A stretch of DNA of 64,000 nt, from IMG/VR virus record IMGVR_UViG_3300029309_000020; one strand, given 5' to 3'. The position numbers were made by a program, and so were the translations under genes. Numbering within the stretch: the stretch's first letter is position 1; every line of letters starts with the position of its first letter. Of the stretch, positions 1 through 64,000 are shown piece by piece. The notes under the pieces were generated by a model. The model saw nothing but the letters and a program-made list of their open reading frames with translations, was not told the DNA's origin and searched no databases. The stretch comes from an uncultured virus (IMG/VR IMGVR_UViG_3300029309_000020). Its lineage: Duplodnaviria; Heunggongvirae; Uroviricota; Caudoviricetes.

Positions 1-1
1 A

Positions 2-3000
2 GCAATAAATGTAATATATGATTATAGCGGTACTGCATCTAACATAACTTATGCTACAGGTAAATTTGGAAAAGCTGCAGTATATAATGGAAGTAATTCT
101 AATATTACTTTACCCACAGGCCTTGGCTCTAATGGAGATAGATCAAGATCCTTTTGGATAAATGTAGATAATCTTACTAATGCTGTTAACATATTTTATT
201 TAGGTAATTCAAGCAGTAATGCTTATTATGAAACTTGTAGCGTGCAAACTAACGGTAAAATAAGATATCAAGAAAGGCATGATACTAGCACTAACTCGGT
301 TTCTATAGATTCATCATCCTCAATAGTTGCAGGAACTTGGTATAATATTGTATATGTTTTTTCAGGTAGCGTAAGAACTCTATATATAAATGGGGTTCAA
401 GAAGCTCAAACTACCAGTAGTTATACTACTGTAAATAATACGTCGTATCCAGGATTTATAGGCTCCTTTAGAAACGCTATAACTAATACTGATGGACTTA
501 TTGACCAAGTACGAATGTTTAATAAAGCACTAAGCCCGGGAGAAGTAAATAGTCTTTATAATGAGACCACAACTACAGCAGCACTGGGTACTATATCTAA
601 CCCATCTACTATTGCATATTATAAAATGCAGGATAATACAGATGAAACTGGTTCTTATAATGCAACAACAACAAATAATGTAGATTTTAATGTTGAAGGC
701 AAATATGGTTTTGCTGGCAAATTTAACGGAACCAACTCTTACATGACTACGGGTCTCACTTGGCCCGGAGGAACGCAGCTTAGCTGGTCAGGTTGGGTAA
801 AAACTTCAAATACAAAAAATACGTATATTTTTGGAGATTTTAATGCTGGGGGTGCAAATGCAACTCATAGGTTTTCAATTAGAATATACAGTCAGAATCT
901 TCAAGCATCTGTAAATGATGCAGGAGGTGGCTTAGGCACAAATACAACCTTTGGTACATTTGCACATTACGGAGAATGGGCACATTTAGCTATTATTGTT
1001 AACGGCACAACTATAAAAGCATATGTTAACGGCTCTCAATTAGGCTCAACAGGCACAACTTCTGAATCTTTAGTAGCTGGTGTTAATGCTTTTGTATTAG
1101 GAAATTATGGAGCAACAACTGGTGCCGCACAACAATTTGACGGAACAATAGATCAAGTAAGGATATTCAACAAAGCGATTAGTGCAGATGAAGTTACAAA
1201 ACTTTATAATGAAATACAATGCGCTAATGCTATAACAACTCCTGAAAGTTATTTTAATACAAGATTATGGACAGGTGATGGAAATGCTCGGTCTATAACT
1301 GATATTGGTTTTAATCCTGATTTTGTTTGGATAAAAAAGAGAGCTAATGATACTAAAGATCATAGGTTATTTGATACTATTAGAGGTGCTAATAAGGTAA
1401 TATATTCAAGCAGAGATTTGGCTCAAGGTACACCAACAAATGAATTAACTGCTTTTGTTACTGGTGGATTTTCTCTTGGGAATGCAAGTGCTGTAAATGA
1501 TGCCGCAAGTGATACTTATGTATCATGGAATTGGAAATCAGCTTCATCTAATACAATTAATAATGATGGAACTATACAAAGTACAGTAAGGGCATCACAA
1601 GAATCTGGATTTAGTATTGTTACATATAGCCCTAATAACACAGTAGGCATGTCTATTGGGCATGGGTTGAGTAAGGCTCCCTCGTTAGTAATAACTAAAA
1701 GATTAGATACAACTCAAGACTGGGGAGTTTATACTAATGTATCTACAGGTAATACTACAACTAATTGGTTATCTTTTAATGATTACGATGCTTACGGTTC
1801 TGGTAGCTTTATGACTTTAAAGCCTACTACTTTAGAACTCTCCCAAACAGGTGCTTTTTGGGGCAATGGAGGAAATCAAGTTGCTTATTGTTTTGCAAAC
1901 GTAGACGGTTATCAACGTATAGGTTCTTATGTTGGGAACGGTTCAACTAATGGACCTTTTGTTTATACAGGATTTGAACCAGCATGGCTAATGGTTAAAA
2001 GAACAGATGCAAATGGTAATTCTTGGGCTATATTTGATAATAAAAGAGTTGAAAGTAATGGTGACCAATCTGTTCTTTTTGTTGATACAAGTTCAACAGA
2101 GAGTGATTATGATATAGATTTTGCTACTAACGGATTTATAATAAAAGCAACCACCACTAATGTTAACGCAAACGGAGGTAGCTATATATTCATGGCTATA
2201 GCTGCTAACCCAGATACTACAGCGCCAACTAAAGTTAATAGTTTTAAAGCTAAAATATATCCAGGTGATGGGGGTACTCAGTCTTTTACTGACATTGGTT
2301 TTAAGCCTGATTTTATTTGGATTAAAGAAAGAACAAATGCATCTGCTCACGCATTATATGATTCAGTTAGAGGTAAACAAAGTGTATTGCTTTCAAACGG
2401 AACTAATGCTGCTACGGATCAATCTTCTGATTTAGGATTAGAATCTTTTGATGAAAATGGCTTTACTGTTGATTACCCAAATTCGGGGGATTTTTATATA
2501 AATAGAAGCAGTAAAACTTATGTAGCTTGGAGCTGGAAAGCTGGAGACCATGATAGAAATTTAGCTTCTATAAATAATGACGGTAGTATTACAAGCTTAG
2601 TTAGTGCAAATCCTGAAGCTGGATTTTCAATAGTAAGAAATTTCGGTACGTCTAATTATTCTGATACTATTGGACATGGATTGAGCCAGCCTCCTGAGAT
2701 AGTAATTCAAAAAGGCTTAAGTCATAGTGTTGATTGGTATGTATTATTTAATATAAATGGTACAGGCGGTTGGGATTATGGAAAATTAAATAAGACTGAT
2801 CAATTTTTGGCAGACAGCCCTGTAAGATTTTCAACAAATTCTACTACAATAAATAACTGGGGGTGGACTAACTACGATATGATCAATTACTGTTGGCACT
2901 CAGTGGCAGGATATAGTAAGATAGGTACTTATGATGGTGGTACAAATGGAAAACAATTACCAACAGGGTTTAAAGCGTCTTGGATAATGATAAAAAAATA

Positions 3001-3205
3001 TTCAAGTGGAACGGGACGTATATGGTATATCTACGATGATCAGAGAGACGGTGTTAATGATAATGCATTATTTGCAAATCTTAATAATGCTGAATCGTCA
3101 GGAACTAATTTTATCGATTTTAACGACACTAACATACAGATTAACGCAACAGGTGATGGTGTTAATGGCTCAGGAAGTAGCTACTTATATATGGCATTTA
3201 AATAA
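2..3205 (+). CDS. Tail fibre / receptor-binding protein with LamG (concanavalin A-like) repeats and two C-terminal repeat domains; 5'-truncated by the window edge
   Basis: Frame is open from position 2, upstream of the GTG at 242. LamG motifs (WYNIVYV..TLYING, IDQVRMFNKALS, IDQVRIFNKAIS) are followed by two copies of a 'GF.PDFVWIK.R...H.LFD..RG' domain. Confidence 0.85.
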   Translation, partial: AINVIYDYSGTASNITYATGKFGKAAVYNGSNSNITLPTGLGSNGDRSRSFWINVDNLTNAVNIFYLGNSSSNAYYETCSVQTNGKIRYQERHDTSTNSVSIDSSSSIVAGTWYNIVYVFSGSVRTLYINGVQEAQTTSSYTTVNNTSYPGFIGSFRNAITNTDGLIDQVRMFNKALSPGEVNSLYNETTTTAALGTISNPSTIAYYKMQDNTDETGSYNATTTNNVDFNVEGKYGFAGKFNGTNSYMTTGLTWPGGTQLSWSGWVKTSNTKNTYIFGDFNAGGANATHRFSIRIYSQNLQASVNDAGGGLGTNTTFGTFAHYGEWAHLAIIVNGTTIKAYVNGSQLGSTGTTSESLVAGVNAFVLGNYGATTGAAQQFDGTIDQVRIFNKAISADEVTKLYNEIQCANAITTPESYFNTRLWTGDGNARSITDIGFNPDFVWIKKRANDTKDHRLFDTIRGANKVIYSSRDLAQGTPTNELTAFVTGGFSLGNASAVNDAASDTYVSWNWKSASSNTINNDGTIQSTVRASQESGFSIVTYSPNNTVGMSIGHGLSKAPSLVITKRLDTTQDWGVYTNVSTGNTTTNWLSFNDYDAYGSGSFMTLKPTTLELSQTGAFWGNGGNQVAYCFANVDGYQRIGSYVGNGSTNGPFVYTGFEPAWLMVKRTDANGNSWAIFDNKRVESNGDQSVLFVDTSSTESDYDIDFATNGFIIKATTTNVNANGGSYIFMAIAANPDTTAPTKVNSFKAKIYPGDGGTQSFTDIGFKPDFIWIKERTNASAHALYDSVRGKQSVLLSNGTNAATDQSSDLGLESFDENGFTVDYPNSGDFYINRSSKTYVAWSWKAGDHDRNLASINNDGSITSLVSANPEAGFSIVRNFGTSNYSDTIGHGLSQPPEIVIQKGLSHSVDWYVLFNINGTGGWDYGKLNKTDQFLADSPVRFSTNSTTINNWGWTNYDMINYCWHSVAGYSKIGTYDGGTNGKQLPTGFKASWIMIKKYSSGTGRIWYIYDDQRDGVNDNALFANLNNAESSGTNFIDFNDTNIQINATGDGVNGSGSSYLYMAFK

Positions 3206-3213
3206 AATTAAAT

Positions 3214-3627
3214 ATGGCTAAAAAACGTTTTAAAGATACCGGCGTTGGGAAATTCTTATTAGAAAAAATTCCCAACGTCGTTGGTGCAATTGCAGGTGAT
3301 ACACCTGTAGGCTCTGTAATACAAGCTATTATAGGCGGTTCTGATATGTCAGAAGCTGATAAAAAAATTGCACTTAAAAAATTAGATATTGAGAGAGCTG
3401 AAATAGACGGCACAACAAGGCGCTGGGTTGCAGATGCAACCTCAGGGTCGTGGCTTGCGGCTAACGTTAGGCCTTTAACATTAGTGTTTTTAACAATAAG
3501 TTATGTAGCAGGATGGTATATGGGGTATCCATTAGATTCAATTACAGGTTTACTTACTATTGTTATTGGTGGCTATTTCGGTTCACGAGGGGTAGAAAAA
3601 GTATTTGGAAATAGTAAACATAAATAA
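3214..3627 (+). CDS. Putative holin (3TM-holin-like)
   Basis: RW..D..S..W....VRPL motif, two hydrophobic helices, GGYFGSRGVEK C-terminus; lies upstream of the endolysin. Confidence 0.65.
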   Translation: MAKKRFKDTGVGKFLLEKIPNVVGAIAGDTPVGSVIQAIIGGSDMSEADKKIALKKLDIERAEIDGTTRRWVADATSGSWLAANVRPLTLVFLTISYVAGWYMGYPLDSITGLLTIVIGGYFGSRGVEKVFGNSKHK

Positions 3628-3629
3628 AA

Positions 3630-3779
3630 ATGCAAGACTTAAAAATATACGGAATTTCTGTAAGCGGAATAACATTTTCTTTCCTTCCAGATATAAACCC
3701 AACATTACAGACGGTAGTATTATTATTAACTATTGTTTATACTCTTATTGGCATTAAACAAAAATTAAAAAATAAATGA
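3630..3779 (+). CDS. Small membrane protein (49 aa), holin/antiholin-like
   Basis: Hand-translated MQDLKIYGISVSGITFSFLPDINPTLQTVVLLLTIVYTLIGIKQKLKNK; ATGA overlap with the endolysin start. Confidence 0.6.
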   Translation: MQDLKIYGISVSGITFSFLPDINPTLQTVVLLLTIVYTLIGIKQKLKNK

Positions 3780-4120
3780 AATATTTTAATCCATCTGAAT
3801 TTAGTAACTTTGAAATGATGGACGATAAGCTTCTTGAAATGCTAGATAAACTTAGAGAGGCTTATGGAAGTCCTATAAAATTAACCTCAACTTACAGAAG
3901 CCCAGATCATCCAATAGAAGTAAAAAAGAAATCACCAGGAGAGCACGCATATGGAGCCGCTGTTGATATTGCTTCTGTAGGAGGTGAGGCTACTTTTAAA
4001 TTAGTTAAAGCTGCAATAGAAGTTGGGTTTACAAGAATAGGTGTAAGTAGAAAAAATAATTTTGTGCACGTTGGTATTGGATACCCTGATGCACCCCCTA
4101 TAACCCTTTGGACATACTAA
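3776..4120 (+). CDS. Endolysin, peptidase M15 family
   Basis: S.YR...H, H..G.AVD and FVHV zinc-ligand motifs of M15A peptidases. Confidence 0.85.
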   Translation: MKYFNPSEFSNFEMMDDKLLEMLDKLREAYGSPIKLTSTYRSPDHPIEVKKKSPGEHAYGAAVDIASVGGEATFKLVKAAIEVGFTRIGVSRKNNFVHVGIGYPDAPPITLWTY

Positions 4121-4121
4121 A

Positions 4122-4340
4122 ATGAAATTAATTAGAAAAATATCTATTGGCCAAGATTATAAAAATGAAGCTATGCACTATTCGGTAGGGCAAGAAGTTT
4201 ATGGTGGTCATACAATTTGCGACATAATAGAAAAAGAAGAAGGCTATTCAATTTACATTGAAAAAGACGGTGCTCAATTACCGTGGAAACATTTTAATAA
4301 AAACATGGCCGTTTCAATTGAATACAATTTAGACTATTAA
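4122..4340 (+). CDS. Hypothetical phage protein
   Basis: 72-aa ORF tightly packed in the operon (TAATG overlap with the next gene). Confidence 0.7.
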   Translation: MKLIRKISIGQDYKNEAMHYSVGQEVYGGHTICDIIEKEEGYSIYIEKDGAQLPWKHFNKNMAVSIEYNLDY

Positions 4341-4918
4341 TGAGATCCTTATATAATTATATTATATTCACAAAAGATCGTTACGATAATAAAAAAGACA
4401 TAGAAGGCAAAGAGCTTATATTAAATACAGAAATAACCGAAAGAGATTACCATTTTGTAAATAGAGTAGGTAGAGTTGTTAGTACGCCTATTAACTTAAA
4501 AACACCTATACAGTCAGGTGATGATGTAATTCTTCATCATAATGTTTTTAGAAGATGGTTTGATGTAAGAGGTAATGAAAGAAACTCTGGAAGTTTTATA
4601 AGCGATACAACCTTTACAGTTTATCACGATCAAATATTTGCATATAAAAAAAACAAAAAATGGCAAGCTTTACCAGAATTTTGCTTTGTTGCTCCTATAG
4701 AACAAGATTCAAAATGGAGCGTTTTAGCGGAAAAAGAATTAGTTGGTGAACTTGTGTATAGCAACGAGTATTTAAACTCGTTAGGAGTCGCCGAAGGAGA
4801 CGTGGTAGGCTTTACACCTGCATCTGAATACGAATTTAATATAGAGGGTAGAAAATTATATAGAATTAAATCAAACGATATAAATATTAAATATGGACAG
4901 ACGCAAAAAAATAATTGA
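4340..4918 (+). CDS. Tandem GroES-like (Cpn10-fold) protein
   Basis: Two GroES-like halves: GRVVSTP...IQSGDDVI and GELVY...VAEGDVVGF...EYEFNIEGRKLYRIKSNDI. Confidence 0.6.
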   Translation: MRSLYNYIIFTKDRYDNKKDIEGKELILNTEITERDYHFVNRVGRVVSTPINLKTPIQSGDDVILHHNVFRRWFDVRGNERNSGSFISDTTFTVYHDQIFAYKKNKKWQALPEFCFVAPIEQDSKWSVLAEKELVGELVYSNEYLNSLGVAEGDVVGFTPASEYEFNIEGRKLYRIKSNDINIKYGQTQKNN

Positions 4919-5141
4919 AGCGGCTGAAAAAGCTTTAATTGAATTAGATAAAGTTATAAGACAAAAAATTGATTTAGCAGATTTAGATCCAGAAAAAGCA
5001 AAAATTGCAGCGCAAGCAAAATGGGCCGCAATAGAAGATTCTTTTAAGATAATAGATAAAATAGAACAGGTAGACGAAACAAAAAAAGATACAGAAAAAG
5101 AATCTATAAAATTTTTAGGAGTTGAAAATCGAGTTAAATAA
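4893..5141 (+). CDS. Putative terminase small subunit
   Basis: 82-aa helical protein immediately upstream of terL; positional inference. Confidence 0.45.
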   Translation: MDRRKKIIEAAEKALIELDKVIRQKIDLADLDPEKAKIAAQAKWAAIEDSFKIIDKIEQVDETKKDTEKESIKFLGVENRVK

Positions 5142-7375
5142 TGTATAAACAAACGCTATATAATTTAATTACAGACCATATTAACACTAAAGAGGTTAAA
5201 AAAAATAACCGATATAAGAAATATAATTACGGATACAATAAAGATTTAGATTGTGTAGTAATTAGTAAAAATGGAACTATTGGTGATATATATGAGATTC
5301 AAGGTCTTAGAATAGCTATACCATTACCAGAAAAAAATATAGACGGTAATGATATTAAAAAAGAAAAACAAGTTTTTAGAAGAAGACAAAAACCTTCTTC
5401 ATTAAAAAAAATAAGATCTATTCACGAGTTTAAAAGTTTACCTGATGATATTAAAGAAGAATATTACGATTATATTGATACTGAGTTTAATAGGCGCAAT
5501 GATGGTTACTGGTTCATGTGCAACGGTCAACCGTGTTATATTACAGGATCGCATTATATGTACCTTAACTGGACCAAAATCGATATTGGAGCTCCAGACT
5601 TTAGACAATCAAACAAATTATTTTTTTATTTCTGGGAGGCTTGCAAAGCAGACGAAAGATGTTATGGAATGTGCTATCTCAAAAACAGACGGTCTGGGTT
5701 TAGCTTCATGGCATCATCAGAAACTGTTAACTTGGCTACAGCATCAAGAGATTCAAGATTCGGTATATTATCAAAATCAGGTGGGGATGCTAAAAAAATG
5801 TTTACCGATAAAGTAGTTCCAATATCGTCAAACTATCCATTCTTTTTTAAGCCGATACAGGATGGAATGGATAAACCTAAAACAGAATTATCCTATAGAG
5901 TACCTGCTTCTAAACTTACTAGAAATAGCTTTAAAGTAAAAACTGAGGAATCAGAAGAAGGATTAGATACCACTATAGACTGGAAAAATACAGGGGATAA
6001 CTCGTATGATGGAGAAAAACTAAAATTATTAGTTCACGATGAATCTGGTAAATGGGATAAACCTGATAATATATTAAATAACTGGCGCGTTACAAAAACT
6101 TGTTTACGATTAGGGGCTAGAGTAGTTGGAAAATGTTTAATGGGATCTACTTCAAATTCTTTAGATAAAGGAGGCGAAAATTTTAAAAAGCTTTATGACG
6201 ACTCAGATCTTACAAAAACAAAAAGAAATCGCAATGGGCAGACTTCTAGTGGATTATATGCTTTGTTCATACCTATGGAATGGAACTACGAAGGATTCAT
6301 TAATAAATATGGATTTCCTGTCTTCGATACTCCAGAAGAAAAAGTCGAAGCAATTGACGGAACGTTTATCTATGATGGAGTTATCGAGCATTGGGAGAAT
6401 GAAGCAGATGGGCTTAAAGATAACCCGGACGCATTAAATGAATTTTATAGGCAATTTCCAAAAACAGAACAGCACGCTTTCAGAGATGAAACGAAAGAAT
6501 CTATATTTAACTTAACAAAAATATACGAACAAATTGATTATAACGAAGAATTAGTATTAAAAGGTTATATAACAAGAGGTTCTTTTCAGTGGAAAAACGG
6601 TATAAAAGATACAACGGTTGAATGGCATCCAAATCCGCAAGGAAGGTTTAAACTTTCTTGGATTCCACCTGTTGCAATGCAGAATGTTATAGAGTTTAAA
6701 AACGGTATTAAATTCCCTGGTAATCCTGATTTTGGATGCTTTGGGTGTGATAGTTATGATATTAGTGGAACAGTCGATGGTGGTGGATCTAATGGTGCTT
6801 TACATGGTTTAACTGCGTTTAATATGCATGAAGATGTTCCTAGTACACATTTTTTCTTAGAATATGTTGCTAGGCCGCAAACAGCAGAGATATTTTTTGA
6901 AGATGTTTTAATGGCTATCGTTTTTTATGGTATGCCTATTCTTGCAGAAAATAACAAACCTAGATTATTATATTATTTAAAAAGAAGAGGGTATAGAGGT
7001 TACTCAATGAACAGGCCCGATAAATTATTTAATAAGTTATCTATTACAGAAAAAGAGTTAGGTGGAATTCCAAATAGCTCGGAAGATATAAGACAAGCGC
7101 ATGCATCTGCTATAGAATCTTATATAGAAAACTATGTAGGAAGATCTGAAGATGGTGAATATGGCAATATGTATTTTCAAAGAACTTTACAAGATTGGTC
7201 GAAGTTCAATATTAATAGTAGAACAAAATATGATGCGTCAATTAGCAGTGGATTAGCTATAATGGCTTGTCAAAAACATTTATATGCGCCAAGAAGCGCA
7301 AGAGAAAAAAAGAAAATAGATTTTGGATTTTCAAAATATAATAATTCAGGATTAAAAAGTAAAATAATACAATAA
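5141..7375 (+). CDS. terL: Terminase large subunit
   Basis: Walker-A-like KNRRSGFS, Walker B LLVHDESGK, MGST coupling motif, nuclease GCDSYD...KYDA. Confidence 0.92.
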   Translation: MYKQTLYNLITDHINTKEVKKNNRYKKYNYGYNKDLDCVVISKNGTIGDIYEIQGLRIAIPLPEKNIDGNDIKKEKQVFRRRQKPSSLKKIRSIHEFKSLPDDIKEEYYDYIDTEFNRRNDGYWFMCNGQPCYITGSHYMYLNWTKIDIGAPDFRQSNKLFFYFWEACKADERCYGMCYLKNRRSGFSFMASSETVNLATASRDSRFGILSKSGGDAKKMFTDKVVPISSNYPFFFKPIQDGMDKPKTELSYRVPASKLTRNSFKVKTEESEEGLDTTIDWKNTGDNSYDGEKLKLLVHDESGKWDKPDNILNNWRVTKTCLRLGARVVGKCLMGSTSNSLDKGGENFKKLYDDSDLTKTKRNRNGQTSSGLYALFIPMEWNYEGFINKYGFPVFDTPEEKVEAIDGTFIYDGVIEHWENEADGLKDNPDALNEFYRQFPKTEQHAFRDETKESIFNLTKIYEQIDYNEELVLKGYITRGSFQWKNGIKDTTVEWHPNPQGRFKLSWIPPVAMQNVIEFKNGIKFPGNPDFGCFGCDSYDISGTVDGGGSNGALHGLTAFNMHEDVPSTHFFLEYVARPQTAEIFFEDVLMAIVFYGMPILAENNKPRLLYYLKRRGYRGYSMNRPDKLFNKLSITEKELGGIPNSSEDIRQAHASAIESYIENYVGRSEDGEYGNMYFQRTLQDWSKFNINSRTKYDASISSGLAIMACQKHLYAPRSAREKKKIDFGFSKYNNSGLKSKIIQ
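5445..5816 (+). CDS. Candidate overprinted lipoprotein in the +1 frame of terL
   Basis: MILKK + hydrophobic h-region + VTGSC lipobox; TAAAA 10-14 nt upstream; host codons locally shifted toward C-ending. Confidence 0.45.
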   Translation: MILKKNITIILILSLIGAMMVTGSCATVNRVILQDRIICTLTGPKSILELQTLDNQTNYFFISGRLAKQTKDVMECAISKTDGLGLASWHHQKLLTWLQHQEIQDSVYYQNQVGMLKKCLPIK

Positions 7376-7378
7376 AAG

Positions 7379-9733
7379 ATGGCAGAAGCTACAGGACAAA
7401 TTACCCAATTTCCCAGCCAATCCGTAAGTGACGCAGAAAAAGCTAGCGAAACGTATGGAATGGAAGTGGCCAGAGGTATTCAAAACGAGTGGTTTAGAAA
7501 AAACTCCGGGACGGGTAGATTTTTACAGAATCAACGTGAGTATCATAGATTAAAATTATATGCACGCGGCGAGCAATCTGTTCAAAAATATAAAGATGAA
7601 TTTTCTGTTAATGGAGATTTATCGTATTTGAATTTAGATTGGAAGCCTGTTCCTATAATACCAAAGTTTGTTGACATTGTTGTTAATGGCATGCAAGACA
7701 GATTATTTACTGTTAAAGCATTTGCACAAGACCCAACTTCTGTTAAAGAAAGAACTAACTTTGTTGAAATGGTAATGGAGGATATGAATACCCAAGATTT
7801 AATTTCAACTATAGATGAACAATTAGGTGTTGATGTTAGAAATGTAAAACAACAAGATTTACCATCAAGCCCAGAAGAGCTAGAACTTCACATGCAGATT
7901 GGCTATAAACCATCTATTGAATTAGCTCACGAGCAAGCTATTGATAATGTTTTTAAAAGAAATGATTATCCTGAAATAAAAAAACGATTAGACTACGACC
8001 AAACTGTATTAGGTATTGCTGCTGCCAAGCATACTTTTAATAACACGGACGGTATAAAATTAGAATATGTAGATCCTGCTAACTTAATATACTCATATAC
8101 TGAAGATCCTAATTTTGATGACGTATATTATTTTGGCGAAGTAAAACAAGTAAAATCTAACGAACTTAAAAAACAATTTCCAAATTTTTCTGATGAAGAG
8201 TTTGAACAAATAATAAAACAATCATCTAACTACAATAATTACGACTACGTAAATAACGATTCTAGTGACCAGACGGATAGTAATACTTTAACAGTGTTAT
8301 ATTTTAATTGGAAAACATGGGAAAATAGTGTTTTTAAAATAAAAGAAACCGCAAGCGGCGCTAAAAAAGCAATTAAAAAAGATGATACTTTTAATCCGCC
8401 TAAAGATCAAAGATCGAGGTTTGAAAAAGTAGCGCAAGCAAGAGAAGTAGTTTATGAAGGTGTTATGGTACTAGGGGCTAATAGACTTCTTAAATGGCAA
8501 AAGGCTTCTAATATGGTTCGTCCTGATTCTAATGTTAATCAGGTAATGATGAATTATGTTGTAAGCGCGCCTAGAATGTATAAAGGTAAAATTGAAAGTT
8601 TAGTAGGAAGAATGATAACTTATGCTGACTTAATTCAATTAACACATTTAAAATTACAACAGGTAATACAAAGAATGACGCCTTCGGGTGTTTATGTTGA
8701 TGCTGATGGTCTTGCAGAAGTTGATTTAGGTAATGGTACTAATTATAATCCTCAAGAAGCGTTAAATTTATATTTTCAAACAGGTTCTATTATAGGTAGA
8801 TCAATGACTGTTGACGGAGATATGAATAGCGGTAAAGTACCAATTCAAGAGTTACCCGGAGGCGGCGGTCAACAAAGCCAATTACTTATACAAGCATATA
8901 ACTATTATATGCAAATGCTTAGAGATGTAACTGGATTGAATGAAGCAAGAGATGGCACAGATCCGGATCCTTACGCTTTGGTAGGTGTGCAAAAATTAGC
9001 AGCAGCAAATTCAAATACTGCAACAAGACATATATTACATAGTTCTTTATATATAACAACTACATTAGCAGAAGCAATATCTATAAGAATAAAAGACGTT
9101 TTAGAATTCCATCCGCAAAGAGATGCAATGATTGGTGGTATAGGTAGATTTAGTGTAGGAGCATTGAAAGAAATGAGTACGCTACATTTACATGATTTTG
9201 GCATATTTCTAGAATTAGATCCTGATGAAGATGAAAAACAACTTGTTGAAAACAACATACAAGCAGCACTATCAAGAGATCAAATATTTTTAGAAGACGT
9301 TATTGATATAAGACAAATAAAAAACATAAAGTTAGCTAATCAATTATTAAAATATAGAAGAGGCAAAAAAGAAGCAATGGATCAAATGAAAGCAGAAAGA
9401 AACATTGCTGCTCAATCACAAGCTAACGCACAAGCAGCCCAAGCTGCTGAGCTTGCTAAAGCGCAGGCTGAAAATATTAAAGTAGAATCTAAAGGTAAGC
9501 TAGCACAGTTACAATCACAATTAGAACTTGCTAAGTTAGAAAAAGAAGCTGCAACTAAAAGGGAACTTATGCAATATGAGTTTGATTTAAATGTTAAGCT
9601 AAAAGAAATGGAACTAGATGCAAAAAAAGATATGCAGAAAGCTCCTTCAAACCCAGAGCCTAAAAAAGGCTTTGAATCTTCTGGTAATGATGTACTAGGG
9701 GGTATTGATTTAAGCAGGTTTGAACCAAGATAA
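7379..9733 (+). CDS. Portal protein
   Basis: 784 aa, follows terL; LNLDWKPVPIIPKFVDIVVNG and TGLNEARDG motifs; C-terminal coiled coil. Confidence 0.88.
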   Translation: MAEATGQITQFPSQSVSDAEKASETYGMEVARGIQNEWFRKNSGTGRFLQNQREYHRLKLYARGEQSVQKYKDEFSVNGDLSYLNLDWKPVPIIPKFVDIVVNGMQDRLFTVKAFAQDPTSVKERTNFVEMVMEDMNTQDLISTIDEQLGVDVRNVKQQDLPSSPEELELHMQIGYKPSIELAHEQAIDNVFKRNDYPEIKKRLDYDQTVLGIAAAKHTFNNTDGIKLEYVDPANLIYSYTEDPNFDDVYYFGEVKQVKSNELKKQFPNFSDEEFEQIIKQSSNYNNYDYVNNDSSDQTDSNTLTVLYFNWKTWENSVFKIKETASGAKKAIKKDDTFNPPKDQRSRFEKVAQAREVVYEGVMVLGANRLLKWQKASNMVRPDSNVNQVMMNYVVSAPRMYKGKIESLVGRMITYADLIQLTHLKLQQVIQRMTPSGVYVDADGLAEVDLGNGTNYNPQEALNLYFQTGSIIGRSMTVDGDMNSGKVPIQELPGGGGQQSQLLIQAYNYYMQMLRDVTGLNEARDGTDPDPYALVGVQKLAAANSNTATRHILHSSLYITTTLAEAISIRIKDVLEFHPQRDAMIGGIGRFSVGALKEMSTLHLHDFGIFLELDPDEDEKQLVENNIQAALSRDQIFLEDVIDIRQIKNIKLANQLLKYRRGKKEAMDQMKAERNIAAQSQANAQAAQAAELAKAQAENIKVESKGKLAQLQSQLELAKLEKEAATKRELMQYEFDLNVKLKEMELDAKKDMQKAPSNPEPKKGFESSGNDVLGGIDLSRFEPR

Positions 9734-9763
9734 TTTTTACAAACTATTATATATTATTAAATT

Positions 9764-10981
9764 ATGGCAAAGTGGACAGTAAAAGGCGCCGTTGATAGCG
9801 AGCCTAAGTCAAAAAAAGAAACAGAACAAGCGGTTCTTGATAAAGCTGTTGAGAAAGGAGAAATAGACCCTCAACAAGCAGGTAAAGAATCAGATGAAAC
9901 ACCAAAAATTAATTTAGATGCCGTTCAGAAGCAAAGCACAGATGAGGTTCCTGTACGCGACGAACCCGGAACTAGCGAGGAAGTTCAAAAGGAAAACAAA
10001 GAAGAGAAAGTTGAAGAACCTACCGGAGAGAATAAACAGGAAGAGTCGCCGATCGAAATTATCAAAGAAGAGAAAGTTGAAGAGGGGACTGGGCAGCCTA
10101 AAGTCGATACGAACGCGGCTAAAGTAAACGAAATACCGGAGCAAAAAGAAAAAGCTCCTGAGAAAAAATTACCAGAAGGTATTGACAAATTAGTGCAATT
10201 TATGGATGATACTGGAGGATCTCTTGAAGATTATGTTAATATGAATAGAGATGTTTCAAGTTTATCTGAAGGTGAGCTATTAAGACAATATTATTCTCAA
10301 TCTAAACCTTGGGACTCTAAAGAAATCTCAGAATACATGGATGACAATTTCACGTATGATGAAGAAACTGAAGAGCCTAAAGAAATTCGCGCAAAGAAAC
10401 GCGCATATAAAGAAGAACTTCATAACGCACGTAAGTTTTTTACAAATCATAAAGAAAAGTATTATACGGATCTTAAGTTAAACCGTCAAAAAGAAATTCC
10501 TGAAGATTATGTAAATGCTTATAATGCTTATAATGAATATCAACAAGGACAAGAGTCTAACAAACAACTTAACCAGATTTTTTTAGAAAGAACAGATAAC
10601 ATTTTTAACGATACTTTTAAAGGTTTTGATTTCCAGGTTGGAGACAATAAATACCGATACAAAGTAAATAATGTTAATGAAACAAAACGAATGCAGTCTG
10701 ACATTTCTAACTTTATCAAACCATTTATGAATGATAAAGGTGAAATTGGCAATGTCGCAGGCTATCACAAAGCCTTATTCGCTGCAAGAAATGCGGATAA
10801 AATAGCGCAGCATTTTTATGAGCAAGGCCGTGCCGACGCTTTAACAGAAAGTGCAAAAGAAGCTAAAAATATTGATATGAGTCCTCGACAAGAAGGTGTC
10901 ATAGAAACAAAAGCTGGTCAAAAATTTAGAGTTGTTTCAGGAGATTCTAGTTCAAAACTAAGAATTAAACTTAAACAATAA
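9764..10981 (+). CDS. Capsid scaffolding protein
   Basis: Acidic low-complexity N-terminus; lies between portal and major capsid genes. Confidence 0.7.
   Translation: MAKWTVKGAVDSEPKSKKETEQAVLDKAVEKGEIDPQQAGKESDETPKINLDAVQKQSTDEVPVRDEPGTSEEVQKENKEEKVEEPTGENKQEESPIEIIKEEKVEEGTGQPKVDTNAAKVNEIPEQKEKAPEKKLPEGIDKLVQFMDDTGGSLEDYVNMNRDVSSLSEGELLRQYYSQSKPWDSKEISEYMDDNFTYDEETEEPKEIRAKKRAYKEELHNARKFFTNHKEKYYTDLKLNRQKEIPEDYVNAYNAYNEYQQGQESNKQLNQIFLERTDNIFNDTFKGFDFQVGDNKYRYKVNNVNETKRMQSDISNFIKPFMNDKGEIGNVAGYHKALFAARNADKIAQHFYEQGRADALTESAKEAKNIDMSPRQEGVIETKAGQKFRVVSGDSSSKLRIKLKQ
9918..10127 (+). CDS. Candidate overprinted small basic protein in the +1 frame of the scaffold gene
   Basis: MPFRSKAQMRFLYATNPELARKF... 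resembles the free-standing ORF MPYVSDAQRKAVWA at 53757; leader TAATTTAGATG is identical to that of the 56754 gene. Confidence 0.6.
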   Translation: MPFRSKAQMRFLYATNPELARKFKRKTKKRKLKNLPERINRKSRRSKLSKKRKLKRGLGSLKSIRTRLK

Positions 10982-10992
10982 AAATTTAAAAA

Positions 10993-12450
10993 ATGGCTTT
11001 AACAACTGGAATAGAACATTTAACCCCTTCGCCTAGCAAAGGGCAATTGTTCCAAGGTAATTATATTACCGATTTCGATTTTACAAAACAATTTTTACCA
11101 GACGTATACGAAAAAGAAGCTGAGATTTATGGAAATAGATCTATTGGTTCATTTTTACGTATGGTGTCTGCGGAAATGCCTTCTGCTTCTGATGAAATCA
11201 GATGGGTAGAGCAAGGTAGATTACATGTCAAATACGACAAAGTAAGTATGGCATCAGCAGGGGGTACTGGAACAGTAGTATTTACTATAAATTTGCAAGC
11301 AAATCCTGATGGTACTGCTTATGCAGCAGGAGCCGCTGGAGCAGTGCGCGTTGGCCAAACTATTATGGTTCAAGGAGGTAATGGTAGTGGTGTGCCTGTA
11401 GGGCCTGTATTAAAAGGCGTAGTTACTGTGGGGTCTGCCGCAGCCGCTGGAGATACAGCTACATTTACTGCCATATGTTATACAGCTGCTAACTTTAATG
11501 CAGTAACTGGCGCTTCAGGATATCAAAATGGTGATGCTACGGTATTAGTATATGGTTCTGAATTTGCAAAAGGTACAGACGGAATGGACGGCGCAATTGA
11601 CGCCTCTTACAGCTCATATACTAACAAACCTATTATCTTAAAAGATAACTACAATATCAACGGATCTGACACCGCTCAGATTGGTTGGATTGAAGTTACT
11701 TCTGAAAATGGTGCTTCGGGATACTTATGGTATTTAAAGTCTGAGCATGAAACAAGGCAAAGATTTGAAGATTATTTAGAAATGTCTATGGTAGAAGCTG
11801 TTAAAAAAGCAGCCGGCGCTGGTTCTGGATTCCCAGCTAATGTAACTGGCTCTGAAGGTTTATTTGCAGCTTTAGAAAGCAGAGGAAACGTATTTACAGA
11901 TCTTTCTTCTGATACAGATCTTTCTGATTTTGATGTTATCTTAAAACAATTAGATAAAAACGGTGCGATTGAAGAAAATATGATTTATACAGATCGTGCA
12001 TTATCTTTATCTATTGATGATGGATTAGCTTCTAAAAATTCTTATGGTTCTGGAGGTACTTCTTACGGGGTATTTAATAATTCAGAAGAAATGGCATTAA
12101 ATTTAGGTTTTGCAGGTTTTAGAAGAGGTTCTTATGACTTCTATAAAACTGATTGGAAATATCTTAACGACTTTGGCACTAGAGGCGGTTTTAACGATAT
12201 TGAAGGTGTTATTATACCAGCGGGTACATCAACTGTATATGATCAGGAATTAGGTCAAAATATTAAAAGACCGTTCTTACATATTAGATATAGAGCGTCT
12301 GAAACTGATGATAGAAAAATGAAAACTTGGATTACTGGTTCTGTAGGCGGAGCTTATACTTCTACTACCGACGAAATGCGAGTTTCTATGCTATCTGAAA
12401 GATGTTTGATTACTCAAGGTGCAAACAACTTCTTCTTATTGAAAGACTAA
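10993..12450 (+). CDS. Major capsid protein
   Basis: 485 aa; FLPDVYEKEAEIYGNR, W.EQGRLH, GFRRGSYDFYKTDWKYLND motifs; followed by a strong hairpin. Confidence 0.88.
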   Translation: MALTTGIEHLTPSPSKGQLFQGNYITDFDFTKQFLPDVYEKEAEIYGNRSIGSFLRMVSAEMPSASDEIRWVEQGRLHVKYDKVSMASAGGTGTVVFTINLQANPDGTAYAAGAAGAVRVGQTIMVQGGNGSGVPVGPVLKGVVTVGSAAAAGDTATFTAICYTAANFNAVTGASGYQNGDATVLVYGSEFAKGTDGMDGAIDASYSSYTNKPIILKDNYNINGSDTAQIGWIEVTSENGASGYLWYLKSEHETRQRFEDYLEMSMVEAVKKAAGAGSGFPANVTGSEGLFAALESRGNVFTDLSSDTDLSDFDVILKQLDKNGAIEENMIYTDRALSLSIDDGLASKNSYGSGGTSYGVFNNSEEMALNLGFAGFRRGSYDFYKTDWKYLNDFGTRGGFNDIEGVIIPAGTSTVYDQELGQNIKRPFLHIRYRASETDDRKMKTWITGSVGGAYTSTTDEMRVSMLSERCLITQGANNFFLLKD

Positions 12451-12458
12451 TTATTAAT

Positions 12459-12494
12459 GTAAAGACGGGGTATCTTAGGGTACCCCAACTTTAC
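12459..12494 (+). terminator. Stem-loop after the major capsid gene (terminator or stabilising hairpin)
   Basis: GTAAAG-AC-GGGGTATC-TTAG-GGTACCCC-AA-CTTTAC inverted repeat; weak U tract. Confidence 0.65.
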
Positions 12495-12516
12495 TCATAT
12501 TTTATTAAATTATATT

Positions 12517-13272
12517 ATGAAAACAACAAAAAAAGTTCCTGTTTTAGAAAAAAAATGGGAAATAAAAGATAGAACATACGTTTTAAAAAATGGTATGTCC
12601 CCTTTAACTTACAAAATAAAAAGCAGAGGTATACTTTGGTTTGACGAAGATAAAGGTATAAATAGAGAAATTAGATATGCATCAAATCAAAATTCATTAT
12701 TTCGAGATGAGCAAGATCAATTTGCAAGACTTGATCACATAATTTTTGAAAACGGGGTATTATCAGTGCCACGTACTCAACCTTTATTGCAACAGCTTTT
12801 ATCTGTTTATCATCCTCAAAAAGACAATTTGTGGGAAGAGTTAGACCCAGTGCAGGAAGCTGTAGATGATGTAGAAGTTATAGAATACGAATTAAAAGCT
12901 ATGAGGCTTGTTCAGGAGCTTGATATTGAGCATTTAGAAGCAATATTAAGGACTGAAGTAGGGTCTGAAGTAACCACTATGTCTTCAAAAGAAATAAAAA
13001 GAGACTGTTACTTATTTGCTAAAAATGAGCCAAAATTATTTATAGAGGTTGCTAATGACGAAGATATTAAACTTCGTAACTTAGCTAATCGGTGTGTTGA
13101 GGCTGGCATAGTAAAATTATCAGAAGATAACACAATATTTCAGTGGGCAACTAACGGAAAAAAAATAATGACTGTTCCTTTTGATGAACATCCTTATGGT
13201 GCGTTTGCAAGATTCTTTAAAACAGATGACGGTGTAGACGTTATGAAAGCTATTGTAAAAAAACTTTCATAA
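12517..13272 (+). CDS. Hypothetical protein of the head module
   Basis: 251-aa ORF downstream of the major capsid gene. Confidence 0.75.
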   Translation: MKTTKKVPVLEKKWEIKDRTYVLKNGMSPLTYKIKSRGILWFDEDKGINREIRYASNQNSLFRDEQDQFARLDHIIFENGVLSVPRTQPLLQQLLSVYHPQKDNLWEELDPVQEAVDDVEVIEYELKAMRLVQELDIEHLEAILRTEVGSEVTTMSSKEIKRDCYLFAKNEPKLFIEVANDEDIKLRNLANRCVEAGIVKLSEDNTIFQWATNGKKIMTVPFDEHPYGAFARFFKTDDGVDVMKAIVKKLS

Positions 13273-13279
13273 AATAACA

Positions 13280-13307
13280 GGTTATGATTATTCGTTTAGT
13301 CATAACC
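13280..13307 (+). terminator. Intergenic stem-loop
   Basis: GGTTATGATTA-ttcgtt-TAGTCATAACC; no U tract. Confidence 0.5.
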
Positions 13308-13329
13308 ATCTAAACAAATAACAAAAATA

Positions 13330-14034
13330 ATGGTAAGTATAGATAGTGTTTATAAAACAGTTTTAAATATCCTTAATAAAGAAAACAGAGGTTATATTGT
13401 GCCTAGAGAGTTTAATACTCTAGCACTGCAAGCTCAAAGTGAAATTTTTGAAGGATATTTTTCTTCAAGAAATTACGCTATAACTAATGACTCAGATTAT
13501 TCTGATATTAAAAAAAATATAGAAGAAAAAATTGCTGAATTTGAAAACGAGGAAACAATAACAGCCGGGTCGTTTACAAACCCTGCCGGTAATACTACTA
13601 ATAGTTATTATGCTTACCCAACTAATTTTTATAGATTAAGTAGCGTTGGTGCAAATAACATATCTGTACAAGAAGTTACTAATAAAAAACTAAACTATAT
13701 AAATAGATCTCCACTTATGAAACCTACAATAAACAATCCTTTGTTTGTTAGGCATGAGGGTGGTGTGGTAATACATCCAACAAGTGGTATATCTAGTATA
13801 TTAATAAATTATATTAGAAAACCCGCCGAGCCACAATGGGTCGGGGGTACTACGGCAGGGCAAGTTGTAGCAAATACATCTGCAAGTGCATATAAAGATT
13901 TTGAGCTCCATAGCTCTGAATTCCCTGAGCTAGTAATTAAAATATTATCTTATGCAGGTGTTATTATAAGAGCGGCTGATATAGCGCAGGTTGCTACGGC
14001 AAAAGAACAACAAATAATTCAATCTGAAAGATAA
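13330..14034 (+). CDS. Head-tail adaptor / tail ring protein
   Basis: VY.TVL.ILNKENRGY..P.EFN N-terminus and FELH.SE...LVIKIL C-terminus; position after the head genes. Confidence 0.65.
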   Translation: MVSIDSVYKTVLNILNKENRGYIVPREFNTLALQAQSEIFEGYFSSRNYAITNDSDYSDIKKNIEEKIAEFENEETITAGSFTNPAGNTTNSYYAYPTNFYRLSSVGANNISVQEVTNKKLNYINRSPLMKPTINNPLFVRHEGGVVIHPTSGISSILINYIRKPAEPQWVGGTTAGQVVANTSASAYKDFELHSSEFPELVIKILSYAGVIIRAADIAQVATAKEQQIIQSER

Positions 14035-14978
14035 TGGCAGAAACAAGAAAACTTTATAACGAGAGAGGTTATTATGCTAAACATCAAGGAGATACTGGAA
14101 ATATACCTTCAGACTTTTTAGGATTAGGGTATTATAGAAGAACAAGTCTAGAAGATATTATAAACAACTTTATTGTTGCTTATGTAGGCGAAGAAAAAGC
14201 TTTATCAAAAATACCAAGATATGAGGTTGATTTTTGGGCACAAAGAGGAATGCAAGAATTTAGCTATGATATATTGCATAGTGAAAAAAGTATAGAAGCT
14301 GAACTAGGTCCAGCAAAAACATTCCCCTTACCACAAGATTATGTTTCTTTAGTTCAGGTTTCTTTTGTAGGAGAAGATGGAATAAAAAAATGTTTATTAT
14401 CAAAAAGAAAGGTAAGTAATCCTGATGCTCCACTGCAAGATGGTAATTTTGAATATACATTTGATAGCAATGGCGATTTACAGCTGGCAAGCTTATCAGA
14501 TACAATGACTCGTTTTCAAGACGAAAATAATCCCGCTAATACACCTCAATCTGCAGAAGAATATTATTATTCAAATTATAATAATGATAATTTTTCTTAT
14601 TTTAATAAAAGATTCGGCGGTAATCCAGAAGATATGAATGCTACGGGTTATTATGTATTAAGCGAAAAAGACGGATTAATTTATTTTGACGGCACTTTCG
14701 CTAACACAAATGTAATAGTAGTTGATTATATATCTGATGGTATAGCTGATAACGGTAATTTAGCAAATGTATTTATACCTAAGTTAGCAGAGGATGCTTT
14801 GTATGCTTATATGTTGTATAACTTAGCTAAGGTTCGACCAGCTGCTGCGCAGCTTGCTGCTTTATATAAAAAAGAAGCTAGTGCTAAGTTAAGAAATGCA
14901 AAAATAAGATTAAGCAATTATAACTTAAAAGAGCTTGCCCAAGTATTAAGAGGTAAAGCTAAATGGATTAAACATTAA
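14034..14978 (+). CDS. Tail ring / structural protein
   Basis: SL.DIINNF..AYVG, LPQDYV, YISDG, RNAKIRLSN...RGKAKWIKH motifs. Confidence 0.65.
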   Translation: MAETRKLYNERGYYAKHQGDTGNIPSDFLGLGYYRRTSLEDIINNFIVAYVGEEKALSKIPRYEVDFWAQRGMQEFSYDILHSEKSIEAELGPAKTFPLPQDYVSLVQVSFVGEDGIKKCLLSKRKVSNPDAPLQDGNFEYTFDSNGDLQLASLSDTMTRFQDENNPANTPQSAEEYYYSNYNNDNFSYFNKRFGGNPEDMNATGYYVLSEKDGLIYFDGTFANTNVIVVDYISDGIADNGNLANVFIPKLAEDALYAYMLYNLAKVRPAAAQLAALYKKEASAKLRNAKIRLSNYNLKELAQVLRGKAKWIKH

Positions 14979-14984
14979 AATTAA

Positions 14985-16724
14985 ATGGCAGAAAGCAAAA
15001 GAACGTTTCAGGCCGCTCGGATGAATAAAGATATTGAAGAAAAAATATTAAAGCCGGGCGAATATAGAGACGCACTTAACGTTAGTGTAGATTTTTCAGA
15101 AGATGGAAATATTGGCGCTATTGAAAATTTAAAAGGTAATGAGCTTTTGGCTGGACAAGATATTTTAGGTTTAAGCTCATCATCTAATCCTAACGCTAAA
15201 GTTATAGGAAGCATTGCACATCCTGAAGAAGAAAAAATATATTTTTTTGTTACAGGTGATAAAATGGACGGTATATTTGAATATGATTTAACAGCATCTT
15301 CAAATCAAACAAAACCTATTATATTAGATAGCTCTGTTTTATCAACCACTATAAATAATATTTTAACATTTTCTGAAATAAATGCTACTGCTGGTGTTGC
15401 ACAAGATGGTACAATTTCTGTAGATGCTAATATAGACGTAGAATCTTTAACACCTAATTTTAGTCCAAATACAACGGGTTCAAATGCCGCAAGAAAGGTA
15501 ACTATTAGAGGAATTGTACCAGATGAATTTGATAATGGTGGAGAAATGTTAGTAGGCAGTGTTTCAGCAACTCAGGCTAGCATAGCGGCTCCTGAGGTTA
15601 TAACACTAGAACCTTTAACTATAGGCGAAACTACCGCTACTTTATCTGCTTCTTTAACAAATGATAGCGTCAATGTTACATCGCAAGGTTTTTACTATGG
15701 ATTTAAAGTAGCAAGTAACACAGCATTAACTATATCAGAATTAATAAGTGGTGGCACTGGAATAACAAGGTTTACTGTAACAAATTCAAACGTTAGGAAT
15801 AGTTTTACTAAGGATATAACTAGTTTAACTAGCAGCAAACTTATTAGCTTTGCTGGGTTTGCAATCAACTCAGTTGGAACAGGAAATGGAAATGTAAAAA
15901 CTTTTACAACAAAAACCCCGCCTCCTGCTAATAGGATAAGCGGCAATGAATACGTTATTGTACCCGCCATAGGCGATGTTACCGCTGGTAATGCAACGGA
16001 CGAAATCGTGGATAGAAATATAGGATATGGAAGTTTTTTTAAAGCTAGCGGTGATTGTTATTTAAATATAGCGGCACCGTCTAATGATGGTTTAAGAGCA
16101 AACGCCACTAATACAACATCTTTACACACCAATATTTCCGGGTTTTCTTCGTCCCCGTCTGGTCTAACTTTTGCAAAAGCTCACGGTGGTAACTCTAATA
16201 CTAAAAGTGCCGCTATATACGTAAGTAATTTTTCTGCTAATACAAGTTACCAAATAACTGTACCAGCTATAACCGGCATTCAAGCGCAAACTATAAGAAT
16301 CAATAAGGGGACTCCGTCTGGCACTTATTTTACGTCAACTCTAAATTTATCTTTAGGAATGGGCCTTTTTTTAGGTAATGCTGACATCCCAGCTGCTTAT
16401 GAATATAATCATAATACGTCTATTGCTCCTAATGCAACATATATATTAGGGCCTGTTTTGTCTGGTGAAAAAGCAAAGTGTGTAATTCCTTTAAATAACA
16501 CAGCAGCAGTAATAACTTCTACTGGCGCAGGTTCATTTGCTAGTTCTTTTAATGCTTCTAATCTATCTGTAACGGTAGTAGGTAAAACAGAAGGAGTTGA
16601 TTTTGATTACTATGTTGAAGATACGTCAACCGCCATTCTCGGCACAGTTCCCGGTATAATATTTGAAGGAACGCCTTCTTTACTAGGAAGTACTCCAACT
16701 GTTAATATAAATTATACTACATAA
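14985..16724 (+). CDS. Tail muzzle/stabilisation protein, N-terminal fragment, with appended beta-rich/FN3-like domains
   Basis: MNKD.EE..L..GEYRDALNV.V..SE...IGA.EN..GN N-terminal motif, then unrelated S/T/G-rich sequence. Confidence 0.65.
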   Translation: MAESKRTFQAARMNKDIEEKILKPGEYRDALNVSVDFSEDGNIGAIENLKGNELLAGQDILGLSSSSNPNAKVIGSIAHPEEEKIYFFVTGDKMDGIFEYDLTASSNQTKPIILDSSVLSTTINNILTFSEINATAGVAQDGTISVDANIDVESLTPNFSPNTTGSNAARKVTIRGIVPDEFDNGGEMLVGSVSATQASIAAPEVITLEPLTIGETTATLSASLTNDSVNVTSQGFYYGFKVASNTALTISELISGGTGITRFTVTNSNVRNSFTKDITSLTSSKLISFAGFAINSVGTGNGNVKTFTTKTPPPANRISGNEYVIVPAIGDVTAGNATDEIVDRNIGYGSFFKASGDCYLNIAAPSNDGLRANATNTTSLHTNISGFSSSPSGLTFAKAHGGNSNTKSAAIYVSNFSANTSYQITVPAITGIQAQTIRINKGTPSGTYFTSTLNLSLGMGLFLGNADIPAAYEYNHNTSIAPNATYILGPVLSGEKAKCVIPLNNTAAVITSTGAGSFASSFNASNLSVTVVGKTEGVDFDYYVEDTSTAILGTVPGIIFEGTPSLLGSTPTVNINYTT

Positions 16725-16972
16725 TGGCTAAAATAATTTTATATCCCGCAAGTGAAACAAGCTCAAAAACAGTTTTTGAAGCACCGGTTAATATAATTAT
16801 AGATTCTATAATTAATAAATATAATTTATCTTTAAATTTTAGTCAAGGAGATAGTATTAATTTAGGTGAAGATATATATATAGAAGATAATATGTCTATT
16901 GAAAATTTAGAAATAATAAATGGCGTTAGACAATCTGATGGATTTGTTACAGTAGAATATACAGAAATATAA
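16724..16972 (+). CDS. Small hypothetical virion-associated protein
   Basis: 82 aa, TAATG-coupled, lies between muzzle fragments. Confidence 0.6.
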   Translation: MAKIILYPASETSSKTVFEAPVNIIIDSIINKYNLSLNFSQGDSINLGEDIYIEDNMSIENLEIINGVRQSDGFVTVEYTEI

Positions 16973-16974
16973 AT

Positions 16975-19900
16975 ATGGCAAGTAATATATTACAATTTGA
17001 ACCAACACGTTTGATTACAGCAATTAATATAGTAGATGATATGTTGTTTTATTCAGACGGCGTTACAGAGCCTAAAAAAATTAATATAAAAAAATTTAGA
17101 GGAGATGATACGGCTGGAGAATTTGCAAATGTAAAAGTTGATCATTCTTCTGGAACAACTCATATATATGGCAGGCCTTTTGAAGAAAGAGATATAACCG
17201 TAATAAAAGATCACGCGGGTATTTCTGCTAATAAACTTTCTACAACAACTATAACAGAAAATTTTGGTATAGGAAGAGACGACTTAACCGTTAATGAAGT
17301 AACAGTAAAAAAACTAGAAATAGCCGATGGAGAAAGCTCTATAAAACAAGAAAATCCTACCAAGGGAAAAGTTGAATTAGTTTTTAATTCTACATCAATA
17401 GATTTAGTTGAAATGGAAGCAAAAGCTATTTTTGGTGGGGGATCTTTAATAGACGGAGGATTTATATATTCTCAAACCGATAGCACTATAGAAGATTTAA
17501 TAAAAAATCAAGGTGCTACTTCTACGAAAGTTACGGGCGACTATGTAATAGACGGGGGCAGCGCTACCTCTACATTTAGAATAGAAGGCGTTGATACAAA
17601 TTCTCCAGACTATAGTTCTTCGTTGTCAACAGGAAAACTTTGTGCTGTTGCTTTTATAAAGCTAAGGGGCCAGGATGAAATAATTTATAGCCCTGTACAA
17701 ACAATAAATGTATATAATCAAGTTGCTTCTTCAACAGCGCCTACAGGCTTAGTTACTCAACCAGAAAAAAAAATAAATCGAACAGATTATGAGTTTTCAG
17801 CTAAGTATTTAAGTAACGGCGGCTCGCCTATAACTAGAGCCGGTTTTTACGTAGCTGAAGGAAGATTAAATGATAATGATCCGGCTCCTACTGTACAAGA
17901 AATAATTAATAACGGACATAATTTTCCTGCAGAAAATAGAGATCCAAATGAAATATATATTACAAAAGCGCCTAAGCCAAATCATTTTTATTACTATGTT
18001 CCTTATATTGAAAATAAAAACGGTATTATTTATGGTGACGCTTTAACGGCTTCGAGCCAAGCAATAAAAAAGTTTAAGTCACAAACAACACTACCTCCTA
18101 CTGTTTATACTACTTCAGTAATTGATGCGGCTAATGCTAATACTCTTATAATTTCTGGCCATACTTATGGCAATATTAGAAATAGAAAAATGCTTCATCC
18201 AAAAATGCAAGTTACAGAGGTTGGTTTTTATTTTAGAAATTCTCCAGATTTTACAAGACAACAAGATATTATTAAAGGTCCTTTTTCTGGCAGCCCATTA
18301 AAAAATACTTCAGGAACATTTAAAGTTCCTGTAACAGGTTACAATTTTGAAAAAGGAGGACCGTTTAATTTAGATATTGCTAGTTTTTTACCAGGCAATT
18401 TAGCACAAGGAGAACAGGTTGCGTATGTTGCTTATATAAAACATACTGGTTTTGCAGGAACTAATGAAAAAGCAGGTGGGGTGAATTATTTTAAGGTTCC
18501 GGTAAATACAGTTGATAACCCTGTACTTGCGATAACTAGCTCTACATGGGACACAAAAGCTAACTCTACTTCTAATGCGGGTGTTAAAGATATAGAGGTT
18601 AAATATGAATTAGATCTTATTAAGTTTGATGATACAAAAACATTAGAAGATATAGGCATTATAGTTTCAAAGCCTTTAACCGCACAAGAAACAGCAAATA
18701 GTAAAGATGGAAAATGGGATACGGTTGAAGAAGTTATAAATTCTTCTAATTCAACTAGTATACAGCTTTCTAAAAGCGAACTTACATTTTCACCTCACGC
18801 AGGCAGTAATAATAAAGGTAGATATACAACTACAAACCCTATAGAAATACCTGGGTTAACACATAATGAATTTAATTATTTATCTAACAATAATATAAAA
18901 CCTTTAGGAGAGAACTGGTCTGCTGTTGGCTATGTAGTAGTAGATGGTAAAACACATTATACAGATGTATTTAATATAGATTCTGACGCTTCAAACACTA
19001 AAGTAAAAGATAAAGTAACTAAAAATATTATAGGGGCACCGTTAGTTTTAAATAAAAATTCATTAGAGCAAGGCGCTACAAATATTACAAGCAGCGGTGT
19101 CACTCTAAATGCAAGTATTAATAATACAGGTAAAGATATATCTGAAATAGGATTTTATGTAAGTACAGTTAAACCACCAGCAGCTGCAGTTGGGGGCGCG
19201 GCTCTTAGCGTTCCAAGATCTTTAGCGGATTCAAGAAATCCCGATTTAGATGCATGGATAGCTGGCGCAACAAAATATGCCTCTACAGATGTAAATACGA
19301 CTACTGCTAATAATCATATAAATCAGTCAACGAATGATTTTTTAGATTTTAAAGCGGTTATAACAGGGTTAAATCCTAAAAGTACATATTATTATGTACC
19401 TTATGTAAAACCTGTACAAACAACAAACGTGGGTGGTGATGTTTCTTATAACGGATCTGAAACTTTTAATACCATAATTAATTCTAATCATTATGGTTCT
19501 TTACAAAGTTTTAATACTGCACAAAATACAACTAATTTTTTGCATCCTCCTATAATTTCTGTAAGAGATGTAGAATTAATATCAAAAATTGAAGCTAAAG
19601 TTGATATATTACTAACTTATAGAAGCGGCACAGCTGCTACAATAACAGATATTGGTATTTTTGTTAAAAAAGCTTCTTTGTTCCCACAGCCATTTGCAAA
19701 TCAATCAGGCAACGCCGCTACAATGGCAAGTGCTACTAATAGAATTAGGGTAGACTATGGGGATTTATTTGGCTCTGGAACCACTTTTGCGGCCAACCTT
19801 TCTAATAAAGATGTTGGGGGTACACATAAGCAGTTTTATACAGTAAAAAACATAGAACAAGTAGACTATTATGTTTCCGCTTTTGTTGAATATAGCCATA

Positions 19901-21135
19901 ATGGTACTTCTCACACTATTATTTCAGATTATAAATTAATAAACAATTCTATTAATGCTAACATTGCAGTTCCTGAAATTATATATTTTGATATAATACC
20001 CCCAGACACTTCTGGATTTGTTTTAAATCCTGGAACTTCAAACGAAAGAGCATCGGCCGGATCTAAAAATAGGCTTAAAGCAGAATTTTCATATGAAAGA
20101 AAGCCTATTCCACAAATAATTGAATATGGTTTTTATTTTTTAGAAAACTCTAGTTTGTCAAAGCCTAGCTCGCCAGACAATTTTTTAACTCAATATAATG
20201 ATTCTAGCAACGCTTGGAATAAACATAATGTTAAAAATTTTTCTCAATTATCTCCGGTTAGTAAAGATAGTTTAGGAAAAAGTGGCTCTTATAGTAATTA
20301 TTTGCCATTTTTTGAAAACTTCCCAAGCGCTGTTGTAGGGAAAAGATTTTATGTATTACCTTATTTTACATATAAATTTGATAATGCAGATCCTTTTAAA
20401 ACTCAATTAGGTGATCAGGTACAGGAATTTTATATGGAAGATCCAGCTCCTGTTGAAGCTAAAATAGAAGCTACTAATGATGCAATATATTGGAGTCCTC
20501 ATGCACCACCAGGTGCCTTAGCAGGTGTTTTTAAAAATGGCACTTCTACATTTGCAAGTTCAGATTTAAAAAGACGCGCTGCTGCAGGCTTATATAGGCC
20601 GCCTTATGTTCAAATAAATATAAATTCTAATGTTGAATGGCAATATGTTTCTGGGGCATACCAAGATAATTCTTTGTGGAGAGGATATTCTGCTAATTTA
20701 ACAGAAAATCAAAACACAATTCTTGGTGGGAAATACGGTGGAGGGACATTGTCTGATGGAGGAGGAGCTGTTTCTGCATATGGAGGAAGCGGCCCCGATG
20801 GAGCTACTATAGTTAGATCTGGTAATGCGTTAAGAATATATCCACCTGAAGCTAGGTATAATAAAATAACCGGTGCAGCTGAATGGCCTGGGGGTTTCAT
20901 AAACGATCAACTACCTTGGAATGGTTCAGAAAGTCATATAAAAGGAGGATATAATATTTATATTTTTCCTGCTTCTTTAGATTTAAAAAAGTTTGCTTTT
21001 AAAACTAATCCTAGAAATTATGCAAATATTCCAACTCACTATATGCTTAAAGGTGGTTGGTTATTGCAAAACGCACAAGAAATAATTGAGGTTAGGTATG
21101 ATACGTCGGGTATTTTAAGTTATCCTGATATATAA
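16975..21135 (+). CDS. Tail muzzle second fragment fused to about seven FN3-like repeats
   Basis: Starts IL.F...LITAINIVDDMLFYSDGVTEPKKINI...DITVIK; then repeats of 'I.E.GFY...YYYVPY'. Confidence 0.6.
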   Translation: MASNILQFEPTRLITAINIVDDMLFYSDGVTEPKKINIKKFRGDDTAGEFANVKVDHSSGTTHIYGRPFEERDITVIKDHAGISANKLSTTTITENFGIGRDDLTVNEVTVKKLEIADGESSIKQENPTKGKVELVFNSTSIDLVEMEAKAIFGGGSLIDGGFIYSQTDSTIEDLIKNQGATSTKVTGDYVIDGGSATSTFRIEGVDTNSPDYSSSLSTGKLCAVAFIKLRGQDEIIYSPVQTINVYNQVASSTAPTGLVTQPEKKINRTDYEFSAKYLSNGGSPITRAGFYVAEGRLNDNDPAPTVQEIINNGHNFPAENRDPNEIYITKAPKPNHFYYYVPYIENKNGIIYGDALTASSQAIKKFKSQTTLPPTVYTTSVIDAANANTLIISGHTYGNIRNRKMLHPKMQVTEVGFYFRNSPDFTRQQDIIKGPFSGSPLKNTSGTFKVPVTGYNFEKGGPFNLDIASFLPGNLAQGEQVAYVAYIKHTGFAGTNEKAGGVNYFKVPVNTVDNPVLAITSSTWDTKANSTSNAGVKDIEVKYELDLIKFDDTKTLEDIGIIVSKPLTAQETANSKDGKWDTVEEVINSSNSTSIQLSKSELTFSPHAGSNNKGRYTTTNPIEIPGLTHNEFNYLSNNNIKPLGENWSAVGYVVVDGKTHYTDVFNIDSDASNTKVKDKVTKNIIGAPLVLNKNSLEQGATNITSSGVTLNASINNTGKDISEIGFYVSTVKPPAAAVGGAALSVPRSLADSRNPDLDAWIAGATKYASTDVNTTTANNHINQSTNDFLDFKAVITGLNPKSTYYYVPYVKPVQTTNVGGDVSYNGSETFNTIINSNHYGSLQSFNTAQNTTNFLHPPIISVRDVELISKIEAKVDILLTYRSGTAATITDIGIFVKKASLFPQPFANQSGNAATMASATNRIRVDYGDLFGSGTTFAANLSNKDVGGTHKQFYTVKNIEQVDYYVSAFVEYSHNGTSHTIISDYKLINNSINANIAVPEIIYFDIIPPDTSGFVLNPGTSNERASAGSKNRLKAEFSYERKPIPQIIEYGFYFLENSSLSKPSSPDNFLTQYNDSSNAWNKHNVKNFSQLSPVSKDSLGKSGSYSNYLPFFENFPSAVVGKRFYVLPYFTYKFDNADPFKTQLGDQVQEFYMEDPAPVEAKIEATNDAIYWSPHAPPGALAGVFKNGTSTFASSDLKRRAAAGLYRPPYVQININSNVEWQYVSGAYQDNSLWRGYSANLTENQNTILGGKYGGGTLSDGGGAVSAYGGSGPDGATIVRSGNALRIYPPEARYNKITGAAEWPGGFINDQLPWNGSESHIKGGYNIYIFPASLDLKKFAFKTNPRNYANIPTHYMLKGGWLLQNAQEIIEVRYDTSGILSYPDI

Positions 21136-21147
21136 TTAATAAAAAAT

Positions 21148-24100
21148 ATGGCAGAAAAACAAAAGCCTTTTGAAAAAATATTTCCTTACATTAGCTATAG
21201 ATACAAATATGACGATGGAGAGTTCTCACCATATGCGCCATTTACAGAAGTACAATTTGTTTCAAAAAAACAAGACACAACTGTATTAAACGATAGGTAC
21301 GAAAAAGGGTTTAATGTTTCTATGGTTAACGATTTAGAAAACATTGTAATCAACGACGTTCCCAAAGGGCGTGAAGATGTTGTATCTATTGACATACTAT
21401 ATACAGAGTCTATTTCAAGCACGGTCTATATACTAAAAACAATAGAAATAGATCCTGCTGAAAGAGGCCAGGGTACTTTAGACGGTATAATAATATCTAA
21501 AAGAGCATTTGGTGCAGCTCTTCCAGACACAGAGTTAACTAGACAATTTGATTCTGTGCCAAGATCTGCTAAATCTCAAGAGTTTACTGCTAATAGAATA
21601 ATGTATGGTAATTATTTATCTAAATATAATCAAAATAAAAACGATTTAGGTGGTAAAGGCTTTGAAATGGCTGTTAGCCTTTCAGGTCAGTTAGATCCAG
21701 TTTCAGGTCCTTCTGTTAAAACAAACAGAACTTATGACATTGGAGTATCTTATTTAGACAAATACGGCAGACAAGGCGGTTTATTAACGCAAACTACAGG
21801 TAAAAATACAGATAATACTTCTTTAATAAAAACAGCTTTTTGCTATGAAAGCAGAATAAAATTAGCTGCACAAATTATTAGTGGCCCTCCAAAGTGGGCT
21901 AAATATTATAAATATTATATTAAAGATGTTTCAACCGATTTTTTTAATTTAACTGCATTTAATACATATTTAGACGGAGAGCCAGGCGATACAGAAACAG
22001 CTAATGTATATTTGCAATTTGATTCTAAAGATAGAAACAAATTAACAGAAGATTCTTTTTTAATGCCAAGAAGAGATGGCATGTCTGGTACAGATAGTAG
22101 AGGTGTTGTTATAGAAGAACTTTCAAGGTTGCCTGTACTAGGCATTGAAAATGAAGCGCCTGATATTGTTAAAGCACAAGTTTTAGAAAGAACGGCTTCT
22201 CCTTTAGCTACTTTTATTGACGGCAACGCAAGAATAGTTAATAAAAACGCTACCAATGCTAGCACTGGTAATAATGACGAAACAACAGCAGTTAATCAAA
22301 CATCGCTAGTTATACATGATGAATCAAAAAGAGAGGGTTTTGTTCCAATAATAAGCGCTTTAAATAATTATATTCGGTCACAAGATACGTCTCCATCAAC
22401 AATTTTCGGACAGGCTATTAATGATACATCAAGCTCTGGACAAACCGTAGACGTGTCAGGCTTTGCTGATAGGTTGTGTTTGAGAATAAAGCCACAAAAA
22501 GAATCTGATGATTCTACTTTTAAAACAGATTTAGTTTTAGTTGATACTGTAGAATTTATTAGAATTAATGGCGAAAAAAATAGAAATGCTTTTAAATTTA
22601 CACTTAGCAATAGAATTGATGAAAGCGGTTTAATCGAAGCCAATACAGGATTAAGCAAAGGTGGTGTTAATATGCAGGGTACTGGACCTTTAGCAAATTT
22701 AAAACTTTATAAATTAGGATTATCTGAAGTTGGCGCAAACAAATTAAAAGGGTCATTTTTTGTTAAAGTTCCTAGAAAAACAGGAATTGTTTCTTTTTCA
22801 ACATTGCCTATAGAACAAACGCAATTAAATGAAGATGGTAAAGCAGAAAAAATAAATTTTTTAGATTTTGAAACAGAACCAGGTGATGATTCAAATCTTA
22901 ATTTATATTGGGAATCGGGAAAAGTTTTTTCAGTTACTGAAGACCACGGAAACACAAATGTTATTCCTTGGTCTAATTGTATAGCCACATTAGGGGGTAC
23001 AAATAACAAAGTTTATTTAGAATCCGTAAAAATACAAGACAAATTTAATTCTACCTCTATGGTTAAAGGTATTAGAGTTAATACTCCTGAGCCTAATTAT
23101 GGAGAAGAACGTAGAAAAAATGGTTTAATATTTTCTGGTTTGTATAACTCTAGAACTGGTATAAATGAACTAAATAGGTTTAATTTAACAGATGGAATTA
23201 CAAAAGATCTTGAACCTAACTACGGGGGTATTCAAAAACTTTTTGCGTTAGATACAAATTTATTAGCATTTTGTGAAGATAAAGTATTTAAAATATTAGC
23301 GGATAAAGATGCATTGTTCAATGCGGATGATGGGGTTAATGTAACTGCCACAAACTTAGTATTAGGACAAGCGATGGGATTTGGTGGTAACTATGGAATT
23401 AGTACACATCCCGAATCTTTTGCATATTTTAACAATAATATATTTTTTACAGACGCTAAACGCGGCGCTGTAATGCAATTAACGCCTTCTAATGGACAAT
23501 TATTTCCTATTAGTAGAAATGGTATGAGTAACTTTTTTAGAGACCGTTTAGGGGCTTTAAATGCTTCTAATAAAATTATAGGTATATATAACGGTTATAA
23601 GAAAATGTATATATTATCTATACAAGGATATAATCCTAGCCATGCGTCTATAGGTACGGAATCATTACCTAGCGAAACCACTGAATTAACAACAGGTTAT
23701 AGCTTGGCTTCACAGGGCTGGACATCAAGATATAGTTATATACCTGAAACAGGTGTAACTCTTAATAATAAATTTTATACTTTTAAAAATGGCAAAGTTT
23801 ATTTGCATAATTCTAATACAGCTAATAGGAATAATTTTTATGGTACTGGATATAATTCAGAAGTACAAGTAATATTCAATGATAATCCTACGGTTATTTC
23901 AGACTGGCTATCTTTAAATTACGAAGGCGGTGAAGGTTGGGAAGCTGTAGAAATAATAGGCGATCAAGATGGAACTTACAATATTACCAATGTTAGATTA
24001 CTTGATTCAGAAGAGTCTGGTTTCTTAGGTTGGTTCTTTAAAGAAGGCAAATATCACGGTGCTATCGTTGGCACACAACCGTTATATGCAATACAAGCTG

Positions 24101-24264
24101 GTCAGTCTGATTCACTAACAGATTTTGTATTACAAGCAACAGGAACTACTGAAGACATTTCAGGAACTAAAGGATTTTTTCAAAAAACTAGACTTAGAAA
24201 TTCATCTACAACGGCAAAAGAATTATTTGCTGTAAGCTCGGAATATTATATTAGTCAAACTTAA
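21148..24264 (+). CDS. Tail muzzle/stabilisation protein, main C-terminal part
   Basis: FE..FP..SYRYKY.DGE.S..APF, NR.MYGNY, S.KT.RTY..G..Y.DKYGR, YG.S.HPESFA, ELFAVSSE motifs. Confidence 0.75.
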   Translation: MAEKQKPFEKIFPYISYRYKYDDGEFSPYAPFTEVQFVSKKQDTTVLNDRYEKGFNVSMVNDLENIVINDVPKGREDVVSIDILYTESISSTVYILKTIEIDPAERGQGTLDGIIISKRAFGAALPDTELTRQFDSVPRSAKSQEFTANRIMYGNYLSKYNQNKNDLGGKGFEMAVSLSGQLDPVSGPSVKTNRTYDIGVSYLDKYGRQGGLLTQTTGKNTDNTSLIKTAFCYESRIKLAAQIISGPPKWAKYYKYYIKDVSTDFFNLTAFNTYLDGEPGDTETANVYLQFDSKDRNKLTEDSFLMPRRDGMSGTDSRGVVIEELSRLPVLGIENEAPDIVKAQVLERTASPLATFIDGNARIVNKNATNASTGNNDETTAVNQTSLVIHDESKREGFVPIISALNNYIRSQDTSPSTIFGQAINDTSSSGQTVDVSGFADRLCLRIKPQKESDDSTFKTDLVLVDTVEFIRINGEKNRNAFKFTLSNRIDESGLIEANTGLSKGGVNMQGTGPLANLKLYKLGLSEVGANKLKGSFFVKVPRKTGIVSFSTLPIEQTQLNEDGKAEKINFLDFETEPGDDSNLNLYWESGKVFSVTEDHGNTNVIPWSNCIATLGGTNNKVYLESVKIQDKFNSTSMVKGIRVNTPEPNYGEERRKNGLIFSGLYNSRTGINELNRFNLTDGITKDLEPNYGGIQKLFALDTNLLAFCEDKVFKILADKDALFNADDGVNVTATNLVLGQAMGFGGNYGISTHPESFAYFNNNIFFTDAKRGAVMQLTPSNGQLFPISRNGMSNFFRDRLGALNASNKIIGIYNGYKKMYILSIQGYNPSHASIGTESLPSETTELTTGYSLASQGWTSRYSYIPETGVTLNNKFYTFKNGKVYLHNSNTANRNNFYGTGYNSEVQVIFNDNPTVISDWLSLNYEGGEGWEAVEIIGDQDGTYNITNVRLLDSEESGFLGWFFKEGKYHGAIVGTQPLYAIQAGQSDSLTDFVLQATGTTEDISGTKGFFQKTRLRNSSTTAKELFAVSSEYYISQT

Positions 24265-24278
24265 ATAAATAAACAAAT

Positions 24279-24926
24279 ATGGCATTACCAATTATGGGTT
24301 TAATCGGTGGCGCAACTCAGATTGCAGGATCACTTATAGGTGGCAGAAGGCGTAGACGGGCCGCTCAGCGAGCAGAAAGTATGTTTAATGCACAAAGGCA
24401 AGCTTTTCAAGATTTTCAATTTGAAAACCCTTATGCGGGGCTTGAAAACACGTTTGAGGATGCTACCATAAATCAACAAGCAACACAGTTTCAGGCTCAA
24501 CAAACAGATGCTGCACTAGCACAATCATTACAAGCTGCTACTATGGCAGGCGGCGCTCCAGGTGGTGCTCAAGCTATAGCACAAGCTGCTTTACGATCTA
24601 AAGCTGGTATATCAGCTGATATTGCAAAACAAGAGCAAACTAATCAAGCAAGAGCATTAGCGCAAGAAGCTAAGCTGAACCAATTAGCGGCAAGAGGTGA
24701 AGATACCATGCAGGCAAGAAACTATGCGAGAACACAACAAATGCTTAATTTAGCATCGGTAGAAAAGAATGCTGCTGACGCAGCCAGAGCACAAGCAACT
24801 TCTGCTTTAACAGGTGGTATTGGTAGCATACTTGGAGGCATTGGCACAGCAGCAGCATCAGCAGGCCAAGGCGGGGGCGCTGAAGGTGGTAGTAGTTTTA
24901 TGGATGAATTGTTTAAAATAACATAA
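24279..24926 (+). CDS. Putative internal virion (ejection) protein
   Basis: Gly/Ala-rich hydrophobic termini with an Ala/Gln coiled coil; position after the tail genes. Confidence 0.6.
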   Translation: MALPIMGLIGGATQIAGSLIGGRRRRRAAQRAESMFNAQRQAFQDFQFENPYAGLENTFEDATINQQATQFQAQQTDAALAQSLQAATMAGGAPGGAQAIAQAALRSKAGISADIAKQEQTNQARALAQEAKLNQLAARGEDTMQARNYARTQQMLNLASVEKNAADAARAQATSALTGGIGSILGGIGTAAASAGQGGGAEGGSSFMDELFKIT

Positions 24927-24928
24927 TT

Positions 24929-26923
24929 ATGGCAAAAACAACACCATTTAAAAGAGTAGCAGCAAGTGGCGCTAGTGATAGAGGTGATGCAGCTATATAT
25001 GATTTATTAGGTTATCAAGCTATTGCTAGAGCAGGACAACCACAAAGTTTAACGGGTGAATCTGTTATACAGCTTGGCGCTTTAATAGCTCAAATGGATT
25101 TTGACGATCCATTAGAAGAAGAGGTTGCTAATACAGGAATGGGAACAGCGACTGTAGGAACCGGCACAGATTATACTTCTCTAGATGAAATGACATTAAA
25201 ATATAGAGAACCTGTTAATACTAGTGTATTCAACTTGCCTGATTTAGTAAGTATGAGTAAAAAGCCGTCAACTGTTAAACCCCAGGACCCTCCGCCATCT
25301 GACCCTCCACCAAAAGAAGACACAGGTACAGTTAGTTTAAATAATTTTGTTGATCCACCAAAAACAACAATAATAAGGGACACAACCGGTAAAGGTACTT
25401 CTAGTACTAGATCTATGGCTACTGATCCTTCTAGTAGAAAATTTAATGAACAATTCACAAATTTATCAGGAAAAACTAAAGGTTTTGATGTTAGTGGAAT
25501 TTTAAACGAAATAGAACGTAAAGAAGCAGAAAAAAAATATGGCAAAATTCCTGGTATATCTCGTTTAAGTGAAGAAACCTTAAATGCTTTAAAAGCTTTA
25601 AGATATTATAAAGGTAAAACTAAAGATACTCCTTTAAGAAGGGTTGCTCACGTAATGGCAAGTCCTTTTGTAAAAACAGACGGGTTGAGTTATACACAAA
25701 TAAAAAGAGCTGTAATGCCTGAGTATGCTAAAGGAAGATTAGGTTCTGCCGCTGCAGAAGGATTTAATTTAGTTGCAGATTCATATAATTACGCTCAATC
25801 TGTAAAAGAAGAGTACAATAGAGAACTTGATGACGAATTTGGAGAACTTGATGTTGAAGCAACTTTTACGGACGACAAAGCAAGACAAGATTATTTAAAC
25901 TTAGCTTTAGAAAAGAAAAAAAGATTATCTGAAGGTTTTAATGCTTATGCTAGAGGAAAAATGTCTAAACTTGAATACGAAAATTTAAAATCTACATTAT
26001 CTTCTGAAATTCAAGCGGCAGCAGGAGCCAGAAATAATTTAACTCAGTTAAGAAAAGAGTTCCAAGAAAACAAAGATAATTACGATTTAGACGCTTCGTC
26101 TAAAAAAATAGCAGATTTTTACAACACTTTAGACAAAAAACCAGAAAATTTATCAATTGAAACAATTGCAGGAACAGATTTTATTACCGGAACGACTATA
26201 GGCGGTAAAAAAATAAGCGTACCTACTAATATGATAGCTAATGGTTCTGCTGGATTCAGATTAGTTAAAAAAGAAAATTTAGATTCTTTATCTTCCGGAG
26301 CGGCTCAAGCAATAGACAAATTTAATTCTGGCAAAGAATACGTTAAAACAAAATATGGATATGGCACGCAAGGTGTAACCCCTGAAAAAGCAAAAGAAAT
26401 AGGTGTAAATTATCTTAAAAATGCGTTGGTTCAAGATAAAACAAAGCTAAGAAGTTATTTGTCTTCCCTTGCAGGTATTGATGATACTATGTATGACTCA
26501 TTAATTAGTGGCGGTAATATTCCCGACGAGTTATTAACAGATGCTGCTAATAGCCTTTATGATCAAAGTATTGGTCCTATATATCAATCACAAACAAAAA
26601 CAACTAAATTTGCAGGAGGCGGGGCAAAACTTACTGAATCTGAAAGAAATAGATTATTATTAAGTCAAGGTATTGCTAAACTACCAAAACCTACAACATC
26701 AAATTTTAATCAATATAAATCTTTTATAGATACAAAATATGATTATAAGATTGAAGACGGCAAATTATTTATTGGAGAAAAAGGTAAAAAGAAAGATGAA
26801 ATTAATTTAAATGATCCTAACTTTAAATCAAATTTTTCTAGATTTACTAGACTACCCGCTATAGAACCTACTAATACAGTACCACAAGACTTATCACAGT
26901 TTGATTTTAAAATTACAAAATGA
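24929..26923 (+). CDS. Putative internal virion (ejection) protein
   Basis: 664 aa, Pro-rich linker, helical C-terminal half; lies between ejection-type genes. Confidence 0.55.
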   Translation: MAKTTPFKRVAASGASDRGDAAIYDLLGYQAIARAGQPQSLTGESVIQLGALIAQMDFDDPLEEEVANTGMGTATVGTGTDYTSLDEMTLKYREPVNTSVFNLPDLVSMSKKPSTVKPQDPPPSDPPPKEDTGTVSLNNFVDPPKTTIIRDTTGKGTSSTRSMATDPSSRKFNEQFTNLSGKTKGFDVSGILNEIERKEAEKKYGKIPGISRLSEETLNALKALRYYKGKTKDTPLRRVAHVMASPFVKTDGLSYTQIKRAVMPEYAKGRLGSAAAEGFNLVADSYNYAQSVKEEYNRELDDEFGELDVEATFTDDKARQDYLNLALEKKKRLSEGFNAYARGKMSKLEYENLKSTLSSEIQAAAGARNNLTQLRKEFQENKDNYDLDASSKKIADFYNTLDKKPENLSIETIAGTDFITGTTIGGKKISVPTNMIANGSAGFRLVKKENLDSLSSGAAQAIDKFNSGKEYVKTKYGYGTQGVTPEKAKEIGVNYLKNALVQDKTKLRSYLSSLAGIDDTMYDSLISGGNIPDELLTDAANSLYDQSIGPIYQSQTKTTKFAGGGAKLTESERNRLLLSQGIAKLPKPTTSNFNQYKSFIDTKYDYKIEDGKLFIGEKGKKKDEINLNDPNFKSNFSRFTRLPAIEPTNTVPQDLSQFDFKITK

Positions 26924-29900
26924 ACGAAGAAGAATTTATTGCAAAACTAAAAGAAACAGCAGGCAGGATGCAGGCTGAAGGCATAGACCCGACACAAATT
27001 CAAGGATTTATTGATCAGAAAAAAAACGAGTGGATTGCTATAAGTTCGGGAAAGGAGCCTGCCACTGCGGGGGAGACTGCGGATGTAGTGGCACAACAAC
27101 CAAACGGGTTGGCTTCGCAGTTGGCAAGTGGTTTATCGGAGCCACCAGAAGAGGATGAAGGATTTTTTGAAGGATTATATGATGTAGCATCGAAAGGTTA
27201 TGCAAGTGCTGGAGCAACAGCGGAGACTATAGATATAATGTCTTCTGGCTATAAAAGTGACGAAGAGTTACAAGCCTACATAGAAGCTAAAGAAGAAGCA
27301 AGAAGCGCTGAAAATATAATTAAATCTCAACAAGAATTTGCAGAAAAAGTTGAAAAATTTAAGCAAGAAGGAGATAATGGATTTTTAGCTGGGTTTAAAG
27401 CTTTTGCAGATGACCCTAGTATGGGTCTAGATGTAATGATTAGCTCTTTAGCCGGGCAAGTAAGAGCAGCGCAGGAGGCGCCTGGTGTAGTAGCGGCTAG
27501 CACAGCCGCGGGTGCAGCGGCAGGAACATTTGTTGTCCCTGCTTTTGGAACAGTTAGTGGTGGTCTTGCTGGTTTAAGATTAAGCTCTATGGCTGTTATG
27601 GAAGCGCAAGCAACATTTTCTGAATTGCTTGATGAAAAAATGAAAGAGCAAGGTCTAAACTTAAAAAGCACAGCTGACTTAAGAAAAGTACTTGATGATG
27701 AAGATTCTATGGACTCTATTAGAAGGAAGGCTGTTGGTAGAGGGCTTGCAATTGGTACAATAGAAGCAATATTTGGTAAGCTAGCAGGTGCTGCAGGTAA
27801 AACTGTAAATAAGGCTTCTAGACTATCTAAAGTAGGAGGAGCGGTTAAAGCAGTAGGAGTTGAAGCTGCTGGCGGTATGGTTGGTGAAACAGCTGGTATG
27901 CTTGTAGCTGGGCAGGAACTTGCAGGTGAAGAAATATTATTAGAAGGTATTGCAGGAACTGTATTCGCTCCTGCACAAATAGCTGCGGAAGGCTTGAACG
28001 CAAAAGCCGACTACAGACTCAATGGTGAAAAGCTAAATAATAAAAAAGCAATTAATGAAGTTGTTGAAAACTCTTCTGATGAAGATTTTGTAAACACAAA
28101 AATTAATGTAAAAAATGACAAGGATCTTTCTAACAAAATACAGGAAAGACGTAAAAAAATAATTAGGAATAATAAAGAAGCAGTAAAAGATAAAATTGCA
28201 CCTAAAAAAGCTGAAGAGTTAAAGGCTAAGATAAATAAAGAAATAAAAATTGCTGAAAAACAATTAAAAGAAGTACAAGAAAAAGATGGTGATTTAGCTA
28301 CTGCTCCTTTTGAAGTAAGAATAAAAAGACTAAAAAGTCAATTAGAAGAAGTTGATAATCATATTAATTTTCAATTAGACGAGCTAAGCGAAGATGAAAC
28401 ATTAGCATTGATGAATATGGATGATGATGTTTCTTTATTTCAGTCTATAATTAATGATCCTAATTCTTCTGATGCTGCTAAAAAATCTGCAAAAGCAGAA
28501 ATACAAAAAATAAAAGCAGCTCAAATATATACTTTAAACAATACAGATAGCGCAGATTTAGCTAGACCTGATGGGCCTAAAAAACAAAAAAATATTGATC
28601 TTTCAGAAAAGACTCAACAGGCTTATGAGAAAGGTGGCGCAAATAATTATGGAGAAATAGCTGAGCATCAAATGGGTACTATAAAATCAATTGCTACTTC
28701 TCTATGGTCTAGAATACCTAACGACAAAAAAGTGGGGACTTATGATGATTTTGTTGCCGCAATAATATCTGAGCCAGGCGGGCTTAGAGATATGGTAAAA
28801 AGTTATGACCCTTCTTTAGGTGTACCGCTTGCGGCATATTTAGGCAATAAAAAATCAGGGCTAAGAAAAAGAGCTAATCGAATTGTTAAAAAATTAACTA
28901 AGCAAGATATTCAACAAAGTACAGATTCTACTGAAGCTTTAAATCAATTTGGTGAGGAAACAGATGTAGATGGTATAAACTTTGGGCCTAGATTTAATTA
29001 TCAAAAGCTAGGTTTAAGTAAAGTTTTAGGAGATATTGAATCTGATGTTGAAATTGGTTTACAAAAAACAATCAATGAGCTGCAAGATCTTAGCGAAGCA
29101 ACACAAAAGAAAAGGCAAACGCAAGCTGAGCGAGCTTTTAATTCTATATTTAAAAACAAATACGATAAAGTAATTAAAGATTTTATTGGTAAAAATACTA
29201 AAACTAGTCAAGACTTTACAGATTTTATTGATAAAAACTTTGATGTATTAAAAAACATTGCTTTAAATAATATAAATTTTCAAAAAGGCGGTGGTGTTTC
29301 TAACACTTGGAACACCTATGCTCCAAGCAAGCAAGACTTTATTGATTATTATGAAGGAAAAGATATTGCAGAAGGAAAGCCCGCAAGTATAAAGAGTGAT
29401 AGAAAAAAATCTTTAGTAGATGCTATCGTAGCTGATCTTTCAAAATCTGCGAGGGAAGCTTACTTTGAAACAAGACCAGATGAGCAAACTGCTTTTAACG
29501 AAGAGCAACAAATTTCTTTTCAAGAATCTTTAAATGAATTATACGAAATACCTGGCCAAAATATATTTATGAAAGATCAGGAAATGATTCGTAATTCTGA
29601 TGAGGTTAATTCGTATAACAAAACATGGAAAAAAATTGCGGCTGATAATAAAGTTGAAAGACTAGATAGAAACGACTCTAATTTTAGAAAAAACTTTAGA
29701 GAAAAATTTATGTTAAAGCACGCTAATAAGTTTCCTAAAAATTTATGGGTAGCTAGTATTGTAGGTTTTTATGAAAGCTCGTCTAATAAAAACGACTCTG
29801 CTATATTTGGAAATAAACAAGGTGTTAATGAACAAATACAAGGTGTTGAATTTAATGATAATATTGAACAGCTTCCAAATAGATTTGTTTTTACTTCTGA

Positions 29901-32900
29901 TAAAAAATTAAAAACTTTTGGATCAGGTAAAAATAAACTTAGCATACAAGAATATGTAAAAACAGAAGAGTTTAAAAATAACGAAGCTAAAAAATTACCG
30001 GCATTAAAAAATATATTTTTAACTATTGAACAAATATTAAAAGATGACCCCGAAGCGTTACCTTATATAATAGAATTATTAGCAGACTCTGCTAAAAATC
30101 AGGGGCACTTTATGCGGTTTTTAGCGCCATTTAAGTTTTTTACAAAAAACTCTGATGCTATTGTTGTAGAAGAACATAGCTTACCACAAATAATAGTTAC
30201 TAAATTTTTACTTCAATCAGCCTTAAACGGTAACGTTGAACAAAACTTTGGCTATATTGAAAAAAATTATTTTCAAGGAGCTTTAGAAAGAGTCCACGAT
30301 AACATGCTTCAGGGTGAGTTTGAAGGTAGAAAATTTAACTTTAAACAAAAACTTTTAGATGGTCAAATGTGGGATGATTCCACTTGGGCTAGATATTTTA
30401 ATAAGCTTGTTGAAACTAATGGTGGTATACCTCCGTCTGTTTATCAATTAACAAACGGCAAAACAATAGCTGAAGAATTCAATGTAACTAGTTCTGGAAT
30501 ATTAGGTAACTTACAACTACAAGAAGAAACTAAAAGCAAAGTACCAAACAAACTACAGTCTGCATTACAAATGCAAGAAGCAAACACGCCTAATTCTGAA
30601 TTAACAAATAACGAAGCAATAGAGGCTTTAAGTGATATGCTTGGTAGCATTTATGGTTACAACGTTGTTTCAGGAAATAAAGATAAGGCTAGGAAAGCTT
30701 TAAAAGATATAGGCTATGACGATAAAACAATTGATTATGCTTTAGAGCAGATGGGCTTCAATGACCCTTTATCCGGAACAATTTATATAAACTCTGATAA
30801 AGCTGGTATAGACACTCCTATGCATGAATTTACTCACGCATGGGCTGAAGTCGTAAATAAAAAAGACCCGTCTTTATTTGAAGCTATATATGATAAGTTG
30901 AAAGGTCACTCTTTATATGAAACCGCTGTAAAAAGAATGGCAAAGGGTAAAACTTATTCTAAGTTAGATTCTGATTCTTTTGCTTATAAAAATGAAATAA
31001 TGGCTTTCATCTTAGGTGAAGAAGGTAAGTCTTTATATGAAATTTTTGAAGGTGATACTGAGGCAAAAACTTTAATTGATAAGTTTTTTGATTATGTAAA
31101 AGAAGCTTTAGGTTTTGATCCTGCAACTAAAAACTTTGCAGATTTAACAATAAATGAAGTAGTTAAACTTTCTGTTAAAGATATAATGGAAGGTAACCCT
31201 GCTGCTAATTTTAACAAACTACAAAATGTTGCTGAAGGAAAATCATGGTTTCAAAAATCCGAATCCAATATTAGTAAAAGTGCTAAAGCTAAAGCTGATC
31301 CTATAGTAAGGGCTTTTAATAAACTTAAACTATCTTATAGAGAAAATAAAAACCTAGCTGAAGCTATAAATGATGCTTACGAAGAAGTTGAAGGTATTAT
31401 AGAATTTGAAGATTTTGTGAATCTTGTTGTACAAAATACAAAAGAAGTAAATACTGGCAAAACAAATCAACTTCTTATAGCTAAAGCTGAAGTTATAAAA
31501 GCAAATAAAATTGCAGAAGAAAGCGTTAAAAAATTAGCAGAAGATAAAATAAAAGCTGATCGCGCTGAAGAACTTCAAAATGAATTTAGAAGATTAATTT
31601 ATATAGCTGCCGCAGAAGGTACTAAACCGTCTAGATGGTTTATTCCACCAAATGCAGAAGATTTTAAAGGTTTGCTATACACATTTCTTCCTAAAGGTGA
31701 GAAAGGCCTTAAAGCTAGGAAATGGATGGAAGAAACTTTATTAAAACCATACTCTGATGCTATAGCAGCTCTCGACACTGAAATATTAAACAAGAGTAAA
31801 GCTTGGGAAAAAATGTCAAAAGGTTTTGATTTTAATTCTAAAGTTGAAGGCACTCCATACACAATTGGCGATGCTATAAAAGTTTATAATGCTCTGCAAG
31901 AAGGTAATGATCCTGGAATTGCTAAGCAAAAACATTTAGATGCTTTAATACATGCTGTAGAAAGTGATAGCACTATTCTTAATTTAGCTAATGAAATGGC
32001 TGATGTATTCCCTATTGAATTATCTAATGGTTGGCAAGGAAGAACTTTGGCTAAAGAAGTTTTTGATTCTATTAATAACGGCGCTAGAAAAAGACATTTA
32101 GAGACTTTTAGTGGCAATGTTGATGCAATATTTAATGACACTACTTTAGATTTAATATCTGATCAATATGGTGATAGATTTAGGCAGGCATTAGTTTCTA
32201 CATTAAGAAGAATGAAAACAGGTAGAAATAGAGTATCAACAGATGCCAATGCTAATGTTTATATGAACTGGCTAAATAGAGCTGTTGGAACAACTATGTT
32301 CTTAAACACCCGCTCTGCTGCTCTTCAGTTATTATCTTCACTTAACTTTATAGGCAAACCTGATAATAATTTATTTGCAGCTACAGCAGCTTTTGCAAAT
32401 CAAAAGCAATGGCGTGAAGATTATAATAAATTGTGGAATAGTGATTATTTAGTTAATCGTAGAGAAGGCGCAAAGTTTGATGTACTAGCAGATGAACTAG
32501 CTGAGGGAGATGTTAAAGGTTTAAATAAACTTTTAAAGTTTGGATTTTTACCAACAAGATATGCTGATAGTTATGCTATTGCTTTAGGGGGTGCTGCATT
32601 TTATAGAAACAGAGCAAACTCTTACATGAAGCAAGGTATGAGTAAAGCTGATGCAGAAGCAAAAGCTTTAGTCGATTGGAGAGAATCTGCAGAAGAATCT
32701 CAACAATCATCCGATCCTTCAAGAATATCTGAAATACAAGCTTCTGCTGTAGGTAAAATTATTTATGCATTTGCAAATACACCTTTTCAATATGCTAGAA
32801 TAGTTAAAAGAAAGTTACAAGATATTACATCTGGTAGATCTGCAGCTGAAGGTTCTCTTAGGCGAGACATGCAAACAATATTTTATTATGCTGGAGCACA

Positions 32901-33819
32901 AGCTATAATGTTTAACGCATTACAATCTGGATTAGTTGCATTATTAATGTCTGATGATGATGACAAAGAAAATGAAGAGCTAAAAAGCGAAAAGTATGCT
33001 TTAGCTATTGAAAGGGCATTAACTTCTTTTGCTAAGTCTACAGGTAATCCTGGAGCAGTAACTGCAACATTATACTCTATGTTACAAGAGGCTTACAAGC
33101 AGCAAACTGGGCAAAAGCGTCCTGATGCAAATGCTTTCGCAATAACAGCTACATCTATTTCTCCACCGTTAAATTCTAAAATTAGAGATTTAGCCGGAGC
33201 ATATAGAGCGTTTAATAAAATAGATGAAGATGACGTATTGACACCTTCTTTAGATAATGAAGCTTTAACCATGGCTGGTGAAATTGCTTCTTTTGGTGGT
33301 GTACCTTTAGATAGAGTAATTAGAAAAGCTAGACATCTTGCGGCTATTAAAAATGAAGAAGCTGAACTATGGCAAAAGCTTTGGATGCTAGCTGGCTGGA
33401 GTGAATGGGAGCTTGGTGTAGATAAAGGTAATAATGCTACGAAATTTAAAGATGTTAAATTTAAAGATTTAGATTTTGAAGAAGTTGAATTTAAAGATTC
33501 TGCTTTTAATAAATTAAAAAAAGGCGTAGCAGGACAAGCTAATAGAGACGGTACTATAGAGATAGATCCTAATTTATCGCCAGTAGAAAAAGCTAAAACG
33601 GTTGCGCACGAAAAGCAACATGTGAAAGATATGAAAAGTGGAATACTTGATTATGATGATAGCTTTGTATACTGGAAGAATAAAAAGTTTAAGCGGAAAG
33701 GCGGAAAAATACTTTATAATGGTAAATACCATATAGAAGGTGATCCAAAGTTACCGTGGGAAAAACGCGCATATAATGCAGAGCCTACAACTAAACAGGC
33801 TAAAAAGCTATATGCTTAA
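26920..33819 (+). CDS. Giant multidomain (polyvalent) ejection protein with a sigma-region-2-like segment and two HExxH metallopeptidase domains
   Basis: 2299 aa; hydrophobic Gly/Ala helices; GL...V.SYDP..GV..AAYL at ~aa 620-640; HEFTH at ~aa 1300; HEKQH at ~aa 2230; last gene of the late arm. Confidence 0.75.
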   Translation: MNEEEFIAKLKETAGRMQAEGIDPTQIQGFIDQKKNEWIAISSGKEPATAGETADVVAQQPNGLASQLASGLSEPPEEDEGFFEGLYDVASKGYASAGATAETIDIMSSGYKSDEELQAYIEAKEEARSAENIIKSQQEFAEKVEKFKQEGDNGFLAGFKAFADDPSMGLDVMISSLAGQVRAAQEAPGVVAASTAAGAAAGTFVVPAFGTVSGGLAGLRLSSMAVMEAQATFSELLDEKMKEQGLNLKSTADLRKVLDDEDSMDSIRRKAVGRGLAIGTIEAIFGKLAGAAGKTVNKASRLSKVGGAVKAVGVEAAGGMVGETAGMLVAGQELAGEEILLEGIAGTVFAPAQIAAEGLNAKADYRLNGEKLNNKKAINEVVENSSDEDFVNTKINVKNDKDLSNKIQERRKKIIRNNKEAVKDKIAPKKAEELKAKINKEIKIAEKQLKEVQEKDGDLATAPFEVRIKRLKSQLEEVDNHINFQLDELSEDETLALMNMDDDVSLFQSIINDPNSSDAAKKSAKAEIQKIKAAQIYTLNNTDSADLARPDGPKKQKNIDLSEKTQQAYEKGGANNYGEIAEHQMGTIKSIATSLWSRIPNDKKVGTYDDFVAAIISEPGGLRDMVKSYDPSLGVPLAAYLGNKKSGLRKRANRIVKKLTKQDIQQSTDSTEALNQFGEETDVDGINFGPRFNYQKLGLSKVLGDIESDVEIGLQKTINELQDLSEATQKKRQTQAERAFNSIFKNKYDKVIKDFIGKNTKTSQDFTDFIDKNFDVLKNIALNNINFQKGGGVSNTWNTYAPSKQDFIDYYEGKDIAEGKPASIKSDRKKSLVDAIVADLSKSAREAYFETRPDEQTAFNEEQQISFQESLNELYEIPGQNIFMKDQEMIRNSDEVNSYNKTWKKIAADNKVERLDRNDSNFRKNFREKFMLKHANKFPKNLWVASIVGFYESSSNKNDSAIFGNKQGVNEQIQGVEFNDNIEQLPNRFVFTSDKKLKTFGSGKNKLSIQEYVKTEEFKNNEAKKLPALKNIFLTIEQILKDDPEALPYIIELLADSAKNQGHFMRFLAPFKFFTKNSDAIVVEEHSLPQIIVTKFLLQSALNGNVEQNFGYIEKNYFQGALERVHDNMLQGEFEGRKFNFKQKLLDGQMWDDSTWARYFNKLVETNGGIPPSVYQLTNGKTIAEEFNVTSSGILGNLQLQEETKSKVPNKLQSALQMQEANTPNSELTNNEAIEALSDMLGSIYGYNVVSGNKDKARKALKDIGYDDKTIDYALEQMGFNDPLSGTIYINSDKAGIDTPMHEFTHAWAEVVNKKDPSLFEAIYDKLKGHSLYETAVKRMAKGKTYSKLDSDSFAYKNEIMAFILGEEGKSLYEIFEGDTEAKTLIDKFFDYVKEALGFDPATKNFADLTINEVVKLSVKDIMEGNPAANFNKLQNVAEGKSWFQKSESNISKSAKAKADPIVRAFNKLKLSYRENKNLAEAINDAYEEVEGIIEFEDFVNLVVQNTKEVNTGKTNQLLIAKAEVIKANKIAEESVKKLAEDKIKADRAEELQNEFRRLIYIAAAEGTKPSRWFIPPNAEDFKGLLYTFLPKGEKGLKARKWMEETLLKPYSDAIAALDTEILNKSKAWEKMSKGFDFNSKVEGTPYTIGDAIKVYNALQEGNDPGIAKQKHLDALIHAVESDSTILNLANEMADVFPIELSNGWQGRTLAKEVFDSINNGARKRHLETFSGNVDAIFNDTTLDLISDQYGDRFRQALVSTLRRMKTGRNRVSTDANANVYMNWLNRAVGTTMFLNTRSAALQLLSSLNFIGKPDNNLFAATAAFANQKQWREDYNKLWNSDYLVNRREGAKFDVLADELAEGDVKGLNKLLKFGFLPTRYADSYAIALGGAAFYRNRANSYMKQGMSKADAEAKALVDWRESAEESQQSSDPSRISEIQASAVGKIIYAFANTPFQYARIVKRKLQDITSGRSAAEGSLRRDMQTIFYYAGAQAIMFNALQSGLVALLMSDDDDKENEELKSEKYALAIERALTSFAKSTGNPGAVTATLYSMLQEAYKQQTGQKRPDANAFAITATSISPPLNSKIRDLAGAYRAFNKIDEDDVLTPSLDNEALTMAGEIASFGGVPLDRVIRKARHLAAIKNEEAELWQKLWMLAGWSEWELGVDKGNNATKFKDVKFKDLDFEEVEFKDSAFNKLKKGVAGQANRDGTIEIDPNLSPVEKAKTVAHEKQHVKDMKSGILDYDDSFVYWKNKKFKRKGGKILYNGKYHIEGDPKLPWEKRAYNAEPTTKQAKKLYA

Positions 33820-33821
33820 AT

Positions 33822-33862
33822 AAAAAAAAGGGGATAATACCAATTACGGCGTTATCCCCTTT
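33822..33862. terminator. Intrinsic terminator between the convergent arms (strong on - strand, probably bidirectional)
   Basis: Minus strand reads GGGGATAACGCC-GTAATT-GGTATTATCCCC-TTTTTTTT. Confidence 0.8.
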
Positions 33863-33866
33863 ATTA

Positions 33867-35609
33867 TTATCCATCACAGCTTAAACAATCAGGATCCATA
33901 GCTGCTGCTGCTATATCTCCCCTTAGCACTGATTCGGTTCTAGTATAATATAATGTTTTTATACCGCGTTTCCAAGCTTCTATATGTACTTGATTTAACC
34001 ACCTCGGCGGTGCTTCTGAAGGAAATGCTAAATTTAAAGAAACAGATTGATCTATATAATCCTGTCTTATACCGGCTTGTCTTACAAGTTCTAATTGATT
34101 TATTTCTTTAAATGTTTTAAATACATTTTTTACTGGTTCTCCTTCTTGTTGATTAAGTCTTCCTCCGTGATCGTAATACCATCCATCAAATTGTTTAATT
34201 CCTTGAATGGATCCACCATCTGCAAGAATTTTATCCCAAGTTTCTTTATTATTGATACCAACTTTTCTTAATGCTTTTTCTAATTCTTTATTTCTTCTAA
34301 TAAAAGTTCCTTTAGCTGATTGTTCTGTAAAAACATTTGCAGCCCAAGGTTCAATACCGGGAGATACATTTCCCGCTAGCTTGCTATTTGAAACTGTAGG
34401 TGCTATAGCTCTAAGATGTGTATTACGAAATCCTGTACCAACACACCATAAAGGCTCACCATAAGTTTCAGCTAAAGCTCTTGAAGCTCTTTCAGTTTCA
34501 ATTTTTATTTTTGAAAATATTTCCCGCGTTTTGAATTGCGCTAATAAACTCTCGAATGCTATTCCGTTTTTTTGCAATAGGCTGTGCCACCCAAGGACAC
34601 CTAATCCTAGTGCTCTTCCCTTCTCCGCACTGCGTACAGAGTTCTCGAATCCCTTCATATTCTTCGCCCGCTGAATAAACTCTTCTAGCACACCGTCCAG
34701 GAACCAAGTTGCGTCGTAAATTAAATTCGTATTCTTCCACTCGTCGTATCTATCTAAATTAACCGATGATAAACAACATACAAAACTATGTGACTCATCT
34801 GTATGCAATACTATTTCGCTACAAATATTAGTCATGTGAACTTTTAAACTGTTCTTTTTGTATGCCTCTGGGTTATTTTTGTTTGTATTCCCCTTAAATA
34901 AAATATAAGGCTCTCCAGTCGCTTTACGCTTTTGGAGTAATCTTGCCCACTTCTTTCTTGCTTCAGGATCTCCTCCTTCAAGATTTCGCATGAACTTGTC
35001 GCCGACCACAGCGCACTGGTGGAGGTTGAGTGATTGCCTGTTAACATCTCCTTTTGGTTCTCTAATTTCAATCCACTCGTCAAAGTCGGGATGGTCAATA
35101 TTGATATTAACGCTTGCAGCTCCTCTTCTGACAGAACCTTGATTAGTGGCAAGTATAGTTGAATCGTAAACCTTACAAAATGGCACCACTCCATCACTTG
35201 TTCCATTACCTGTAATTTTAGAACCGGCGGGTCTAATCATGTTAATGCCAATACCAACACCGCCGCCATGCTTGGCTAATAGCATCATTTCTAAATTTTT
35301 TGTACCTATCTCGTATATACTATCACCTACATCAATACCGAAACAACTAATAGGTAAGCCTCTGTCTGTACCTGTATTAGAGAGCACAGGTGAAGCTAAA
35401 CATAGCCATCCATCCCATATGTATTGAAAAAACTTTTGGGCTAGTTCTGGCTTATATAAACGCCTTGCAACAGCTCTTGCTACTCGAAGATATGCATCTT
35501 TCGGTGTTTCTCCCGGTAATAAATAACCGCCTGCTATAGTTTTTTTATACACATCAGTATCACCCCATACCGGGTAATCTTCTCCTTTTTTCCAATCGTT
35601 ATTCCACAT
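33867..35609 (-). CDS. nrdA: Class I ribonucleotide reductase alpha subunit (no ATP cone)
   Basis: ASPVLSN, PISCF, GGGVG, TNICSEI, AIAPT.S, KTLYY, C-terminal CLSCDG. Confidence 0.95.
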   Translation of the reverse strand: MWNNDWKKGEDYPVWGDTDVYKKTIAGGYLLPGETPKDAYLRVARAVARRLYKPELAQKFFQYIWDGWLCLASPVLSNTGTDRGLPISCFGIDVGDSIYEIGTKNLEMMLLAKHGGGVGIGINMIRPAGSKITGNGTSDGVVPFCKVYDSTILATNQGSVRRGAASVNINIDHPDFDEWIEIREPKGDVNRQSLNLHQCAVVGDKFMRNLEGGDPEARKKWARLLQKRKATGEPYILFKGNTNKNNPEAYKKNSLKVHMTNICSEIVLHTDESHSFVCCLSSVNLDRYDEWKNTNLIYDATWFLDGVLEEFIQRAKNMKGFENSVRSAEKGRALGLGVLGWHSLLQKNGIAFESLLAQFKTREIFSKIKIETERASRALAETYGEPLWCVGTGFRNTHLRAIAPTVSNSKLAGNVSPGIEPWAANVFTEQSAKGTFIRRNKELEKALRKVGINNKETWDKILADGGSIQGIKQFDGWYYDHGGRLNQQEGEPVKNVFKTFKEINQLELVRQAGIRQDYIDQSVSLNLAFPSEAPPRWLNQVHIEAWKRGIKTLYYTRTESVLRGDIAAAAMDPDCLSCDG

Positions 35610-35959
35610 TATAAATTATAAAAATATATTATGTAACCTAAAGCTACATTTAAATTAACAATTACTAAGTTCCATTGTTTAGCAATCCATACCTGAGGAG
35701 TGCATAACAAACCACCCACTATGTAAGTTATAGCGCCGACCGAACCATATTGTAATAAATAAGGAGAGATCATTATAAATCCCGCGCCCATATAGCCTAT
35801 TCTATTAGATAGCCTTTCTATTGGTGTAAGTTTTCTTTCTTTTACAAGGCTACGCAACCAACGTTGGTTAAACCTAAATTCACATTTAAGACATGTTTTT
35901 TTGTTTAACCTAAAACGATCTTCGCTTTTTTCTTTATGGCATTTATTACATATTTTCAT
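35609..35959 (-). CDS. Zn-ribbon (CxxC...CxxC) fused to a small multi-TM domain
   Basis: CNKC...CLKC, then about three hydrophobic segments containing TPQ. Confidence 0.65.
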   Translation of the reverse strand: MKICNKCHKEKSEDRFRLNKKTCLKCEFRFNQRWLRSLVKERKLTPIERLSNRIGYMGAGFIMISPYLLQYGSVGAITYIVGGLLCTPQVWIAKQWNLVIVNLNVALGYIIYFYNL

Positions 35960-35962
35960 AGC

Positions 35963-36940
35963 TTACCAAATATCTTCAAAATCTTCTCCTTCGTTAGCTT
36001 TTGAGTAATCAGTAGGCCTAACAGCAAAGAAGTCAGTATGAGTATGCCCCCCGGTAAGATGATAGAACCAGTCAAGATTGCTTGCTGCGACTTCGTCAAA
36101 TTTGAAAACGTCGGACCGGAAGTTTGTGTAACCAAGTTCATTGATTTTTTCATTAAGTCTTTTTCGTATAAATTGTTTGAGGTCGTAAGATTTAAGATTT
36201 TCAATGTCCCCTTGTTCAAACATTTTATCAATGTATCTTTCTTCTGCTTCGAGCATAGCTGTTGCTGCTTCAATAACGTGTTCATAACAATCATTTTGTA
36301 ATCCATTAGTTTCTTTACACATATGCCTAAAAAGTCTGCAACCCATTTTACTGTGTAGTGATTCATCTCTTACTGACCATTTCATTTGTTGCCCAATACC
36401 TTTGAGTAAATTACGTAACTGAAAAGAATAAAGAACAGCAAAAGCAGAATAGAGACTAACCCCTTCCGCAAAAGCACTAAATACAGCAAGTGACTTACCA
36501 ATCCCAATTGGATCAGTACCACTATAACTAACAAGATTATCAAACCGTGCAGCTGTTGTAGGTTCGTGTAAAAACGCTTCAAAATTTTCAAGACCAAGTG
36601 TTTCATTTAAATAAGAATAAGCGACAGCATGTATTGTTTCTTGTGAACCAAACATCATAGCCATTTGTTGTATTTCATGTTTAGGAAACCACCCTACAAC
36701 TTTTTGTGTCCAGTAATCTGATACTGCACATTCTGTTTGAGCAAAACCTAATAATATATTACCTACTAAATTCTTTTCAGATTTAGTTAATTTTTCGTTC
36801 CAATCTTTAACGTCACCTTGCATTGGTATTTCTGTATGTAACCAAAATGCCTGTGCTTGTTTTAGCCAACCTTCGTTGTAATATTCTGGGTATTCAAATG
36901 GTTTATACGGTATCCTTTCCTTGAATAGGCTCATTCTCAA
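35963..36940 (-). CDS. nrdB: Class I ribonucleotide reductase beta subunit
   Basis: YKPFEYP, W...E, ETIHAVAYS, EG..LYSAF, RDESLH di-metal ligands, DFF. Confidence 0.95.
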   Translation of the reverse strand: MRMSLFKERIPYKPFEYPEYYNEGWLKQAQAFWLHTEIPMQGDVKDWNEKLTKSEKNLVGNILLGFAQTECAVSDYWTQKVVGWFPKHEIQQMAMMFGSQETIHAVAYSYLNETLGLENFEAFLHEPTTAARFDNLVSYSGTDPIGIGKSLAVFSAFAEGVSLYSAFAVLYSFQLRNLLKGIGQQMKWSVRDESLHSKMGCRLFRHMCKETNGLQNDCYEHVIEAATAMLEAEERYIDKMFEQGDIENLKSYDLKQFIRKRLNEKINELGYTNFRSDVFKFDEVAASNLDWFYHLTGGHTHTDFFAVRPTDYSKANEGEDFEDIW

Positions 36941-37127
36941 TTTGTTTTTTAGCGTGTTCGTCTTTTAATTCTTCTAATGCTTCCCTGTATCCTGGAATTT
37001 TCTTTAATAGCCTCATTGTTCCCACACTTAAGTCTTTAATATAAGATACTTCTTTAGACAATATATTTAAAACATTACCTAAAGTTTCAATCTTATTCTG
37101 CATTTCTAATAATTTACTTTCCTTCAT
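36903..37127 (-). CDS. Hypothetical coiled-coil protein
   Basis: 74-aa ORF in the packed operon. Confidence 0.6.
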   Translation of the reverse strand: MKESKLLEMQNKIETLGNVLNILSKEVSYIKDLSVGTMRLLKKIPGYREALEELKDEHAKKQIENEPIQGKDTV

Positions 37128-37341
37128 CTTCTTCGTTTTTAGTAAAGTATTTTTTAAGAGCGGTCATTCTGTCGTCTGCATCGACAAGCATTTGTAATGC
37201 TTCTTCTGCGTTATTGTAAAAATCTTCGGTCGAGTGATCCCCAATACCTACAGCTTTATTGCCTAATAGGCTTAAAGTTAATAGTGCTTTTGATTTATCT
37301 GCCTGTGCAGATGTAAATAACATTTGATATAATTCATTCAT
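37114..37341 (-). CDS. Hypothetical phage protein
   Basis: 75 aa, helical hairpin with a VGIGDH motif. Confidence 0.65.
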   Translation of the reverse strand: MNELYQMLFTSAQADKSKALLTLSLLGNKAVGIGDHSTEDFYNNAEEALQMLVDADDRMTALKKYFTKNEEDEGK

Positions 37342-37475
37342 CTTCCTTGTCCTTTATAAGATTTAATATAATTTTTGCTTGATTTTAATTTTGATGTTTT
37401 GCTCTTGGCGTGAACGCCAGGTCTTTTTATTTTTTTACTAGGTGTAAAACTATTTACATTACTCCTCCGAGGCAT
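37338..37475 (-). CDS. Small basic protein ending KSYKGQGR (45 aa)
   Basis: Hand-translated MPRRSNVNSFTPSKKIKRPGVHAKSKTSKLKSSKNYIKSYKGQGR; ATGA overlap with the next gene. Confidence 0.65.
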   Translation of the reverse strand: MPRRSNVNSFTPSKKIKRPGVHAKSKTSKLKSSKNYIKSYKGQGR

Positions 37476-37608
37476 CTTTAAATACAGTTAAACATAATTC
37501 AACAAAAGGAACATATAGTACATGCTCCCACGTAGTTGGGTTATCATAGCTTCTTGCACCTATAACAAATCCTGGATAGAATCCTAAAGAAAGTTCCCAA
37601 GCCGTCAT
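37459..37608 (-). CDS. Small hypothetical protein (49 aa)
   Basis: Hand-translated MTAWELSLGFYPGFVIGARSY...LYVPFVELCLTVFKDASEE. Confidence 0.55.
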   Translation of the reverse strand: MTAWELSLGFYPGFVIGARSYDNPTTWEHVLYVPFVELCLTVFKDASEE

Positions 37609-37787
37609 TTTATTTTTTCGTTTAAATAATATAATAATAATTTCATATGAAAGTCTATTCTTTCTGTGTAATATTCTTGTAAATCAAATTCCGTATCTTC
37701 CATGTATTTCTAGTATTTCTTCATACTTTATTGAATTTTTCTTTAATAACGATTTAACTTCTTTTTCAATTTTTCTTCTTTTGTACA

Positions 37788-38246
37788 TTATCTGCGCTTG
37801 TTTTTTCTTTTTTCTTTTATCATCTGTATCGTTAAATCCACTTCCTTTTGATTTTGCGGCTTGTAAAGCGTCTTTCCAATATTGTTTTTCGTTAGCCATA
37901 ATTTAAAAAGTTTCCATCTTAATGGGAAGGACTCGTTGGCTCTTCCCTTACATTCTATAATATAATCTTTCCCGGTAAAATCTGGTGTGTATTTTATACC
38001 TAAAATTTTTTTCATTCCACGATTAACATAATCACCTTTTCCATTAGCTTGCTTTTCATATGACTCATTTTTAAAATTAAACGCATCTATTAATGCAAAA
38101 CTTTCTCCCTCATATAATTCAAATAGCTTCGCTTTTTTTAAAGCAATATATGTGTATCTTTCTAATCCTGAAGCAAAATTAATTCCGTCGTAAGATATTT
38201 TTTTAGCCGTTACAGGCCCTCGCTTTTTACTTTTTTTGTATCTCAT
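37788..38246 (-). CDS. PD-(D/E)XK endonuclease (T7 endonuclease I / resolvase-like)
   Basis: DGI.FAS.LE, YTPDF, IIECKG. Confidence 0.8.
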   Translation of the reverse strand: MRYKKSKKRGPVTAKKISYDGINFASGLERYTYIALKKAKLFELYEGESFALIDAFNFKNESYEKQANGKGDYVNRGMKKILGIKYTPDFTGKDYIIECKGRANESFPLRWKLFKLWLTKNNIGKTLYKPQNQKEVDLTIQMIKEKRKNKRR

Positions 38247-38529
38247 TACTATAATTAGTTGTCCAGTACTCCGGCTCAGGATATGCAGATATTAATTCAG
38301 GATCTTTAACCTCTAGATCACGTATATAACACTCTTCAATTTCTTCGCGAAGTGACATACGTGTCTTTTCAATATAGTTTACAGCATCCATAAGCTCTTC
38401 TTGTATATGGTTAAGCCACATATCTAATGGCTGGGTATCATCGTACAAAGTAACGCCATACTTTTTAAAACCAACTTTAGAGCGTCCTTTTATTTTATTT
38501 ATTACACTTTGTATTATTTTATCCTTCAT
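38227..38529 (-). CDS. Putative all-alpha nucleotide pyrophosphohydrolase-like protein
   Basis: R...G.KKYG.TL...WLNH.QEE.MDA..Y; lies in the nucleotide metabolism cluster. Confidence 0.45.
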   Translation of the reverse strand: MKDKIIQSVINKIKGRSKVGFKKYGVTLYDDTQPLDMWLNHIQEELMDAVNYIEKTRMSLREEIEECYIRDLEVKDPELISAYPEPEYWTTNYSNEIQKK

Positions 38530-39265
38530 CTTTTACAAATGTTCCGTTAATCATTTTGCCAGTTCTATTAGATATTTCATCATAAGCAGTGCTAATACAG
38601 TCCTCAATGCGGGTACCGGCAAGTTCGGCCAGATTAGTAAGCACAACAACACAATCACCAATAGCATCAATAGTATCTTCTCTATTATTTTTAAGTATAC
38701 TTTGGGATAATTCTCCAGCTTCTTCATATAATTTAATTAATTGTGTTTTTAAATCTCCCTTATCTAAGATTCCTTTTTCTTCTGCCCAATTCCTAATTTT
38801 GTCAAAGTCATGTTTTTGAAATGCACCAGCTTTTGCCATAGCTTTGTTGTATATATAACAAGTCGCTGGCCCAAATTGGCTAGACACTGCATTGCTGAGG
38901 ACCCAATCAATTTTATCTGTTGTATCAAGTTTAAATTCTCCATATTGATTTTTAATTTTTAAGTCTGCAAGAAATTTTGCATTTAATTCTGATTTTGGTA
39001 TTTTAAATGTTGTTGTAGCAGGCGAAGAGCTATGCTTTTTCATTTTTGGTTTTTTAAATAAATTTTTATATAATTTTAAATCTTTTTTATATCCAAATTC
39101 TAATTGAGAAACTTGTTCTTTTAAAGAGGCCTCATTTATATCTTTGGTTTCTAAAAGTACTTCGTACTCATTAGAGTTATAACCTTGTTGATCAGTAACT
39201 CTTTTTTGCAAGTTAGTTGTACAACCAACTTTTACTCCAGGTATATGGTATACATAATATGTCAT
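38519..39265 (-). CDS. GIY-YIG-like N-terminal domain fused to a MazG-like NTP pyrophosphatase
   Basis: N-terminus YYVYHIPGVKVGCT.NL.KR; C-terminus KLYEEAGEL...DAIGD..V.L. Confidence 0.75.
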   Translation of the reverse strand: MTYYVYHIPGVKVGCTTNLQKRVTDQQGYNSNEYEVLLETKDINEASLKEQVSQLEFGYKKDLKLYKNLFKKPKMKKHSSSPATTTFKIPKSELNAKFLADLKIKNQYGEFKLDTTDKIDWVLSNAVSSQFGPATCYIYNKAMAKAGAFQKHDFDKIRNWAEEKGILDKGDLKTQLIKLYEEAGELSQSILKNNREDTIDAIGDCVVVLTNLAELAGTRIEDCISTAYDEISNRTGKMINGTFVKDEG

Positions 39266-40074
39266 GTTGCTAATGGTGCTTTTATAGGTATGTTTGAATT
39301 ATAATTTTCTAATATAATATCTTTATGCAAAGGTAAAACTATTTTTTCATTATATTGCAATCCTTTTAATAATTTTACGTTAGGTAATATTAAATCTCTT
39401 CTATCTAAATATATTTTAGCTTGCTCAATATGATTATTATATATATGGCAATCACCCATAAACGCTATTAATTGCCCTGGTTTATAACCGTTACCTTTAG
39501 CTAACATTAATAATAATAAACCATACATAGCTATGTCATAAGGTAATCCTAAAAATATATCTACAGATCTTTGGTTCCAACTTAAGTTAAGTTTACCATC
39601 ATTTATATAGACTTGAAAACCATAATGGCAGGGAGGCAGTGCCATATTAGACATATCAGCGGGATTCCATAAGCTTGCCATAATGCGCCGCGAGCTTGGG
39701 TTTTCTTTAATCTCGAAGAGAATATGTTTAAGCTGATCAAAGCCATTAAAGTTCCTAAGCTGCTGCCCATAAACAGCACCCAAAGTTCCATCTTCTCTAT
39801 CTGATTTGTTATAATTATCATCCCAATAAGTAACACCGTGTTTGTGCAAGTAAGCAAGGTCAGTACGTCCTTGAAGTATCCATAATAATTCCGTAACTGC
39901 ATGATTAAAATATATTTTTTTAGCTGTTAATAGCGGGAAGCCCTCAGCCATATCATGTCTAAGTACTCTTCCGTAGACAGACTGCGTCCCAGTGTTTGTT
40001 CTATCTTCTTTTTGTGCTCCGCCGTGAAGCACTCCTGATAGTAGTCCTCGATATTCATCTTGTACGTTTATCAT
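39262..40074 (-). CDS. thyA: Thymidylate synthase
   Basis: DRTNTGT, FPLLT.KK, ELLW, MALPPCH, QRSVD.FLG.P, D.HIY.NH. Confidence 0.95.
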   Translation of the reverse strand: MINVQDEYRGLLSGVLHGGAQKEDRTNTGTQSVYGRVLRHDMAEGFPLLTAKKIYFNHAVTELLWILQGRTDLAYLHKHGVTYWDDNYNKSDREDGTLGAVYGQQLRNFNGFDQLKHILFEIKENPSSRRIMASLWNPADMSNMALPPCHYGFQVYINDGKLNLSWNQRSVDIFLGLPYDIAMYGLLLLMLAKGNGYKPGQLIAFMGDCHIYNNHIEQAKIYLDRRDLILPNVKLLKGLQYNEKIVLPLHKDIILENYNSNIPIKAPLAT

Positions 40075-40345
40075 AATAATATTTTTTCATATTATATAAT
40101 TCTTGGTGTATATTTTCCGCTGTATATACATTTGGAGATAAATATGCTTTTTCTCCTTTTTTATAAGGGCCTATTCTTACTTCTATACGCCATTCTTCCG
40201 GATGCATACCTTGCTGAGTAGGTTTAGGACTTATCCTAATATTATTATTAACACAGTATCTATCGTACTCAATTTGAATAATTGAAGGTGTAAACCCCGT
40301 ATTTAAACCTTTGTAGCCTTTTTTCTTTTTTACTCCGCTTCCCAT
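40055..40345 (-). CDS. Hypothetical phage protein
   Basis: 96-aa ORF overlapping both neighbours. Confidence 0.6.
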   Translation of the reverse strand: MGSGVKKKKGYKGLNTGFTPSIIQIEYDRYCVNNNIRISPKPTQQGMHPEEWRIEVRIGPYKKGEKAYLSPNVYTAENIHQELYNMKKYYYDKRTR

Positions 40346-42039
40346 GGCATTGAATCAATTACTGTTTCTTCAATTGGTATATAATTACCGCTTATATGAT
40401 CCCATTTAAAATGCGCTTCAGCTTGGTTTTCACCTAAATTTTGAAATTTAACTTTTAAAACTTTTACTTTAACGCTTTTATTCTCATAATTTCTGTGTAC
40501 TAATAATCCGTGATAAGATGCATCATACCATTCTCCGCCGCCCTTAATGCTATACATATTAGGTTCGTCAATAGTACCATCTTCTTTTTTATACATCTTA
40601 GTAGGGTGCGCAACTATTATTACTAATACATCATATTTTTTTGCAAAAGCTTCTACACGGGTTAAATATTCCATTGTAGCATCAGGTATACTCATGCTGC
40701 TTGCCCCTTGCATTTTAACTTTATTATACGGATCTATAACTAAACATTTAATTCCTTTACGTTTTACCAGTTCCGCACCTTTACTAAGTACTGCATCTAA
40801 ATCATATCTTTCATTCTCTATGAAATAAAAGTTATCATTTACTTTATTAATTATTTGATTCCATTTATCCGAGCCTATGTCATTTTTTCTAGGCATCCAA
40901 TCGCCAAACTTTCTTATAAGTTTATGTGTATGCAAAAAAGTTGGTTTGTTTTCAGGTGATGCAAAAGCTGTTTTCCAACCATAATTTAAGTTGTACCCCA
41001 CCACCATTCTATCAACAAAATCTGACTTGCCAGAACTAGGAACGCCAGTAACGGTGATAAACTGCCCAGTATAAGTACTGAATATGCTATCAAAGTTATT
41101 AAGACCGATTTGATAACCAGGTTTAAACCCTTCAAAAATAAACTCTTCAAGTTCTTCATTTATATCTTTTAATGTTACAACATTTTCAATGGGTACAGGC
41201 TTAGCCTTGCTAATACTATTATAAAGATCACTGCGCCCATTCGCCACAAGAAATTCATTAGCATCTTTGTATACTCCGAACTCAACCGTAAAGCATCTCT
41301 CTGCGCCGAGCCTTCTGATAAGCTCTTGTTTAAGGGTAACTCCCGCCTCATCTGTATCAACTGCGAGTATGATCTTTTCTTTTGAATCGAAATAATCAAT
41401 GCAGCTGTCCAAGTAATCAAGATTAGTGTTGTTAATAGTAGCTCCGTTTGGAACGGATACAACAGATAAGACACCGCTTTCCACATAAGAAAGAGCATCA
41501 ATCTCGCCTTCCACAATAACAACATAGTCGCTATTAATAGTGTTATCAATGTTATAGAAGACCTTCTCGGCTCCTTTAACCAATTTAAAATTTTTTCTAC
41601 CATCTCTATACTTTATATTTATTAATTCATTATTGATAAAGTAATTGAATTGGATTGTGTTTTCATTTTTTCCAGTTTGTGGCATATATTCAACTCCTTC
41701 AGTTACTTTCATTTTAACTAAAGTATTTTGGCTTATACCACGGCTCTCAAACCATTTAATTACCTTATTGCTAAGGTCTGTTTTATTTTCCCAAACAGGT
41801 TTGGTATATTCTTTCAATTTATTTGATTGTCTTTTAAACGTGTGTAATTGAAATACTTCATTACAATTCATGCAAGTACCCAGGCCTCTTTCCCAATCGT
41901 ACATAGCACATTTAGCTTTTTGATTTTTAGGCTTTCGGGTATGAGAGCAAAGAGGGCATACACCCTCTCGCTTCCCAACCTGCAAGTCGTATTGATTAAA
42001 TGTTTCAATTTCAAAACCGTTAATCTCAGAAGTATTCAT
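40330..42039 (-). CDS. Bifunctional primase-helicase (T7 gp4/Twinkle-like)
   Basis: Zn finger CPLC...CMNC, TOPRIM EGEIDALS and AVDTD, helicase GVPSSGKS, VIDPYN, VAHP. Confidence 0.93.
   Translation of the reverse strand: MNTSEINGFEIETFNQYDLQVGKREGVCPLCSHTRKPKNQKAKCAMYDWERGLGTCMNCNEVFQLHTFKRQSNKLKEYTKPVWENKTDLSNKVIKWFESRGISQNTLVKMKVTEGVEYMPQTGKNENTIQFNYFINNELINIKYRDGRKNFKLVKGAEKVFYNIDNTINSDYVVIVEGEIDALSYVESGVLSVVSVPNGATINNTNLDYLDSCIDYFDSKEKIILAVDTDEAGVTLKQELIRRLGAERCFTVEFGVYKDANEFLVANGRSDLYNSISKAKPVPIENVVTLKDINEELEEFIFEGFKPGYQIGLNNFDSIFSTYTGQFITVTGVPSSGKSDFVDRMVVGYNLNYGWKTAFASPENKPTFLHTHKLIRKFGDWMPRKNDIGSDKWNQIINKVNDNFYFIENERYDLDAVLSKGAELVKRKGIKCLVIDPYNKVKMQGASSMSIPDATMEYLTRVEAFAKKYDVLVIIVAHPTKMYKKEDGTIDEPNMYSIKGGGEWYDASYHGLLVHRNYENKSVKVKVLKVKFQNLGENQAEAHFKWDHISGNYIPIEETVIDSMPWEAE
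41175..41603 (-). CDS. Candidate overprinted membrane protein in the +1 frame of the primase
   Basis: 142-codon same-strand ORF with three hydrophobic stretches; coincides with a GC3-shifted patch. Confidence 0.35.
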   Translation of the reverse strand: MVEKILNWLKEPRRSSITLITLLIATMLLLWKARLMLFLMWKAVSYLLYPFQTELLLTTLILITWTAALIISIQKKRSYSQLIQMRRELPLNKSLSEGSAQRDALRLSSEYTKMLMNFLWRMGAVIFIIVLARLSLYPLKML

Positions 42040-42353
42040 TAAAACGGTAAATCAGGTTCTTCTTGTTTTACATTTTGCATTTCAATAGATTGCTGTGTGC
42101 CTTGCTTATCAGCTGTAGTAACATTTTGGCCATTTGTCCAAACTACTTTAACGTTACCTAAATATTCCTTTTGAGCTTTAGCATCCCTTTCATCTTTGGT
42201 TTGTTCTGTCATTATATAACCAGAATCCCCATATTGTCCGGGTTCGTCATTTAATACGATAGTAATTGGATAATACTTTCCTTTTTTACCTTCATATATT
42301 TTTGATTTATTAATCTTAGTAAGATCAATATTTGATGATATAATACTTGCCAT
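42039..42353 (-). CDS. Putative single-stranded DNA-binding protein
   Basis: IDLTKI.K...GKKGKY...YLGN.K motif and acidic DLPF C-terminal tail. Confidence 0.7.
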   Translation of the reverse strand: MASIISSNIDLTKINKSKIYEGKKGKYYPITIVLNDEPGQYGDSGYIMTEQTKDERDAKAQKEYLGNVKVVWTNGQNVTTADKQGTQQSIEMQNVKQEEPDLPF

Positions 42354-42517
42354 TAATAAGTAGCTAATTGATTAAACATTCTTTTTAACTGAGATTTATT
42401 AGCTCCTGTTAATCTACGCATGTTGTCAACCGCTTTTACATGCGACTGATTTGCATAAAAATTTGTTGGACTAGTTTTAATTCCAGTTACACTACACGTT
42501 TTTTTTGTTTTTCTCAT
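42353..42517 (-). CDS. Small hypothetical protein (54 aa)
   Basis: Hand-translated MRKTKKTCSVTGIKTSPTNFYANQSHVKAVDNMRR...; TAATG overlap with the SSB gene. Confidence 0.6.
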   Translation of the reverse strand: MRKTKKTCSVTGIKTSPTNFYANQSHVKAVDNMRRLTGANKSQLKRMFNQLATY

Positions 42518-42532
42518 AAAATTAAATTTAAA

Positions 42533-43264
42533 TTAAAGTGTTTTAGAAATATAATATTGACTTATGTCAATGTCTTTATTAACGAAAAATTCGTTATAAG
42601 CTTGAGCTGCTTTAGCAACTTTATTTTGCCCTAAATCTAAAAATCTATCGGAGCAATCAAATAGCCCAAGCTGGTGAGTCTTTTTATCTATAACTAAAAA
42701 TATTAATTCATAGCCAAACATTTTAGAATAAATATATGCTTGGCTATCATAATTATATTTATATGCACTGCTTTGAAAAGCATTTATATTATTTGTTGTT
42801 TTCAGATCAATTACTAATTGATGCGAATGATTTATAATATCAGCTTTACCCTTCCACATCATATCTTCGAGTTCCACAATACCAGGTTCTTCATAAGTGA
42901 CCTGGCCTTCTTGGATTAAATCTTTGAACAGCTCGTTGTCTAAAACGATTTCTCGCATTAGTTCAATACTATCTGCCTCATGTTCTAAAAGACATATATC
43001 ACCTTCCGATAACTCTTTATATACTTTAGTGTTCCTTGTGTTTGATTTAATTATTTTATATTTATCAAGTTTATGAGGCTCAAGGATGCATGTGTGAAAG
43101 TACCCCCCAATAACAAGCGCAGGCGATGGAGGCATTTGCTTCTTGAAATCAAGAGGATTATTTAATAACGCTGCAATATCAGAATTACTTAGGTATTGTT
43201 TTCCAAACTCACCGTAATAATTCTCATCATCACGCAGTTTATTTAATATCTCTTTTTTATCCAT
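42533..43264 (-). CDS. PD-(D/E)XK exonuclease (RecE/exonuclease VIII-like)
   Basis: LSNS, G.YFH..ILEP, KGKAD, IDLKTT, YNYDSQA..Y. Confidence 0.85.
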   Translation of the reverse strand: MDKKEILNKLRDDENYYGEFGKQYLSNSDIAALLNNPLDFKKQMPPSPALVIGGYFHTCILEPHKLDKYKIIKSNTRNTKVYKELSEGDICLLEHEADSIELMREIVLDNELFKDLIQEGQVTYEEPGIVELEDMMWKGKADIINHSHQLVIDLKTTNNINAFQSSAYKYNYDSQAYIYSKMFGYELIFLVIDKKTHQLGLFDCSDRFLDLGQNKVAKAAQAYNEFFVNKDIDISQYYISKTL

Positions 43265-43787
43265 TCTGTAATTCTTTCAAAGCGGTAGGTTCTATATCAT
43301 ATTTGTCCTGTAAGGTTTTTAATAATCCACCGTTATCTAAAAACTTTTTAGCTTTATCAATATTGCTAGAACTTATCTTAGGCTTTAGCTTGCCGTGGTC
43401 GTTTGTAGCGTCCGCGTCTGCAGTATCGTCAATTAATAGTAGATTACCTAAGGCATATTTTTTAGCGTAGCTAGAAGCACTTCCAAACTGCTGAGGAGTT
43501 GCCATGCCTTTTTGATTCATATCAACACCCACTATAGCGGTAGTATTAATAGCATTAGTATCATCCATATCAACCATTGTAGCAGTGGTTTCAATTATAG
43601 GTAATTTATCTGTATGTATATATTTTTCTTTTACCGTAAAATATACTCGATATTTTTCATTAATAGGTTTTAATGCTTCCAATATATCTTCAGCCGATCT
43701 AAAGTTATACTTACCGAAAGAATTAAACCTAGACTTTTTAGCTTTAAACTCAATTTGAATTTTACTTAATTTTTCTGCTGTTGTCAT
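43257..43787 (-). CDS. ERF-family single-strand annealing protein
   Basis: K...N.FGKY.FR..EDI..ALKP and Q..GSASSYA.KYAL..LL.IDD..DAD. Confidence 0.88.
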   Translation of the reverse strand: MTTAEKLSKIQIEFKAKKSRFNSFGKYNFRSAEDILEALKPINEKYRVYFTVKEKYIHTDKLPIIETTATMVDMDDTNAINTTAIVGVDMNQKGMATPQQFGSASSYAKKYALGNLLLIDDTADADATNDHGKLKPKISSSNIDKAKKFLDNGGLLKTLQDKYDIEPTALKELQNG

Positions 43788-44031
43788 AATTTAATTTGTG
43801 ATATAATTTATTATTTAATTTAATTGTTTTAGTTTGGTATTTACCATTTATAAAATATGAATTATAATAATCAGATTCAATTTTAATATTGAACTCTTGT
43901 AATTTATTAAAGTTCTGTTTGTCGTGTTGATAAACACGATCTATGTTAAAATAATCTAATGCTTCACTAAAGTTAGTAGCATCGCCTCTGTCTATAATAT
44001 CATCTTCTTTATCGTATAATTTAGTATTCAT
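43762..44031 (-). CDS. Hypothetical protein, first gene of the recombination/replication block
   Basis: 89 aa, directly downstream of a class II motif. Confidence 0.6.
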   Translation of the reverse strand: MNTKLYDKEDDIIDRGDATNFSEALDYFNIDRVYQHDKQNFNKLQEFNIKIESDYYNSYFINGKYQTKTIKLNNKLYHKLNYDNSRKIK

Positions 44032-44033
44032 AG

Positions 44034-44070
44034 CTATAATATTTATTACATAAAAACTTTAAAAAGTATA
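44034..44070 (-). promoter_or_regulatory. Class II promoter-like motif (TATACTTTTTA-N6-TTATGTAATA-W-ATATTATAG)
   Basis: 32/37 identical to 50914-50950 (+); intergenic, between the sigma gene and the replication genes. Confidence 0.65.
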
Positions 44071-44802
44071 TCATTTTTCTAAAAATCTTTCAATTACTTC
44101 TGTAATTTCTTCTTCTTTTAATTTATCTAAAGCTCTTGCTTTTGTTTTCTTAATCCATATTGCAGACTTATTAAACCACTCAGCAATTCTATTAATACTT
44201 TGAGGTTTATCGTAAGCCTCGTCTATACCAAATGATTTTTTTAATACTTCTTTTTCAAAAGAGGTTAGCATTTTATCAAATATATCATTTAGTAACAAGT
44301 TTAGTTGTTCATTGTTATAATTAGGTACTTCATCGATAATATCAAAATAACTATTATTAAAAAACGACGAAAATGTTTTAGTTAAAAATATATCTATTTG
44401 ATAATTATTATCATATTTACCGTCATAAGCGTCTCCGTGAGGTCTTAAATTATAATATGCTTCAGGTATTCTAATTGTATCTCTGTCTTTAGCAATTGCT
44501 CTTTTAATACCGTTTTTAATATTAAGCTTTAAGTAGTTGATTATTATACCGTTACGCTCCTCTGGAACAGAGTTATTTATTAAATTCCAGTCTAAATTGT
44601 TCCATGCTTTATAAAAGCTATAATAGCCTTCTTGCAATAAATCATTTAAATCAAGTACACCAATTCTAGAATAACTTCTATTAAAAGAATTAGCAATTGA
44701 TCTAGGCCATTCAATAAATTGCGCTTTTACAGCGTCTTCATCTTTAAAATTTTTCATTTCTTGCATATGAAATTTATATGTTGGGTGACTGTACCATTTC
44801 AT
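44071..44802 (-). CDS. Phage sigma-70 family sigma factor
   Basis: Region 2 DLNDLLQEG...YL..NIK.GI.RAI...RDTIRIP; region 4 LT..EKEVL...FGI...SI..IAE.F......I......AL.KLK. Confidence 0.85.
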   Translation of the reverse strand: MKWYSHPTYKFHMQEMKNFKDEDAVKAQFIEWPRSIANSFNRSYSRIGVLDLNDLLQEGYYSFYKAWNNLDWNLINNSVPEERNGIIINYLKLNIKNGIKRAIAKDRDTIRIPEAYYNLRPHGDAYDGKYDNNYQIDIFLTKTFSSFFNNSYFDIIDEVPNYNNEQLNLLLNDIFDKMLTSFEKEVLKKSFGIDEAYDKPQSINRIAEWFNKSAIWIKKTKARALDKLKEEEITEVIERFLEK

Positions 44803-44893
44803 TTTCTTTTATTTGGTTTTTGTTCTGCTTTTATTCTATCTTTTATTTTAAAGATATTTGATTTTATATAATGTTTATATAGTTTTATTCTGC

Positions 44894-45046
44894 TCATAAC
44901 CAGTTAATTATAATGTTTATTGATATTAATAAGTTTGTAATTATAGCTTGCATAATTAATAACGTTCTTACAAATGCAACAGCATCCGCATTTTCTTCAG
45001 ATTTTTCACCTAAAGCTTTTGCCCATATTCGCCAAGTGTTTTTCAT
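44894..45046 (-). CDS. Small membrane protein (WRIWAKALGEK type)
   Basis: Hand-translated MKNTWRIWAKALGEKSEENADAVAFVRTLLIMQAIITNLLISINIIINWL. Confidence 0.6.
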   Translation of the reverse strand: MKNTWRIWAKALGEKSEENADAVAFVRTLLIMQAIITNLLISINIIINWL

Positions 45047-45202
45047 GTTAACATATTTTTTTAAAATCTATTATAGCATCAGAAGAATAATATTGTAATA
45101 TACGGTTAACAGTATCATCTTGCACATGATCTGCTACTTGTGTATTTATAATATATTCGTCCATACCGTTTTTAGGACAATTTACAATTAATTTTGCTAG
45201 TA

Positions 45203-45541
45203 TCATTCTAATAATGTTAATTTTATATTATCCCATTTACAACACATTCTGTCTGTATTTACTAATAAATCAATTCTTCTGTGCCATCTTTTATTCATTC
45301 TATCTTGAATTTCCCATTCGCCGTCTAATTCTTTATTAATACCTTCTATTAATACGCATGCACCAAAAGTAAAACCAAGTTTTTCTAAATCTCTTGATAC
45401 TGCTATCCATCTGTGCTTAGCTGGATTTAAGCTATCAATTCTATGATTAGATGCAGTAATAAAAGGTGTGCTGTCTGTTTGTTTAGGATCGGCATGGTAG
45501 ATTGTTACTGTTACTAGTAGGGTGTATAGCAAATTATTCAT
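45203..45541 (-). CDS. 3D-domain (MltA/RlpA-like) cell-wall protein
   Basis: T.Y.....QTD.TP.ITAS, IAVSRD, QD.M......RIDL. Confidence 0.8.
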   Translation of the reverse strand: MNNLLYTLLVTVTIYHADPKQTDSTPFITASNHRIDSLNPAKHRWIAVSRDLEKLGFTFGACVLIEGINKELDGEWEIQDRMNKRWHRRIDLLVNTDRMCCKWDNIKLTLLE

Positions 45542-45770
45542 GTTTGGCTATTATTAAAAATGAAATTACTTTTAATATGGTTGATGCAAATATTCCTAAA
45601 GCAATATCAATACTATTTATATTCATTTTATAAAATATATATATTACTGTTGCGTCTAGTATAAGCATTAACATTATTGATATAATAGGCAATATACTAA
45701 AAAAATCTTTAATATACATTATAAATATTCCAATACTTACTAACATTAGGGATAGTATAATACTATTCAT
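45534..45770 (-). CDS. Small multi-TM membrane protein
   Basis: Three hydrophobic segments from the probable start MNSIILSLML. Confidence 0.55.
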   Translation of the reverse strand: MNSIILSLMLVSIGIFIMYIKDFFSILPIISIMLMLILDATVIYIFYKMNINSIDIALGIFASTILKVISFLIIAKHE

Positions 45771-46611
45771 AGTTTCGGACTGTTTTAGCACGAGGAAAAC
45801 GATACGCACCAGATGGTGTACGATCGAAATACTCAAAGGTTAGTTTTTGGCCGATATAAGATTGTCTGTTATGCCATATGCCTTGGCGATCAAGTATTGT
45901 AAGTGAAGGCCAAGGAACTTCAACTACTCGATCGTTTGAATCAACGCCGATAAATTTGCCGAGGCCATTTTTGAATTTGCCACGACCTTCAATATAGTCA
46001 GTGATTGTGATCTCGGTGTCCGACCAGTCTTTAACTTTTTGTAGTGTGTAACTTCGTTTTTGTTCATAAGGTTTGTTTGTTCTAAGCATTGAGCCTTCGT
46101 AGCCGTTTGCTTTGTTTTGTTTGTGATATTTGTTTAGCTCGTTGTCATTCCAGATTACTTTAGTATCAACCTCGTGGGTGAACTTAAGTTTGTATTTGCT
46201 TTTAAGATTTGTAATAGCAAGAGTGCGATCAATAAATTTTATTTCGCTTTCAGGATTGCCAGAAAATAAATCGTAGCAATGAAATTGCAAATAACTTGCA
46301 GCTTCAAACTTATCTTGTTGTGTAGGCTTTTGCTTACGAACAAGAGAAATTATTTTGTTGAAATTGTTTTTGAACTTATGATTATAAAGCTCGCCGTCAA
46401 GAATAAGATAAGGATTATCAGCAAAGAGTGGTTTAAGTTCAGTGAGTATATGTTTACAATTGTAGAATTGCTTATTGTTTCTGCTAAAAGCTCCGTCTTT
46501 AGTAATGTAGCATCGTACGCCGTCAAGCTTTGGTTGAATAAAGTGGGTTTCATTTTTCCAGTTGATTGTTTTAGATACTGGGTGTGCCAGCATTGGTTTA
46601 AAGGTTGTCAT
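45763..46611 (-). CDS. ATP-dependent DNA ligase
   Basis: PMLA, QPKLDGVR, LDGELY, YEGSMLR, KRS..LQKVK, RFP; probable start MTTFKP. Confidence 0.93.
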   Translation of the reverse strand: MTTFKPMLAHPVSKTINWKNETHFIQPKLDGVRCYITKDGAFSRNNKQFYNCKHILTELKPLFADNPYLILDGELYNHKFKNNFNKIISLVRKQKPTQQDKFEAASYLQFHCYDLFSGNPESEIKFIDRTLAITNLKSKYKLKFTHEVDTKVIWNDNELNKYHKQNKANGYEGSMLRTNKPYEQKRSYTLQKVKDWSDTEITITDYIEGRGKFKNGLGKFIGVDSNDRVVEVPWPSLTILDRQGIWHNRQSYIGQKLTFEYFDRTPSGAYRFPRAKTVRNYE

Positions 46612-46906
46612 ATTCTTTTTTAAGTTTTTCATATATTTCTTTTAATTCTGATAATAATTCATATTTTTCTTCTGCTAATAATTGGTCTCTTGTTGCTTCA
46701 AGTTGTTTAAGTTGTGCTGCAATCATAGTTTTTTTGTCAAGCTTTTTAAAATTACCAAATGAATCTATAGATTTATGAAAAAATTCTTCAGGATTCATAG
46801 GTTCCATTGGTTGCATATTAAATTGATTATCTAAATAATCAATAATTTTTTCACTCACTAAATCCGCAAGTTTATATAATTGTTCTTCTGTCATAAGTAA
46901 TTCCAA
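46598..46906 (-). CDS. Hypothetical early protein (possible UVR-like C-terminal helix pair)
   Basis: C-terminal L.....D.LLAEEKYE....LK. Confidence 0.55.
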   Translation of the reverse strand: MELLMTEEQLYKLADLVSEKIIDYLDNQFNMQPMEPMNPEEFFHKSIDSFGNFKKLDKKTMIAAQLKQLEATRDQLLAEEKYELLSELKEIYEKLKKEYDNL

Positions 46907-47044
46907 AATCCGTCTTTCTTTTCTATATATGTAATGCCACCGCGATTGAAATGAATATCTTTATTCTTATCAAAGCTAGGTGGAATGTCACCAATTAAAT
47001 ATGGTTTCATTTCAATGGTTTCGTCTGTATTAATATTTTTTATT

Positions 47045-47371
47045 TTAATAGTCTTCATTTGCATCTTCGTTATCGTTAATCCATGTTTCAATTTCATACT
47101 CAGGCATATACTCTTCAATGTCATCAACATATACTTTAGAGCCAGCATCTAATTGCATAATGCGATCCATAATATCATCAAATGATGGCTGATAATAATA
47201 CACGTCGTTTTCCCAGTCAAGGCCATTTTCAAATGGAGTACTGTTCATAACATATACTTCATAGCCATCAGCTGTATTGTAGGTTGATACTTCAAGGTCG
47301 TACATATTATAGTTGTACGTTCCATCAATTTCAATGTTTAATTTTTCTTGTAATTTTTCTAATGCTGTCAT
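47045..47371 (-). CDS. Highly acidic early protein
   Basis: 108 aa, rich in D/E/Y, few basic residues. Confidence 0.65.
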   Translation of the reverse strand: MTALEKLQEKLNIEIDGTYNYNMYDLEVSTYNTADGYEVYVMNSTPFENGLDWENDVYYYQPSFDDIMDRIMQLDAGSKVYVDDIEEYMPEYEIETWINDNEDANEDY

Positions 47372-47377
47372 ATTTAT

Positions 47378-47644
47378 TTATTTAGTTAATTCTTTTGCGT
47401 AATAAGTTTCATAAGGTTCAACGGATCTAAATGGCATTCTATGTTTAGATTCATCGATAAGTTTAGCCATTCTAAGCCATACGCGTAGTTCATTTACATG
47501 GTGCATGCATTGGCCTCTACCTAATTCAGGAAACGCACCGTTGTGTCGTTTTCTAAATAAGTCACGCACCATAAGCCTATGGTTTGCAATATTGCTAATA
47601 AGCTTTGATTCAATTCTTGATGTTATGTATTCTTCTTTATTCAT
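47378..47644 (-). CDS. Hypothetical early protein
   Basis: 88 aa; starts about 10 nt after the tRNA-like element. Confidence 0.6.
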   Translation of the reverse strand: MNKEEYITSRIESKLISNIANHRLMVRDLFRKRHNGAFPELGRGQCMHHVNELRVWLRMAKLIDESKHRMPFRSVEPYETYYAKELTK

Positions 47645-47654
47645 AATTTTAGTT

Positions 47655-47746
47655 TAGTGGACGTGGGAGGAGTCGAACCTCCGTTTGCTGATAGTGTACT
47701 TTCGAACTTTGTCAGTAAACACTTCGTGCACTTGCCCGTCACGCCC
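47655..47746 (-). ncRNA. tRNA-like RNA with alanine identity (G3:U70, A73) and no anticodon loop; resembles the tmRNA tRNA-like domain
   Basis: GGGCGTG/CACGTCC acceptor stem, T-arm GGAGG-TTCGACT-CCTCC, 3' A-CTA, internal helix GTTTACTGA/TCAGCAAAC. Confidence 0.7.
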
Positions 47747-47828
47747 GGTGGCCGAAGGCGCAGCTCATTACCTGTCTTTTTAACTAGTATATATTGCTCG
47801 TCAGCACTCCTTCGGAGTCGTTAATATT

Positions 47829-48020
47829 TTATTTGCGTCGCCAAGCTCTGTGAACATTTGCACTTGTAGCTTGATCAACGATTTGTACTTCGAGTACTTG
47901 TTTGTTTGCAATGATAGGAACATAGCTATATTGCTGAGTATCAGAGCATTGCACACATTTATTGTAGCCAAGATCAATTCTTGCTTGTGGCATGCTGTTG
48001 CCGCATCTACAATATTTCAT
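47829..48020 (-). CDS. Small Zn-finger protein (DksA/TraR C4-like spacing)
   Basis: C.CG..MP.AR..LG...CV.CS. Confidence 0.65.
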   Translation of the reverse strand: MKYCRCGNSMPQARIDLGYNKCVQCSDTQQYSYVPIIANKQVLEVQIVDQATSANVHRAWRRK

Positions 48021-48438
48021 AATTGCTGGTTTAGTATATAGTTTAATACTTGCATTGGTGTACCGTTCATACTTTGCACAACACCGTGTTGATCTTGAAA
48101 TTCAATTCTATAACGATCTGGTCGGTGTATAGCAAATGGTGTATCGTATTTATTTCCTGCCATCTTTGTCTGTTTTTGTTGGTTCATATTTGTTATCAAT
48201 ATAATCAATTAGCTTTACAGTAAAATATTGTATAATATCATTTCCGTCAAAGCCATCATCAATTAATGGTTTAAATTTTTCAACAGCATATTCAACTTGC
48301 CATTCGCTAACAATATTATTCATTCTGTTAAATTTGTTTTGTAAATTAATGTAGTTTTGTAAGTTTTCGTTTTTATTCATAATAATTAATTTTGTCATTT
48401 ATTTGTAGTTCAAGGAACATTTTATTAATTTCTTCACT

Positions 48439-48473
48439 TATATTATCACTTTGCGTGTTAGTTTGTAACGTAT
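48439..48473 (-). promoter_or_regulatory. Class I early promoter-like motif, copy 1
   Basis: Minus strand ATACGTTACA-N14-GTGATAATATA. Confidence 0.8.
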
Positions 48474-48970
48474 TTTTCATATTTATTTTAATAATTTTTT
48501 AATTTTTTTATTACTGATTTTCTAATATCTTCTATTGCTTCACAAAAATAATCGTGTTCTAATTCTTCAACTATTGTACCATCAATCGCCCAAGAAATAC
48601 TATCATTAATATGTTCATTTATTACGTCTGCAACGTTTGTTGATATTTCATCTAATTCTTTTGTTACACTCATTTATTCATTTTTTAATAATTTATATAG
48701 TTCTTCGTTGCCAAGCATATGTCTAGATTGATTTGCAGCAAAGTTATCAAGATGCAATATTTGTTGATCTAGTGATAAACCGCCTTGCATAATTCTTTTG
48801 CTTATAAGATCCATTTTAGTTTGTGCATCATGCACTACATTTCTTAGTTCTTTAATTCTTTTTAGATTCATTTTAATCCGTATTTTAATTTTAATTTACT
48901 TTTTGTAATATTTAGTTCTTTACTTATTTCAGTTATACTTTTATTATCTATAAGATATAATCTCCAAACT

Positions 48971-49285
48971 TTATGCATTTGCTTCTTGTTCTTGTAATTT
49001 CATTTCATCATAAGTTAATGCTTCATCATGCTCATGTAACAAATCCCATAAAGCATTATAACCTGCTTCAAACCAGTTATTTGCACGACCAAATACATGA
49101 TGTTCTTCAAATATATCTGCATCTAATTTATTGCAATATTCTTTGCAATCATCTCTGTATATTACTTTATTTTCTAACCATTGATGCGTTTCTCTTACAA
49201 AATCATCGCTATTATCAATTGTACCTTCATGATATAAATACCACATATCGTCGTTAAACTCATATACTAATTCGTCGTTATACAT
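48971..49285 (-). CDS. Acidic protein, possible Ocr-like DNA mimic
   Basis: 104 aa, D/E-rich; I...DD....H....N.V..Y.D pattern. Confidence 0.5.
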   Translation of the reverse strand: MYNDELVYEFNDDMWYLYHEGTIDNSDDFVRETHQWLENKVIYRDDCKEYCNKLDADIFEEHHVFGRANNWFEAGYNALWDLLHEHDEALTYDEMKLQEQEANA

Positions 49286-49473
49286 ATCTTAAATAATTTT
49301 TAATTGTTTCAATACTTGCTTTGTTAAAAGCTCTAACATTTTCTCTATATTTTTTATTTGTACAAAATTTGTACATTGCTCTTGACTCTGTGCATTCACC
49401 AAACTTTGCCTCAAATAAAGCAATTTGTTTTAATTTATCGTCAATCATTTTTTTTGTTAATTCCATATTCAAT

Positions 49474-49508
49474 TATATTATCACTTGTTTATTTATTTTG
49501 TAACGTAT
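49474..49508 (-). promoter_or_regulatory. Class I early promoter-like motif, copy 2
   Basis: Minus strand ATACGTTACA-N14-GTGATAATATA. Confidence 0.8.
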
Positions 49509-49672
49509 TATAGCAAATTATTAATTATATAATTCGCAAGTACTTAAATTTTGTGGAGTTAATGTAATAGTTTCAAATTCTTTATTTGTTATTACTCCTT
49601 CCATTAAACCTAAATATTCTTTTGTAACGTCTCTACCTGTTATTTTATTTATTATAATCATATTATTTATTT

Positions 49673-49716
49673 TAGTTGGATAGATGAGAATCGAACTCAT
49701 TTTAACCATTTATCCA
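49673..49716 (-). ncRNA. tRNA minihelix-like element (acceptor stem plus T-arm only)
   Basis: TGGATAA-ATGGTTAAA-ATGAG-TTCGATT-CTCAT-CTATCCA-A-CTA. Confidence 0.55.
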
Positions 49717-50576
49717 TTTGTCTGTTCGTTTAAGGAAAAAACACACTTCAACACCTTATAATTTACTAAACTTTTCTATTAAGTTTAATTCAATTTTACA
49801 TTCTTCTTTATCACTTTCAGATAATTCACTTAATTTATCAACATAATACAATGTCTTTACATAATCTTTTAAATCAAAATATAATCTATCAATTTCTCTT
49901 TCAGTTAATTCTACTTTCATATTTTTATCTTCTAAATTCATTTTCATTTTTATTTGATATAATATATCTTTCAAAGATTTCATGTAATTTATAAAAATCT
50001 TCGGGAGGTAAATCTCCACTATCTAATCCAAAATCATCAACTATATCATCAAATTTAATATAATCATCTAAATCAAAGTCATCTACATTTTTAATTTTAT
50101 ATTCCATTTTTTATTATATTATCAATTATTTTATTTATTTCATCTTGGAGTTTATCTCCTTCATATTTATATTGTAATTCACTATATTCTTGTATTACTT
50201 CATTATATATTTCTTCTCTATCCATTTTATAATTCTTTATATACTATGTTTAATTATTAATCTTTCATTTTCACTTAAGTTATAATATCTTTTTAGTTTA
50301 TAACTTAATAACTCTTTATTCATATTTGTGTTTTTATAACTTTCTATTATTTTATTTAATTTCATATTTTTATATTTTTATTTTTTTATATTTTATTTAA
50401 ATATATTATACTTATAATCTTTATTATTTTCTAATCTTTTAAAATCTTTTATATTATTATTTTTAATATATTTTAACATTTCTTTTTCTTCTTCTTTATA
50501 ATTATTATAATCTAATTCAAAGAAATCATTATTAATTTTATAAGTTATATATTTCATATTTATTTTATTTACATTA

Positions 50577-50610
50577 TTATTATCACTTTATTATATATTT
50601 TGTAACGTAT
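50577..50610 (-). promoter_or_regulatory. Class I early promoter-like motif, copy 3
   Basis: Minus strand ATACGTTACA-N14-GTGATAATAA. Confidence 0.8.
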
Positions 50611-50855
50611 TTTTATATATTATTTAAAGTATTTTTTAAATTATTTTTATTTATAAAACTTAAACCTTTATAAGTAAAATCTATAATATTTTTATTTTTT
50701 ATAAATTCTTTTAAAGTAAACAAATCATTTATTTTAAAACCTATATAAGTTGTGTTTTTAATTTTTATTTTTTTAGTATAAATTAGTTTAGATTTGTAGT
50801 GATTTGTTTTTAAGTTTTTTAAATTTGACATTGTATTTTATTTTTTAATTACACT

Positions 50856-50890
50856 TATATTATCACATTGGTATAAGATCTGTAACGTAT
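50856..50890 (-). promoter_or_regulatory. Class I early promoter-like motif, copy 4 (head of the early arm)
   Basis: Minus strand ATACGTTACA-N14-GTGATAATATA. Confidence 0.8.
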
Positions 50891-50913
50891 ATTATATAAA
50901 ATTAATTCAAAAG

Positions 50914-50950
50914 TATACTTTTTATAAAATTTATGTAATATATATTATAG
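50914..50950 (+). promoter_or_regulatory. Class II promoter-like motif facing the late arm
   Basis: TATACTTTTTATAAAATTTATGTAATATATATTATAG; 32/37 identical to 44034-44070 (-). Confidence 0.65.
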
Positions 50951-51358
50951 ATATATAAATTATTTAGTAAAGTAATATAAACATTGTTAATATAATAATA
51001 AAATGTATTAAACTCTGTTAATATAATAATTTATAAAATACGTATATAGTCCGATTGTTATATTAGTGACAATATATAAAAAAGTTTGAATATATAATAA
51101 TAAAACTAGATATTTACTGACAATATATTAATACAATGTACACAATACTGAGTATATAACAGTATAATGTACATGTAATTGATAATTAAGTAGTTACAAA
51201 CTGCTAATAATACAGTAATGTTAACAAATGTATATAAATGATGCAATACATAGGGGCATAGGTTGCTAATATGGCTTTAAATTATAGCTTTTATTGCTAA
51301 ATATGTAATGCAACACAACAATTCTATTTATCTGACAAGTAATTTAAATTAAGCTTAT
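50951..51358. repeat. AT-rich non-coding divergence region with short direct repeats (candidate origin or genome end)
   Basis: TGTTAATATAATAAT at 50985 and 51016; TGACAATATAT at 51067 and 51118; no ORF in the track. Confidence 0.5.
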
Positions 51359-51595
51359 ATGCCTGATGCTTTTGTAAAAAACAACTTATCTGTAGTTATT
51401 TCTTTCATTGTGGCTGTGTTTACTGCAGGTGGTATATTCTCTGAGTTCACAGCTTTAAAAGATGAGATATCATTAGTGCATGAGAGACTTGATGAAAAGA
51501 TAACAGTTATATTGCGTCTTGAGGAACGTATCCTTGAGATAGAAAAGCATATAGAATATGAAAAAGGATTCTTAGATGCTAAAAATAATAAATAA
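51359..51595 (+). CDS. Small membrane-anchored coiled-coil protein
   Basis: N-terminal TM segment followed by a heptad pattern. Confidence 0.65.
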   Translation: MPDAFVKNNLSVVISFIVAVFTAGGIFSEFTALKDEISLVHERLDEKITVILRLEERILEIEKHIEYEKGFLDAKNNK

Positions 51596-51613
51596 CCTTA
51601 AAACCTTAACCAA

Positions 51614-51907
51614 ATGACTTATTATTACCAATTCACCAGTAACCGAGCTCAAAGCCAAGACCTGGTACAAATGAAGAAAACTTTAAAACATGTATCCAAC
51701 AAGGCTAACTGGCGTATAGTTGAGCTAGCCAATGGATTCTACCAATGCGAGTACAAACCACTAGATGGTAACGAAGACGCTAAATGGGTAGATACCACCC
51801 GTAGAGAAACCATAGAGGGTGCAGAACGTGCAATCGATGCTTCTATAGATCATTATAAAAAGAAGCTCCGCGCGTTTGAAGGCCCTAAAGTAGTAAAAAC
51901 ATTTTAA
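51614..51907 (+). CDS. Hypothetical phage protein
   Basis: 97 aa; WRI..L.NGFYQ.E...W.D.TRRET.EGAE.AID...GPKVVKTF. Confidence 0.7.
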   Translation: MTYYYQFTSNRAQSQDLVQMKKTLKHVSNKANWRIVELANGFYQCEYKPLDGNEDAKWVDTTRRETIEGAERAIDASIDHYKKKLRAFEGPKVVKTF

Positions 51908-51916
51908 AAATTAATT

Positions 51917-52057
51917 ATGGCACCACTTAAAAGAGTAACTCCTTTTACGAAAAAAGATTATTGTTATCACAAAGTAAAGCGTACGTATAAGGTATTCCCT
52001 TCTGCGTATGCTTCTGGTGCTATTGCGAAATGCAGAAAAAAAAGAGCTAGAGGATGA
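51917..52057 (+). CDS. Small basic Cys-containing protein (46 aa)
   Basis: Hand-translated MAPLKRVTPFTKKDYCYHKVKRTYKVFPSAYASGAIAKCRKKRARG; ATGA overlap with the next gene. Confidence 0.7.
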   Translation: MAPLKRVTPFTKKDYCYHKVKRTYKVFPSAYASGAIAKCRKKRARG

Positions 52058-52467
52058 ACATGCCTAAAAACGGAGTGGCCAAGGAAATTCGCCATTATAT
52101 TGGCAGTTTATTTATTTTCTTATTTGTAATTGCGATCATCGTTGCTCTGATACAGTACCCTGTACTTGACGGTAACAAAGAAGTAGTTATGATGCTCATC
52201 GGTACTATTTCTGCATCTATTGGAATAGTAGTATCTACAATCACAGGAACTAAGCCAGATGATGTGACCGCGCTTAAGATGGACATAGAGAGGAAGCAAC
52301 TTTCAATTGACCACTTAACAAAATCAAAAGATGACCTAGAAAGAATGGTTATCGATCTTCAAAGGGAAATGTTAAAGAACCAAGATGACATTATGGATAA
52401 AGTTATCTTAAAAGCTGCTCTTGACTACGACGATAGAGCTAAAGCTAAAGAACTATTAAACAAATAA
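52054..52467 (+). CDS. Two-TM membrane protein with a C-terminal coiled coil
   Basis: Hydrophobic aa 16-34 and 45-63, then heptads. Confidence 0.7.
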   Translation: MNMPKNGVAKEIRHYIGSLFIFLFVIAIIVALIQYPVLDGNKEVVMMLIGTISASIGIVVSTITGTKPDDVTALKMDIERKQLSIDHLTKSKDDLERMVIDLQREMLKNQDDIMDKVILKAALDYDDRAKAKELLNK

Positions 52468-52468
52468 A

Positions 52469-52747
52469 ATGCCAGTACGAAAAACACAAAAAGGAGCAAA
52501 TCTTAGACGTTGGTTTAAAGAAAAGTGGACCGACGAAAAAGGTAATCCTTGTGGGTCTAGAAAAAACAAGAGTGTAAAAAAATGTCGCCCTTCTAGACGT
52601 ATATCTGGTAAGACCGTAAAAACCTGGAGTGAGATGTCTGCATCTGAAAAACGTAAGGCTGTTGCTGAAAAGAAACGTGTAGGCATGGGCAAGCGTACAT
52701 CTCAAATACGTAGAAAAAGAAAAAATGCCAAAAAGAAAAGATCCTAA
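52469..52747 (+). CDS. Small basic protein
   Basis: LRRWFKEKW.D..G.PCG...CRPS.R.S.KT.KT..EMS. Confidence 0.75.
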   Translation: MPVRKTQKGANLRRWFKEKWTDEKGNPCGSRKNKSVKKCRPSRRISGKTVKTWSEMSASEKRKAVAEKKRVGMGKRTSQIRRKRKNAKKKRS

Positions 52748-53021
52748 AGTCGGAACGGGTAAAAAGCCTAAAGGTTCCGGTAGAAGATTATACACAGACG
52801 AAAATCCTAAAGACACGGTTAGTATAAAGTTTAAAACTCCTGCAGATGCTAGGGCTACAGTTGCTAAAGTAAAAAAAGTAAATAAGCCTTTTGCAAGGAA
52901 AATACAAATATTAACTGTTGGAGAACAACGTGCCCGTGTCATGGGAAAACGTCAGGTAGCGGCAATATTTAAAAAAGGTAAAGAACAAATACGTAAAGCA
53001 CATGGACGCAAGAAAACTTAA
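52725..53021 (+). CDS. Small basic protein
   Basis: DPKVGTGKKPKGSGRRLYTDENPKDTV.IKF. Confidence 0.75.
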   Translation: MPKRKDPKVGTGKKPKGSGRRLYTDENPKDTVSIKFKTPADARATVAKVKKVNKPFARKIQILTVGEQRARVMGKRQVAAIFKKGKEQIRKAHGRKKT

Positions 53022-53121
53022 AAAAATATCTGCAGAACTTAAAAAGGCATCTGCGATGCATAAAGGGCAAGCTGCTAAAATAGACGCTATGCTAAAATCA
53101 ATGAACACTAAAAAGAAGTAA
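53002..53121 (+). CDS. Small basic protein (39 aa)
   Basis: Hand-translated MDARKLKKISAELKKASAMHKGQAAKIDAMLKSMNTKKK. Confidence 0.6.
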   Translation: MDARKLKKISAELKKASAMHKGQAAKIDAMLKSMNTKKK

Positions 53122-53123
53122 TC

Positions 53124-53288
53124 ATGGGAATGAAAGGACCAAAAGCGTATCCTAACGCTATCAAAGCAATTTTAGGAAGAAAAGAAAAAGGTGCAAAAAC
53201 TAGCCGCAAAGGCATGGGCACAACTCCATATAAAAGAATGGAAGGCATGGGCGGAAAGCTTTTAAGAAGAATGAAAAACTATTATTAA
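53124..53288 (+). CDS. Small basic protein (54 aa)
   Basis: Hand-translated MGMKGPKAYPNAIKAILGRKEK...TTPYKRMEGMGGKLLRRMKNYY. Confidence 0.6.
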   Translation: MGMKGPKAYPNAIKAILGRKEKGAKTSRKGMGTTPYKRMEGMGGKLLRRMKNYY

Positions 53289-53289
53289 G

Positions 53290-53547
53290 ATGGCAGGAAC
53301 AGACAGATCAGCTGATATAATGCCTATGCAATCTTTGTTTGCTAGAGCAACAGGATACTTCCCTCCGGCTACGCCCAGATATAATAGCGCTCTTGCAAAA
53401 CCTATACCTGAGGATGCAAAAGGTTTGCAAAAATTAGATGCAAAAGTGCAAAAAAACATGGGTTTTACAGAAGATGAAGATGGTAATCCAATTACGAGAC
53501 ACCTGAAATTTTGTAGCGGTATGTCTAAACCTTATAAAAGAAAATAG
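53290..53547 (+). CDS. Hypothetical protein
   Basis: 85 aa with a KP.P...KGL.KL...V..NMGF segment. Confidence 0.6.
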   Translation: MAGTDRSADIMPMQSLFARATGYFPPATPRYNSALAKPIPEDAKGLQKLDAKVQKNMGFTEDEDGNPITRHLKFCSGMSKPYKRK

Positions 53548-53566
53548 TATACTGCTTTAAAAAAAA

Positions 53567-53752
53567 ATGAAACAGTTACTTGCTACCGTATTGTTAATTT
53601 TAAGTTACTCCTGTGCATCTATAAAAGGTCAGGCGTATATTGATATTAATGAAAACATTGATTATGAAAGAAACGAAGATCTCAGATATAGAACTCGTTT
53701 CAAGGTAGGCTATAAAATATACTTAGGGGACAAACACACAATTAAAAAATAA
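53567..53752 (+). CDS. Small putative lipoprotein
   Basis: MKQLLATVLLILSYSC signal with lipobox-like Cys. Confidence 0.6.
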   Translation: MKQLLATVLLILSYSCASIKGQAYIDINENIDYERNEDLRYRTRFKVGYKIYLGDKHTIKK

Positions 53753-53756
53753 TATT

Positions 53757-53855
53757 ATGCCTTACGTTAGTGATGCGCAGCGTAAAGCTGTGTGGGCCAG
53801 TAAAAATGAAAGAAAGGCTAAAAGGAAAAAGAAAAGAAAGAAAAGAAAAAGATAA
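53757..53855 (+). CDS. Very basic peptide (32 aa)
   Basis: Hand-translated MPYVSDAQRKAVWASKNERKAKRKKKRKKRKR; TAATG overlap with the next gene. Confidence 0.6.
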   Translation: MPYVSDAQRKAVWASKNERKAKRKKKRKKRKR

Positions 53856-54094
53856 TGCCACAGAAACTAAGTCCTAGGGCTAGAAAAGCAAAACTAGCCC
53901 GTGACCTTAAAACAGCAAAAACTTCACGCCGCACAAGGATGAAAGCGGAAAACCAAAGAAAGAGAAGAGCTGCTATAAAAAGGGGTAAGATAATAGTAGG
54001 GCTTGATTATGACCATACCGCTAAAAAATTTGTTTCTATTAAAAAAAACAGAGGTGGTTATGGTAAAGGTACAAAGAAAAACAACACAAAATGA
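53855..54094 (+). CDS. Small basic protein with a degenerate HNH-like DYDH...NRG motif
   Basis: K/R-rich; G.DYDH....FVS.KKNRG. Confidence 0.65.
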   Translation: MPQKLSPRARKAKLARDLKTAKTSRRTRMKAENQRKRRAAIKRGKIIVGLDYDHTAKKFVSIKKNRGGYGKGTKKNNTK

Positions 54095-54438
54095 GTAAAA
54101 CTTTTATGCACAAGCATGCAACTTGCACTTGTGGTATGAGCCCTCTTAGTAGACGTAAGTCTAATGCACCTTCAAGAAAGAAGTCATTAGGATATTACGG
54201 CAAAGTAAAAAAGGGTAAAGGCACCGGTAAATCAGCCGGTGGTGGTATGACCGCAAGGGGCGTTGCTAAATATAGAAGAGATAATCCAGGATCTAAATTA
54301 AAGACTGCGGTTACAACACCTCCTTCTAAATTAAAAAGAGGTAGTAAAGCTTGGAAAAGAAGAAAATCTTTTTGTGCTAGATCTCGTAGCTGGAAATCTG
54401 AAAGGGGCAGAGCTGCAAGACGTAAATGGAATTGCTAA
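54091..54438 (+). CDS. Small basic protein
   Basis: GGMT..GV..YRR.NPGSKLKTAVT...RRKSFCAR...ARRKWNC. Confidence 0.75.
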   Translation: MSKTFMHKHATCTCGMSPLSRRKSNAPSRKKSLGYYGKVKKGKGTGKSAGGGMTARGVAKYRRDNPGSKLKTAVTTPPSKLKRGSKAWKRRKSFCARSRSWKSERGRAARRKWNC

Positions 54439-54466
54439 AATAAATAATTAAATTAAATCTAATCAA

Positions 54467-56062
54467 ATGGCGGTACAGTTTGGTAGTCCAAATATTGTAA
54501 AAAATTTAAGCTTTGGCAAAGATGCTAAAGACAAACTAATTAAAGGCATAGACAAACTATCCGAGGCAGTAGCTACAACGCTGGGTGCTTCCGGTAGAAC
54601 TGTTGTGCTTGAGGATGACTTCGGTAATCCCCATGTAACTAAAGATGGGGTTACAGTTGCTAATTATATAAATCTAGATGATCCTATAGAAAATCTTGGC
54701 GTAAATATGCTAAGACAAGCATCTAGGCAAACAGCAACTAAAGCGGGTGACGGTACAACTACTTCTACTGTACTGGCCCAGAGTATTATTAAAAATTATT
54801 TCAAATTAGGAGGTGATGAGTATTCTTTCCGCGATGTAAGAAGCGGGATGAATAAACTTGTCAAACATGTCGTGAATTTCCTAGATAAGAAAGCTTTGCC
54901 TGTAGATAATAAAAGATTGAACCAAGTGTCAACTATATCGTGTAATAATGACGAGTCACTTGGCGATTTTATTGCCCAGGCTTTTGAAGCGGCTGGCGAC
55001 AACGGTGTCGTAACAATGGAATCATCTCCTACAAATGAAACGTATATTGAAACTGTAGACGGTACTCATATTAAGTCTATAAGCAAAAGTATACATTTTT
55101 ATACAAACAAAGAGAAGGAAATATCTGAATTAGAAAAGCCATTAATATTTTTATGTGCTTCTGAAATTAAAAATATCAGACGAATTCAAACGATATTAGA
55201 GTATGCGATTAAACAAAATAAATCGCTATTACTCATTGCTCCTTGCGATAACCAAATCATTTCTGCTTTAGCAATGAATCACGTAAAGGGCAATATACGT
55301 TGCAATATTATCGATCCGCCATCTTTTGGGTTAAAGAGAAAGGATATACTTGATGATATTGCCCTTCTTACGGGTGCTACTGTATTAGATGAAAATTTAG
55401 GAGATTCACTTGACAATATCACCCCTGAAGTGTTAGGAGTAGCCAAGAAGGCTATTATAGATACTGACGGTACTACTATAGCAATAGAAAATGTATCTGA
55501 GGAAGTTAAAGAACGAGTTAAATACTTAGAAGAGCAACTAGCGGATGAAAAGCATCATGTAATGCGCCCTCACTTAGAAAGCAGACTAGCTATACTAAAT
55601 GGTGGCGTATCAATCGTTTATGTAGGTGGTGATACAGAAGTAGAAGTATCAGAAAAAAAAGATAGGGTTGACGATGCAATCCACGCTGTAAGAGCCGCTA
55701 AAAAAGAAGGTATATTGCCAGGTGGTGGTACAGCTTTATTATTTGCAGCGGCAAGCGATTGGCAAGAAACACTAAATCAAGGTGAATACTCTGGCCTTCA
55801 AATATTAAAAGCAGCACTTGCTTCACCTTATTTAAGAATAATACAAAATGCAGGATTAGACCCTGAAAGTATTAAAATTTCTAAATGGGGTAGAGGCGTA
55901 GATGTAACCAAAGGTGTAAATGTAGATATGATTAAAAAAGGTATTATAGATCCTTTACTTGTTACAAAATCAGCACTTCTTAATGCTGTTTCAGTTGCTA
56001 CAACTATATTATCGACCGATTGTGTAATTTCAAATGTTAGAGATTATGAAGGCGATAGGTAA
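54467..56062 (+). CDS. groEL: Phage-encoded chaperonin GroEL
   Basis: TKDGVTVA, AGDGTTT, KDRVDDA..A..AA..EGI.PGGG, GIIDP..V; no GGM tail. Confidence 0.95.
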   Translation: MAVQFGSPNIVKNLSFGKDAKDKLIKGIDKLSEAVATTLGASGRTVVLEDDFGNPHVTKDGVTVANYINLDDPIENLGVNMLRQASRQTATKAGDGTTTSTVLAQSIIKNYFKLGGDEYSFRDVRSGMNKLVKHVVNFLDKKALPVDNKRLNQVSTISCNNDESLGDFIAQAFEAAGDNGVVTMESSPTNETYIETVDGTHIKSISKSIHFYTNKEKEISELEKPLIFLCASEIKNIRRIQTILEYAIKQNKSLLLIAPCDNQIISALAMNHVKGNIRCNIIDPPSFGLKRKDILDDIALLTGATVLDENLGDSLDNITPEVLGVAKKAIIDTDGTTIAIENVSEEVKERVKYLEEQLADEKHHVMRPHLESRLAILNGGVSIVYVGGDTEVEVSEKKDRVDDAIHAVRAAKKEGILPGGGTALLFAAASDWQETLNQGEYSGLQILKAALASPYLRIIQNAGLDPESIKISKWGRGVDVTKGVNVDMIKKGIIDPLLVTKSALLNAVSVATTILSTDCVISNVRDYEGDR

Positions 56063-56306
56063 GTATATAATTATAGAAGAATTAAAAGAAGATATAAAAA
56101 AGACCGATGGCGGTCTTATGCTCGCGGAAAGTCATAGAGAAGATATACGTTACAGAAAAGGTAAAGTTATATCTATAGGCACAAATGTAAATGGTATTGA
56201 AGAAGGCGATTGTATATGGTATGACAGGCACGCGGGTAATAACTTAGAAATAGATAATACTATTTTTAAAGTTATAGAAGAAAGAGATGTAATTATAGTT
56301 TTATAA
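56034..56306 (+). CDS. groES: Co-chaperonin GroES
   Basis: KTDGGLML...GKVISIG.....EEGD...YD.HAG...E.DVI.VL; probable start at MKAIG. Confidence 0.88.
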   Translation: MLEIMKAIGKYIIIEELKEDIKKTDGGLMLAESHREDIRYRKGKVISIGTNVNGIEEGDCIWYDRHAGNNLEIDNTIFKVIEERDVIIVL

Positions 56307-56761
56307 TGAATCGCGAAGATTTTGTAGAAAGAGGAGAAGTTAAAGTTGATTTTCTTAAATATTATAGGCTTGTTTCAAGATGGGCTTGTAAAGAAAACAA
56401 TATATCAATTTCAGACCTAGAATTACTATTTTATTTAGATCCTATTAAATACTTTACAATACAAGATTTTAAAGACGGTACGTTTTATTATAACTGGGAT
56501 AAAATGCGGTTTTATAGATTACAGTCGCAAGAGTGGTTAACTAAGGTGCATAAAGGCAATGGAAGACTTGGTGACCATAATAAATATACAGTTAGTTCTA
56601 AGGGCCAAAGGCTAATAGCCCGTATATATAGAATTTTAATAGGAAAAGAAAAATTACCTGAGTCAGCTCGTAGAAGTAAGATTATGCGCAAAGAAACATA
56701 TATAGATAAAGTATATGCTCAGGCAATAAATAAATTTAACAAAAGTAATTTAGATGGCTAG
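56306..56761 (+). CDS. Putative winged-helix DNA-binding protein
   Basis: DLELLFYL...F.RL....W.......Y.VS.KG.RLI.RIY pattern. Confidence 0.55.
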   Translation: MNREDFVERGEVKVDFLKYYRLVSRWACKENNISISDLELLFYLDPIKYFTIQDFKDGTFYYNWDKMRFYRLQSQEWLTKVHKGNGRLGDHNKYTVSSKGQRLIARIYRILIGKEKLPESARRSKIMRKETYIDKVYAQAINKFNKSNLDG

Positions 56762-59700
56762 AATATCATCTTATGATCAAGATTCATCGCTAAATGTAGC
56801 AGATAAGTTATTAGGTACAGATTCTGCTACAGGCGCTACTAAAAACTTTACACTTGACTCAGTACTGGGACTTGTAAATGACGGTGGGCTTGTACAGGCA
56901 TTCGATGGGTCTACTTTTCAATTTACAGATTATGTAGCACCTGGTTCAAACCCACAAGGTATATTAAACCTCAATGAAGGTACTGCAACAACTGCGGCTT
57001 TTAGTGCTATAAACCAAATTTTTATAAGTGTTAAAGATACTTCAGGTTTATCTTTAGCAGAGTATTTAGATAATACAGCTGATGATTTTATAAAAATTAG
57101 CAAAAAAGACAACCTCAATAACTTTGGTATATTTGAGGTTACTTCAATACAAAGTTCGGGAGGCGGTCAATATAGAAAATTAATCGTTACCCCTAGAGGT
57201 ACAAATGGTAACCTAACTGCAGGTGAAAAATATTTTGTAGCTAATTATTCTGCACTTTTCGATCAAGACTTTTCAGATGATGCAATTACAGAGTTTGGAG
57301 ATGTAGCAAATACTTTTTTTACCGGTTCTACTGCTTCACAGTTAACAGCAGCAGGTTCTGGATCTATTATAACAACAGCAGAAAGAACAAGTCTAACAAA
57401 TTTTACAAACAACGGCCTTGTACATGGGGATGTTGTAAATAATTTAGTTACAAACGTAACAGATGTACCTCTTTCCGCAAATCAAGGATTAGTATTAAAA
57501 GGTTTAATAGACGGAATAAATACTATTCTTAATAGTGGTGATACGCAACTTGATGATCTAAATGAAATAGTTCAATATATTAAAACTAATAGATCAACTT
57601 TAGATGCTTTGGGTATATCGACTATTCCTGGATTACAAGCTGCACTTAATGCTAAAGAAGATTCTGTAACAGGTAAAGGTCTATCAGCAAATGATTTTAC
57701 AGATGCTTTACTTACTAAATTAAATGGTATAGCAGCAAATGCTGAAGTAAATATACCCCATGATTACACTACACTATCGAATAAGCCAACTGATGTAACA
57801 AATTTAGGAATACATAATGTTACAGAATTACAAGATGTAACAAGTGCAGGCTCTGGTTCCATAATCAGTAGCACAGAAAGAGACTTAATAACGTCTACCC
57901 ACGCTACTTTTATAGGTTTTTCTACCGCTGAAAGAGCTAAGCTTGCGGGTATTGATGTTAATACTAGCACTAGAGTCGTAACTGACGGCACTGACAGTAT
58001 AACAATACCAACAAATACAACATATGATCTTTCTGTTCACGACAGCGGCGACGACGCAATAATTCGTTTATCAGGAAGTGATTCAACAACAGATAATGTA
58101 ACACTTGAAGCAGGTAATAATATTACACTTACACCTAATTCAAGTACATTAACAATAGCGGCTAGTTTAACTACAGCTGCTGTGGCAGATGGTAGTACTA
58201 GCCTGGTAACGGGGGATCATGTGTTTGATTATGCAGATCCTAAGTTTGCAAGAAAAGACCAAGCAGAAGTATTCTCTAATAATGTAACTATAACAGGCGA
58301 TTTAATTGTTTCGGGAACTACTACTACAATTAATACTGCTAACCTAAGTATTGAGGACAATATAATAGTTCTTAATAATGGGCAAACAGGTACGCCTGCC
58401 GCGTCTTTAAGATCAGGTATTGAAATAGAAAGAGGAGACGCAGCTAACGTAAAATTACAATTCAACGAAAACACTGATAAATGGGAGTTTACAAATGATG
58501 GCTCAACATTTTATCAGTTCCCAATAACCATAGGCGACTTAGCTTCAGCTAAGCTAGAGTTAGATCACGATTTAATAATAGATTCTAAAATAGTAACAAA
58601 GCATAGCAATACTATAAAAACTATGGCTGTTACTGTTGTAACTAAAACTGTTGCGCACCCTGCACATGGAACAGGTAGTGCTTTGGGCTATTCTATAGAT
58701 GGCATAGAATCACCTGAGTTGACTTTTGCAGTAGGTAATACTTATAAGTTTGATCAAGCAGACTCAAGTAACGGGGGTCACCCATTAAGGTTTTATTATG
58801 ATGAAGCAAAAACAAATGCTTATACCACTGGAATAACTACAAACGGCACACCTGGACAATCCGGTGCATATACACAAATTATACCTACAGAATCTACACC
58901 TACAACATTATACTACCAATGTTCCGCTCATGGAAATATGGGTTGGAAGTCTGTATTCAATACAAGAAACCTAACAGGGTTTACTACAGATAACTTAGCT
59001 GAAGGTTCATCTAATTTATATTTTACAAATGCAAGGGCAGATGGTAGGATAGCTGCCGCCTCTATAAATGCATTGTCTGACGTAGATATTTCAACAAGTG
59101 CTCCTTCTACAGGGCAAGCTCTTGTTTGGGATGGTAGCAAATTTGAGCCAGGTGCAGTTGGTAGTACACTAACTGTTAAAGACGAAAGCACAACTCTTAG
59201 CACTGCTGCTACTACATTAAAATTTGCAGGTGCGGGTGTTACAGCTTCCGGAACAGGTGCAGAAAAAACAATTACAATACCAGGAGGAGGAACTTCTGGC
59301 ATAACAGTACAAGAAGAAGGTAGCGATCTGTCTACTGCAGCTACAACCTTAAACTTTACAGGAAGTGCAGTTACGGCTTCTGGCACTGGCGCTACCAAAA
59401 CAATTAATATAACAGGTGGTAGCAGCAGTGGTGGTACTGTTACTATAGAAAAAAATGTATATACAGGTGATGGCTCAGATCTTACATTTGATACAACAAC
59501 GGCTATTGCTAATGAAAATAATGTACAAGTATATATAGACGGTGTTTACCAATCTAAAAATAATTATACAACAAGCGGTAGTACTGTAACTTTTGGAACA
59601 GGTAATGCTCCACCAAATGGAACGTCTGTAGAACTTATACATATGGTATCTACTTCTGGAGTTATTGCAAGAGATAACTTTACTGGTGACGGTTCAACTA

Positions 59701-61319
59701 CAGCATTTGTACTTTCTATGAGCATTTCAAATGAAAATGCTACACAAGTATACTTAGATGGTGTTTATCAAAGTAAAAACAACTACACAACTTCTGGCAG
59801 TACATTAACGTTCACTCCCACCGCACCACCGAACGGTACTGCTATAGAGGTTGTTCATATAAAAGCAGTTGCTGCTTCATCTTTAAATCAAAATAATTTT
59901 ACAGGTGATGGATCTACAACAGCATTTCCATTATCGCAAAGCATTGACGATGAAGCTAAGACCTTTGTATTTATACAGGGCGTTTATCAAGAAAAATCAA
60001 CTTATAGTATATCAGGCTCAACACTAACCTTTAGCACAGCGCCACAAAACGGTTATACTGTTGAAGTTATGGCATTTAGTACTATATCAGTTGGTAATGC
60101 TTCAGTCAGTGCGACTAGCTGGCAATCTGCTATCAAAGCATCAAATTTTACAGCAGAAAAAGGAAAAGGATATTTTGTTAATACATCAGGAGGTGCTGTG
60201 ACAGTAACTTTACCTCTTAGCCCCTCGCTAGGAGATATAGTAGAAGTTTCAGATTATGGTGGTAGTTCGGCAACTAATAAAATAACTTTTACTTCATCTA
60301 ATAATATACAAGGTGAATCAGGCAATAAAGTATTGGCTACAAATAATGGCTCGGTAAAACTTGTTTATTCTGACTCAACTAAAGGATGGGTTACTGCGGC
60401 AGATTCAACTGACGGATTATCAGATGTACCGGTTACTATAAATTATTTAGTAGTCGCGGGTGGCGGTGGTGGAGGTGGCCACCAAAATGCTACTGACGGC
60501 GGTGGTGGTGGCGGTGGATTAAGAACCTCTTATGGATCAAATTCAGGAGGTGGTACTGCCGCAGAAGCTGCACTGCAATTAACTCTAGCAACAAACTATA
60601 CTATAACAGTAGGTGCTGGGGGATCACTTGGTTCTGGAGGCACAGCTCCTACAAATGGTGAAAACTCTAGCATAGTAGGCTCAAATATTACTGATATTAT
60701 TTCCTTAGGCGGTGGTGGCGGATCAGCTAATGCAGTAAATGCATCATCTGGTGGTTCTGGAGGTGGTGGTGGTAATGGAGGTGCACAGCCCGGGCAGGGT
60801 ACATCAGGCCAGGGTTATGCTGGAGGTAGCAGTAACAATGGCCGTGGCGCTGGGGGTGGAGGTGCTGGTGCTGTTGGAGCAAACTCATCGAGTAATAATG
60901 GTGGCGCTGGTGGTATTGGTTTGGCTGTTAATATTATAAATGCAACTAATGCCGGCACTGCAAATGTTGGTGAAGTATCAAGCTCGAACGTATATTATGC
61001 TGGCGGTGGCGGTGGTGGTTCCTCTTCAGGCGCTGCATCTACCCAAGCAGCCGGAGGCCTCGGTGGCGGCGGTAATGGTGAGTTTAATAACAATAACAAT
61101 GCCACTGCTGGAGATCCTAATACAGGAGGTGGTGGTGGTGGAGCATTTACTTCAGGTGCTAAAGCCGGAGGATCCGGAGTGGTAATTTTACGCTATGCAT
61201 CTACCTTAACATTAACAGCAGGGGCTGGCTTAACTCAATCAACTGGATCACCTTTTACAGAGGGATCAAATAAAATATCTGTATTTACGGCAGGTACTGG
61301 AACAATATCACTTAATTAA
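56754..61319 (+). CDS. Modular long tail fibre protein with a C-terminal Gly-rich domain
   Basis: 1521 aa, T/S/G-rich, internal repeats, C-terminal YLVVAGGGGGG...GGSGVVILRY. Confidence 0.8.
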   Translation: MARISSYDQDSSLNVADKLLGTDSATGATKNFTLDSVLGLVNDGGLVQAFDGSTFQFTDYVAPGSNPQGILNLNEGTATTAAFSAINQIFISVKDTSGLSLAEYLDNTADDFIKISKKDNLNNFGIFEVTSIQSSGGGQYRKLIVTPRGTNGNLTAGEKYFVANYSALFDQDFSDDAITEFGDVANTFFTGSTASQLTAAGSGSIITTAERTSLTNFTNNGLVHGDVVNNLVTNVTDVPLSANQGLVLKGLIDGINTILNSGDTQLDDLNEIVQYIKTNRSTLDALGISTIPGLQAALNAKEDSVTGKGLSANDFTDALLTKLNGIAANAEVNIPHDYTTLSNKPTDVTNLGIHNVTELQDVTSAGSGSIISSTERDLITSTHATFIGFSTAERAKLAGIDVNTSTRVVTDGTDSITIPTNTTYDLSVHDSGDDAIIRLSGSDSTTDNVTLEAGNNITLTPNSSTLTIAASLTTAAVADGSTSLVTGDHVFDYADPKFARKDQAEVFSNNVTITGDLIVSGTTTTINTANLSIEDNIIVLNNGQTGTPAASLRSGIEIERGDAANVKLQFNENTDKWEFTNDGSTFYQFPITIGDLASAKLELDHDLIIDSKIVTKHSNTIKTMAVTVVTKTVAHPAHGTGSALGYSIDGIESPELTFAVGNTYKFDQADSSNGGHPLRFYYDEAKTNAYTTGITTNGTPGQSGAYTQIIPTESTPTTLYYQCSAHGNMGWKSVFNTRNLTGFTTDNLAEGSSNLYFTNARADGRIAAASINALSDVDISTSAPSTGQALVWDGSKFEPGAVGSTLTVKDESTTLSTAATTLKFAGAGVTASGTGAEKTITIPGGGTSGITVQEEGSDLSTAATTLNFTGSAVTASGTGATKTINITGGSSSGGTVTIEKNVYTGDGSDLTFDTTTAIANENNVQVYIDGVYQSKNNYTTSGSTVTFGTGNAPPNGTSVELIHMVSTSGVIARDNFTGDGSTTAFVLSMSISNENATQVYLDGVYQSKNNYTTSGSTLTFTPTAPPNGTAIEVVHIKAVAASSLNQNNFTGDGSTTAFPLSQSIDDEAKTFVFIQGVYQEKSTYSISGSTLTFSTAPQNGYTVEVMAFSTISVGNASVSATSWQSAIKASNFTAEKGKGYFVNTSGGAVTVTLPLSPSLGDIVEVSDYGGSSATNKITFTSSNNIQGESGNKVLATNNGSVKLVYSDSTKGWVTAADSTDGLSDVPVTINYLVVAGGGGGGGHQNATDGGGGGGGLRTSYGSNSGGGTAAEAALQLTLATNYTITVGAGGSLGSGGTAPTNGENSSIVGSNITDIISLGGGGGSANAVNASSGGSGGGGGNGGAQPGQGTSGQGYAGGSSNNGRGAGGGGAGAVGANSSSNNGGAGGIGLAVNIINATNAGTANVGEVSSSNVYYAGGGGGGSSSGAASTQAAGGLGGGGNGEFNNNNNATAGDPNTGGGGGGAFTSGAKAGGSGVVILRYASTLTLTAGAGLTQSTGSPFTEGSNKISVFTAGTGTISLN
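59170..60075 (+). repeat. Protein-level tandem repeats in the tail fibre (2 x ~43 aa and 3 x ~73 aa)
   Basis: TV..E...LSTAATTL.F.G..VTASGTGA.KTI.I twice; N.(F/Y)TGDGS...V(Y/F)..GVYQ.K..Y..SGST.TF...P.NG..VE three times. Confidence 0.85.
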
Positions 61320-61320
61320 T

Positions 61321-61689
61321 ATGGCACATTACGCTTTTTTAAACATGCAAAATATCGTTACTGAAGTAATAGTAGGTAAAGATGAAACCGAAGGCCCTAC
61401 AAATTGGGAAATGCATTATGGTAATCTTCGTGAACAGGTTTGTAAAAGAACCTCTTATAATACATTAGCGGGGGAACATAAACTAGGCGGCACACCATTT
61501 AGAAAAAACTATGCAGGTATAGGATATACATATGATTACGAAAAAGATGCTTTTATCCCGCCAAAGCCTTATGCTAGTTGGGCATTAGATAACAATAAGT
61601 GTATATGGGAACCACCTGTAGAATATCCCAGTGATGATAAAATATATGTGTGGAATGAAGACACTACGTCTTGGGATGAAATAACTTAA
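61321..61689 (+). CDS. Small protein accompanying Gly-rich fibre domains (fibre chaperone-like)
   Basis: MAHYAFL...IVTEVIVG...RTSYN...FRKNYAGIGYTYD...DAFIPPKPY.SW. Confidence 0.7.
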   Translation: MAHYAFLNMQNIVTEVIVGKDETEGPTNWEMHYGNLREQVCKRTSYNTLAGEHKLGGTPFRKNYAGIGYTYDYEKDAFIPPKPYASWALDNNKCIWEPPVEYPSDDKIYVWNEDTTSWDEIT

Positions 61690-61690
61690 T

Positions 61691-62641
61691 ATGGCACAAA
61701 CTAAAGTAAAATATCCGGGATTAATAGACTTTGAAACTATAACTGTAGATTTTTTAGTCATAGCCGGTGGCGGTGGAGGTCCCACCGGACATCAAGCTGG
61801 TGGTGGTGGCGCTGGAGGCTACAGAGCATCCTACAATAACGAACCCTCAGGAGGAGGAGCAAACTCTGAAAGCTCAATTGTTATAAATACTGACACTAAC
61901 TACACTGTAACAGTTGGTGCAGGCGGAGCTGGCGGCCCAGCTTTAAATGCTATAACATCAGGCAGTTATCCTGGTAATGGTAGCAATTCGGTATTTGCAA
62001 CCGTAACTTCTATAGGCGGTGGTGCAGGTGCATCTTATTGGAATGGTACTGGGCATAATAACGATGGAGATGGTGGCAACAAAGGTAGAGATGGTGGTTC
62101 TGGTGGAGGTACTGGATTAAGACAAATGAACGCTTTAGCTGGAGGTAGCGGAACTACAAATCAAGGATATGCTGGAGGTGGTAGCAATGGCAGTTATCTT
62201 TCACCTTATTCAGGAGGCGGTGGCGGTGGAGCTGGTGCTGTAGGAGTAACTACAGGTGCCTCTGGAGCACTTGGAAATGGCGGAAATGGAGTGACTTCTA
62301 CTATTACAGGTTCTGCTGTAACAAGAGCCGGTGGTGGAGGTGGTGGGTGTTACGAGGGAAGCTCTTTAGCCACAGGAGGAACAGGCGGTGGAGGTGCCGG
62401 CGGAAAACTTAATACATCTACAGCAGCAACAGCAGGCGCTGTAAATACAGGTGGTGGGGCTGGGGCCGAAGGTATTAATAATACAGCTGGCAAAGCAGGG
62501 GGCTCGGGTATTGTAATTTTAAGATACCCTAATACCCGAACAATAACTATAGGATCTGGTTTAACTGGAACAACCGCTACAGTTGGAAGTGATAAAGTAA
62601 CAACATTTACGGCAGGTACTGGAAATATACAAATAAATTAA
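61691..62641 (+). CDS. Gly-rich tail fibre/adhesin protein, paralogous to the C-terminus of 56754-61319
   Basis: VDFLVIAGGGGG...GGSGIVILRYP...FTAGTGNI. Confidence 0.75.
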   Translation: MAQTKVKYPGLIDFETITVDFLVIAGGGGGPTGHQAGGGGAGGYRASYNNEPSGGGANSESSIVINTDTNYTVTVGAGGAGGPALNAITSGSYPGNGSNSVFATVTSIGGGAGASYWNGTGHNNDGDGGNKGRDGGSGGGTGLRQMNALAGGSGTTNQGYAGGGSNGSYLSPYSGGGGGGAGAVGVTTGASGALGNGGNGVTSTITGSAVTRAGGGGGGCYEGSSLATGGTGGGGAGGKLNTSTAATAGAVNTGGGAGAEGINNTAGKAGGSGIVILRYPNTRTITIGSGLTGTTATVGSDKVTTFTAGTGNIQIN

Positions 62642-62643
62642 AG

Positions 62644-62988
62644 ATGGCAATAACAAAAGTAACAGGCAACGTATTATCAGACGATTCGGTTTCTTATGAC
62701 AAACTAGGCGTAGAATTTACGGCATCTTCTGCATTGTCAGGAACAGCAATAGATTGGGATGTAGCACAAGTATTTACAAAAACTTTAAGTGGTGCAACAA
62801 CATTTACGTACACTAATGATGAAATTGGTATGGTAAAAGATCTTGTTTTAACAGGTGACTATGTGATTACGTGGCCTTCAGGAACTAAAATAATAACCGG
62901 CACATATGACGGCTCTGTTCCAAACTTAATACAAGTTGTTAAAACAGCAACAGGACAATACTGGTTATCAATTTCAAAAGAAGCATAA
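62644..62988 (+). CDS. Short tail fibre-associated protein
   Basis: MAITKVT...IDW....FTKTLS..TTFT...TWP. Confidence 0.65.
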   Translation: MAITKVTGNVLSDDSVSYDKLGVEFTASSALSGTAIDWDVAQVFTKTLSGATTFTYTNDEIGMVKDLVLTGDYVITWPSGTKIITGTYDGSVPNLIQVVKTATGQYWLSISKEA

Positions 62989-62990
62989 TA

Positions 62991-63527
62991 ATGGTAGCAA
63001 TAGAAAGAAACGGAGCAATAAAAACTTTTAATAGACTTCCAAACGAATGGAATGACGATAAGGGCTATCATATAAATTTTAGAAAAATTACTAATAAAGA
63101 AGATTATGGTTTTTATGATGTTGTAATACCTTCACATGATTCTCTTACACAAAATTTATCTGAAATATTTTGGGATGCTGATAATAAAGTATTTACATAT
63201 ACTGTAAATAATATTGATTTTGATGCAACATATACAGTTGAGGTAGAAGATGAGGAAGGAAATAAAACAGAAGAAACAAAGCCTGTTTACGATCAAAACA
63301 AATTAAAAGCAGATATTATTTCTGAATTAAAAAATAAAGCTAATAGCATGCTGTTGCCAACTGATTGGTATGCTAATAGAAAATCTGAATTAGGCACAGC
63401 TATACCTGATTCTGTATTAGCGTCTAGAAAATCTATTAGAGATAAAGTTGATATAATAGAAGCGCAAGTAAACGCTTTAAGCAATACAGAAAGTATAATA
63501 AAATTTACATATACTCTTACTGAATAA
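62991..63527 (+). CDS. Tail fibre assembly chaperone-like protein
   Basis: LLPTDWY..RK.E.GTAIP......R..IR C-terminal motif. Confidence 0.65.
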   Translation: MVAIERNGAIKTFNRLPNEWNDDKGYHINFRKITNKEDYGFYDVVIPSHDSLTQNLSEIFWDADNKVFTYTVNNIDFDATYTVEVEDEEGNKTEETKPVYDQNKLKADIISELKNKANSMLLPTDWYANRKSELGTAIPDSVLASRKSIRDKVDIIEAQVNALSNTESIIKFTYTLTE

Positions 63528-64000
63528 ATGTTAGGTAAAAGAATTATTAATACAGGTGGAGTTTCCTGTACTACAGATACAACCCAAATATTAGATGGAG
63601 GTACAACACAGTCTATAGCTTTATATAGATTTGAAGATAATGCTGATGACACATCTGAATCTACAGGATATATTAATAAGGGTGCTAGATTTAATGGTAG
63701 TAGTAGTAAAATTACAGTTTCAGGCAACCCTTTTAATTTAACAACTTATAGTTTATCCTTTTGGATATATGCTACCGATTATAATCAATCAGGCACATCA
63801 ATAGTTAATATAGGGTTAGATAATACAGGCGGCACTTGGGGTGGGCTGGCTTTTGGAGTAAATGCTAATAAAGTATTTTATTATGGTGGAGATTCAGGGT
63901 TTTTTACACAAACAGGCACAACTAATATAACAAATGCAAATTGGGTTCATGTTGCAATAGTTGTGAATGGAACATCAATAACAGGATATATTAATGGGAC
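63528..64000 (+). CDS. LamG tail fibre protein, N-terminal part, 3'-truncated (possibly the same gene as 2-3205)
   Basis: Hand-translated MLGKRIINTG...ALYRFEDNADD...GARFNGSSSKI...SLSFWIY...WVHVAIVVNG...YING, open to the window end. Confidence 0.8.
   Translation, partial: MLGKRIINTGGVSCTTDTTQILDGGTTQSIALYRFEDNADDTSESTGYINKGARFNGSSSKITVSGNPFNLTTYSLSFWIYATDYNQSGTSIVNIGLDNTGGTWGGLAFGVNANKVFYYGGDSGFFTQTGTTNITNANWVHVAIVVNGTSITGYING

What the first reader, a model, noticed from the sequence alone, without database searches (positions are those of the whole stretch)
47655..47746. Anticodon-less tRNA-Ala mimic resembling a tmRNA with no mRNA domain
Seen (minus strand): GGGCGTG AC GGGCAAGTGCACGAAGT GTTTACTGA CAAAGTTCGAAAGTACACTA TCAGCAAAC GGAGG TTCGACT CCTCC CACGTCC A CTA. 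It has a 7-bp acceptor stem with G3:U70, discriminator A73 and a canonical T-arm. There is only a weak D-stem, and the anticodon arm is replaced by an irregular helix with a 20-nt insert. Known: G3:U70 with A73 is the AlaRS identity set shared by tRNA-Ala and tmRNA, and tmRNAs reduced to the tRNA-like domain occur in jakobid mitochondria. Inference: an alanylatable decoy that could bind SmpB/EF-Tu, alter ribosome rescue, distract tRNA-targeting defences, or act as an RNase P/Z processing signal.
Basis: partly seen in the sequence, partly recalled or inferred. Interest (0 to 1): 0.72.

Follow-up and report, generated by a model that had tools for sequence, protein, structure and literature searches.

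The report
Phage tag-less mini-tmRNA, short-loop type
A marine phage carries a real, conserved 92-base RNA gene that keeps only the alanine-accepting head of the bacterial ribosome-rescue RNA (tmRNA); one such phage RNA was already known, but this one belongs to a large, mostly unannotated family that probably interferes with the host's rescue-and-tag system.

Summary
The element is real. Window 47655-47746 (-) is a tmRNA tRNA-like domain (TLD) with no tag frame (Rfam tmRNA 30 bits, below cut-off), in a marine phage whose closest cultured kin infect Flavobacteriales. It belongs to a large family: 259 distinct sequences of 75-110 nt, window and DS6A included, with covarying acceptor, T and P2 stems. 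A search blind to the acceptor found G3:U70 in 86 of 87 and A73 in 87 of 87, so alanine identity is under selection. The kind is known: mycobacteriophage DS6A has a TLD-only RNA reported to inhibit tmRNA, and this scan found the class before on other DNA. This copy is a short-D-loop subtype that departs from the SmpB-contact consensus, with a 13-nt insertion relative to its 79-nt kin; the insertion recurs in three studies and can re-pair the P2 helix. Best reading: an alanylated competitor that takes host SmpB and stalled ribosomes and damps tagging (about 0.5). Expression, charging and SmpB binding are untested.

The parts
47655..47746 (-). TLD-only (tag-less) mini-tmRNA gene, 92 nt
47740..47746 (-). 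acceptor stem 5' strand (nt 1-7; G3)
47731..47739 (-). short D loop (nt 8-16), no conserved stem, lacks the UUCGA motif of tmRNA and DS6A
47686..47730 (-). P2-like arm in place of anticodon arm and mRNA-like domain (helix, internal loop, tetraloop hairpin); hypervariable in the family
47716..47728 (-). 13-nt insertion relative to the 79-nt kin (register uncertain by a few bases); complementary to the 3' strand of the arm
47683..47685 (-). AAC connector (tmRNA: GAC)
47666..47682 (-). T arm, 5 bp with canonical 7-nt loop
47655..47665 (-). acceptor 3' strand (U70), discriminator A73, then CUA: CCA is not encoded
47752..47815 (-). separate conserved non-coding hairpin just upstream; not part of the mini-tmRNA (absent or placed elsewhere in kin)
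47829..48020 (-). upstream 63-aa Cys-rich ORF, no Pfam/PHROG match; same neighbour in 5 of 6 closest loci by eye
47378..47644 (-). downstream 88-aa ORF, no Pfam/PHROG match, starts 11 nt after the RNA
48439..48477 (-). nearest of five copies of an intergenic 39-nt promoter-like repeat pointing towards the RNA (inferred promoter)

Best explanation
A phage gene for a tag-less mini-tmRNA. It is most likely cut out of a leftward multi-gene transcript by the host's tRNA-processing enzymes, given CCA, charged with alanine by host AlaRS (G3:U70, A73) and bound by host SmpB and EF-Tu. As a chargeable competitor it ties up SmpB and enters ribosomes stalled on non-stop mRNA, where it can add alanine but cannot add the proteolysis tag or supply a stop codon, so host trans-translation tagging is damped during infection. 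Shown here: anatomy, family, covariation, selection on alanine identity, absence of phage SmpB/ArfB/Pth in the genomes checked. Inferred: expression, processing, charging, SmpB binding, and the benefit to the phage.
For: Rfam tmRNA is the best match, ends to ends; DS6A's RNA has the same layout (83 nt, 43.2 bits) and is reported to inhibit endogenous tmRNA in E. coli, perhaps by titrating SmpB (passages of PMC11915505 and PMC4131195). Acceptor-blind search: 86 of 87 G3:U70, 87 of 87 A73, pairs 4-6 covary. 92.3% of cells paired vs 66.9% shuffled, 12 of 16 pairs with two-sided change. A model built without the window, DS6A, L003 and L007 scores DS6A 59.9, L001-L007 53.1-63.8 and the window 48.6 bits. 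TLD plus SmpB alone makes polyalanine in vitro (passages of PMC3929946 and PMC2481249). No SmpB, Pth or RF-1/ArfB among 73 window ORFs or in 5 of 5 close phage contigs, so partners must be host factors. A terminase relative, Cellulophaga phage phi38:1, has a full tmRNA, so this phage lineage handles tmRNA genes.
Against: The SmpB contacts of E. coli tmRNA include U17, C18 and G19 (passages of PMC8363625); the window's D loop is two bases shorter than the Flavobacteriaceae host-type loop and reads AAG there, and the connector is AAC, not GAC. In the window copy the connector is predicted mostly paired (unpaired probability 0.31 vs family median 0.87). The window's model score (48.6) is only about 9 bits above an ordinary tRNA-Tyr (39.2). 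PMC4131195 says inhibition did not need alanine charging, so selection on G3:U70 is not required by a pure inhibitor and fits tag-free rescue equally. No transcript ends or levels could be seen (contigs only). Damping rescue could also hurt phage translation.
Confidence: 0.5

Rival explanations
1. Tag-free rescue helper: Ala-TLD with SmpB takes the nascent chain from stalled ribosomes and adds one or more alanines, after which drop-off or host ArfB/Pth frees the ribosome. It would stand in for a host tmRNA cut during infection, as proposed for tag-less mitochondrial tmRNA, and spare phage proteins from tag-directed proteolysis.
For: Selection on G3:U70/A73 and the T arm; template-free polyalanine synthesis by TLD+SmpB; mitochondrial tag-less tmRNA thought to help with incomplete mRNAs; 37 of 257 family sequences have a tRNA gene within 300 nt, 36 on the same strand, and cultured Streptomyces phages keep it inside tRNA clusters.
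Against: No stop codon and no phage release factor or Pth found; the only reported test of this RNA type showed inhibition.
Confidence: 0.25
2. Counter-defence decoy: a tmRNA/tRNA look-alike with no anticodon loop and no mRNA-like domain that soaks up defence proteins which sense or cut tmRNA or tRNA.
For: The arm that replaces the anticodon is hypervariable in sequence and length (75-110 nt), as expected under an arms race; defence systems with SmpB-like folds are predicted (passages of PMC10542128) and t(m)RNA fragments serve in an anti-CRISPR complex (passages of PMC11662646).
Against: No defence-related partner was identified near it; variability is equally explained by lack of constraint; alanine identity need not be kept for a nuclease decoy.
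Confidence: 0.12
3. SmpB-independent RNA: the short-D-loop subtype has drifted from tmRNA and works only through AlaRS/EF-Tu/RNase P, or serves as a processing punctuation mark in the multi-gene transcript.
For: D loop and connector depart from the SmpB-contact consensus; no terminator-like site on the minus strand in 46500-51500, ORFs close on both sides.
Against: Intermediate forms join this subtype to the GGUUUCGAC type (for example L018, L022, L083); D-loop type and connector change together (long loop 43 of 64 GAC, short loop 60 of 79 AAC), which suggests a kept elbow; RNase P does not need G3:U70 (general knowledge).
Confidence: 0.08
4. The family is real but this 92-nt copy is a damaged allele, inactivated by the 13-nt insertion.
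For: Lowest-energy fold buries the connector; lowest model score among its close kin.
Against: Same insertion in contigs of three studies; in one diverged contig (17 differences in 346 nt, no gaps) the 11 listed differences all fall outside the 92 nt, two of them 1 and 3 bases from its ends (6 differences not listed by place). A fold that keeps the family register and pairs the insertion costs 2.0 kcal/mol.
Confidence: 0.05

Closest known systems
TLD-only ('standard, no CDS') tmRNA of mycobacteriophage DS6A (JN698994.1 28478-28560; PMC4131195, PMC11915505, both citing Mao et al. 2009, which I could not read)
   Same: Phage-borne, one piece, 7-bp acceptor with G3:U70/A73, stemless D loop, P2 helix closed by a short hairpin, T arm, CCA not encoded, no tag frame.
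   Different: Shorter D loop without the UCGAC motif, AAC connector, unrelated P2 sequence, 13-nt insertion; different host phylum (inferred Flavobacteriales).
Full one-piece tmRNA (Rfam RF00023), e.g. Flavobacteriaceae host type (L505) and Cellulophaga phage phi38:1 (L497)
   Same: TLD layout, alanine identity, D loop opening with AC, ACUA 3' end.
   Different: No pseudoknots, no mRNA-like domain, no tag or stop; 92 nt vs 360-398 nt.
Tag-less organellar tmRNAs (jakobid and oomycete mitochondria, RF02544; ~65-bp Mallomonadaceae plastid forms; PMC11915505)
   Same: TLD without coding region.
   Different: Those are usually permuted and work with an imported SmpB of the same cell; no RF02544 match was listed here.
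tRNA-Ala
   Same: G3:U70, A73, T arm.
   Different: No U8 (A here; U in 19 of 259 family sequences), no D-stem, no 7-nt anticodon loop; ARAGORN negative.

Membership tests
TLD-only tmRNA (DS6A type) | 7-bp acceptor with G3:U70 and A73 | tested here: met
TLD-only tmRNA (DS6A type) | canonical T arm preceded by a (G/A)AC connector | tested here: met
   connector is AAC
TLD-only tmRNA (DS6A type) | stemless D loop followed by a P2 helix instead of an anticodon arm | tested here: met
   clear in the 79-nt kin, P2 covaries in the family; in the window copy this fold lies 2.0 kcal/mol above the minimum
TLD-only tmRNA (DS6A type) | no mRNA-like domain or tag frame | tested here: met
   92 nt end to end; ARAGORN finds no tmRNA
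TLD-only tmRNA (DS6A type) | SmpB-contact bases of the D loop (U17, C18, G19 in E. coli) | tested here: inconclusive
   loop ends in AAG, two bases shorter than host type; a G is kept before P2 and the connector A is kept; mapping is my inference
TLD-only tmRNA (DS6A type) | expressed, CCA-matured, alanylated, binds SmpB, inhibits tagging | not testable with these tools
   RNA-library contigs cover the locus but show no ends or level
full tmRNA (RF00023) | mRNA-like domain with resume codon, tag and stop | tested here: not met
permuted (two-piece) tmRNA | 3' TLD half upstream of the 5' half | tested here: not met
   halves are in standard order; RF04321 only 19 bits, E 0.12
tRNA-Ala | U8, D-stem, anticodon stem with 7-nt loop and NGC anticodon | tested here: not met
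   the 7 family-like sequences that ARAGORN did call got Gln, Ile, undefined, Val, Cys, Pro, Cys anticodons
attP remnant of tmRNA-targeting integration | 3' portion only, next to an integrase | tested here: not met
   both acceptor strands present and covarying; no integrase match among 73 ORFs

The most novel reading that the evidence does not exclude
Phages of many hosts use tag-less mini-tmRNAs as an active RNA weapon: charged with alanine and loaded on host SmpB, they reroute stalled ribosomes from tag-and-destroy to untagged alanine tailing, and the short-D-loop subtype of Flavobacteriales phages has rebuilt its elbow to fit (or out-compete for) host SmpB while escaping tmRNA-directed defences. 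That would be a widespread RNA-only counter-defence and a natural model for tag-less organellar tmRNA.
Probability: 0.2. Interest if true: 0.8.

Novelty: new variant of a known kind. Interest (0 to 1): 0.5.

Why it matters
Strict retention of alanine identity makes an open question testable: whether a tag-less tmRNA only blocks trans-translation or rescues ribosomes without tagging. Unannotated copies in cultured Streptomyces phages give laboratory systems. The class itself is not new.

Tried and rejected
Ordinary or decayed tRNA: rejected. Assembly artefact for the 13-nt insertion: rejected (X6 contig of 435 nt and X9 contig of 668 nt with 0 differences, X16 contig with no gaps; X15 shows the form 13 nt shorter). 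attP remnant and permuted tmRNA: rejected (membership rows). blastn of the locus against cultured phages gave only T-arm-sized matches. Model search of 5 terminase relatives found no mini form: 3 weak hits of 24.5-28.9 bits were two tRNAs and the end of a full tmRNA. Expression: two RNA-library runs hold contigs over the locus, but these include flanking ORFs, come from related strains and cannot show ends, strand or level; four same-sample RNA runs held next to none of the words: no verdict. No whole genome is held for the window. Promoter scan was not specific (60 sites vs 42.6 in shuffles). The supplement of PMC11915505 held as text gave no hits for phage or no-CDS terms, so the database's own list of 79 phage and 9 tag-less entries was not seen and may include family members. 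Mao et al. 2009 is not held. PMC5389517 passages were not relevant. Look-up of earlier scan notes by sequence found nothing. Of 33 genome-contig hits many looked by eye like 3' parts of two-piece or full tmRNAs and were not counted.

Full report
Observation. It has a 7-bp acceptor with G3:U70, discriminator A73, a 5-bp T arm with a canonical loop, and ends in ACUA. ARAGORN finds no tRNA or tmRNA in the window and Rfam has no match at gathering level, but at E-value level the best match is tmRNA RF00023, 30 bits, E 3.2e-10, covering both ends of the model with the middle missing. Folding energy alone is unremarkable (z -1.53); the acceptor/T-arm/G3:U70/A73 combination appeared in 1 of 200 shuffles of the window.

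Setting. The window is a phage: terminase, portal, primase-helicase, ligase, ribonucleotide reductase and thymidylate synthase matches among 73 ORFs, with no SmpB, release factor, Pth or integrase match. All 87 terminase matches among GenBank phages are Flavobacterium, Cellulophaga, Tenacibaculum or Maribacter phages or one uncultured record, and the DNA occurs in marine metagenomes, so a Flavobacteriales host is inferred. The RNA lies between two small minus-strand ORFs, about 700 nt downstream of the nearest of five promoter-like repeats, with no minus-strand terminator-like site in 46500-51500; release from a longer transcript is inferred.

Family. An exact T-arm pattern gave 6 loci; their elements are 79-83 nt and fold, in 6 of 10 close relatives exactly so, as acceptor, 9-nt D loop, 6-bp P2, internal loop, hairpin, unpaired AAC, T arm. 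From these loci, the window and DS6A a script kept 269 distinct candidates, dropped 10 that ARAGORN called tRNA (3 ordinary ones, 7 family-like with anticodons unrelated to alanine), and left 259 of 75-110 nt, 167 clusters at 80%. I aligned 145 of the 167, leaving out the 16 longest, L095, L065, L003, L007, DS6A and the window. On it 92.3% of cells pair against 66.9% in shuffles, 12 of 16 pairs show two-sided change, and slid registers give 45-57%; P2 is the weakest helix (72.6%, partly misalignment). Shuffles ignore kinship, but the sequences are under 80% alike. Most patterns fixed G3, U70 and A73, so I tested them with patterns blind to the acceptor: one search gave 87 distinct sequences, 86 with a full acceptor and G3:U70 and all 87 with A73, while pairs 4-6 varied with compensation; one search gave 54, of which 44 passed the stem filter and 36 of those had G3:U70, the other 8 looking like ordinary tRNAs by eye. 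CCA is encoded in 51 of 259, C74 in 247.

Relation to what is known. PMC11915505 (passages read) counts 9 standard no-CDS tmRNAs among 97,179 and states that a form from phage DS6A inhibits endogenous tmRNA in E. coli; PMC4131195 (passages) lists DS6A as 'TLD only' and says a similar molecule inhibits whether or not chargeable, perhaps by titrating SmpB. The primary paper was not held. I located the DS6A RNA (83 nt, 43.2 bits); the model built here scores it 59.9, the close kin 53.1-63.8, the window 48.6, a tmRNA 3' part 41.2 and the best tRNA 39.2. Searches for a published account of a wide phage family found none (listings only, library limited to open papers), and the database's own entry list was not visible. 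Earlier notes of this scan describe the same class on other DNA; my reading was written down before that look-up.

What is particular here. First, the subtype. Host-type and DS6A-type D loops end in UUGAC/UCGAC and pair with a GAC or CAC connector; this copy and its kin end the loop in AG and use AAC. Among 167 sequences from the two scans that did not fix that base, long loops had GAC in 43 of 64 and short loops AAC in 60 of 79 (kinship not corrected). SmpB contacts U17, C18, G19 and A334 in E. coli tmRNA (PMC8363625, passages), so SmpB binding by this subtype is open. Second, the 13-nt insertion. It is real: present with no differences in DNA contigs of two studies and without gaps in a diverged contig of a third, whose 11 listed differences all lie outside the element (6 more not listed by place); a fourth run shows the shorter form. 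The lowest-energy fold (-27.2) buries the connector, and simple bulged versions of the family fold cost about 9 kcal/mol, but a fold in which the insertion pairs with the 3' strand of the arm keeps the family register at -25.2. So it reads as a rebuilt P2 arm rather than damage; 46 of 259 family sequences also have a connector predicted mostly paired.

Mechanism. Five close phage contigs each hold only the short form and none has SmpB, Pth or RF-1/ArfB (2 of the 5 are at least 90% complete), so it must use host factors. TLD with SmpB can enter ribosomes and pass alanine without a template (PMC3929946 and PMC2481249, passages). I put most weight on a chargeable competitor that damps host tagging (0.5), then tag-free rescue (0.25), defence decoy (0.12; leads from PMC10542128 and PMC11662646 passages), SmpB-independent or processing role (0.08) and damaged allele (0.05). 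Selection on alanine identity argues for entry into the translation cycle rather than a passive sponge, but it does not separate the first two. RNA-library contigs cover the locus in 2 of 2 RNA runs laid, which does not show transcription.

Verdict. A real phage mini-tmRNA: a variant (short D loop, AAC connector, rebuilt P2) of the kind known from DS6A, not a full tmRNA and not a tRNA. Interest 0.5: the kind is in print and function is untested, but the family is far larger than published lists that I could see, keeps alanine identity strictly, and has unannotated members in cultured Streptomyces phages that make the question testable.

Noticed in passing
window 47752-47815 (-): Conserved 64-nt non-coding hairpin directly upstream of the mini-tmRNA; found in 5 viral contigs by exact pattern, one compensatory change among 21 predicted pairs, placed downstream of the mini-tmRNA in L006, absent in L002/L003; no Rfam match. 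Possibly a second small RNA.
   Followed up: partly
window 48439-48477, 49474-49512, 50576-50614, 50856-50894, 50941-50979: Five copies of a 39-nt intergenic repeat in the small-gene region, likely a phage promoter on the minus strand; the phage also encodes a sigma-factor-like protein at 44071-44802.
   Followed up: no
L497:1503-1862 (-) = KC821614.1, Cellulophaga phage phi38:1: Full-length tmRNA with an unusual tag (ARAGORN), not annotated in the record, which shows a hypothetical ORF on the other strand there.
   Followed up: partly
L489:1996-2076, L490:1491-1572, L491:1492-1572: Unannotated mini-tmRNAs (76.7-79.2 bits) inside tRNA clusters of cultured Streptomyces phages LuckySocke, Shaeky and BRock; GiJojo, pSt2308 and Alone3 have similar blast hits (not checked with the model).
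   Followed up: partly
L467 / G006:C50:32020-32100: A Sinomicrobium MAG holds an 81-nt mini form (54.5 bits) besides its full tmRNA; about a dozen of 33 genome hits look like mini forms by eye; prophage or chromosomal status not checked.
   Followed up: partly
L001 and L005, flanks of the mini-tmRNA: Further intergenic blocks up- and downstream that look like other small RNAs; L003 has tRNA-Met directly abutting the 3' end. The site seems to be a hot spot for non-coding cassettes.
   Followed up: no
L292: One family copy appears to have lost bases in the 3' acceptor strand: a likely degenerate allele.
   Followed up: no
window 54467-56306 (+): Phage-encoded GroEL and GroES, plus a second GroES-like match at 4340-4918.
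   Followed up: no
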